The notes below the pieces were generated by a model. It made no database searches. It was not told the DNA's origin and saw nothing but the letters and a program-made list of their open reading frames with translations. A program made the translations under genes and the position numbers. From NCBI RefSeq assembly GCF_009914755.1, contig NC_060935.1: DNA of 64,000 bases; one strand, given 5' to 3'. This document shows, in pieces, positions 1 to 64,000 of the stretch (within the stretch, counting starts at the first letter, position 1; every line of letters starts with the position of its first letter). The DNA is from the human T2T-CHM13v2.0 reference genome, Homo sapiens.

Positions 1-160
1 ACTGAGAAGTGACGTTTCTCAAGAGTAAAGAACAGGGTGACACTTAGCACAGCTCCCATTTCTATCGTTGTCTCTTCTACAAGTTAAAATCATAGGGCCA
101 AACTGAGTTTTCAGGATCTGATGGTATGCTCCTTTGCCTAATTAATTTTACTCTTCTTAG
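1..160 (+). other. ZC3H12C: 3' end of the last ZC3H12C intron (branch-like ctaat, polypyrimidine tract, AG acceptor)
   Basis: gcctaattaattttactcttcttag immediately before the exon. Confidence 0.9.
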
Positions 161-1557
161 GAAAGAAGTGTACCTATGGACACAAGTGCAAATATTACCA
201 TCCCGAAAGGGGCAGTCAGCCACAGCGGTCAGTGGCTGATGAACTCCGTGCCATGTCTAGAAATACGGCAGCCAAAACTGCAAACGAAGGAGGACTGGTG
301 AAAAGCAACAGTGTTCCTTGTAGCACCAAGGCTGATAGCACTTCTGATGTCAAACGAGGTGCTCCAAAGAGGCAATCAGATCCAAGCATAAGGACACAAG
401 TCTACCAAGACCTAGAAGAAAAGCTTCCCACCAAAAACAAATTGGAAACCAGGTCTGTACCTTCCTTAGTTAGCATCCCAGCTACTTCTACTGCAAAACC
501 CCAAAGCACTACATCTTTAAGCAATGGCCTTCCATCTGGAGTTCATTTCCCACCTCAGGATCAAAGACCACAGGGACAATATCCTTCAATGATGATGGCA
601 ACCAAAAATCATGGAACGCCAATGCCTTATGAACAGTATCCAAAATGTGACTCACCTGTCGACATCGGATATTATTCCATGTTGAATGCATACTCAAATC
701 TGAGTCTCTCAGGCCCACGAAGCCCTGAAAGGCGTTTCTCCTTAGACACAGATTATAGAATAAGTTCCGTAGCTTCTGACTGCAGCAGTGAAGGGAGCAT
801 GAGCTGTGGGAGCAGTGACTCCTACGTGGGTTACAATGACCGGTCCTATGTCAGCTCCCCCGACCCACAGCTAGAGGAGAATTTGAAGTGTCAACACATG
901 CACCCTCACAGCCGCCTTAATCCTCAACCGTTCCTGCAGAATTTCCACGACCCCTTAACCAGAGGGCAAAGTTACAGTCACGAAGAACCAAAGTTCCATC
1001 ACAAGCCTCCTCTTCCGCACCTGGCTCTGCACCTGCCGCACTCCGCTGTGGGCGCCCGGTCCAGCTGTCCTGGCGACTACCCCTCTCCTCCAAGTTCAGC
1101 ACACTCTAAGGCACCACACCTAGGGAGGTCCTTGGTGGCCACGAGAATAGACAGCATCTCTGACTCTCGACTTTATGACAGTTCTCCTTCACGACAAAGA
1201 AAGCCTTATTCCCGCCAGGAAGGCCTGGGAAGCTGGGAGAGGCCAGGCTATGGGATCGACGCCTATGGGTACCGGCAGACTTATTCCTTGCCCGATAACT
1301 CCACACAGCCGTGTTATGAGCAGTTCACCTTCCAGAGCCTCCCTGAGCAACAGGAGCCAGCCTGGCGGATCCCATACTGTGGAATGCCGCAAGATCCCCC
1401 GAGGTATCAAGACAACCGAGAAAAGATTTATATCAATTTGTGCAACATCTTCCCCCCTGACCTTGTGAGAATTGTCATGAAAAGGAATCCTCACATGACA
1501 GACGCCCAGCAGCTCGCCGCAGCCATTTTAGTGGAGAAATCCCAGCTGGGTTATTGA
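161..1557 (+). CDS. ZC3H12C: Last coding exon of Regnase-3/MCPIP3: second half of the CCCH zinc finger, long Ser/Pro-rich disordered region, Regnase C-terminal domain
   Basis: Acceptor ttttactcttcttag at 146-160. The exon reads (G)[31 protein letters not shown]..., in frame with ORF 232..1557. It ends [46 protein letters not shown], typical of the ZC3H12 C-terminal domain. TGA at 1555-1557. Confidence 0.96.
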
Positions 1558-4500
1558 AAGATGATGCATCTTTGTGGTGTTTAGTAGTTTTTTGTTCAGC
1601 TCAAATGCTGAGGGAGGTTTGCTACAATAGCACATGTGATCTCCTTCTCAGCAAGGAGGTTATATAGTATCCATTTATGTGAAATACTGTATCATGGAAT
1701 CTGTATGTATAGCCCCACATGGTGGAAGTATCACGGGATTGCTTTACATTTAAACTTTTTTTTTTTAACATTTCCTTTTTAAAGCTATATCCTTGGCTGG
1801 AAATTTTTCCAGTTTGATTTAATAGATGTATCTGTGATCTTTGATATTAATCTTTGGTGCATCAGGGGTTTATATGCAGCACTTTTTATCCTTGTTTTGT
1901 GTTTTATTAACTTGGTGTTTGTCTATCAATTGCAAGCAATTACAATACCTTCAGAATGTGGGACATTTGACTAGACCTAGCAAACTGTTTTTTCGAGCCA
2001 AGCTTAGTTAGACTCTTTTACAGCTTTTTAAGTTATTTTTATTTGGGGAAAGTGGGCTTCTTTGTGCTATAATCATTATTTATAGAAACAAAGTTATACT
2101 ACAGCACTGACTTTATATTTTAAACAGAATGTAAGTTACCAGTTTTATGTTGAAATGTGTTACAGTATATATATATTAGAATGATTTACAATATGGCACT
2201 TTTCGATGTGTTATTTTTGTTTGGATTTTTTTTTCTGTTAAGAAATTAGTTAATTTAATATGGTCAATTTAAAAGAAAGCAGATGCAATCAATGGAAAAA
2301 TGTTTCCATTTTTTAAAAATGAATAAGGCAAAAGCTGTAACTGTTACAGGTTAGAGCTTTGTTATCCAGCTATGATGTGCTTCTTGACAGTAGAAGTGGA
2401 ATTGAATTCCTAGATTTCCATTAACCTGTATTTTTAATATGTCTGTCTTTTTGTTTTGGGGCACAACAATACTGGATAAAATAACCCTTTCACAGCACTT
2501 GCCTGTTTTTAATGAATCTAATTATTCACAATGCAACTTTTATATTTAACATACTCTTTAGCTTTCCTGCTATTTATCAAGGCTGGCCTGAGGTGGGTTT
2601 ATGTGTTGAGGTTATGCAACATTTCTTGATACTGCACTATAGAGAAATGGTGATGGAGGAGTTGTAAATGGTAACTTAAAATTTTTGTAAGATATTGTAT
2701 ATTTTCCATTTTCCTGAAGGTAGTTTTCTTGGGGGGGCCTGTTATATTATTAAGGCCAGACTCTTGCCACAAATAGTGTAGTTTTAGATACAGACTAAGG
2801 TCTGTTCTAGTATTAGTAAGGGATATTTCTGGTTTCAAAGTCATGGGTTTTGCTAGTGGTGAATACATTTCTGCGGAGTAGAAGATAGATTTTGCAGTCA
2901 GTGGCAGACAGTTGTGTGATTGACATCACTTGACTGTTGCGTCCAGGTTTTGAATTGTACTTCACGTAACAGATGCATTCAGATCTTTTTCTGTAGTCTG
3001 CTTAGATGCCCTGGCTATTCTGATTATCCTACATGCTACAGTTTGAAGTGAAGCCCTGAAAAACCAGAAAGTACCTTTTACTGTTGATACAAATTGTATC
3101 TTTTTAACTATAAGAACTATTTTGATTTGTAGATCTAGTTAAAACACAAGTATGTAACTATGATTAGACTTTTGGGCAACATTTTATCCCTTATTTAAAT
3201 ACAAATTTTTAAAGTAAAATTGAGGTCTAGAATAGATTAGAAAATAAAAATAACAATTTAGATAAATAGAAATGTCTGTCTTAGTTTTATATAATATATT
3301 AAAACACAGTAAATAAATTTATTGGCATTTTCTTTCTCCTAAAACTTACCTAGTGTGAACTTAAAATAAAGGTAAAATGCTGCCTGAAAATAATGTCCAA
3401 GCACCTTTGACTAGGATAACATTTTCACTACTTGTGTGACACTGTGTGTTGCACGAAGTAGGATTTGGGTATACAGTAAATGCTTCTAAAAGGCATTGTG
3501 CATATTGACATAACCAATAATCTGAACCGTGTTCAGCAAACTTAATTCAGGAAAGTGGTATTCTACACAATTATTGCTGTTGTGTTTGAAATGAGTGTGG
3601 CACTCATCTGTATCCAGAAATAATATGGGTGAGGCCACACAACCCATTCTGAGTGGTGTCTGTCTGAAAGCAACCCTACTCGCATGTGAAATTGTTCTCC
3701 TTGATTTGGTCACTATAAAGCAAGTTTAAATGTAGAGGCTAACTCAGTGCCAAAAACAGGGTTACAAATGTGTAGTATCTTTTATTTTAGTCATATTCTA
3801 AGACTTCTTTTTAGTATGAAATCACTTTTAAATTATACATGTAGGTTTTGCTTCCATTTTCTTCATTTTACCATTTTAATTATTTGAACATTCGCCAAAT
3901 TTTACATTTATTTAAATGAGATCTTAGGTGAGATGTGTGTGACACTTTGAATTTGACCTTCTTGTGTTATTAGCTGACTATTTGTCATTGCCTCATGGAT
4001 TTTAAATTATGGGAAAATAGTGTAGCCAGCTGCCACCTCTACTGAAGTGAGTAGCTCTGAACTACCCACACTAAATCCTTCAGTGTAATTAATTATGAGT
4101 TTAAAAATAGCAGTTTTCTTATGTGAAGAGGACAGTTTGTCCCCTTTTTTTGAAGCACCGATGTTGCGTTCAGAGCTGTAGAATGAGATAATTGGCAGAC
4201 TTTAGGTACAGCAAATTCTTACTTATCTAAAGCAATAAGTCAAAGGAGTCCATCATTAAATTAAATCCATAGCTGATCACAAGCCTTCATTTTAGCCAAA
4301 ACTTTCTCTCTAACCAAATCTTTTACCAGACTTGCTAATAAATAACCAGAGAGATGTGTTAATAAGTGAAGTTGCCAGAAATGGTCAACTGATCGGAAAA
4401 AAAAGGATTCAGACTGGAGTATTTTGCCCCTGAATAATTGACAGTTGACTGTGCTTTACACAGTAACTAGCCAGTCTGTTGTCTCTGTGTCTTAGTCCAG

Positions 4501-5157
4501 AGGGAATAGTACCCAATTGGCCAAATACTGGCCCTTAGTATCTCCTCCTTTCTTGCATGGGATACAGACGTTTTCAGTCTTGTTTTTATGATCTCTCTCT
4601 ATATCCTGATAAGAGTTTGTCATTGACTTACACATTTGGAAGAAATGCACACCAGTGTAATATATTTGATACTGGTGGAAACTTGAACTTTGTGTTTTTA
4701 TGAAAATTCATTTATGAGAATATGTAATATAACTGAAGAGTATTTTATGTATATCTATATACACAAATATGTATTTGTTATGAGGTATTAAAAACAGGGG
4801 TTGGGGGGAGTGCTTCTGATGGCTAACTTTTCTCTAATTAAACTATGTTTCTTTGAGTTGTGAACGACCGAGTCTGGGGTCTGGACGGCCAATGATAAGA
4901 TTTAGAACCACTTGGATGGAAAGCAGTTCTTCACTGGTTTTATTCTTGGTATTTTCAAAGAATTATTTTGATATTTTTAATAGAATGTGTAATTTTAAAA
5001 TACACAAAAAACTTAAAGTAGTATTGATTATACAAATAATTATTTAACATGTCTTATGGATGTATCTATATGTATATAGACAGTAATATATTTATAAAAC
5101 AAATATACTTTGCTTATGTTATAGCTCTTAGTTTGTGACAGGTGGGAGGATGGCTCT

Positions 5158-5160
<3 letters not shown>

Positions 5161-5200
<40 letters not shown>
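5161..5200 (+). repeat. (TG)20 microsatellite in the 3' UTR
   Basis: Direct reading. Confidence 0.97.
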
Positions 5201-5204
<4 letters not shown>

Positions 5205-5606
5205 GAAAACTCTCAAGCTGTTTTCCCTCTGATTTACAATGGTATTTACTTTAAAGTATGTTTGGTTTTCATTATTCTTTTTGCTCTCCAACTTCCTTAT
5301 TCAAGATAAAATAAGACATACAGTTTTCTGGCCATTCTGTTGGTGTGTGGTGCACCCATTTTATTGTCATCTAACTCCTGGAGAATTCCCACGTGACCTG
5401 AAATCAAACAGATTCTGGCTGGACATATGCTTATGTTCCAAATATATTAAAGATGTTAATTCAGCTAACAGTTAAGTTTCCAAGGTATACACCAACAAAT
5501 AAAATGAGGTATTAAAAAGAGATGGATTACACACATGCATTAGAATAAGAGAAAACAGTAGTGTTAATAAAAGTAAAGAAACATACACTATCTTAGCCCC
5601 CTAGGG

Positions 5607-5823
5607 CAGGGGTTGACTTTTTCTGTAAAGGATCAGATAGTAAATAATACAGGAATCATATGGACTTCAAATGCCATTGTAAAAACTACTCAGCTCTGCC
5701 TTTAGAGCATAAGAACAGCCACAGATAACATGTAAATTAGTGTGGCTGTGTTCCAATAAAACTTTATTTACAGAAACGGGAAGCCGGTCAGATTGGGCCT
5801 GTGGGCCATAATTTGCTGATCTC
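5607..5823 (+). mobile_element. MER58A (hAT-Charlie MITE) in the ZC3H12C 3' UTR
   Basis: cagggg...ttttctgtaaag..cagatagtaaata ... gtggctgtgttccaataaaactttatttacagaaac...gggccataatttgctga resembles the MER58A consensus. Confidence 0.85.
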
Positions 5824-7500
5824 AAGCAGTAAATCCTGGTATATGTTAATAGAAGAAATCATAATTGCATTTCAGTTGACATTAAAAGAAAATCTGGTAG
5901 TTTTTGATGTCCTTCAAAAGAGGATTGTTAGACATTGATGTTAAAGCATCTTAATTCATTTGAGTTTTCTTACCTGTTTACACCCATTATTTATTAGAGA
6001 TATTTCTTGTGTTTAACCACAAAAAAAAGCACTCTGTTAAAATGTTTTAATATGTATTGAATTTCTTTCATAAACTTTTCATTTCTGTTGATAAATGGGA
6101 ATCCCTTACCAACCTTTTGTTTTTTAAAAGTCTCATAGACCAAAAAAAATCTGTTGCAGCATTTAATTAGCCACAGATACATTTTGGCTGCATTTACCAG
6201 TTACATTTTTCCATTGGTTTTGGCTTCTAATAAATAACATATCTGCCATTCTTTAAAAATGATTTTAAAGAAGATAAATATATTGTAATTTCACATGCTA
6301 TAGCTTTATTCTGTAAGATTAAAAATTGTGACTAGTATAATTGTAGCTATAATGTGAGTGGCATGTTACAATGTAACTCTTTATGAGAAATAAAATGTAT
6401 CTCTGCTTTGTCTGTCCAGATCTTTAGGATTTTTAGATGCCTTGGGACTGTCCTTGGTGAATGATATTCTTCATATGATCATATGTAATTTTGAATTCGT
6501 TGGAAGTACACGCTGCTGAGCATGTTTATTCACAGTGCTTTATACCGGGTGTTGCATCAGTAATCATTTTCATAAGAACATTTAAACAGCATGAACATCA
6601 TCATCCACTTAAATAGTTAAACTTTCTTTTAAAATTGGAATGCAACTGTAGGTTTTAACAATGTTTATTGTTTTTTAAGTGGTTACTTTGTTTTTCCTTA
6701 ATACTTTCTGTTAACTTAATTATTACTCCTGTTGCAGTGTTACTGTTATGTATTAGAAGTGGCTTTTCCCCCTAAGATCCTTAGTCTTTTAAAGACAATT
6801 TAAGGTATTGGCCATTTGGCAGTAGAAAATGTGCATGTTTTAACTTGGTTTTATAAAATCTGTAATGTTTCACTTCTTGAACCATGTACCAAATTTGCCA
6901 ATTTTCTGTCCAAGTGTTTCAGATGAATAACAAAACGCTGTTCATTGAAGCTTTCGCCACCTTTCTTAAAGCAGCGTATGTTCCAAGGGAAAAAGGCATT
7001 GAAAAGCAATCGTTTGTTTTTATGAAGAATAGGTGTTCAGATTCCTTCAGTTTTTTTGAAATTAGAAATTTCTTACCTTATGTGAAATATTCACAAACGT
7101 GCACACTTCTGCAGAGACAAAGCATTTCACTGCACGTGTACCAGGTTATTGATTTTATCTTTTCCTTTCAGGGTTTTGTCCTCCCAAACCAGAGTCATAT
7201 GCTGCTAGTAGAATTTTTTATTTGATCCTGCGAACTTTTCTTATAGGAAAAGTAAGGCAAAGGATGTGTAGTGCAACCATCTGATAAACTAGTGTGATTG
7301 TATTTATCCTCTGTTCTGTGTATTTCTGTAATGGAATCTTTACAATTCCCAAAACGGTATTTTAGACCTACTGGAAATCTGTATCGAAACAGCTATGTGA
7401 TTCTGCCACTGAGAAAAAAAAATTTTTTAATTCGTTTTTCTTATGCTGGTTTGTTTTTCTTTAATGAAGAAATTGATCTCATATGGCATCATAGATGCTA

Positions 7501-7640
7501 AATAAATAAAAGCATCATACTTCTCTAGTTTGCCTGCATTCAGTGGCTAACATTATGAGCATTGTGTAAGATAAACACATGGTCAGTATCAATGTAAATG
7601 TTAGAGCCATGATTAATTCCTATGAAAATTGAAATTAAAT
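7501..7640 (+). terminator. Distal polyadenylation signals of ZC3H12C
   Basis: Overlapping AATAAATAAA at 7501-7510 and ATTAAA near 7634, with U/GU-rich sequence downstream (gtgttttttttt ~7679-7690). Confidence 0.7.
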
Positions 7641-7803
7641 GTCAAAGACAACTAGACATAACTTAAGGCATGATGAGAGTGTTTTTTTTTCCTGAACCCG
7701 TCATTATAGTGTTGGTTCCCAGTGCTTTTGAAGTATCATCAGGTGTCTGGCTAAGAGTATTGTTGGTAGGGACCTCGTCCAGGGAGTTTGTAAGATAATG
7801 CTA

Positions 7804-8151
<348 letters not shown>

Positions 8152-9579
8152 TGTATCAAAAAGACTCATTGGTGCAGTGGTGTTTACTAGGATGCACAAA
8201 ACTTTGAGCCCTGATGTCCATGACACCCTGACAGGTAGTGGGGCACAGAGAATGAGGGTCCACACATCCCTCTTCAAGTTAACTTCTTTAGCTGGCCTGG
8301 AATGTACGGGGCCACATAGCCAACAGGAATAAGGATTTTGTTTGTAAAAATAAATTGAATAGATTTGAATGCACAGAAATTGAAATTTTTATCTCTTTAA
8401 TAGTTGAGGCTGGAAAACTTAGATCATTGTGGGGAAATGCTCTGCTTCTGTGAAATTCCTGCACAGATTGGGAGAGATTGCAGACAGCTGTCAGGTACTC
8501 CAGGGCTGTGTTTGACTCTCAGTCCTGCACGTATTACTATGGTAACTATATATATGAGACACACAATATGTAAAATTTGGGCAAATTATTCTCTTTCAGA
8601 GTCTTTTTCATACACCGTTGTGAAATGATCAGAATGCCTATCTCACAGGCTTATTGTCACTAGCTACATGGTGGTGATGACCGTGGGCGTAAGGATGACT
8701 CAAGGACAGATGCAAACAAATACAATGCGGCATCCACCCTGTTCTTGCTGAAGTAAAACAGCAATCTTCGCTGTATCCCGACTATTCTAGACAGCAGTGT
8801 CTTCCTGACCCAATTGTCCTAATAATTTTCTATTAACGAAATACTCTGTTTCCGATGCAGTCACCGTATTGTCATGATCTTCATGATTTAGCATGTGGAC
8901 GTTCTGTGTCATTGCGTGAGAAGCCACTATTTCAGAGAGCGGGTTTCTCCTCTGACATTGCTTTTTGGACCTTTGCTTTTCTTCTTTTTCCCTAAAATTT
9001 CCATTTGCATTCTTAAGTATTCTTTTTTTCCCCCACTTGATTACTTTAAGCTGTGTAACTGCAAGCTTATGGATTTAGACCATTTATTTTGGCTCTGCCA
9101 GCAGATTTGATTATTGATGTTTGATTGTGGACAGAGGAGTCAGCATATTCAAAATAAGCATTAGGTGTGAGAGTTCCCCAGGTACTTCCACAGGCTGAGC
9201 CAAGAATCCAGGAGAATATTCTATTAGGCAACAGTGTTACCTGGGGTAAGGACTTTATTTCTTCTCCACCTATACCATTGGGTAAGAAGAATGGGTTAAT
9301 ACTCATTGATGAATGAAGTGGCATGTGAGAAGGGGAGTTTCGTAAAAAGCAACTATGACAGTGAATTTATTCAAAACAAAACAAAACGCCTGCAGTTGGG
9401 CCTCTCATTAGTTAAACATCCTTATTTGTTAGCCTTTGCACCTCCGCCTCTGTTGCTGTTTTAGAGTTAATGGTTTTCATTTTTGTGTTTTTAAAGGATT
9501 TTTAAATTTTTTTAACATTTTAAAGGTTTCCCTTTTTAAAGATTTTTAAAATAACCTTTTAAAAAATGTATTCCTCTCT

Positions 9580-9780
9580 AGGTGCAGTCATCGGCCTTGG
9601 GTTAAGAGTACACACCCAGCTCCACACATCATACATGTAGCAGATTGGCAAATTACTAAACAGAGTAATAATTGCCCCCATTTCCTAGGGTTGTTAAGAC
9701 TAAATGAGTTGAAACAAGTAAAACCCTTTGAACATGCAAATCCATAGTGTGTGTTCAATAAGTGACAGCCATTATTATGT
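9580..9780 (+). mobile_element. MIR fragment
   Basis: gttaagagtac...ggcaaattact...cctagggttgttaagactaaatgagttgaa..gtaaaac..ttgaaca...ttcaataagtgacagccattatt. Confidence 0.6.
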
Positions 9781-10117
9781 AAATAACTAGGGGTATTTAA
9801 ATGCGTAGTAATTTTGAGGCTTTCTCAATGGAGCCTTCCCTATCTCTATAGTTATGCTGTGGAAGAGTTTGAATTCTAACAATCAATGTAATTTGATTTA
9901 TTCACTGGTGAGGTCTATTTCAGGAGTGGTATTTTAACCTTCAAAGAGTTCTTAGAACCCACTTCCTTGCTGCTCCCATCACTCAGCTCTTCTAGGTTTA
10001 AGGGTTTTTCCTCTGTATCTGCATTGTAATAGGGAAAGTGGAATAACAAATGATAATTACAAAAAGATTTCAGAATCTCACAGTTAAGCAGTTTACGACG
10101 GCGTCACTAACATCCCC

Positions 10118-10150
10118 TGCACTCCACTTTTACTCCTGAAGGTGGCGCTC
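10118..10150 (+). promoter_or_regulatory. Candidate CTCF site with upstream (ZF9-11) motif
   Basis: Core CCTGAAGGTGGCGCT (10135-10149), preceded at the usual spacing by TGCACTCCA; locally CpG-retaining sequence. Confidence 0.55.
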
Positions 10151-10419
10151 CGCAAACCTGTCTGCGTCTCTTCCCCACCGCACACACCCCTGACCGAAGT
10201 GAAAAGGAATGTCGGTCCCTTACCGTAAGAACCTACAGAGCCGACCTGGACAGAGCAATGGCTGCTGTGTGGTCTCAGGTGGACGATGTACATTTCTGGG
10301 GAGATGTCAGATGACACTGGGCAACTGTTTTTCCCTTAAGCATTCCCTTCTAGTTTACAACTGCCGCTTTCAAAGTTGGAGAGATAAGGCTAGCAGGAAG
10401 AATACTCACATCTGAGGGT

Positions 10420-10560
10420 CCAGTACTATATATTTACATAAATTAAAATCCTATGAAATAAGCATTATCCCTATTTTAGAAATGAGGAAACTGAGACTCC
10501 AAAAGCTAAAAGCACTTACTCAAAGACAACCTCGTGATTCAATTCCCACTGTGCATGCTT
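10420..10560 (-). mobile_element. MIR fragment
   Basis: attatccctattttagaaatgaggaaactgagactc core. Confidence 0.7.
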
Positions 10561-10699
10561 TCAGAATTCTTTTTCCCACTTCAGTGTGCTGCAAAGCAGT
10601 GCTAGGAATGGGCCCTTAGTCACCTTTGGTATGAGTTATTCTACACAAAGTTAGGTCTGAGGAATGAAACCAGTTATGCTATAAATGCACATCCTTGAA

Positions 10700-11055
10700 C
10701 ATGCTATAACTTTACCTGGGAACAGGGAGAGACTAGGAAAAATATGAACTAGTGCTGTATTTTTACTTCTTCCGTGGACCCACACACCTTCATCACTCTG
10801 CTTTCATGTACAAACACCTGCGACAATGATGTCACTTGGATTAGAGGAAAGGTTTCACTGAGATCTTCCTGTCTTGAGGCTTGTGGTGATGGGCTTGGGT
10901 TGGGACTCAGGCCAGCTGACCAGGGTTCACTGCTTAAGGCCCCAGAAAAACCCAGGGCCCGCTGCGTCTGATAAGCAACAGTGGTAGCTTCTGTGTCCAA
11001 AGGAGGTTATTTCAGAGTCTGGACTCTTGTCTCCACTCTAGCATTCTTTGTAGCC
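10700..11055 (-). other. RDX: Candidate distal non-coding terminal exon of a 3'-extended RDX isoform
   Basis: Minus-strand acceptor ctgccttttactctccag|G at 11056-11057 and variant signal AGTAAA at 10762-10767. Recollection that RDX isoforms extend to ~3 kb from the ZC3H12C end. 3' boundary uncertain. Confidence 0.4.
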
Positions 11056-11887
11056 CTGGAGAGTAAAAGGCAGTACATTTATTTCTAATGTTTCCAATCA
11101 TGCTCAGGGACGTTCTAGGGTGTTTTTAGAGAAGGCCTATTTAGCTTTCAGACTCTTGACAATGCCCACTGCAAACACAACACCTTTTATGCTGAAGCAG
11201 CTGCCACTGGCATTTTCCTGGGCTTTGTGTTTTGCACAAATTCACCATGAGATTAAAAATAGGAAAGTTTAATTAGGTAGCCAAACAGATTCCCTTCCTA
11301 GTTCCCCAGGAGAACTCAGTGAGGAAGAGAGCACTGAAAGAATGGCAAGTACAATGTTTAAATGCACTTCCTGCTCTTGTCCAGAGGTCTGGGTGGGTGG
11401 GTGTCAGTGCACAGAGGGTCCCCCTTCAGCCCCTGGGGTGGGGGTGGGGGCCTGCCAGAGGCGAGGCTTTCTGTCTCAGCCTTCAAAGCCCTCTCCCCAC
11501 TGCTCTCCACTTTCCAAGGATGTAATTATCATTCATTTGAATAATTCTTTCAAATATGCATGTGAAAAGATTGAGGGAGATGGCAAATACAATTTGGTAA
11601 CTACATGAAAAGCTATTCAGTAAACTCTGGAGGAGATTTATGGGTTTGCTCTGTATGTTGCCAAATTAAGACAAGGACAAAGCACATTGTGCCATAGTGA
11701 ATGCAATACACATTAAAACCCTGCAAATTAGACAAGGAGGATTGGAGCAAGATGCCTGTTCTAGTCCAAGCTCAACTTCATTGCCTACATTGAAGGGAGG
11801 TGGGAAGCAGTGGGAGAGGCGGGAGTGGGGACTACAGGAGGCCCCTGGGCCAAGGCGGGTGTGGGTGAGGGCGCACCAGCACCAGCC

Positions 11888-12184
11888 TTTTTTTCTTTTT
11901 CTTTTTTTCTTTTTTTTTTTTTCTGAGGCAGAGTCTCGCTCTGTTGCCCAGGCTGGAGTGCAGTGGCGTGACCTCGGCTCACTGTACCCTCTGCCTCCCA
12001 GGTTCAAGAAAGTAGCTGGGACCACAGGTGCGCACCACCACACCCAGCCAATTTTTGTATTTTTAGTAGAGACGGGGTTTCACCATGTTGGCCAGGCTAG
12101 TCTCAAACTCCTGACCTCAAGTGATCTGCCTGCCTCAGCCTCCTAAGGTACTGGGATTACAGGCATGAGCCACCTTGTCCGGCC
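11888..12184 (-). mobile_element. AluS with internal deletion
   Basis: Poly-T then Alu reverse complement; TSD gcaccagc(c)tttt on both sides. Confidence 0.92.
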
Positions 12185-13466
12185 TAGCACCAGCTTTTAC
12201 AAACCCCAGAGCCCATCCAGGCAGTACCCCTCCTGGCTCCTGCCTTCCACATCCCATCATCTCCTGGCTCTGAGTCATCCAAAAGGGTAAGCATTCTCAA
12301 CTCTGCCTCCTGCTCCCCCCAGCCACGGGGTGCCTGGGGACATTGCCATCACCCTGTCAGCAGTGACTGTAGGCAGATGGGGAAAGAGGAAGATGGCAAC
12401 TGACTTTAAAAGATCCTTCTCCATCTCTCTCACAACTTAATATACAGACTTGTGATACCGCTTTCCAGATTGGTAGCAGGAAATGCCAAGTGGTGAGAGG
12501 GGTGGCGCAGGGAATATTTTAATCAAGGATTACAAGGATTGAGCAACGCCAGGCTCTGGAGGCCTAGCAGGAAGTTAGAGGGGGATTGTCAGGCCACAGC
12601 TTGTGCTCCTTGAACTCCTAAGGAGCCGAAGGTGGTGGGTGCGTCCCCTAACTCAGGCCTATTCTGCTGGGCTGTAGTTCATCTGAACAGGTAGCAGTAT
12701 CACCAGGCCCTTTCGGAGTCCTCTCTGCTGACCTGAAGGAACCAGCGCAACATCGCACAGTCGGCTGGCCTGCAGCCTGCCAAGGGCCAAGCGCACACCA
12801 CCTCCCCTTCCACCGTGACTGAAGCTTTGCCCAAAAGACCCTCTGAGAGGCTCAGAGTTTCTGGAGCCAAATGCATCTTCCAGAGAAAAGAAACACATTT
12901 CCAGAGACATCGGTTCTGTCAAGCTGTAAAGCAAAATGCCTCAGGGCAAAGTAGTAAAAGCCAAGACAAGGAGAGATGCTCATGGAGAAGAATTTCCCAC
13001 CTCCACCCGGGGACAGGAACGGTGAGACTCCAACCACTCCCTGGCTGAGGCCTGAGGCCGCGACAGTGCGAACTCCTGTGGGAAGTGGTGAGGTGGTGGG
13101 GTCCAGACCCAGCTGCTAATCTGGTGCCCCCATTGCTGCACTGCACAACTTTGAGCAGGTCCTTAATCTTGAAGCTCAGCTACTTCCTCTATTGTAAAAG
13201 GTGATCTTTTAACCCACCACACAGGGTTGTGGGATGTTCAGCTCCAGCGTCTAGGACATGAGAGGTGTCAAAGACAGAATTCACTTCCCAGCTGGAGGCC
13301 TGCACCTTGGCCCCCATTCTTCCCTCTCCCTCCCAGAGGACATATGCAGCCCCCCAAATCCTCCATTCAGCCTCTGAATAGATCTCACTTTCATCACCTT
13401 TGCCTCACCTTTGTCCCTCTCCATGGCTCTGGCTGGACCTTGGCCTGGCCTGGGAGCTCTTTTGTG

Positions 13467-13604
13467 TGTATGTGTGTGTGTTTTTGGTAGAGACGAGGTT
13501 TGCCATGTTGGCCAGGCTGGTCTCGAACTCCTGACCTCAGGTGGTCCGCCTGCCTCGGCGTCCCAAAGTGCTGGGATTACAGGCATGAGACACCGCATCC
13601 GGCC
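13467..13604 (-). mobile_element. Solitary Alu left monomer with TSD
   Basis: Left arm only, flanked by direct repeat ctgggagctctt. Confidence 0.85.
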
Positions 13605-15310
13605 TGGGAGCTCTTGTTACAGCAAACACTTCCCTATCCAGTCTCCCTACTGCTCCACCCTGCCTCAAATCCTTCTAACCTGTAGCTAGAGTTAACCGTC
13701 TCATGATATACTTAGAAACCTTTGACATTCCCTGTGCCCTCCCCGACACTCCCCCTCATACCCGCCCAGCACACACCCTGCCTCTCTGATCAGGCCAGGA
13801 TGTCTGACCATAACATGCAAAACTCCCCACACAGTGACATCCCAGGTCCACCATCTGCCCTCCCCACCCACCATGGCCTCTAGACCCCTGGCCCGTCTCA
13901 CAGTATGCCTGGCAAGCACTCTGTTTCCTCCAGGCTGTGTACTGCAGGCTCCTCTGCCAGGGATAACCTCCATCTCTGCTTCACCAGCAAAGACAAAATC
14001 CACAGCTCCACGTAAATGTCACCCTCCACCTGCAGCTCTCCTGGTCTTTCTAACAAAAGCAAGGGGGCCCTCTCTTCTAGTGCAGAACTCAACTGCATCC
14101 TGATTCTGAATTTGGGTTCAGTACTTTCCCCCTTTGCCCAAATCAGGGGTGCAAAAACAGTGGCTGTGCTGGGTTCATTTTCCCCTTTGACTGATCGATC
14201 CAGTTGCTAAGTTACATGCCAAAGAAGAGTGTGGGGAGAGAACTAAGGGTCACCACTGCCTACATCATGTTTAGGACTATGCCGTGGCTATTACATCAGT
14301 TGGCTTCTGCCCTGGAGATCACCGTCTAAGTCAGGGCAGAGGGACTCATCTATGATGCTTGCAACCAATGATCATGCTGTGGGAAGACGGGACAGGTTCA
14401 CAGAGAAGGTGGCCTTGGACCTAAGTCCCAAAGGTTGATAGATTTTGGGGGGCAGAAAATATAAAAGTCAGAAGAAATCAGGTACAGAAGCAAGGAGGCA
14501 TGACAGAGCACCTTCCAGGGACAGAGGTGTAGCCCAGCCAAAGTAGTGAGGGCGCAGAGAGGAAGCTAGAGACACTGAGGCCAGGTTGCAGAGGCTGCTG
14601 TTTGAGCAGCTCAGGATTTGGGCCTTTACAGATTATAAAGAGGGAACACTGGGGCTTGACTTGATGACAGACATATCTGCTTTGGCTGGCACAACCTGTT
14701 TCTCTTTTTGCTGAATGCCTTCAGCCATGTTTGTACTCTACATTGATCCCTGCCACCAGCCCTGCTGATTTCGTTACACCAAGCAACTAAAGACATTCGA
14801 GTTTGGGGTCCCTGCAAACAGGTAGTACCAGGGCCAGGGAAAATACCAAAGATTTTTACATGGGTACCAAATGGTGGAGCACAATTTTGAGGAGGGTGAT
14901 TAGACCAGAGGGGTTCAGCCAGGGGGAAGCTGCCGCAATGGCCATCCCAGGAGAACTCATCCAAGGTCCACCCAAGGGCCAGAAGCCGGGGAACTGATGC
15001 CAGACACATTTTGGAAGTAGGATCAAACTAGGCTTTTTATTTGGGTGATGCTGGATAAGCTTTTTGCCCTGTAACCATCCATCACACGTGGAATCCTGGG
15101 CCTGAGCCCCAGTGGCAAAAAGTGACAATGAACACCACGCCAGGAAGTACCATGCCCAGCCCAGAGCCACCACCCAGCAAATATTCATTCCTGTCACTGC
15201 CCTGGCCTTTCCATTGTCTCTAGGATGTTAAGGCCCCATCTTCCCAGTTCCACTTGTGCCCTCCTAAATCCTGCCTCCACAGAGTAATCAGAATATTCTC
15301 TTAAATATCT

Positions 15311-15610
15311 AGGCCAGGCATGGTGGCTCATGCCTGTAATCCCAGCACTTCGGAAGGCCGAGGTGGGCATATCACCTGAGGTTGGAAGTTTGAAACCAGC
15401 CTGGTCAACATGGCAAAACCCTGTCTCTACTAAAAATACAAAAATTAGCCAGGCGTGGTGGTGGGTGCCTGTAATCCCAGCTATTCGGGAAGCCAAGGCA
15501 GGAGAATCACTTGAACCCAGAGGCAGAAGTTGCAGTGAGCCAAGATCATACCACTGTACTCCAGCCTGGGCAACAGAGCAAGATTCTGTCTAAAAAACAA
15601 TTATAATAAT
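15311..15610 (+). mobile_element. AluS
   Basis: Full dimeric Alu. Confidence 0.93.
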
Positions 15611-15612
15611 AA

Positions 15613-16022
<410 letters not shown>

Positions 16023-16475
16023 CTGGACTTTGTTCTTTAAGAAAGCTATTGAGTTGCAAAAGTGAAATTGACTGTGTAGATCTGCCTTGTCCTTCAGCGC
16101 TCATCATGCTATGTGCCAGCCAAATTGGACCCCATCCTATTTCCCCAACCCCCATATGGCCAAGGTTTTCCTCATTAGCTCCAGCTTTGGGCTGGGATTC
16201 ATTCCCTCCCAACTTCAGCGGTCGGAATCTTCCCCTCCTCTCCAGGCCAGGAAGAAAGTGTCTCCTGCTGGAGTCCCCTGTCACCAATCTCACGGCAGGT
16301 CTCACCCTACCTTCAGTTACCCATTTCCCCGGGCCACTGTAGCAGGCAGCACACACACAGCTCTGTGGTCACCCTCGTGAAGCTGTTCCTCTAGTTCTGC
16401 TCTGTAGGGCTCCAGGCCCCTTCATCAGCCTTCTTGCAGTTTCCTCAGTCTGTGTGCATGCTCCTATCTCAGAAC

Positions 16476-16558
16476 TTTTTTTTTTTTTTTTGAGACAGTC
16501 TCGCTCTGTCCCCCATGCTGGAGTGCAGTGGTGCGATCTCGGCTAACTGCAACCTCCA
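16476..16558 (-). mobile_element. Alu 3' fragment
   Basis: poly-T-gagacagtctcgctctgtc...gcaacctcc. Confidence 0.85.
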
Positions 16559-16559
16559 C

Positions 16560-16850
16560 ATTTTTGTCATTCCCTTTGCCTGGCTTTATCCTTCCAGGTG
16601 CTGCGTGGATCCTTCTCTCACTTTGGGTATCTGCTCAAACATCACCTTCTCAGTGAAGCCGTCCTGATATTTAGAAAATCGGAGCTCCAGCCCCCCTCTT
16701 GGATGTGCCCCGTGTTATATTCCTCCACAGCATGAAACCTTCGGATGAACTGTGTGGCTCCTTTATCGCTCAGCCCGGTCCTGGGACACACACTCCATGA
16801 AGGCAGGGCCTTGGTTGATTTGTTTGCTCCGTTCACATATGATGAATGAG
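16560..16850 (+). mobile_element. L2 3' fragment
   Basis: atctgctcaaacatcaccttctcagtgaagcc...ctccatgaaggcagggcc...gatgaatgag. Confidence 0.6.
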
Positions 16851-16985
16851 TGGACAAAACTGCTTCATTGCCCCATTCCAGGTATCACCTTGGAATGTGT
16901 CTGGATCTGCCTGGATTAGAGCAGCTCAGGTGGTGGCCAGGACCCAGGCTACACACACACACGCACACCAGCTCAGGGCTGCATC

Positions 16986-17283
16986 TTTTTTTTTTTTTTT
17001 TGAGACGGAGTCTTGCCCTGTCACTCAGGCTGGACTACAAATGGAGCGAACTCGACTCACTACAACCTCCGCCTCCCGGGTTGAAACAATTCTCCTGCCT
17101 CAGCCTCCTGAGTAGCTGGGATTATAGGCACCCGCCACCACGCCCAGCTGATTTTTTGTATTTTTAGTAGAGACGGGGTTTCATCATGTTGGCCAGGCTG
17201 GTCTTGATCTCCTGACCTCATGATCTGCCCGCCTCGGCCTCCCAGAGTGCTGGGATTGCAGGCGTGAGCCACCGCGCCTGGCC
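16986..17283 (-). mobile_element. AluSc/Sg-like
   Basis: Full Alu; TSD cagggctgcatctt. Confidence 0.93.
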
Positions 17284-18141
17284 AGGGCTGCATCTTAATG
17301 CTCCTCTAAGGTCGTGAGCTATGTGAGGTTGGCCCCTTCCCAGTATCTTCCACTGCCCTGTGCCCTGGTGGACAAGAGGTCAAGGGGCCTAGAAGAGTTG
17401 GGCAGCAGAGCCTCAGGGCTTGGCCAAGAATGGGGGCATGGCCCCTGTGCCTTCATTTTACAATGTGTGGCTTTGAAGGGTGGTCCCAGAAATGGCAATG
17501 GACAAAGGCAAGTACCAGGCTGTACAGTCCGGAGCATATCTACCAACTTCCAACAGAGCAAGGGAAGAGAGGCGTCCAAGGCCATGTTATCACACATACA
17601 CCAGGTGGCTTACCAGGGCAGGGGCATTTTAAGTCAGCTTCACTGTCCTGCAGCAGTGGCCTGAAAAAAAAGGGGGCAGCTTTTATTCCGAGACATTGTT
17701 ACCACCTCAGACTCAGACCCAGGCACACCCTGGAGTCATCAGCAGCTCCATCAACTCCTGATGACTTGGGTACAAGGCCCCCTCACCTGGCAATCTGCAC
17801 ACTCCTCACCCCTCCCTGTTCCTCCCTCGGCCACCCTCTCCCATGCCTACTGTGCTCCAGGGCCAGCACAAGAGAAGGTGGGGGAGAGACACCCAGCAGC
17901 TGCTTTAGCAGCTTTCTGAGTGGAAAAAGCTGAGACTTCCAATTCTACCCTTCTCCTCTGAGCTCTCAGCGAGTGAGGACTACTGAGCTCCACAGATTCC
18001 TTGCCGCAGTGCTGGGTGCCAAGGGAGACGCGGAAGAGGTGGAGCTCCAGGAGGGCAGAGACGCCTTCCAGCCACTCATTGTGCAGCATCTCCAGTGCCC
18101 AGGACTTTGAGGAGGGTCAGAAATATTTGTTGAATGAATGT

Positions 18142-18440
18142 GGCCGGGCATGGTGGCTCATGCCTGTAATCCCAGCACTTTGGGAAACCAAGGTCCTTGG
18201 ATTGCTGGGCTCAGGAGTTTGAGACCAGCCTGGGCAACATGGCAAAACCCCGTCTCTACTGAAAATACAAAAACCAGCCGGGTGTGGTGGCACACACCTG
18301 TAGTCCCAGCTACTCGGGAGGCTGAGGTGGGAGGATGGTTTAAGCCTGAGAGGTGGAGGTTGCAGTGAGCTGAGATCTTGCCACGGTACTCCAGCCAGGG
18401 TGACAGAGCCAGCCCCTGTCTCAAACAACAACAACAACAA
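18142..18440 (+). mobile_element. AluJ inserted in an L2 tail
   Basis: Alu with (CAA)n tail, flanked by ttgaatgaatg (L2 3' end motif). Confidence 0.88.
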
Positions 18441-19176
18441 CTTATTGAATGAATGAATAGGAGAATGGTAATTCTCTTGGGTAATCCTGTTCCTCATTGC
18501 CATGCGCAATGGTTTCTCAGAACTTGTACCAAGTCTCTTCATTTCTGCCTTTAGGGAAACTTTTGACAACCATCCCTCAAGGCCAGGTGAGCAGGCTGTC
18601 CGGGGTAACAGGACATATGAATAGCATTGCTGCATTTAGTTAAACCAGAAGGAACTGAAGATGAGTTCTGAGCGTCTACGGATTCTATGTATTTGGGGAG
18701 GAACAAAATAAAATATCTATGTTACAGAGAGCAAATCATTCTTTTACAGGTGTCAGAATTGAAATCCAGGGAGGCTAAATGATTTGCCCAAAGTCATGCA
18801 GCAGAAAATGGCACAGTTGGCCTTAGAATGCGACTCATCCCAAACCAATGCTAGGCACAGCCAGACCACAGGAGTCAGCCCACTGTGAGGACAGTGAAGG
18901 GTGATGACTCAAGCTTGCTAATGTGGGTTACCCGCACCTTGGTTCAACCACCAATGAAAAAACAGCCACTGATGAAGAAATATGGTGGGTACAGGGTGCA
19001 GCAGACCTGAGTGTACACACCCAGGACCTGCCAGCTCCTCTCAGAGGTGGCGATGCAGCCCAGTGCCCAGTCTACGTGGAGGGAGGAGCACTCCAGGTGA
19101 GAAGCTCTACTTGGCTTGCCATCTGCTATTAATATATGTATATCTGTATCGATAGATACTAGAAAAGTTCTTGCGT

Positions 19177-19443
19177 TCTTGCTCTGTCACCCAGGCTGGA
19201 GTACAGCGGCACAATCACAGCTCACTGCAGCTGCAAACTCCTGGGCTCAAGTGATCCTCCCACCTCAGTCTCCTAAATAGCTGGGACTACAGGTACACGC
19301 TAACAGCCCAGCCAATTTATTTTTCTGTAGAGAAAGTGTCCCACTATGATGCTCAGACAGGTCCCCAACTCCTAGTCTCAAGCGATCCTTCTGCCTCCGC
19401 CTCCCAAAGTGCTGGGATCACAGGCATAAGCCACTGCACCCAG
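19177..19443 (-). mobile_element. AluJ
   Basis: ctcctgggctcaagtgatcctcccacctcag diagnostic of AluJ. Confidence 0.88.
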
Positions 19444-19689
19444 ACTATCTGCTATATTTTTAAGCCTGGTGAAGCCATTACAAATAACACTCAGATGACC
19501 TTTTTTCTCTGCCACTGCTCTATTACCTGTTCACTTCTGTCCCTCATTTCTCCTAGAGTCATCAGGCCCACTGAAGGGGCCAGGGCAGCAGGACTCAGTC
19601 TGTCACCAAGCCTGGCTTTAGGCCACCATGATTGTTTTCCCCAGAGTTGCAATTCAGCAGGAGTAGGCAAGACCTACGCCAGCTGCAAT

Positions 19690-19915
19690 GGCACCCTGGA
19701 CTACAGGGCTCTGGCCACGCTGCTATCGATGCTTAGGACTAGGCCGTGCTTTGTGTTGGGAGGGCTGTCCTGTGCATTGTAGGATGTTTTCCAGCATCCC
19801 AGGCCTATCCCTGCTAGATGTCAGTGCCACACACACCCAAATCTCAGCAATCACAAACATCCCCAGACATGTCCCCTGGAAGACCACCAGTGTGCAAGAT
19901 ACAGATACTGTAGAA
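19690..19915 (+). mobile_element. MER20
   Basis: gggctgtcctgtgcattgtaggatgttt..cagcatcccaggcct...ctagatg...ccagacatgtcccctgg. Confidence 0.8.
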
Positions 19916-21254
19916 TAACAGGAGGGAGAGGGAGCACGTGAGAGCCCAAGGGCAGAGGGGATGATAGAACAATCTGGCGCTGGAGACGGAGCTGATCTGA
20001 GCACTGTGGCAGCAACAGGGATGTTCACCAAATCTTCCCTTTGCTATCCTGCCTTTCCCATCCCCCTTGTAGCCAAGAGAACTCGCTATATGACTAGCTC
20101 TGACCATGAAATATTGGCAGAAGAGACAGGTGTCATTCCCAAGCCCAGGCGGTGAACAGCCCTGTGGGGTTCTCCAGCCTCTGTCTCCCTGACATGGTGC
20201 CTAAGAGGTCATATGTTCCTCCTGGTGTAGGGAAATCCAGGTCCCTGAGGGACTGTGCAGAACAAGATGCCCCCAAATGAACAGAGAGCAAGGCACGGGC
20301 CTCTAAGGTGTAAGCCTTGCAGGGTGGGTGGTAGAGCCTCACCTGCTCTGACTGATGGAAATCGGCAGAGGGAAGAAGGGAAACCCCTTCTGATGGGGGT
20401 GGGAGGCCTGAAGGAAGCCCTGGAGATGGGAAAGTCCTAGAGGGAACTGGCTGTACTGGAACAGCCACACTGTGCCAGGAAGTTGCAAAAACTTGTTGCA
20501 GGTGGGAGGCGGGGTGTGCAGCGGGCAGCCCACTCACAGAGGCTGGAGTGAAGGATGTGTGGTCAACAACACGGATGATCAGAGGAGAGACATTTTTAGG
20601 AATTCATTGCGTTTGTGGAGTAAAAGAAAGCAGACACGACACATAGAACCTGCTGAATGATGTCAATTATATAAAGTGCAAGCCAGATAAAACATATCTA
20701 CCTGTTAGAGTTTGAGACGGTGCTGACCTTGGAGGGGGGGCTAGGGCCTGAGAAAAGCACTAGGGATGTCTGCGGGGACACACTCTGCTCTGGCCTTCTC
20801 CTGAATCCACTGGCATTCATCACACGGTTCCCTAACCCGCAAATGTTTGTACTTTTACACTTCAATGACAAGTCATTAAAATCCACTAGCTCCATCATTA
20901 TTAAAAAGTCTTTATTTGTGCACAGTGCTGTACAAGGTTTTATCCAAGGAGAACTGAGCATGTCTCAAACTCTGTTTTAAAATAGCAATTTCAGGGCTGA
21001 TGTACAGCTGCTGTTGACTCATCTTGCTTTCTGCATAGAACAGAAATGAGGATAATCCATAATCATTTGTTTCTCCCCAAGGCCGTGGGCTAGAAGAGGA
21101 TATTGATTTGTAAGAATTACTCATGCTGACCGAGGACTGTTTGCCAGCCCCAGGTTAGCAAAGGAGGCCCAGCTGACTCAGACAGCCTTGAGAACATTGG
21201 GTTCTTCTGGAGTTTGAGGGAACAATAACAGAATGCCTTCTCTTAGCCAAGTGT

Positions 21255-21443
21255 TCCTTGGGTCTTCAGTGTGGTCTCCAGTCCAGCAGCCTCAGTTTCA
21301 CTTGGGAACTTGTCTGAAATGCAAATTCTTGGGCCCCACTGCTGACATGCTGAATCAGAAACTCTGGTAGCGGAGCCCAGCATGTGTGTTTTCACAACTC
21401 CTGCAGGCAGTTCTGCTGCACATTCGAGTGAGAACCACGGGCT
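21255..21443 (+). mobile_element. MER5A
   Basis: gtgtggtc..ccagcagc..cacttgggaacttgtctgaaatgcaaattcttgggcccc...gaatcagaaactctgg...tgagaaccac. Confidence 0.85.
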
Positions 21444-22994
21444 AAATCCATTGAGAAACAAAGCAAAAGAATAAGGCCGTGAAGCTGTCAGACCACCTTC
21501 ATCCTTGATAAAGCTAGCACTAGAGAATGTGGGCTTATGCCTGTGGCAACTGGGCTTTCTAATACTGAACCCCAGACTTGCCCCTCCCAGGTGGGAGCCT
21601 GGCCTCTGTGAAACTATGGCATGGAAGAGCATACTATGGCGTGGAGGTGCTTATGCTTCCTGCAGACAGCTCATTCCCCAAAGGAAAATCCGGGAACAGG
21701 ACTGGGCTACAAACCTACCAGTCAAGCAACTCATCCCACCTGCCTGGAAGCAAATGAGTGGACCACCAGGGAAAGGGTATGGTGCTGACTGATGACTGTT
21801 GCATCCACGCTGGAGGAGGGAAGCCCCCCAAACCAATGCATTTCCTAAGTATTAGTGACTAGCTTCCCCGCTTTGTGTTGCTACACCCATCAGCTTTGGG
21901 CTTACACAGTTGGGAATAGAACTTGACCAGGACTGACATCTGATAGTTACAGAAGCACTCTTCATGGGTCACTGCCCAGCTTGACGGGTGTGGGCAATTC
22001 ACGGGTGAAGAAAAGTGGGTTCTTGTTCTGAGACTTCAGCTTCCCATCAGAGCATCCCAATGATAAAGACACACTGCAGTCTTTCTGCCCTGTGCAGAAG
22101 AGAGCCAAGAAGAAATCCAGCCAACAGGGCATGAAAAGTGAGAGCCAAGTATGTTCTGTTTCCTCAGAAAGATTTTGACTAGGTGGTGCTTTGACCTGTC
22201 ATTATCTTAATGCATTTTTTGGTATCTGAACATAGGCAATCTTCATCACTCGTTTTTTTTTCCCCGCAAGATGGTGAATTACAGGCTTCTAGCATGCCTC
22301 AGCCACTTGGAAATAGCAAAATAGTGCATAAAGATCAATTCTGTGAGCTTTAAGATGGAAAATGGGAATCCATCAGCATAACAAAAGACATCCCAGATCC
22401 CAAGGAGAAGGTAGGCAGGCAGCCCCCATGATGGCACCCAGCCAATAAAAGTGAGTGACGCCCCAGAAACTAGGAGGGTCAGAGAGTCCCTCATGGCCCA
22501 TCTTTCCGCAGGGGTTCCATACAACCCAGGCCAAGGGAGAGCATTTCATTTCTCCCAAGCCCTGGAGCGGACTTATGAAGCAGCTTGGACACGGAAAAGT
22601 GGCAGATATTTTCCCAGACCCGGGATCAAGAGAAGGATGCCACTTTTAATCCAGGCTCATACAAAGTCAGTCATTCTTTGGTGACCCTGGCAGTGTAGCC
22701 ATGCAGGCATTTTAGTCTCAGGTTAGAGATTGGAGCATTTGCTCTGGAGCAGGGTAGGGCCCTCCACAGCCAGAACTGGGCAGCAAATGTGGAAGGTGTC
22801 CCAGCAGTAGGCACTGGAACTGTGCTCTCCTCTGTCACAGGCCTGGAGTGGGAGGAGGGCTGCCACGGCCACAGTTTCTCCTGGGCAAAAAGATTTGTAG
22901 TCAGAGCCAACTTGGCACCCTGGAACCGTCTGCATGTGTAATTACTGGGTGCCTTAGAGATCGTGGCACAGCAGGGCCCTCTCTACTCTACCCC

Positions 22995-23365
22995 CAGACA
23001 TATCTCCAGGTATTTGGAGCAGCTGCTCACCTGAACTAACAGCCTGAACTGCTCCAGTCTTCCTGAGTGAGTCCTTGGTGTAGCGGGGCCCTCTTTGCTC
23101 CACACTCAGGGAGACCTCCAGGCATTTGGAGCACCTGCTCCCATGGATTAGCAGCCTGGATCACCCCATCCTTCCTGTATGGAGTTTGTGGTGCAGGAGG
23201 CGCTCTCTTTGCTTCATGCCCAGGCAGATCTCCAGGCATATAGAGCACCTTCCTACCCAGATAGCCTGAGTTACTCCACCCTTCCTGAGCAGAGATCATG
23301 GTGCAGGGGGCCATTTTTGATCCTCCAGGCAGATCTCCAGCAATCTGGAGCACCCACTCACTCTC
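22995..23365 (+). repeat. Four diverged ~110-bp tandem units in the old L1 5' UTR
   Basis: Recurrent (cag)atctccaggcatttggagcacc at ~23000, 23112, 23225, 23330. Confidence 0.75.
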
Positions 23366-23802
23366 CTAGAGCAGGAGTTTAGGATGCCCCCACTCCCTGT
23401 GCAGAGAACTTGGAGCTGAGAAGTTCCCCAGCTCCATACCTAGGCACACCTCTGGGTGCGTGATGGCTGCCCATTGGACCTCTTCCTCTGCACTGGTGCT
23501 TATGCTTGCCATTAGGGGACCTGTAAGCAGTCATTCCCAGTCCAGCCCCACTTATCTTGGTCCTGTCCACCCACCCATCTTGGTCTCCCCTTCCGGGGGT
23601 TGAGCAGGGAGTTCGGACCATGGTGCACTGCACAGATCAACCCATTGCCTGAGGAAAAAAGAGAGCTTCTTCCGGTAACAAGGATCAAGTATACACTCAT
23701 CTGTGTTGGCTGCAGCTGGCTTTTACCCACAAGTGCCATCCACTGGCCTGTAGATCAAACCACACTGCCCAATATAAAACCTGCCAACAGAAGTGCATAG
23801 GG

Positions 23803-24445
<643 letters not shown>

Positions 24446-25050
24446 CTAACAGGCTAACAGGGAGCTTCTCAGCAGAAACCTTACAAGCCAGAAAAGACTG
24501 GGGGCTTCTTATGGCATTCTCAAAGAAATTCCAACAAAGATGCTATATCCTACCACACTAAGCTTCATAAGCAAAGAAGAAATAACCTCTTTTATAGACA
24601 AGCAATCACTAAGAGAATTTTTTTACCACCAGACCAGACTTATAAGAGATCCTTAAGGGTGTTCTAAACATGGAAATGAAAAAACAATACCTATCACCAC
24701 AAAACACTCTTACATACATGGCTCACAGACCCTATAAAGCAACCGCACAATAGAAACTACAAAATAGCTAGCTAATAACTTCACGATAGGATCCAAACCT
24801 CACATATCAACGTTAACATTGAATGTCAATGTTCTGAATGCCCCACGTAAAAAGCACAGAGTGACAAATTCGACTTTAAAAAAACCAAAGACCCATACAT
24901 CTACTATCTTCAAGAGACCCACCGACATTTAATGACACCCATAGGTTCAAAGTAAAGGGTTGGAGGAAGATCTATCATGCAAATGGAAAATAAACGAGAG
25001 CAGGAGCCAATAGTTTTATATCAGATAAAACAAACTTTAAATGAACAACA

Positions 25051-25052
<2 letters not shown>

Positions 25053-25092
<40 letters not shown>
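25053..25092 (+). repeat. ~40-nt poly(A) expansion inside old L1 ORF2
   Basis: Direct reading. Confidence 0.9.
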
Positions 25093-25094
<2 letters not shown>

Positions 25095-25612
25095 CAAGGG
25101 CATTACATAATGACAAAGGGATCAATTCAACAAGAGACTTAATTATCCTGAACATATATATGCACCCAACATTGGAGCATCCAGCTTAATAAAACAAGTA
25201 CTTCTGGACTATGAAAATACTTAGCCACACAATAATTGTGGGGTCCTTTAACACTCAACCAACGGCATTAGATCATCAAGGCAGAAAACTAAAAAATTTT
25301 GGACTTAAATTTGACATTTGACCAATGGGGCCTAATAGACAGCTACAGACTATTCTACCCATCAGTCACAGAATATACATTCTTCTCATCTACATACAGA
25401 AAATACTGTAAGATTGACCACACGCTCAGCCAAAAAGCAAGTTTCAATAAATTAAAAAACCTGAAGTCATGCCAACCATACTCTAGAACTACAGTGGAAG
25501 AAAAACAGAAATCAGTACAAAGAAGATCTCTCAAAACCACACAATTACATGGAAATTAAACAACTGCTCCTGAATGACTTTTCAGTAAACAATGAAATTA
25601 AGGCAGGAATCA

Positions 25613-25918
<306 letters not shown>

Positions 25919-26017
25919 TATTTGGAATACATGAAAACAGAGACACACATACCAAAATTTCTGTGATGCAACAAAAGCAGTGTTAAGAGGAAAGTTTATA
26001 GCACTAAATGACTACTT

Positions 26018-26295
26018 CTTTGGAAGGCCAAGGTGGGTGGATTACTTGAGGTCAGGAGTTCGAGACCAGCCTGGCCAACATGGTGAAACCCCGTCTCTAC
26101 TAAAAATACAAAAATTAGACGGGCATTGTGGTGCATGCCTGTAATCCTAGCTACTCGGGAGGCTGAGGCAGAATTGCTTGAACCCGGGAAGCAGAGGCTG
26201 CAGTAAGCCGGAGGCTGCAGTGAGCCGAGACTGTGCCACTGTACTTCAGCCCAGGTGATAGAGAGCAAGTCTCCATCTTAAATAAATAAATAAAT
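26018..26295 (+). mobile_element. 5'-truncated AluS with internal 17-nt duplication
   Basis: gaggctgcagtaagccggaggctgcagtgagccg. Confidence 0.9.
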
Positions 26296-27397
26296 ATAAA
26301 TGCTTACATCAAGAAGATGGAAATATCTCAAATTAACAATCTAACATGATACCTACAGGAACTAGAAAAACAAGAACAAACTAACCCCCAAACTAGCAGG
26401 AGAAAAGAAATAACTAAAATCAGAGCAGAACTGACATTGAGGCCCAAAAATCCATACAAAAGATCAACAAAACCAAAAGTTGGTTATTTGAAAGAATAAA
26501 AATAATCAATAGACCACTACCTAGATTAATAGAAAAAAGAGATGTGATCCAAATAAGCACAATCAGAAATGAGAAAGGTGACATTACAACTGATCCCACA
26601 GAAATACAAAAGATCTTCAGAGACTATTATCAACACATCTGTGAGCACAAACTAGAAAATCAAGAGGAGATGGATAAATTCTTGGATGCACATAACCTCC
26701 CAAGATTGAATCAGGAAGAAATCGAAACTCTGAATAGAGCAGTATCAAGTTCCAAAATTGAATCAGTAATAAAAAACCCAGCAGCCAAGAAAAGCTCTAG
26801 ACCAGATGGATTCACAGCTGAATTCTACCAGATGTACAAAGAAAAGTCAATACCAATTCTACTGAAACTATACCCAAAAATTGAGGAAGAGGGAATCCCC
26901 CCTAACTCATTCTATGAAGCCAGCACAACCCTGATACGAACACCTGGCAAAGACACAACAAAAAAAGAAAACTACAGACTAATATCCCTGATGAACACAG
27001 ACACAATATCCAAAACAAAATATCAGCAAATCAAACCCAGTTAATTCACCATGATCAAGTCAGCTATATTACTGGGATGCAAGGCTGGTTTAAGACACAC
27101 AAATCAATAAATATGATTCACCAGATAAACAGAAATAAAAACAAAAATGATATGATTATCTTAACAGATGCAGAAAAATCTTTTGATAAAATCCAATATC
27201 CCTTCGGGATAAAAACCTTCAACAGAGTAGGCATTAAAGGAACATATCTCAAAATAATAAGAGCCATCTATAACAAACCCACACTGAACAGGCAAAAGCT
27301 GGAAGGATTCCCCTTACGAACAGGAACAAGACAAGGATGCCCACTCTTACCACACCTATTCAGCATAGTACTTGAAACCTTAGCAAGAGCAATCAGG

Positions 27398-27700
<303 letters not shown>

Positions 27701-29479
27701 AAATCATAGATGATCCAAACAAAGCGAAAAACATTCCATGCTTATGGATAGGAAGAATCAATATTATTAAAATGGCCATACTGCCCAAAGCCATTTACAG
27801 ATTCAATACTATCCCTATCAAACTACCAAGGTCATTTTTCACAGAATTAGAAAAAGCTATTCTAAAATTCATATTGATCCAAGAAAGAGCCCAAATAGCC
27901 AGAGCAATCCAAAGCAAAAAGAACAAAACCAGAGGCATCACATAACCCAACTTCAAACTATACTGTAAGGCTGCCATAACCAAAACAGCATGATATGAGC
28001 ATAGAAACAGACACACAGACCAATGGAACACAGTAGAGAACCCAGAAATAAAGCTACACACCTACAACCATCTGATTTTTGACAAAGTTGACAAAAATAA
28101 GCCGTGGGGAAAGGACTCCCTATTTAATAAATGGTGTTGGGATAACTGGCTATGCATATGCAAAAGAATGAAACTAGACCACTACCTTTCACCATATACA
28201 AAAAGTGACTCAAGCTGGATTAAAGATTTAAATGTAAGACCTCAAATTATAAAAATTCTAGAAGAAAACCTGGCCCTAGCAAAGAATTTATGGCTAAGTC
28301 CTCAAAAGCAATTGCAGCAAAAGCAAAAATTGACAAGTGGAACCTAATTTAACTAAAGAGCTTCTGCACAGCAAGAGAAACTATCAATAGAGTAAGCAGA
28401 CAATCTGCAGAATGGGAGAAAATATTCTCAAACTATGCTTCTCACAAAGGTTTAATATTCAGAGTCTCTGAAAAATTTAAATCATTCAAGAAGCAAAAAA
28501 CAAATAACTCCATTAAAAAGTAGGCAGAGGACATGAACAGACACTTCTCAAAAGAAGATACAAGCAACGACAAACATATGAAAAAATGTTCCGCATCACT
28601 AATTACCAGAGAAATGCAAATCAAAACCACAATGAGATACCATCTCACAGTAGGCTGAGTGGTTAGTATTGAAAAGTCAAAAAAAAAACAGCAGATGCTG
28701 GTGAGGTGTGGAGAAAGAGAATTCTTATACACTGTTGGTGGGAATATAAATTAGTTCAGCCACTGTGGAAAGCAGTTTGGAGATTTCTCAAAGAACTTAA
28801 AACAGAACTATCATTTGACCCAGTAATCCCATCACTGGGTATATATTCAAAAGAAAAGAAATCACTCTACCAGAGAGACACATGCACTTACATGTTCACC
28901 ACAGCAGTACGCCCAATAGCAAAGATACGGAATCAACCTAGGTGCCCATCAACAGTGGACTGGATAAAGAAAATATGGTACATATACACCATGGAATACT
29001 ATGCAGCCATAAAAAAGAATGAGATCATGTCCTTTACAGCAACATGAATGCAGCTGGAGGCCATTATCCTAAGCAAATTAACATAGGAACAGAAAACCAA
29101 ATACCACATATTTTCACTTATAAGTGGGAGCTAAACATTGAGTACACGTGGACATTAAGATGGGAACAACAGACACTGGGGACCACTAGAGACGGGAGAG
29201 AGGGTTGGGGGCAGGGGTTGAAAAACCACCCATTGGGTAGTATGCTCACTACCCGGGTGACAGGATCATTCATACCCCAAACCTCAGCATCATGCAATAA
29301 ATTCATGTAACAAACCTACACATGTACACCCTACATCTAAAATAAATCTTGAAATTACAAAACAAAATAAACTATTTTCTCCTCTCAACTGCACATTTTT
29401 GCCATCTAATGACCTTCCTCTTTAACATGAAAATTATGCTACTCCTTTCCCTCTTCCAGAGAAGACACTCTAAGAACAA

Positions 29480-29640
29480 AAAGAACCTTAGAAATCATTT
29501 AGTCCAAACACCTCATTTTACAGCAGAGGAATCGGAGGCCCTGAGAGTTGGAGTGACGTGTCCAAATTCCAACTACTAATTAGTGGCAGAGCCGCAGCAA
29601 ATGCCCAGGTTTTAACACCCACAGGCTGAAAACTCTCAAT
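29480..29640 (-). mobile_element. MIR fragment
   Basis: cctcattttacagcagaggaatcggaggccctgagag..gtgacgtgtccaa. Confidence 0.7.
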
Positions 29641-30071
29641 CCTTCACAGCTTCATTAACCAAACTTTTGATTATACAGCATTATCTCTAATTGGGATTCT
29701 CTCTTACTGCATTATAAACCGAAGCAATTGGTAATTTGTCCCATACATTTTATAATAACGTCCCTTCATATCACCAGTCCTGGCTAGAAAAACCCATATG
29801 TAGAAAAGGTTTTTGCCCAGTGCATTGCACAGGAATTAGCTGTTGAAGGCAGCGGCCCACGCTGTGCCCTCTTTATCTTTTGACCTGGAGCCTCAGGTTC
29901 CCTGATATATCTATTAAAAGGTGAGAGTAAGAACAGATGTGGCACAACTCTTCAGAGTTACTTGTTCAATGTTTTAAAGAGCTTGACAGATGATTTCCTC
30001 AATTCTCTTCCAGGCTGTATTTTTTAATACACAAAAAGTAATCTTGCAAGAGCTGTTTGCCCCTGCCATAG

Positions 30072-30377
<306 letters not shown>

Positions 30378-30705
30378 TGACTGAATGATTTTATGCCAAC
30401 TTCCACTTATAATCAAGGAGAGGACTGAGAAACCATAATTTGATAAGAAACCACAACTATGTGGTTATCCTTTAAGTTATAAAAGTGCCTGATAACCAAA
30501 GATTTCACATAAATTACAAGAGACCACTTTGGGAATAAATATTCCTTGATATTAGACAAACAATATTGTATCTGCCTAGTGTCCCCTGTAGGAGGAGGTT
30601 GTCTCTAAAATAACTAGACTTAATATCCTTGAAAAACATCAGTGACAGATGGAAAATCCTATGTCATGTTGGCATATTTTGTGGGGTTTTTCAGAAAATC
30701 TTTAA

Positions 30706-31076
<371 letters not shown>

Positions 31077-31369
31077 AGAGTGACTGTTAATGCAGCTGAC
31101 TCATGTCACAAACTGTCACCCAATCCTCTAAGCTTCGGTCCTTGGACATTCAAAACACCTCAAAGTGCCAGGACTAGTGCCATCTTATGAATTAATAATG
31201 CTGCTTCACATCCCAGCTCTGCCACTGAACTCTCCTCAACCCTCTTTCTCCAAACACTGGCCAGGTCCGAAGTAACTGAAATCAGAGAAGATGGGAACCT
31301 GAGATGGGGCAGGCAAGCAATATTCACCGCCTACCACCAGGATGCAGAATCAAGTGCGCAGTAAGGCTC

Positions 31370-31779
31370 AGGCTGATGTTAGAATATATTTATTGCTACA
31401 TTTATATACAATTATACAAACAGCCCAGACAGGAAAGAAATGTTGCATCGATTTCTGCAGATTCCACCAACATGTGCACAGAAATGGAGCTGTTCACCAC
31501 TGAGTTTGCTCTTGGATTGAAGCCAAATATAAGTCACATACATTTTTTGAAAAAGTGGGAAATTCTTGGAAATCCTGTCCATAGATTCTTCCTTACAAGC
31601 TAGTCATGCAGAAAAAAGTGGGTTCTCATAAGCTGATGCCTTCCAGCATGTTTGGGGGATAGAGTCCTGAAGATGGGGTGCAGTAGATGCTGGCTTGGGA
31701 CTGCAGGGTGCTGTGCGAAGTCCCAAGTCCTGGCCCATCTTGCTAAGGTCTGTCTTTAGGAAAGGCAATTGAGAGGGGT
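31370..31779 (-). other. RDX: Candidate proximal non-coding terminal exon of the 3'-extended RDX isoform
   Basis: Strong minus-strand acceptor ttgctattctctttctctccag (AG at 31781-31780) and AATAAA on the minus strand at 31389-31394. Confidence 0.6.
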
Positions 31780-32633
31780 CTGGAGAGAAAGAGAATAGCA
31801 AGAAAGGGAAATCCAACAGTAAACTGAGAAGAGGAGAGAACCATGAGCCAGGGCCCTGGGTAATGGAATACTGGTCCATCCAGTTCCAGCTGAGATTGCA
31901 GACTTTGGGGGATATACACATTCAGAACACCAGGTATGTCCTTATCCTAAAGCTTCCCATAAGTCAGTAGCCAGGGGCCTGCATGAAGACACAGAAAGTG
32001 AATAGGAAAGTCAGGCAAGAAAGAAGAAAACTCAACTTGAACACTCGTATTATCAACATTCAGTTGAAAAGGCATGACCCTGAATGTCTTTGCACATTTT
32101 GTAAGTTAACATTTAGTCATGGTTAGTTGATGGTTGAGTGATGAAGGGGAATGGAATGCCAGTGAGGAAATGTAATGATGTACAGATTGTATCAAAATAA
32201 AGGTGCGTCCACAAACTCTACACTCTGACCTCAGCCTGGTTAGAATTACTTTTGGCCTCAAAAGGAGTCTCACATATAGATTTTGCAATGTTCTGATCCA
32301 GAATTATGATGTGGATATAAGATGACGGTATAAACACTCTCTCTTTCATGTCACAGTCACATACACCTTAGTGACGTGAATCCCAAGAGAAATTGTTGAG
32401 CAGCCACAGGGCGTGTGTGCTTAGGGAATGAGTTCACCTTATTTACACCAGCTCCGTCTGACCCACCTCAGGCCCCTTCCCAACTCAGGAATCCAGGAGG
32501 GAGGACCTGCAGATTGGGTTTACTCTGGCCTCCTCAGCTAAAATCAGCTCAGAGCCTCAGAGAAAGGTCTGAAGGTTGAGAAAAAAGGCCCATGACTCTA
32601 AATACACCAGACTGTGCCAGGCTTTGGGGTTGA

Positions 32634-33012
<379 letters not shown>

Positions 33013-34233
33013 TGTGCATGGCTTTAGATGTCACGTTTAATTCCTTAATGTCACCATAATCCTACAGGCCCCTAGTCACGAGGAAGATAGGATGACAGTG
33101 CTGTGGAGAAGCCCTGGGGGCAGTGGGAGACGGACCAGAACATCACTCAAGAGTCCCTGTTCTTTCTCTTGGGTCAATAATTTTATAATCAACTATGGAG
33201 AGGCCCAGCAGTTCTTCCAAGGGTGCCAACTATGTGACACCTCAAGCTGGAGGATGTGGCAATCACCAACTCTGTGGATCCCTTCATAAATTCATGTCTA
33301 GATAATTCAAAATCTCTTTCTGTCATTTGATCTTGACTTTTCATGCAGAAACTTTCTTTTCCTACTTCTGACGACAATAGCTCAGAGTCAAACTCACTCA
33401 AAGGATTTGCTCTAAAAAGAACATTAACAGATGAAAATCAAGGAGGAAAAATCATAAAAGATCAGGTAGATTTTACTTTGGGGAGTTTTACGAGTTGACA
33501 AAATGGAAAGAGTTACATGAATGAATTTCTGCACTGGAAGAAATGGCTAAAGATAAATAGCTAAGAAGAGTATTGTTTGCGGCAATCTATGGCACATTAA
33601 GAATGTGCTTTAACCCAGGATTTTAGCTCAAATATCAGAAATAAGACCAGCTGGATTCTCAGCTAGACCCGTTTCAAAGAGAGTGAGAGCAAATGATGAT
33701 GGATGTGTCGTAGCATTTCAAGTGGACTTTGAAACAATGAAAGTGTTTTGGTAGTGTCATGAAATATCAGAGAGAATCTTGCACGACCTTAAACTCATTT
33801 CAGGGCAGGCCAAATTCAAGGCCAAAGAAGCAAATTGCTTCTAAAAGTTCCCCACCTTAAATGAACACATGTGACCATTTTTTTGTCACATAAATAAGTC
33901 TAAAACATAATATTTCTATAAAGAACATTGGTTCTACATCTTTAAATATTATCTCAAATATATTGACCTTTAGCTAGAAGGAGGTTTAGAGAACTTTGGG
34001 AGGCTTAATCAGCAAGTTGGGGGAACTCAAGATTTACAACATAAACAACATTGTTGTGGTTTTATTCACAAATGGGATGAGTCAAATAGTCTCTGCCAAA
34101 AAAAAAAAGAATTTAAAAACCTGTTATCATGGTAATCATATTGAAAAATGATTTTTAAATATTACCAAATTCAGGTCAGTACATAATACTATATTAACCT
34201 AGCTTATTAACCAATTCTTTAATTCTTCTGCTC

Positions 34234-34580
34234 CAGGAATCCCCAATCCCTGGGCCGAGGACCAGTACCGGCGTGTGGCCTGTTAGGAACTGGGTGGCAT
34301 AGCAAAAGCTGAGTGGTGAACAAGCATTATGGCCTGAGCGCCGCCTCTTGTCAGATCAGCAGCAGCATTAGATTCTCAAAGGAGCGAACCCTATTGTGAA
34401 TTGTGCATGCGAGGGTTCCACGTTGCACGCTCCTTTATGGGAATCTAATGCCTCATGATTTGAGGTGGAACAGTTTCACCCCAAAACCATCCCCTCCACC
34501 CGCCAACCCCACTCCCAGCCCATGGAAAATTTGTCTTCCATGAAACCAGTCCTTGGTGCAAAAAGGTTGGGGGCCACTGT
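34234..34580 (+). mobile_element. MER1B (hAT-Charlie)
   Basis: cagg..tccccaa..cctgggcc...ggcctgttaggaac...gcattagattctca...gaaaccagtccttggtgcaaaaaggttggggg. Confidence 0.88.
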
Positions 34581-34616
34581 TCTACTCAATGTGCATGTAC
34601 AAAACTTCATTTTTAA

Positions 34617-35054
<438 letters not shown>

Positions 35055-35424
35055 TAAAGTAGGAGGTCCAATCAGCTCACCAAGATTACAGGTAAAACAT
35101 CATTTTAATAAATTCTAGCTCACCTCAAAATTATTAAATTGGAGGATGATGTTCTTGATTGGCAAAGAGCCCAAGAGATGCAAACTATTGGGAAAGAACC
35201 TGGAAGGGATGGAATCAGAGGCTGTAAAGATAGAGGTTGCTCTTGGTCAGTTCCTTTGACTTGAAATCCACAGGTCCTGTGGATGAACAGGTTCAGATTT
35301 TATGAGGTCCCACCAGCATCCTGGCAGTGGAAGGTGTGGCAGGTCTAGTGGGCAGGTGAGCTGGCCCTGGCCACGGCTGCCAGTTGTACTTACCTAGTGA
35401 GGGAGGGAGCCTTCTTCCTAAGGG

Positions 35425-35491
35425 TTACATTTGCTTTATGCTGCTTTGGCAAGAGCGCATCTGGAACAATGCATACAGTTTGGGTCCCCAC
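35425..35491 (-). CDS. RDX: Alternative coding exon of radixin (exon 35394-35491) adding the C-terminal peptide WGPKLYALFQMRSCQSSIKQM*
   Basis: Acceptor tgtctcttttgaaag| at 35492-35493 and donor CTAG|gtaagt at 35393. Phase-2 exon G TGG GGA CCC ... ATG TAA. The peptide matches the recalled tail of the long (604-aa) radixin isoform (583+21). Confidence 0.85.
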
Positions 35492-35540
35492 CTTTCAAAA
35501 GAGACATTAAGAGATTAGAAAGCATTTAGCAAAAGAACAC
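35425..35540 (+). mobile_element. CR1/L3 LINE ORF2 fossil fragment
   Basis: The + frame reads LHLLYAALARAHLEQCIQFGSPPFKRDIKRLESI*, resembling the CR1 ORF2 motif LYSALVRPHLEYCVQFWSPxxKKDIxxLERVQ. Confidence 0.75.
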
Positions 35541-36726
35541 AGTAGGAAGCTGAATGGGCAGGCTGACTACTTGCTCAGCACATTGCAACATCAGGGCGCT
35601 CTTGTCAGCCTGGATTATGTAGGGCCTGTTATTGTCAAACTGTCTGCCTAATCTTTAACCTCTTTTTTTTTCCAGTCCACCTTTGAAACTCCACGATTAG
35701 AATGTGGAAATAAGAATAACTTTAAACCTTCCTTTTAAATAGATGCTAGACTTCAAATAGTGCAGCAACTCTACACAAGCTAACTAGTCTCTTTCAATAA
35801 TAAGACCTATTATTTAGAATAGTAGGTCTTGTCTTAAAGCCATAAAAATCAGAACTTCATGTCATTCAGTAATGTGTTCTACCAGATTTTATATTTTATG
35901 TGAAGTTCTCTTTTGATTAACCGAGGCATTGTTAAAGTTATTTTCAGGTAGCAACCAGACTAATGGATCCAAAATACTTTATAGTGCCTACTCTGAAATC
36001 AATAGTTGCTATGTTTTTGAATAAGCAAATTCTCAGTACCTGCCTACTAAAAGACTGGATAGGTTAAGACAAACAAACCATGAAAACTACCTCCTCTGCA
36101 GACACGTTGGCATTGCCGGAATTAAAGAGGTCAATTTCAGCCCTACTCTCTCTGGTCTGTCTTCCTCAGCTGACTCACCTGCCATTCTCCGATATATCCC
36201 TTAGAGATAAAACAAAGTCAGAATTAACTTGACAAAGAAACTGCTAAACTGGCCAAACGTATCCATGAGTCAGTTCCCTGACTGGGGAGAATACTGGTTA
36301 CAGTATTTTCTAACCTTGTGGGTAAAACAATTAGAAATGCAGTTACTAGCAATCTCTATCTTACGAATGAGTTATGAACCAAAAGGGCAGCTGTGGTGGG
36401 CTGTTTCCCATGGAAACCACGTCATGAAGAGTGATTTTGTTTCTAGGCAGTTTAACCCATAATGAAAAGCTGAGTCTTTGCAGTAAAATACAGTAGAAAC
36501 TCCAAATTTGTCAAAGATTGTAATAAAGGAACATAGAAACAATGACATTTATTAATGGTTTTATAATTCTTCTTTAATACTTGAGCTTGATGTTAACCTG
36601 GCCAGAAATAATTCGATGGTTCAATAGTACCTGAAATTTAAGAACATTTTAAAGGGAATTCTAACTATTTTCAAAGACTTTGAAGGTTAGTCTGGCTGGC
36701 ACTTTATTGTATGACATGCCATTTCA

Positions 36727-37095
<369 letters not shown>

Positions 37096-37320
37096 TTATG
37101 TAGATTTAGACTCATAAAGGAGCAGAGAGAGCAAAGGAAGAGAATTATTTTTCATGAAAATAATGAGAAAATTTAGGAGAGCATGAGAAAGGAGGATTTG
37201 GGAGTAAAGTTAATAGATGAAAGGCACAAGAGAGGGAATAGAACTGAAGGAGAAAACTGCATGTATGAGTTTCCCTAACAGGGAAAGAAAGGTGAAGAGA
37301 CGTCAGAAATTTCCAAGCTT

Positions 37321-37337
37321 TGCCACCAGGTGGCGGC
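37321..37337 (+). promoter_or_regulatory. Candidate CTCF core motif
   Basis: TGCCACCAGGTGGCGGC, near-consensus. Confidence 0.6.
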
Positions 37338-37556
37338 ATGAGATTAGATGACAGTATTTTAGCTGAAGGCAGCAGCAACTGAAGGGTAGTGAGGGTGAGA
37401 TACATAAAAATCACATGAGCTGGATATTCACAACACAGGAGGCTCAGGATTTGTGAAGCGGTAAGCCATGGGTTAGAATATATATCAAGTTATAGCAAGA
37501 ATATATATTAAATTATGTGTTAGAATATATAATAAGGGACGCAAACCTAGTTGAAC

Positions 37557-37711
37557 TTATTTTTTAAGATGTTGTCTCCCTCTGTCACCCAGGCTGGAGT
37601 GCAATGGCGCCGTCTTGGCTCACTGCAACCTCTGCCTCCAGGATTCCAGCGATTCCTGTCTCAGCTTCCCAGGTAGCTGGGATTACAGACACATGCCACC
37701 ACATCCGGCTA

Positions 37712-37776
<65 letters not shown>

Positions 37777-38537
37777 TAGAGTTAAGGTTTCCCCATGTTG
37801 GCTAGGCTGCTCTCAAACTCCTGACTTAGGTAATCCGCCCGCCTTGGCCTCCCAAAGTTCTGGGATTACAGGTATGAGCCACTGCGCCCGGCCTAGTTTA
37901 ACACTTTAAAGAATCTATTTATCTAGTACAGGCCATGGCTCACACCTGTAATCCCAGCACTTTGGCAGGCTGAGGCCAGGGGTTGATCACCTGAGGTCAG
38001 GAGTTTGAGACCAGCCTGGCCAACATGGGGAAACGCCATCTCTACTAAAAATACAAAAATTACCCGAGCGTGGTGGCCTGCACCTGTAGTCCCAGCTACT
38101 CTGGAGGCTGAGACAGGAATCGCTTGAACCCTGGAGGCAGAGGCTGCAGTGAGCCAAGATCATGCCACTCACATTCCAGCCTGGGCAAGAGAGCAAGACT
38201 TCATCTAAAAAAAAAAATCTGTCTAGTTTAGTATATTAACATTTTTCTTTTAGACAGGGTTTTGCTCTGTCCTCCAAACTGGAGTGCAGTGACATGATCA
38301 TGGTTTACTGAAGCCTCAACATCCCAGGCACAAGCAATCCTCCCACCTTAGCCTCTCGAGAAGCTGGGACCACATGTGTGCTTCACTACACCTGGCTAAT
38401 TTTTCTTTCTTTTTTTTTTTTTTTTTTGGTTGGGGAGGGTGGGACATGAGGTCTCACTATGTTGCCCAGGCTGGTCTTGATCTCCTGGGCTCAAGCAATC
38501 CTCCTGGGATTACAAGCATGAGCTGCTGCACTCAGCC
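37557..38537. mobile_element. Cluster of three alternating Alus (- 37557-37893 with ~(TG)27 in its linker; + 37930-38217; - 38241-38537)
   Basis: Direct recognition of Alu arms in alternating orientation. Confidence 0.9.
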
Positions 38538-38554
38538 AACAGTTTTTTTTTTAA

Positions 38555-39500
38555 AAGTAAAGACATACAAATGGCAGCAGATATATGAAAAGGTGCTCAA
38601 CATCATTGAGCATCAGAGAAATGCAAACCAAAACTGCAATGAGATAATCATCTTACCCCAGTTAAGATGGCTTTTATCCTATTAAGACAGGTAATAACAA
38701 ATGCTGGTGAGGATGTGAAGAAAAGGGAACCTTTGTACACTGTTGGTGAGACTGTAAATTAGTACAACCACTATAGAGAACAGTATGGAGCTACCATATG
38801 ATCCAGCAACCCCACTACTGTGTATATACCCCCCAAAAAGAAAATCATTATATCAAAAAGATACCTGCACTCCCATATTAACTGCAACACTACTCACAAT
38901 AGCCAAGATTTGGAAGCAACCTAAGTGTCCATCAACAGATGAATGGATAAAGAAAATGTGGTACTTGCATACAATGGAGTACTATTCAGCCATAAAGAAT
39001 AATGAGATCCTGTCATTTGCAACTACATGGATGGAACTGGAGATGGCTAATGTTAAGTTAAATAAGCCAAGCACAGAAGGACAAAAATTGTATGTTCTCA
39101 CTGATTTGTGGGATCTAAAAATAAAAATAATTAAACTCATGGAGATAGAGAGTAAAAGGATGGTTACCAGAGGGTAAGAAGGGTAGTGGGGAAGCAGGAG
39201 GTTGGGAGGTGAGAATTGTTAATGGGTAAAAAAAAAAAAAAAAAAAGTAGAAAGAATGAATAAGACCTAGTATTTGACAGCACAAGGTGACTATAATCAA
39301 TAATAATTTAATTGTACATTTAAAAATAACTAAAAGGGTATAATTAGATTATTTGTAACACAAAGGAGAAAAGCTTGAGGGGATGGATACCCCATTTTCC
39401 ATATGTGATTATTACACATTGCATGCTTGTATCAAAATATCTCATGTCCCCCATAAATATATACTTATGTGCCCACAAAAATTAAAAATAAATTTTTTAA
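38555..39500 (+). mobile_element. L1MA2/3-like 3' portion
   Basis: ORF2 C-terminal remnant (ORF 38785) and L1MA 3' UTR gacctagtatttga...gatggataccccattttcc. Confidence 0.85.
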
Positions 39501-39699
39501 ATAAAATTTTTAGTAGCATCATCTACAAAAAAGTTTTAAAAATTAAAAAATTAAAGTACACACACACGGTTGGTTACCTCAATATACTCAGAAATTGCGT
39601 TTAATAAATTTAAAACCCTCTTTTTATTTAAAAAGAAAAAACTCTTAGAAAAATATGTATATGTATGTAAAAGGAAGTTTCATAAATCTGATAAAAGTC

Positions 39700-39881
<182 letters not shown>

Positions 39882-39899
39882 TTATGTTCCACATGGGAC

Positions 39900-42400
<2,501 letters not shown>

Positions 42401-42719
42401 TTCAAACTGATACATGAGTATCTAATATATATACATATATTCCATCATTTATATTTCTACTAGATGCATTTCATTCTCTAATACTGTTATAAATGAATCT
42501 CTAGTTTTTAAGTGTTTAAAAACAGAAAGTAATGAAGGAAAAATACTACAATAGATGGGGAAGTTATGAATTTTGTTCCAAATATCTTTGGTCTTTGAGC
42601 CATTCGAATTTCAAAGGTCTCAAAGAAACTATGTCGAAGTCAATAGTTACTCTAAGGACACTGAGTAAAAGAAGCAACTGTGTTATTTCCACAGTATTGG
42701 GTTGGAGTGAGACCCAAAC

Positions 42720-43217
<498 letters not shown>

Positions 43218-43369
43218 AAAAGTTGTTCAAGTATCTAAGAAATCCCTTCATTATAACAAAATAAGACCTCCCTAGGGTCACATCAAAATATTAATAGTCA
43301 TCCAGACAGAAAGACACAGCACTGGCCCTTAGGAGAACATTAGTTTTTAAAAACCTTTAACTCAGGAGG

Positions 43370-43670
43370 CTCGTTGGCCAAACCCAGCTTCCCATCTGTT
43401 TTTGTACAGAATGTGATTTAAGAATGTTTTTTACCTTTTTTTTTTAAACAAATCAGAGGAAGAATATTTTGTGACACATGAATTGTATGAAATTCAGAGT
43501 TAAGTGTCCATAAATAAAATTTTATGGGAACACAAACATGCTCATTATTTACATATAGCTGCTTATGCACTACAACAGCAGAGTTGTATAGCTGGGACAG
43601 AGACAACTGGCCTGCAAAGTCCAAAATGTTTAGTATCTGGGCCTTTTCATAAAGATCATTTGCCCTATTT
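43370..43670 (+). mobile_element. MER58B
   Basis: tttgtgacacatg..tatgaaattc...gtgtccataaataaa.ttttat.ggaacac...acaacagcagagttg. Confidence 0.8.
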
Positions 43671-43803
43671 GCTCTAATTTGATAGAATCTACTAGTCTAA
43701 AAGCAAAATATAATTACAGTAATTTTCTGTTGAAAACGCAATTTTCATTTTAATTACACACAGGCAAAAATCTAATAAAGAATCATAAGGAAGTTGAATC
43801 AGA

Positions 43804-43936
43804 TTTTTTTTTTTTTTTTAATAGAGACGGGGCACCATATTGCCCAGGCTGGTCTCAAACTCCTGGGCTCAGGTGGTCTCCCGCCTTGGCCTACCAAAGT
43901 GCTGGGGTTACAGGCATGAGCCACCATGCCCGGCCC
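43804..43936 (-). mobile_element. FLAM-C/AluJ left monomer
   Basis: ctcctgggctcagg; single arm. Confidence 0.8.
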
Positions 43937-44492
43937 AGATCTATTTTTATCTACAAAGCCATTCAAATAACCCACACAGAGCATCTGAAAAATGTTACTA
44001 ACGCTTTCTCTCTTCAAATTTCTAATAAATGACAAAGAATTGCACAAAGAATTGACTGGTACATTTCAATGAAATACTCATTCAGTTCTGAAAACGAATG
44101 TAGCGTTCTCCTCTGGCATTTATTCGGGAGGTTAACTCAAACTATAAGCCTGTCTCAAATGCTGCCTGATAACTTCATTTTTCAGCTCTCACAGTGGCCA
44201 CCCTCCTCGCTGGCTCTCTTCTACATGCTAAAACTCACCAAGAGCCTTCTTCCCTTTGATCCTCAACCTCGAATTTTCTCCAGACTGAGTTCAGTTCTTA
44301 TCACTGAAGACTTGCTCACTGAGTTCCTGAATTATTTTATTCAACACCTATTGGGTGGCTTAAAAAGCCTTCTATCCACATCCATCTTCACTTCTCCAAT
44401 TTCAACTTTCCTCTAGATTTTGAATATTTCTTGAGCACAGACTCTTCTTTGATTTCTAGGGCTTTAACAATCATTTATTAATTTAAAAAAAT

Positions 44493-44775
<283 letters not shown>

Positions 44776-44933
44776 GTAATACTTTTAAAAAATATAATGC
44801 GGAAGATGGCCGAATAGGAACAGCTCCGGTCTACAGCTCCCAGCGTGAGCGACGCAGAAGACGGGTGATTTCTGCATTTCCATCTGAGGTACCGGGTTCA
44901 TCTCACTAGGGAGTGCCAGAGAGTGGGCACAGG

Positions 44934-45242
44934 TCAGTGGATGCGCGCACCGTGCGCGAGCTGAAGCAGGGCGAGGCATTGCCTCACTTGGGAAGCCCAA
45001 GAGGTCAGGGAGTTCCCTTTCTGAGTCAAAGAAAGGGGTGACGGACGGCACCTGGAAAATCGGGTCACTCCCACCCGAATACTGCGCTTTTCCGACGGGC
45101 TTAAAAAACGGCGCACCACGAGATTATATCCGGCACCTGGCTCGGAGGGTCCTACGCCCACGGAGTCTCGCTGATTGCTAGCATAGCAGTCTGAGATCAA
45201 ACTGCAAGGCGGCAGCGAGGCTGGGGGAGGGGCGCCCGCCAT
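44934..45242 (-). CDS. L1 ORF0 (antisense-promoter ORF), open and extended to 102 aa
   Basis: MAGAPPPASLPPCSLISDCYASNQRDSVGVGPSEPG... with ATG at 45242-45240; the two donor-like sites CAG|GTGCC are retained. Confidence 0.75.
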   Translation of the reverse strand: MAGAPPPASLPPCSLISDCYASNQRDSVGVGPSEPGAGYNLVVRRFLSPSEKRSIRVGVTRFSRCRPSPLSLTQKGNSLTSWASQVRQCLALLQLAHGARIH

Positions 45243-45696
45243 TGCCCAGGCTTGATTAGGTAAACAAAGCAGCCGGGAAGCTCGAACTGGGTGGAGCCCA
45301 CCACAGCTCAAGGAGGACTGCCTGCCTCTGTAGGCAGCACCCTGGGGGCAGGGCACAGACAAACAAAAAGACAGCAGTAACCTCTGCAGACTTAAATGTC
45401 CCTGTCTGACAGCTTTGAAGAGAGCAGTGGTTCTCCCAGCACGCAGCTGGAGATCTGAGAACGGGCAGACTGCCTCCTCAAGTGGGTCCCTGACCCCTGA
45501 CCCCCGAGCAGCCTAACTGGGAGGCACCCCCCAGCAGGGGCACACTGACACCTCACATAGCAGGGTACTCCAACAGACCTGCAGCTGAGGGTCCTCTCTG
45601 TTAGAAGGAAAACTAACAAACAGAAAGGACATCCACACCAAAAACCCATCTGTACATCACCATCATCAAAGACCAAAAGTAGATAAAACCGCAAAG

Positions 45697-46714
45697 ATGG
45701 GGAAAAAACAGAACAGAAAAACTGGAAACTCTAAAAAGCAGAGTGCCTCTCCTCCTCCAAAGGAACGCAGTTCCTCACCAGCAACGGAACAAAGCTGGAT
45801 GGAGAATGACTTTGACGAGCTGAGAGAAGAAGGCTTCAGACGATCAAATTACTCTGAGCTACGGGAGGACATTCAAACCAAAGGCAAAGAAGTTGAAAAC
45901 TTTGAAAAAAATTTAGAAGAATGTATAACTAGAATAACCAATACAGAGAAGTGCTTAAAGGAGCTGATGGAGCTGAAAACCAAGGCTCGAGAACTACGTG
46001 AAGAATGCAGAAGCCTCAGGAGCCGATGCAATCAACTGGAAGAAAGGGTATCAGCCATGGAAGATGAAATGAATGAAATGAAGCGAGAAGGGAAGTTTAG
46101 AGAAAAAAAGAATAAAAAGAAATGAGCAAAGCCTCCAAGAAATATGGGACTATGTGAAAAGACCAAATCTACATCTGATTGGTGTACCTGAAAGTGATGG
46201 GGAGAATGGAACCAAGTTGGAAAACACTCTGCAGGATATTATCCAGGAGAACTTCCCCAATCTAGCAAGGCAGGCCAACATTCAGATTCAGGAAATACAG
46301 AGAACACCACAAAGATACTCCTCGAGAAGAGCAACTCCAAGACACATAATTGTCAGATTCACCAAAGCTGAAATGAAGGAAAAAATGTTAAGGGCAGCCA
46401 GAGAGAAAGGTCGGGTTACCCTCAAAGGGAAGCCCATCAGACTAACAGCGGATCTCTCGGCAGAAACCCTACAAGCCAGAAGAGAGTGGGGGCCAATATT
46501 CAACATTCTTAAAGAAAAGAATTTTCAACCCAGAATTTCATATCCAGCCAAATTAAGCTTCATAAGTGAAGGAGAAATAAAATACTTTACGGACAAGCAA
46601 ATGCTGAGAGATTTTGTCACCACCAGGCCTGCCTTACAAGAGCTCCTGAAGGAAGCACTAAACATGGAAAGGAACAACCAGTACCAGCCATTGCAAAATC
46701 ATGCCAAAATGTAA
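45697..46714 (+). pseudogene. L1 ORF1p, frameshifted
   Basis: MGKKQNRKTGNSK...; an extra A in the run at ~46103-46109 splits it into ORFs 45697-46125 and 46154-46714. Confidence 0.93.
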
Positions 46715-46779
46715 AGACCATCGAGACACTAGGAAGAAACTGCATCAACTAACGAGCAAAATAACCAGCTAACATCATA

Positions 46780-50602
<3,823 letters not shown>

Positions 50603-50891
50603 ACAATGAGATCACATGGACACAGGAAGGGGAATATCACACTCTGGGGACTGTTGTGGGGTGGGGGGAGGGGGCAGGGATAGCATCGGGAGATATACCT
50701 AATGCTAGATGACAAGTTAGTGGGTGCAGCGCACCAGCATGGCACATGTATACATATGTAACTAACCTGCACAATGTGCACTTGTACCCTAAAACTTAAA
50801 GTATAATAAAAAAAAAATGAAAAAAATAAAAAAAACATTTAGGAGACCTAACAAAAAAAAAAAAATATATATATATATATATAATGCTTTC

Positions 50892-51289
<398 letters not shown>

Positions 51290-52123
51290 CTATATTGACC
51301 TCATCTTGAAAACAGGAGCACTAAACTGGACAGACTAGAGTTACAAGCCCACATGCAGTGGTTCAAGGAGGTTGGTCTTCAATCTGGTGGGTTTGATCAG
51401 GTCACTACCACTCTGTATTCAAGTCGAACTTAAGATTTAAAGCAGTCTTCTTTGGCCTATAAGTCAATCAATACATTCACTTTGAGTTATGCAGACAAAA
51501 TAATCCTTCCAAGAGCAAGTAAACATGTCTCAGTTGGCTTTAAACTGGAAAGGTCACATTTTGTAATAAAAAAGATAAGGGCTTTCGCTTCTAAGAAAAC
51601 CAAAATCCAAATGCGGAGTTTGCCACTGTGGTTGTCCTTCGGCAGGTTACCTAGCTATAAAATGGAATACCTTCAAGGACACCTGCAGCCTTTATGATGT
51701 CTTTGTGTGGATAAGGGAATAGTGCCCCTTGCTCAGGCAGATGCAGCCATTTAGCCCCAGGGTACAGTTTGTTGAGAAGAATACAAACTACACTGACACT
51801 TCCATCCCTGCACCTCTGTTCCTCAAACTTCTCTTGAATTTACCTTTGCTTAGCTCGATTCTGGTAGCAATGTTTTTGTCCTACAGGGCCAAACTGCTCA
51901 GTGGACATTGGCCTAGATCTTGTAGGCTTCTCACCATGGCTTAGGAAGCTCCTGTGATCTGGCTGTTCCTCAACTTCCTCTCACACATCACTCTCCTCCG
52001 GGGTCACCTGGCTCTGGACATACCGCCTTTCTGTCTTTTCCATGAACAAGTGAAGCTCTTTCTTGCCTCAAAGTATTTGCATATGTTGTTCCTTCTACCT
52101 GGAATTTTAAAGCAAGGCTGTAA

Positions 52124-52625
<502 letters not shown>

Positions 52626-54689
52626 GAAATAGCTGACATGTATAATCTGAAAGACTTCACATAAAAATTACATTTCAACTCAAATATAGTATATTTGAAT
52701 GTTTTTCCTCTAAAAGCCATTTTCTAGCTTATCTTGGAAGATCACAAGGTATAGCAACACAGGGCCTACCTACCCCATATGTAAAGGGCTGATGCCCTCC
52801 CTCTTCCTCACTCTTTGGACAGAGCAGGAGACTCCTGACGAGACACAGTCCCCATCAGGCCCAGTGCACTCTTTTCATCTGTCTGGCATTTGCATCTACC
52901 ATCTTGATTTAAACAGAGGAACAAGAGGAGCTAGCCTTTTCCTCCTTCAGGTAGCAACTTACATGCCACTTCCTCAGAGACTTTTTCTTACCTCCTGTCC
53001 TTGATTACATTTTCTTCTAACTCAGTCCCTTATTTCATAGTTGTAAGTGGATATAAAATTGCTGTTTTTACAGGTCGGGGATGGTTAAATATCAGTAACT
53101 GCACATGATTCAACCTAGTAATACAATTTGTATTAATTATTCTGTTTTCCAGTGTTTGTGTTTTCCTACTGGAAGTCAGTTCATTAGGGCAGGGACTTGG
53201 CTACTATGATATTCTGAATGACTAGTACACAGCGCCTGTCAAGCGCTAACATATTTGGATGAATAAATGGAAGGACTCCTCCCACCAGAAGTCCTTAGCA
53301 GCTCCAGAACGTACACAAAGTACATCTTAACCTCTCCTGAGGAGAGCAGCGCAAGATATAAACAGACTTTCCTAACCGACAGCCCAAGACATGCTACCAG
53401 ACCTCCTCACCCTCTACTCATACAGCGGATACCGTTGGCTCTAGTGCTGGAAATTACTCCTAAAGCATGATAGATTCTGAAACTCCTCTGTGAATCAGCA
53501 TCAAGACCACTACTGCACTGAACATCCACTGAGATACGCCCTCGGCCCTAAAGGCAAGGGGTAGGGAGATGGTACTTGTTCCTGAGGCGACTGCTGACAA
53601 TTACAATAACCTCTATAACCTTGTCACTGTTAGCAAGAGGTTGGTCACTACCTAGCTCTGAGTGCCTCGTTACTCGTCTCATTGTCATAATTATTTAACT
53701 CTTCTGTTTCTTCCTCTAGATGTTTTAAATTATTTATGATGATGTATTAAATTATTTATGAATCCTCAGAGCCTAACTTGAGGCATCTAATAAATGTTTA
53801 ATGAATGAATAACATTATTTGAATGGATGACATCACTCAAGTGCTTCGTGGAGCCTATTTACTATAGATGGCAAATACGGGAACAGATTTTCACTTTACT
53901 AGGCATAATCTCAGTGACTTGAGCAGGGGTATGGAGTGGGGCTCATGCCAACGTGTCAGATTTAGACATATGGAGCTGACAGAGGACACTGTTAGAGACA
54001 GCATTTTCTTGTTCTTGTTATTCTTGGAGCATAAGAATTATGTGTAGATTTGGGGAAAACACTTTGCAGAAGACACACAGTTAAGTGACAACTACTCTAA
54101 CTCAAAGAAATTGCTCTTTTCAATGATGTTCTTGTTGCTGAAACCAGTTTACATTTTAAACATCGTAATAGATTTTTTTCCCCATGTGGCACTGGTGGTC
54201 ACATGCAGTCACCTTTCTGTCCTACACATCTGTGGGGTCCTCTCTTGCTTTGGCAGTACTTCATGTTGGCACTCTCCAAGGTCCTATACTAAACCCACCA
54301 ATTCTTTCCTTACACTTTCCCCTTGGGAAATTTCATCTGACATTCCATCAGCATTCCAAACTCAAATTGTCCAAAAAGAAATGTCACAGGCACACCCAAA
54401 CCTGCCCTCCCTCATGATTTTCTAGTATTTCACGGTACTACCTTCTGAATCCCAAACTTTACGTTTTCAATACAAATGGGCAGTCCCAGCACACACTCCA
54501 CATCCTTCTGTGACTCGATATATTTGCATATGCAGTTACTTCTTTCCAGAAACTTTCCTATCTTTGCCTCCTCGATTAAGAGTAACTCATCCTGAAAGAC
54601 TTGGCTTAGGGATCATCTCCCACAGGAAGCCTTCCCTGGAGCTCTGCAGTAAGATCAGGTGCCTTCCTTCTGAGCTCTCAGAGCTCATC

Positions 54690-55790
54690 TATCCATTCGT
54701 TTATTAAATAGGAGCATCTATGGCATTCCAGGCACTGCTCTAGGCCCTGGGCATATACCAGTGTACACAACAGTAAAATTCCTGCCCTCATGGAGCTTAC
54801 ATTCTAGTGGGGTGAGATAGATACAATACAAATAGGTAAATATATAGTATGCTAGATGGTAAGTGCTACAGAGAAAAATAAAGGCAAGAAATGGGTACCA
54901 GATACTTGAGGAAGGTACAATTTTAAATAGGGTTGTAAAAGGCGGCCTCATTGAGGTGGCATTTAAGCAAATTCCTGGAGGTGGCAAGGGAGTGAATCAT
55001 AACAATATCTGGGAAAGTGTCTTCCAAGCTGAGTAAGAGGAGTTGGACCAGCTGGCTGCTTTAAAGAATAACAAGGAAGCCAGTGTGACTTCAATTTAAC
55101 AAGAGAAGAGGAAATCAGCAGAGGAGGCCCAAGAGCTTCGGCAGGGACCAGAATAGATTAGGCTGCAAATGACCGCTGAAAAGAACATGGCTTTTACTCA
55201 GAGATGGGAAACCTCCGAAGGATTTTGAGCACAAGTGACATGGTCTGACTTACCTGTTGTAAGATCTTAAAAGACTGTAAAATGGCAAACAGGAAATCAA
55301 GAAAACAGAATGGAAGTCTTTTGCAATCATCCAGGCAATCCTGTGGGTGGAACACTGATGGCTGTGGAGGATGAGGTGGTCACATTCTGGATACATTATG
55401 TATCTTGAATGCTGGGCCAACAGAATTATGATTGGACTGGATGGAGATTATGAGAGAGTCATAGATGTGGTCAAGGTTTTGCCTAATTAGCTGGAAGAAG
55501 GGACTTACCATTCATCAACTGAGAAGGGGAAGACTGAGGCAGGAGCAAGTTTAAGGAGGGAAGATCTTGAGTTTAACATAAGTTTGAGATGCTTATTAGA
55601 TATCAAACTGGAAATGTTATGTAGAGAGTTAAATATATACATCTGAAGTTCAGGGGAGAATTTGGTTAGAGATTTAAGTTTTTCAGTCTACAGGTGGTAT
55701 TTAAAGCAATGACACTGGATAAGGTCACTAAGAGATCCAAATGTAGACAGAAGGACTGAGACTTGGCACACTATAATATGAAGGGGTTGA
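54690..55790 (-). mobile_element. L2a fragment
   Basis: ccaggcactgctctaggccctggg...cctgccctcatggagcttacattctagtgggg...ttgagatgcttattagatatc. Confidence 0.8.
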
Positions 55791-56189
55791 GGAAGGAACC
55801 TCACTTATTCATAACACACAAACACATATAAATTATGTATTTTGTGTACCGGGAGAAAACCATAAACTATTTACTGCTTAGGAGCATGTCTTTCTTATCT
55901 CCATATGCTTTGTATAGGCCTGGCACACACTCAACAAACATGGGGAGTGATACCTTCTAAGAGAATCATAACTAGAATCCTTAAAAGGTAAACAAAACAT
56001 ATTAAAAAATGGAACCCAAAGGACTTGGCTACAAATATGAATATTCATAATACAAAAGGATGAAAACTAAAATGACAGAAGTTACTATTTATTAACATTT
56101 CCAATATGCCAAGGCTGTAAACAAAGTATTTCATGTTTATTATTACAATCAACACTCACAAGATTAATAGTGTTACTTCTGTTTGATGA

Positions 56190-56621
<432 letters not shown>

Positions 56622-57126
56622 TAATGCCTGTCAGACTATGTATCTAATGTGCTGTGAACTGATAAAACCTGGATCTAAACAGCCTCTGTAAAAAAAAAAA
56701 AAAAAAAAAAGTTTGTTGAAAAAGCAGGGATATTTGGTACAGGATCCCTATACCCCTAATTTGGGGATAACCATAGGCTACAGAGTCTATATTTTGACTC
56801 CTGACAGTTTCTAAGCATGCCTAGAAAAACCATGCAGAGACAGGTGTCAGGATCAGACCTCAGTGGCAGCGACTGGCTAAAACAGCAATGGCAAGATGGT
56901 GACCATTACAGGCTAAGCCCTTCTGAATCTCTCTGGTACACAAATGAAGAACGTAATGTGACTCTTGGGGAAAAGGAATGGGGAGAGGGAAATCACAAAT
57001 TACTAAGACTGATGTTTCTTCTATGTTATTAACATGAACTATCATTAGTACTTTTGAGACAAATCCTAGGCTGTACCCCCCCCAAAATACTTGTGGTGCA
57101 AGAAAATCATTTAAGAACTAAGATCA

Positions 57127-57409
57127 GGCTGGGTGTGGTAGCTCATGCCTGTAATCCCAGCACTTTGGGAGGCTGAGGTGGGCAGATCACTTGAGGCCAG
57201 AAGTTTGAGACCAGGCTGGCCAACATGGTGAAACCCCATCTCTACTAAAAATACAAAAATTAGCCAGGTGTGGTGGCACATGCCTGTGCTCCCAGCTATT
57301 CAGGTGGCTGAGGCAGAAGGATCGCTTGAACCCAGGAGGTGGAAGCTGCAGTGAGCCAAGAGTGCACCACTGTTCTCCAGCCTGGGCAACAGAGCAAGAC
57401 CCTGTCTCC

Positions 57410-57456
<47 letters not shown>
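57127..57456 (+). mobile_element. Alu (Sz/Jb-like) whose tail became ~(CA)22
   Basis: TSD aagatca. Confidence 0.9.
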
Positions 57457-57460
<4 letters not shown>

Positions 57461-58326
57461 AGATCAAAGTTTATAGGCACAAGAACAATATCTAAAACCT
57501 AAGCTCTAAAATCAAAGAACATTTCCTTAGCTTCATCAAGAAATATCACATGAATAAACACTGAATCAAAGTGACCTAAAGTTGAACTAAGTGGCCTCTC
57601 ATTTCTGTATCTCCTGCACATTTTATCTCAGTTTTTCTTCTGGCACTTAACTACCATACTTTCTATACCTCAATTTGAGTCCAGGACTCAACTCCCCGAT
57701 TAACCACAATTTTCTTGGCAGAGTTGCAAAGTCTCATCTATTCATCTATCTCCCATAATTCCAACAGTGCACAAACAGCAATTGCTCTGAAAATCACTGA
57801 TTAAATGATTCTGAATGCAAATGTATATTATGTCTATATATGTCTTATTTCATGGAAAAGGGAATAAACATCATGCCTTCTTTTCTCCTAATTCAGCATT
57901 CCTTTAATAGTACTATTAAACCAAAAATATTTTAAATATCTAATTTTTAAGAGCTAAAGCATAATGGTTGAAAAATAAGAGGTGGCAGACAACATTTTCC
58001 TATCTGTATACATCTCACTAGTTATCTAGAAGACATACTTACTCGCACAGTCTTCCCAATGCTTGAAAACATTCCAAAAATTTACATACCTTAACCTCCT
58101 GTAAAGATGCAAACCTACTTTTCCAAAGGATACATTTCATACAAAGCCTTTTATACAGCTTATGCCCCCCAAATTCATTTTAAATATCCTTAAAAGTACA
58201 TTAAACTATATCCAGAGGATTAGGTTCTGGATTCTAATTCCAGGTCTTATATTGTCTGGTACGAACATTTTACAAAATGGAAGTATTATCTCAGCTTATT
58301 TTAAGAATGCATATAAATTACTAAAT

Positions 58327-58694
<368 letters not shown>

Positions 58695-58881
58695 TTAATA
58701 TTTCTTGAAAAATGACAAGCAGTTTAACCAACCTAAAGGTTTTAAGAAACCCAAGTGAGCTACTATCAAGTACATTTGCAAATATTAATGGGATTAAAAA
58801 GTAAACTATTATTTACTTTTACATACAATGAACGATTATATGTCCTTCAACAGCAAATGCTTTAAAAATACACAAATTTTA

Positions 58882-59357
<476 letters not shown>

Positions 59358-59596
59358 AAAGTTCCTGAGAAGAAACCATCTACCTGTAACTTAGATTCTA
59401 TCAAAAGATTTTATCTACCTGTATTTGAAAACCTTTATGGCCTAAAAATTGAGAACTAGATTGTATTAGGAATTGTCTGAGAGAAACAATCAAAAGTAAG
59501 AAAGAAAAAAAAATCTAAGATGTCATTTGGGTACCTCTAGCAAAATCTAAATTGATGAGCATAATCAACTACAGTTTTTGACTTTTAAAAAATCTA

Positions 59597-59868
59597 GGCT
59601 GGGAGCAGTGGCTCACGCCTGTAATCCCAGCACTTTCGGAGGCCGAGGTGGGCAGATCACCTGAGGTCAGGAATTTGAGACCAGCCTGACCAACATGGAG
59701 AATGGAGAAACCCCATCTCTACTAATAGAAAAATCAGCCAGGCATGAGAATTGCTTGAACCCAGGAGGCCGAGGTTGTGGTGAGCCGAGATAGCGCCATT
59801 GCACTCCAGCCTGGGCAACAAGAGTGAAACTCCATCTCAAAAAACAAAAAAAAAGAAAAGAAAGAAAT
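59597..59868 (+). mobile_element. AluSp-like with internal deletion
   Basis: TSD aaatcta. Confidence 0.88.
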
Positions 59869-61009
59869 CTAAAGAAATTTCCAAAGTGAGTTGTTTAGAG
59901 TTGTCACAGCCAGGAAATAATTGTGCCTGTATATTCTGAGATAATCTCTGAGTTATGTTTTGGTGAACATAATCCTGTCATAATGAGCTGAAAGAGTTAT
60001 TTTTCTAACCCCAAACTGTTTATATATATATATTAAAAAAAAAAAACAAAAAAACAAAACCCTTCGAATTTCTTCTAAAAGCCAGTACATTATGACGGTC
60101 ATCTGAGAGCAAAAAGAAGTCTGATAAACTATTGTTATAAGCATTATTCTGAGGTTAATAGTTTTCAACTATAAACCAGTATTAATAATTCAAACATACA
60201 CAGATATTAAGCCTCGGTTAGGCATACATTTTTGTGAAGATAATGGATCTAGAATGGAAGTGTCCATAATCTGAATCCAGAGAAATGCTCTGAAAAAGGA
60301 CAATCTGATTCAGAACTATAAAATCAGTTATAAAAGCTAGAGTACGAGAGCATAAGACTTGGAATTAGAACCCAGAACCAAATCCATTTGTTCTTGCATG
60401 TCTTTAATTTCTACTTCTATTGTGCCACTAAAGAACCCATTCCCAAAAAGTCATGGATAAAAGAAAAGAAACTGAGCTTTTAAGTGTCTCAAAAGAGGTC
60501 GGCTGGAAAATAAGTTCAGAAGAAAATACATTACCACAAACATGAACAATATAGCAAACATGAGAGCAAATTACACTTAGACATTTCCTTTATCAGAATT
60601 TCCTTTAAATTCATTCCATGGCCACGGCCTTTCTTAGGCTAACTACAGTAGACATAGCTCTTCTATTATGATATCTCCTCTGCACTTTCTAGTATACTTT
60701 ACATCACAACATGAGTTTTCTTTTTCAAGCAAGGTTTAGTTATTGTTCCCTTCTGTAGCTGTGCCTTCCCAAAGCTACCAGTTGTCCTCAAATCAAATTA
60801 AAACATCTAAACATAGGATTCAAGGCTCCATAAATTCCTGGGCCCAAACCACTCCAGCTTTATCATCCTACAGTCAATGCACACTGGCTCACATTTTCTA
60901 TCTATTTACTTTCATTTCTACAGTCTAGAGACTAACCATATACGTATTCTCTCTTCTGCCGTGCCTTTTTGTAACACCTTCTTCATTAAAAACTATTTTT
61001 CCTCTTCAA

Positions 61010-62465
<1,456 letters not shown>

Positions 62466-64000
62466 AAAAAGATTCAACTGTAAACTTTTAACTTTATTAA
62501 TCTTCTCAATATTTAATACAGATATTATAAATTACTCATATTTGACTGGTCAGTTGGGTCTAAAATGAGTCTTCCTAGGTTAGAAAAACTTTTCAAATTA
62601 GAGACTCTTTTAGGATAACTTTATTAACTGGTGTTTAAAATTTGGCCTATGAAATGAAAATTAAGTAATTTATCAGAAAACAAGCATACCGAAACGTATA
62701 CTGAGTATTCATTCATATTCCCTGTCAGTTACTAATTTTCCTGCTTATTGATCTTCCTTTTATTGTGTAAGTTTCCTTCATCTCAAAACTGTTTTTATGA
62801 AAATAGCTAAAATTTAAAAGTAAATAATTAGGTAAATGCAATGATAGCATAGAGAATTCAAATGCTAGACTTGAATTTCATAGACTTTTCAATATATATA
62901 AAAGGAAAGTGAGGGAGGAGATAGATATTCCCTTATGATTCTGAAAAACACGATTCGTAAGTCTAAAACAATATAAAACATCATATTTAAGTTGAAAAAA
63001 ATAAAAGGGATATCATAGCATATATTGTAATACAGTGCAAGAAGAATTTCATATAATAAATCCATGTTTTATCAAAAGAAACTTTTCCAAAAATAGTCAC
63101 ATAAATAATCTCAGAAATTCTGATCGCATATTACCACTAGGAAGATGGACATTTGGCTATACTGATTTAGTAAGTAAAAAACTAAAACCAGTATCACTAT
63201 TTTTAGGAGCAAACTAAATGGCATGCATAAATATAAAAATGAATCCAAATATTTAAAATAATGATTAAATAAAAGTGAAGAACAATTAGAATAGGGTGGT
63301 AAAAATAAGTTGCACTGATAGAAGCAACTAGCTAGCTACAAACATGGAGGAATCTGGGCATACAAATAACAGGAATCAACAATATGGCATTGCCATTTTA
63401 AAAGAAATGATATTGTAATAGATAAATGCAAATGATCTAAGGCTAAGATAAGTTAATATTTGAAGTCCCCTATATAGGCCAAAACAAAGGGTCACAATCA
63501 TCCTAATCTTGCTTCTAAGTCCTTGAATATAGCCAGCTCTTAATAAAAATGTATTGGCTAAATGACGACCATTAAATAAGAACCCGGAGCCATCAAGTAG
63601 TTAGGGATCTCCACAGCCAAAACATAAACCTGAATGCAAAGGATGTGTCATGGGGTATCACCTTAGTCAAGATCTTTCATGTAAAAATTGTGTAGGAAAT
63701 ACTTCAACTCCTAAAGTAGTCCATATAACCCCAAATCAGAAAACTCTTGTATCACAGAGGTTAAGGGAAATCAAAGTATTGATGAAATAAATGGCAATTT
63801 TAACAGATAAATGTAAATCTGAGTGTCTACTACCCAAATGGAAAGTAGCTGAACCATACAGCCATGATCTTTCCACAGAGAAAATGGTAGTTCTTATATC
63901 TTGATACATGGACATAGTAAGAAGTAGGTCTACTAAGGAAAAATTGGGAGTTAAAATTATTTAACTGGAAAAGCTAAGGATAAGAATGTGTTAATCTTTA

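What the first reader, a model, noticed from the sequence alone, without database searches (positions are those of the whole stretch)
35394..35540. Radixin alternative C-terminal exon appears exapted from an antisense CR1/L3 LINE fossil
Seen: the minus strand has a clean 98-nt exon (ttttgaaag|G...CTAG|gtaagt) encoding WGPKLYALFQMRSCQSSIKQM*. The same bases on the + strand translate to LLYAALARAHLEQCIQFGSPPFKRDIKRLESI, resembling the conserved CR1/L3 ORF2 motif. The acceptor lies within the repeat-like part. Known (recalled): a 604-aa radixin isoform carries this tail, by splicing out of the last codon/stop of the canonical ...EFEAM end, and ERM autoinhibition and F-actin binding depend on the extreme C-terminus. 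Inference: an ancient LINE fragment supplies a tail that could alter FERM/C-ERMAD closure, analogous to merlin isoform 2.
Basis: partly seen in the sequence, partly recalled or inferred. Interest (0 to 1): 0.8.

Follow-up and report, generated by a model that had tools for sequence, protein, structure and literature searches.

The report
Radixin tail exon from LINE fossil
A small alternative exon that adds 21 amino acids to the end of the cell-cortex protein radixin was built from the reverse strand of an ancient CR1-type jumping-gene fragment, and its protein sequence is almost unchanged in primates, rodents, rabbits, bats, deer and pangolin.

Summary
The minus strand carries a 98-nt exon (35491..35394) with an AG acceptor and a GTAAGT donor. 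It encodes WGPKLYALFQMRSCQSSIKQM-stop and is an annotated RDX exon.

The plus strand of the same bases is a real fossil of the conserved block just after the reverse-transcriptase domain of a CR1-type LINE ORF2:
- It shares 19/36 residues with a bird ORF2.
- 13 of 13 bird/turtle ORF2 proteins hit it.
- A bird/turtle HMM gives E 2e-10.
- A DNA profile of human copies chosen without reference to the window gives E 1e-8.

The detectable fossil (35432-35566) covers 60 of the 67 coding bases, the acceptor, the pyrimidine tract and candidate branch points. The stop codon and donor lie outside it. L3 versus another CR1-clade family was not resolved.

The canonical stop context (ATG TGA GAG) holds a GT donor whose phase fits.

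New here: all 14 tail-bearing protein clusters, from six boreoeutherian orders, keep a 21-residue tail that is 18-21/21 identical. This argues for constraint.

The isoform and the merlin analogy are already in print (PMC6515277). I did not find the LINE origin in print. What the tail does to the protein is untested.

The parts
35394..35491 (-). Alternative RDX exon of 98 nt. It is the penultimate exon, or the 5' part of a terminal exon.
   Evidence: Sequence; listed as an RDX exon in the hub's annotation table.
35425..35491 (-). Coding part. The first G completes the Met583 codon. Then come 21 codons (WGPKLYALFQMRSCQSSIKQM) and TAA at 35427-35425.
   Evidence: Translation; phase fits the canonical exon end; the same tail appears in 14 mammalian protein clusters.
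35492..35531 (-). 3' splice-site region: AG at 35493-35492, an interrupted pyrimidine tract, and candidate branch points (ctaat, ttaat). All of it is the antisense of the purine-rich LINE codons for FKRDIKRLES.
   Evidence: It lies inside the LINE block. Branch-point candidates were read by eye and not tested.
35388..35393 (-). 5' splice site GTAAGT of the 98-nt exon.
   Evidence: It lies outside the detectable LINE block.
35432..35566 (+). Fossil of the conserved block C-terminal to the RT domain of a CR1-type LINE ORF2, in sense on the + strand. It is the only detectable piece of the element.
   Evidence: tblastn 35434-35541; bird/turtle HMM 35434-35535, i-E 2e-10; profile of 14 human copies 35432-35566, E 3e-17 (copies partly chosen by likeness to the window); independent profile of 6 copies 35434-35529, E 9.7e-9.
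35086..35393 (-). Read-through extension of the exon to an alternative poly(A) site. ATTAAA lies at 35109-35104, 18 nt before the annotated end.
   Evidence: annotated exon 35086-35491.
31374..31978 (-). Alternative terminal 3'-UTR exon (AG acceptor; AATAAA 21 nt from its end).
   Evidence: annotation table.
20895..21441 (-). Alternative terminal 3'-UTR exon (AG acceptor; AATAAA 22 nt from its end).
   Evidence: annotation table.
10743..11055 (-). Most distal terminal exon and end of the gene (AG acceptor; no AATAAA or ATTAAA in its last 60 nt).
   Evidence: annotation table.

Best explanation
An ancient CR1-type LINE lies antisense to RDX, about 32 kb downstream of the canonical stop codon. 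One roughly 135-nt piece of it survives. This is the conserved ORF2 block after the reverse-transcriptase domain.

On the RDX strand, the purine-rich LINE codons (FKRDIKRLE) read as a pyrimidine tract with branch-point-like motifs. A CT on the LINE strand (35492-35493) reads as the acceptor AG. The most common state in other human copies is AT, so a single A-to-C change is the most likely origin of the AG (inferred).

A suboptimal GT donor straddles the last codon and stop of canonical radixin (AT|GTGAGA). It can splice to this acceptor. The splice keeps Met583 and adds 21 residues read from the LINE's reverse strand, then a TAA.

The exon then ends at its own poly(A) site, or it splices once more to one of three terminal UTR exons. 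The stop is 31 nt before that last junction, so the 50-55-nt rule predicts that these mRNAs escape nonsense-mediated decay (inferred).

The tail is kept at 21 residues and 18-21/21 identity across boreoeutherian mammals. The exon is therefore a constrained exaptation, not primate splicing noise.

Most likely role (inferred, about 40-50%): extending the C-terminus that normally sits in the FERM F3 pocket tunes autoinhibition and/or F-actin binding, while the splice also swaps the 3' UTR.
For: - Exon anatomy and reading frame.
- Annotated RDX exon: hub table.
- Donor at the canonical stop, with fitting phase.
- LINE homology: 19/36 identity to bird ORF2 P0055 residues 641-676; 13 of 13 bird/turtle ORF2 proteins hit; HMM i-E 2e-10; independent human-copy profile E 9.7e-9.
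- P0055 has endonuclease, then RT (382-572), then this block.
- A profile of the human copies finds 3264 proteins at E<=0.01. The best 120 are almost all bird and turtle RT-domain proteins.
- Degenerate copies of the block are dispersed in the same genome.
- Acceptor columns in 14 other copies: AT 5, AA 3, CA 2, and CT, GT, AC, CC once each.
- Terminal exons with poly(A) signals.
- Tail conservation: 14 of 14 clusters at E<=0.001 carry a 21-residue tail, 6 identical, 7 with one change and 1 with three.
- A review places the extreme C-terminus in an F3 pocket and lists the 21-residue extension (PMC6515277, passages).
Against: - No LINE sequence is detectable on either side of the 135-nt block, neither RT upstream nor the rest of ORF2 and the 3' UTR downstream. 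The element's extent and subfamily are therefore unknown.
- The stop codon and donor cannot be shown to be LINE-derived.
- Pfam has no model for the block.
- One other human copy (L007) also has CT at the acceptor columns, and three copies read PPF there. The AG may therefore have been present in a subfamily and not created in place.
- Most tail-bearing proteins are computed gene models, which may have been guided by the human protein.
- No nucleotide alignments were available, so coding constraint cannot be separated from constraint on the DNA or RNA.
- No afrotherian, xenarthran, marsupial or mouse/rat tail was seen. Clustering at 90% identity could hide them.
- I saw no junction reads and no peptide evidence. 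The donor's -1 T and the AAG acceptor look weak, which fits a minor isoform.
Confidence: 0.8

Rival explanations
1. The exon is LINE-derived and really spliced, but the 21-residue tail has no role in the protein. What is selected would be the RNA event, or an overlapping non-coding element. The RNA event replaces the canonical 3' UTR with one of four alternative ends.
For: - The splice removes the whole canonical 3' UTR and offers four alternative 3' ends.
- The splice signals look suboptimal.
- No protein-level evidence was seen.
- A review says the consequences of the extension are unknown (PMC6515277).
Against: - A UTR switch needs no open frame. Yet the length, the stop position and 18-21 of 21 residues are kept in 14 of 14 clusters from six orders.
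- Constraint on splicing enhancers alone would rarely hold all three codon positions. This is an inference; synonymous sites could not be examined.
Confidence: 0.3
2. The fossil comes from another CR1-clade LINE family, such as L2, and not from L3/CR1 proper.
For: - Only a 36-45-residue block is preserved.
- From recall, related clades share this block.
- No library of named repeat consensus sequences was available.
Against: - The best 120 of 3264 database matches to the human-copy profile are bird and turtle ORF2 proteins. From established knowledge, CR1 is the dominant LINE in those animals.
- Identity to bird ORF2 is 53% over 36 residues.
- The ranking may be biased by one heavily TE-annotated stork genome.
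Confidence: 0.2
3. The likeness to a LINE motif is chance, and the exon arose from unique intronic sequence.
For: The match is short (about 100-135 nt), and neither flank shows LINE sequence.
Against: - E 2e-10 for the protein HMM.
- E 9.7e-9 for the independent DNA profile, which was the sole hit in 64 kb.
- 13 of 13 ORF2 proteins hit the same place in the same frame.
Confidence: 0.02

Closest known systems
Merlin (NF2) isoform 2, which uses alternative exon 16
   Same: A member of the merlin-ERM family whose alternative 3' exon changes the extreme C-terminus that docks on the FERM domain. The comparison with radixin's 21-residue extension is made in PMC6515277 (passages).
   Different: Merlin's exon replaces the last residues with a shorter, more hydrophilic end. 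Radixin keeps the whole canonical end through Met583 and adds 21 residues. No transposon origin for the merlin exon is claimed there.
Exonization of L3-type LINE fragments, e.g. Plat_L3 in ZRANB2 (PMC3384923; listing and start of abstract only), and catalogues of TE exonization that include CR1 (PMC2879366; listing only)
   Same: An intronic or downstream ancient LINE fragment supplies splice signals and exon sequence to a host gene.
   Different: The RDX exon is a C-terminal coding exon reached from a donor that straddles the stop codon. Its protein sequence is nearly invariant across six mammalian orders. Most exonized TEs are described as lineage-restricted, low-inclusion cassette exons (recalled).
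Conserved alternative exon of PCBP2 derived from the LF-SINE, and persistently exonized MIR elements
   Same: An ancient retroposon fragment is frozen by selection as an alternatively spliced exon, and stays recognisable because it was exapted.
   Different: A different repeat class (SINE versus a LINE coding region read in antisense). The RDX case adds a protein tail and is not an internal cassette.

Membership tests
CR1-clade LINE (RepeatMasker L3/CR1) ORF2 fragment | Significant sequence homology to the ORF2 of full-length CR1-type elements | tested here: met
   13 of 13 bird/turtle ORF2 proteins hit 35434-35541; 19/36 identity; HMM i-E 2e-10. The reference P0055 has endonuclease and RT domains in LINE order.
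CR1-clade LINE (RepeatMasker L3/CR1) ORF2 fragment | Member of a dispersed, degenerate multi-copy family in the same genome | tested here: met
   10 other weak copies found with the window's own block. Many stop-ridden copies found with the bird protein. A profile of 6 copies chosen without the window hits the window at E 9.7e-9.
CR1-clade LINE (RepeatMasker L3/CR1) ORF2 fragment | Colinear LINE sequence in the flanks (RT upstream; rest of ORF2 and 3' UTR downstream) | tested here: not met
   The protein HMM spanning 160 residues upstream and 150 downstream, and the 1-kb DNA profile, match only 35432-35566. The flanks have either decayed beyond detection or are not LINE.
CR1-clade LINE (RepeatMasker L3/CR1) ORF2 fragment | Best match to an L3/CR1 consensus and not to L2 or another clade | not testable with these tools
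   No Dfam or Repbase library was held. There is only the indirect point that the top 120 database matches are bird and turtle proteins.
Exonized (exapted) transposable element | Splice site(s) and exon sequence lie within the TE | tested here: met
   The acceptor AG, the pyrimidine tract and 60 of 67 coding bases lie inside 35432-35566. The donor and stop lie outside the detectable block.
Exonized (exapted) transposable element | Exon is used in transcripts | not testable with these tools
   Only the RefSeq annotation in the hub's table and the isoform description in PMC6515277 were available. No reads could be examined.
Exonized (exapted) transposable element | Evolutionary constraint after exonization (exaptation, not noise) | tested here: inconclusive
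   The protein tails are 21 residues and 18-21/21 identical in 14 of 14 clusters. However, there are no nucleotide alignments, the models are largely computed, and no species outside Boreoeutheria was seen.
Merlin-isoform-2-like C-terminal switch of ERM autoinhibition | Alternative exon alters the residues that dock on the FERM domain and changes closure | not tested
   The canonical end is retained and extended, not replaced. The effect on closure is unknown. The full-length AlphaFold2 model was too poor to use.

The most novel reading that the evidence does not exclude
In or before the boreoeutherian ancestor, the reverse strand of a CR1-type LINE coding block was recruited as a protein-coding exon. 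It has been held under strong purifying selection since then. It would give radixin, alone among ezrin, radixin and moesin, a regulated 21-residue C-terminal extension that changes FERM/C-ERMAD closure or actin binding. Under this reading the stop-straddling donor is older still: bird and lizard radixin models also continue past EFEAM into a different 11-residue tail. A pre-existing amniote splicing switch would then have acquired a new, LINE-derived tail exon in mammals.
Probability: 0.4. Interest if true: 0.6.

Novelty: new member of a known kind. Interest (0 to 1): 0.4.

Why it matters
Radixin is the ERM protein of hair-cell stereocilia and a deafness gene (DFNB24). Clinical panels already number variants on the long transcript (NM_001260492; passages in PMC11363168, PMC7368073 and PMC9859074). 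From recall, that transcript encodes the tail. A review states that the consequence of the 21-residue extension is unknown (PMC6515277).

Two findings turn an overlooked database isoform into a testable regulatory variant of an ERM protein. The tail is deeply conserved, and its sequence is an accident of the antisense reading of a LINE motif.

For transposon biology it is one more example of a known process, the exonization and exaptation of ancient repeats. It is a clean one. Selection on the host exon probably explains why only this piece of the element is still recognisable.

Tried and rejected
- **Pfam.** A scan of the plus-strand ORF and of the tail found nothing at E<=10. Pfam also has no model covering the block in bird ORF2 proteins.
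- **DNA search of the own genome.** The 261-nt region found only itself. Old copies needed protein or profile searches.
- **Rfam.** No family reached gathering score in 34000-37000.
- **Flanking LINE sequence.** None was found with the protein HMM or the 1-kb DNA profile. The extra hits of that DNA profile (model positions about 600-990) fall mostly on stretches listed as masked repeats. The one alignment I read, at 36861-37103, looks Alu-like (name from recall). I take them to be repeats in the flanks of the sampled loci.
- **ESM Atlas.** The best named cluster scored 0.84 (PF09004 on 16% of members), below the level that counts, and Pfam did not confirm it.
- **AlphaFold2.** I folded a 604-residue deer radixin that carries the tail, using a 23-row, near-identical alignment. 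Mean pLDDT was 53.8 and pTM 0.23, and the tail was below 50. Nothing can be read from it.
- **Sauropsid tail in human.** A search for the sauropsid 11-residue tail between the canonical stop and the gene end matched at most 6/11 residues, which is chance level.
- **Literature on a transposon origin of the RDX tail.**
  - (radixin/isoform/exonization): 3 papers held all three terms. I opened two of them, and they mention radixin only in passing.
  - (RDX/exonization/CR1/transposable element): none of the 12 papers listed, of 33 found, holds RDX.
  - (radixin/exapted/exaptation/exonized/TE-derived): none of the 12 papers listed, of 916 found, holds radixin.
  - the peptide strings occur in no paper.
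  - Supplementary tables of exonization catalogues were not searched and may list the exon.
- **C-terminal tags.** A search for reports that C-terminal tags weaken ERM closure gave nothing usable.
- **Complex prediction.** I did not run it. The tail is shorter than the 30-residue minimum, and FERM/C-ERMAD binding is textbook.

Full report
**What is in the sequence**

On the minus strand, 35491..35394 is a 98-nt exon. It is preceded by ...tctaatctcttaatgtctcttttgaaAG and followed by GTAAGT. Read after its first base it gives WGPKLYALFQMRSCQSSIKQM, then TAA at 35427-35425. The hub's table lists 35394-35491 and a longer form, 35086-35491, as exons of non-selected RDX transcripts. The longer form ends 18 nt after an ATTAAA at 35109-35104.

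**How the exon joins radixin**

The canonical last coding exon lies outside the window. I found it in the window's own genome with Pfam ERM_C (locus L015, window-equivalent 67691-67852). Its end reads GAG TTT GAA GCA ATG TGA GAG. The G of the last codon and the T of the stop form a GT, giving the donor AT|GTGAGA.

Spliced to the G at 35491, the Met codon is restored and the frame runs into WGPK... I did not see transcript records. The link rests on three things:
- the fit of phase;
- 14 database proteins that read ...IDEFEAM followed by the tail;
- a review stating that radixin isoforms 2, 3 and 5 carry a 21-residue extension, isoform 5 being otherwise identical to the 583-residue form (PMC6515277, passages).

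**What lies downstream**

The exons 31374-31978 and 20895-21441 each start after an AG and end 21-22 nt after an AATAAA. The exon 10743-11055 starts after an AG and ends the gene. I read these as alternative terminal exons (inference).

The stop is 31 nt before the 98-nt exon's donor. By the 50-55-nt rule (established knowledge), such mRNAs would not be targets of nonsense-mediated decay. This is inferred and was not tested.

**The plus strand is a LINE fossil**

The plus strand has an open frame at 35422-35527, GLHLLYAALARAHLEQCIQFGSPPFKRDIKRLESI.

Copies elsewhere in the genome. Searching the own genome with this frame gave 10 other weak matches (E 0.017 to 7). All share the pattern LY.ALVRPHLE.CVQFW.P.FK.DI..LE, and several have stop codons.

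Relatives in the protein database. A profile of 7 of these rows (the window's own row plus 6 other copies, without internal stops) found 3264 proteins at E<=0.01 among 5349 candidates. The best 120 are almost all reverse-transcriptase-domain proteins of a stork, a crane, a godwit and two sea turtles. Many of them carry endonuclease plus RT domains. From established knowledge, CR1 is the dominant LINE of birds and turtles.

Direct tests against the window:
- 13 of 13 such proteins hit window 35434-35541 on the plus strand at 44-58% identity.
- P0055 residues 641-676 share 19 of 36 residues with the window. In P0055 the block sits after the endonuclease (239-401) and RT (382-572) domains.
- An HMM of 92 bird/turtle C-terminal regions, which contains no human sequence, hits only 35434-35535 at a meaningful level (29 bits, i-E 2e-10). 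The three other hits had i-E 0.98-5.6.

DNA-level tests:
- A profile of 14 other human copies gave 55.5 bits, E 3e-17, at 35432-35566. Those copies had been kept because they resembled the window (14 of 22 tried), so this score is inflated.
- I repeated the test with copies chosen by the bird protein alone. Six of the 30 loci covered the block. Their profile hit only 35434-35529 (28.2 bits, E 9.7e-9).

Chance is excluded.

**Extent and name of the fossil**

Nothing on either side of 35432-35566 matches the LINE, by protein or by DNA. The block covers:
- 60 of the 67 coding bases;
- the acceptor AG;
- the pyrimidine tract, which is the antisense of the purine-rich codons for FKRDIKRLE;
- about 75 nt of upstream intron.

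The stop codon lies 5 nt outside the block and the donor 39 nt outside it.

At the two acceptor columns, the 14 other copies read AT (5), AA (3), CA (2), and CT, GT, AC and CC once each. An A-to-C change, which turns His into Pro on the LINE strand, most likely created the AG. However, one copy shares CT and three copies read PPF there, so a subfamily state is possible.

I could not tell L3 from other CR1-clade families, because no named repeat library was available.

**Conservation, the main addition**

I first searched the protein database with the canonical last exon. Of the best 120 of 705 hits:
- 9 continue past EFEAM with the WGPKLY... tail;
- 13 unnamed or partial entries read the TGA as W and run into the 3' UTR, which I take to be gene-calling artefacts;
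- 5 have other continuations.

A second search scored only the last 40 residues of a deer protein that carries the tail. It found 14 clusters at E<=0.001 among 1102 candidates. All 14 have a 21-residue tail: 6 identical to human, 7 with one change and 1 with three changes.

The clusters come from pangolin, three deer entries, Old World primates, degu, lemming, vole, rabbit, horseshoe and leaf-nosed bats, Myotis, and one unnamed source. That is six orders, all boreoeutherian by my taxonomy knowledge.

At the neutral distances usually quoted for human versus rodent (about 0.5 substitutions per site, recalled), most of the 21 codons should differ. One differs in vole. This is an inference.

Caveats:
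- Most entries are computed models, possibly guided by the human protein.
- Clustering at 90% identity hides species.
- Nothing outside Boreoeutheria was seen.
- Without nucleotide alignments, coding constraint cannot be told apart from other constraint.

It is also plausible that selection on the exon and its upstream signals is why only this piece of the LINE is still recognisable (inference).

**Function**

My AlphaFold2 attempt on a 604-residue tail-bearing radixin was too poor to use (mean pLDDT 53.8).

I commit to this reading. The splice is a combined switch of the 3' UTR and the C-terminus. The tail most likely modulates closure or actin binding. I put about 40-50% on a protein-level role.

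**Novelty and score**

The exon, the isoform and the merlin analogy are known. Exonization of ancient LINEs is a known process (for example PMC3384923, abstract seen).

I did not find the LINE origin of this tail, or its deep conservation, in the papers searched. Supplementary catalogues were not searched.

It is a new, clean member of a known kind. Interest 0.4.

Noticed in passing
Proteins P0208 and P0210; human search in the window, L015 and L052: Bird radixin models (a cluster of 372 members) and an Anolis model also continue past EFEAM, but into a different 11-residue tail (LQKYDLLQPLG / LQNYDLLQPLG). The Met is retained, as expected if the same stop-straddling donor is used. That donor may therefore predate mammals, with lineage-specific tail exons. 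No human counterpart was found (at most 6/11 residues matched).
   Followed up: partly
window 35492-35493 (+ strand CT = acceptor AG): In 14 other human copies of the LINE block these two columns read AT in 5 and CT in only 1. A single A-to-C change (His to Pro on the LINE strand) probably made the acceptor. Copies L004 and L009 also read PPF here, so a subfamily state is possible.
   Followed up: partly
Proteins P0121-P0144: 13 of the best 120 database hits to the radixin C-terminus, mostly from unnamed sources, read the canonical TGA as W and translate on into the 3' UTR (WELLFCIYV... and similar). They look like gene-calling artefacts, not isoforms.
   Followed up: no
window 47780-48880 (+) and 27134-27400 (+): The bird ORF2 proteins also hit a long RT-coding stretch inside the large masked repeat 44466-51253 (E down to 1e-21). 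It is probably an L1 (name from recall). There is also a weak RT-like stretch at 27134-27400 (E about 0.003-0.1).
   Followed up: no
window 35422-35527 (+): The protein-atlas feature search put a chordate cluster first (score 0.84). 16% of its members carry Pfam PF09004 (ALKBH8_N). The score is below the level that counts, and bird ORF2 proteins do not match that Pfam family at E<=0.01.
   Followed up: yes
window 36077-36371: A RefSeq 'silencer' element lies about 500 nt from the LINE block, on the intron side of the tail exon. It was not examined.
   Followed up: no
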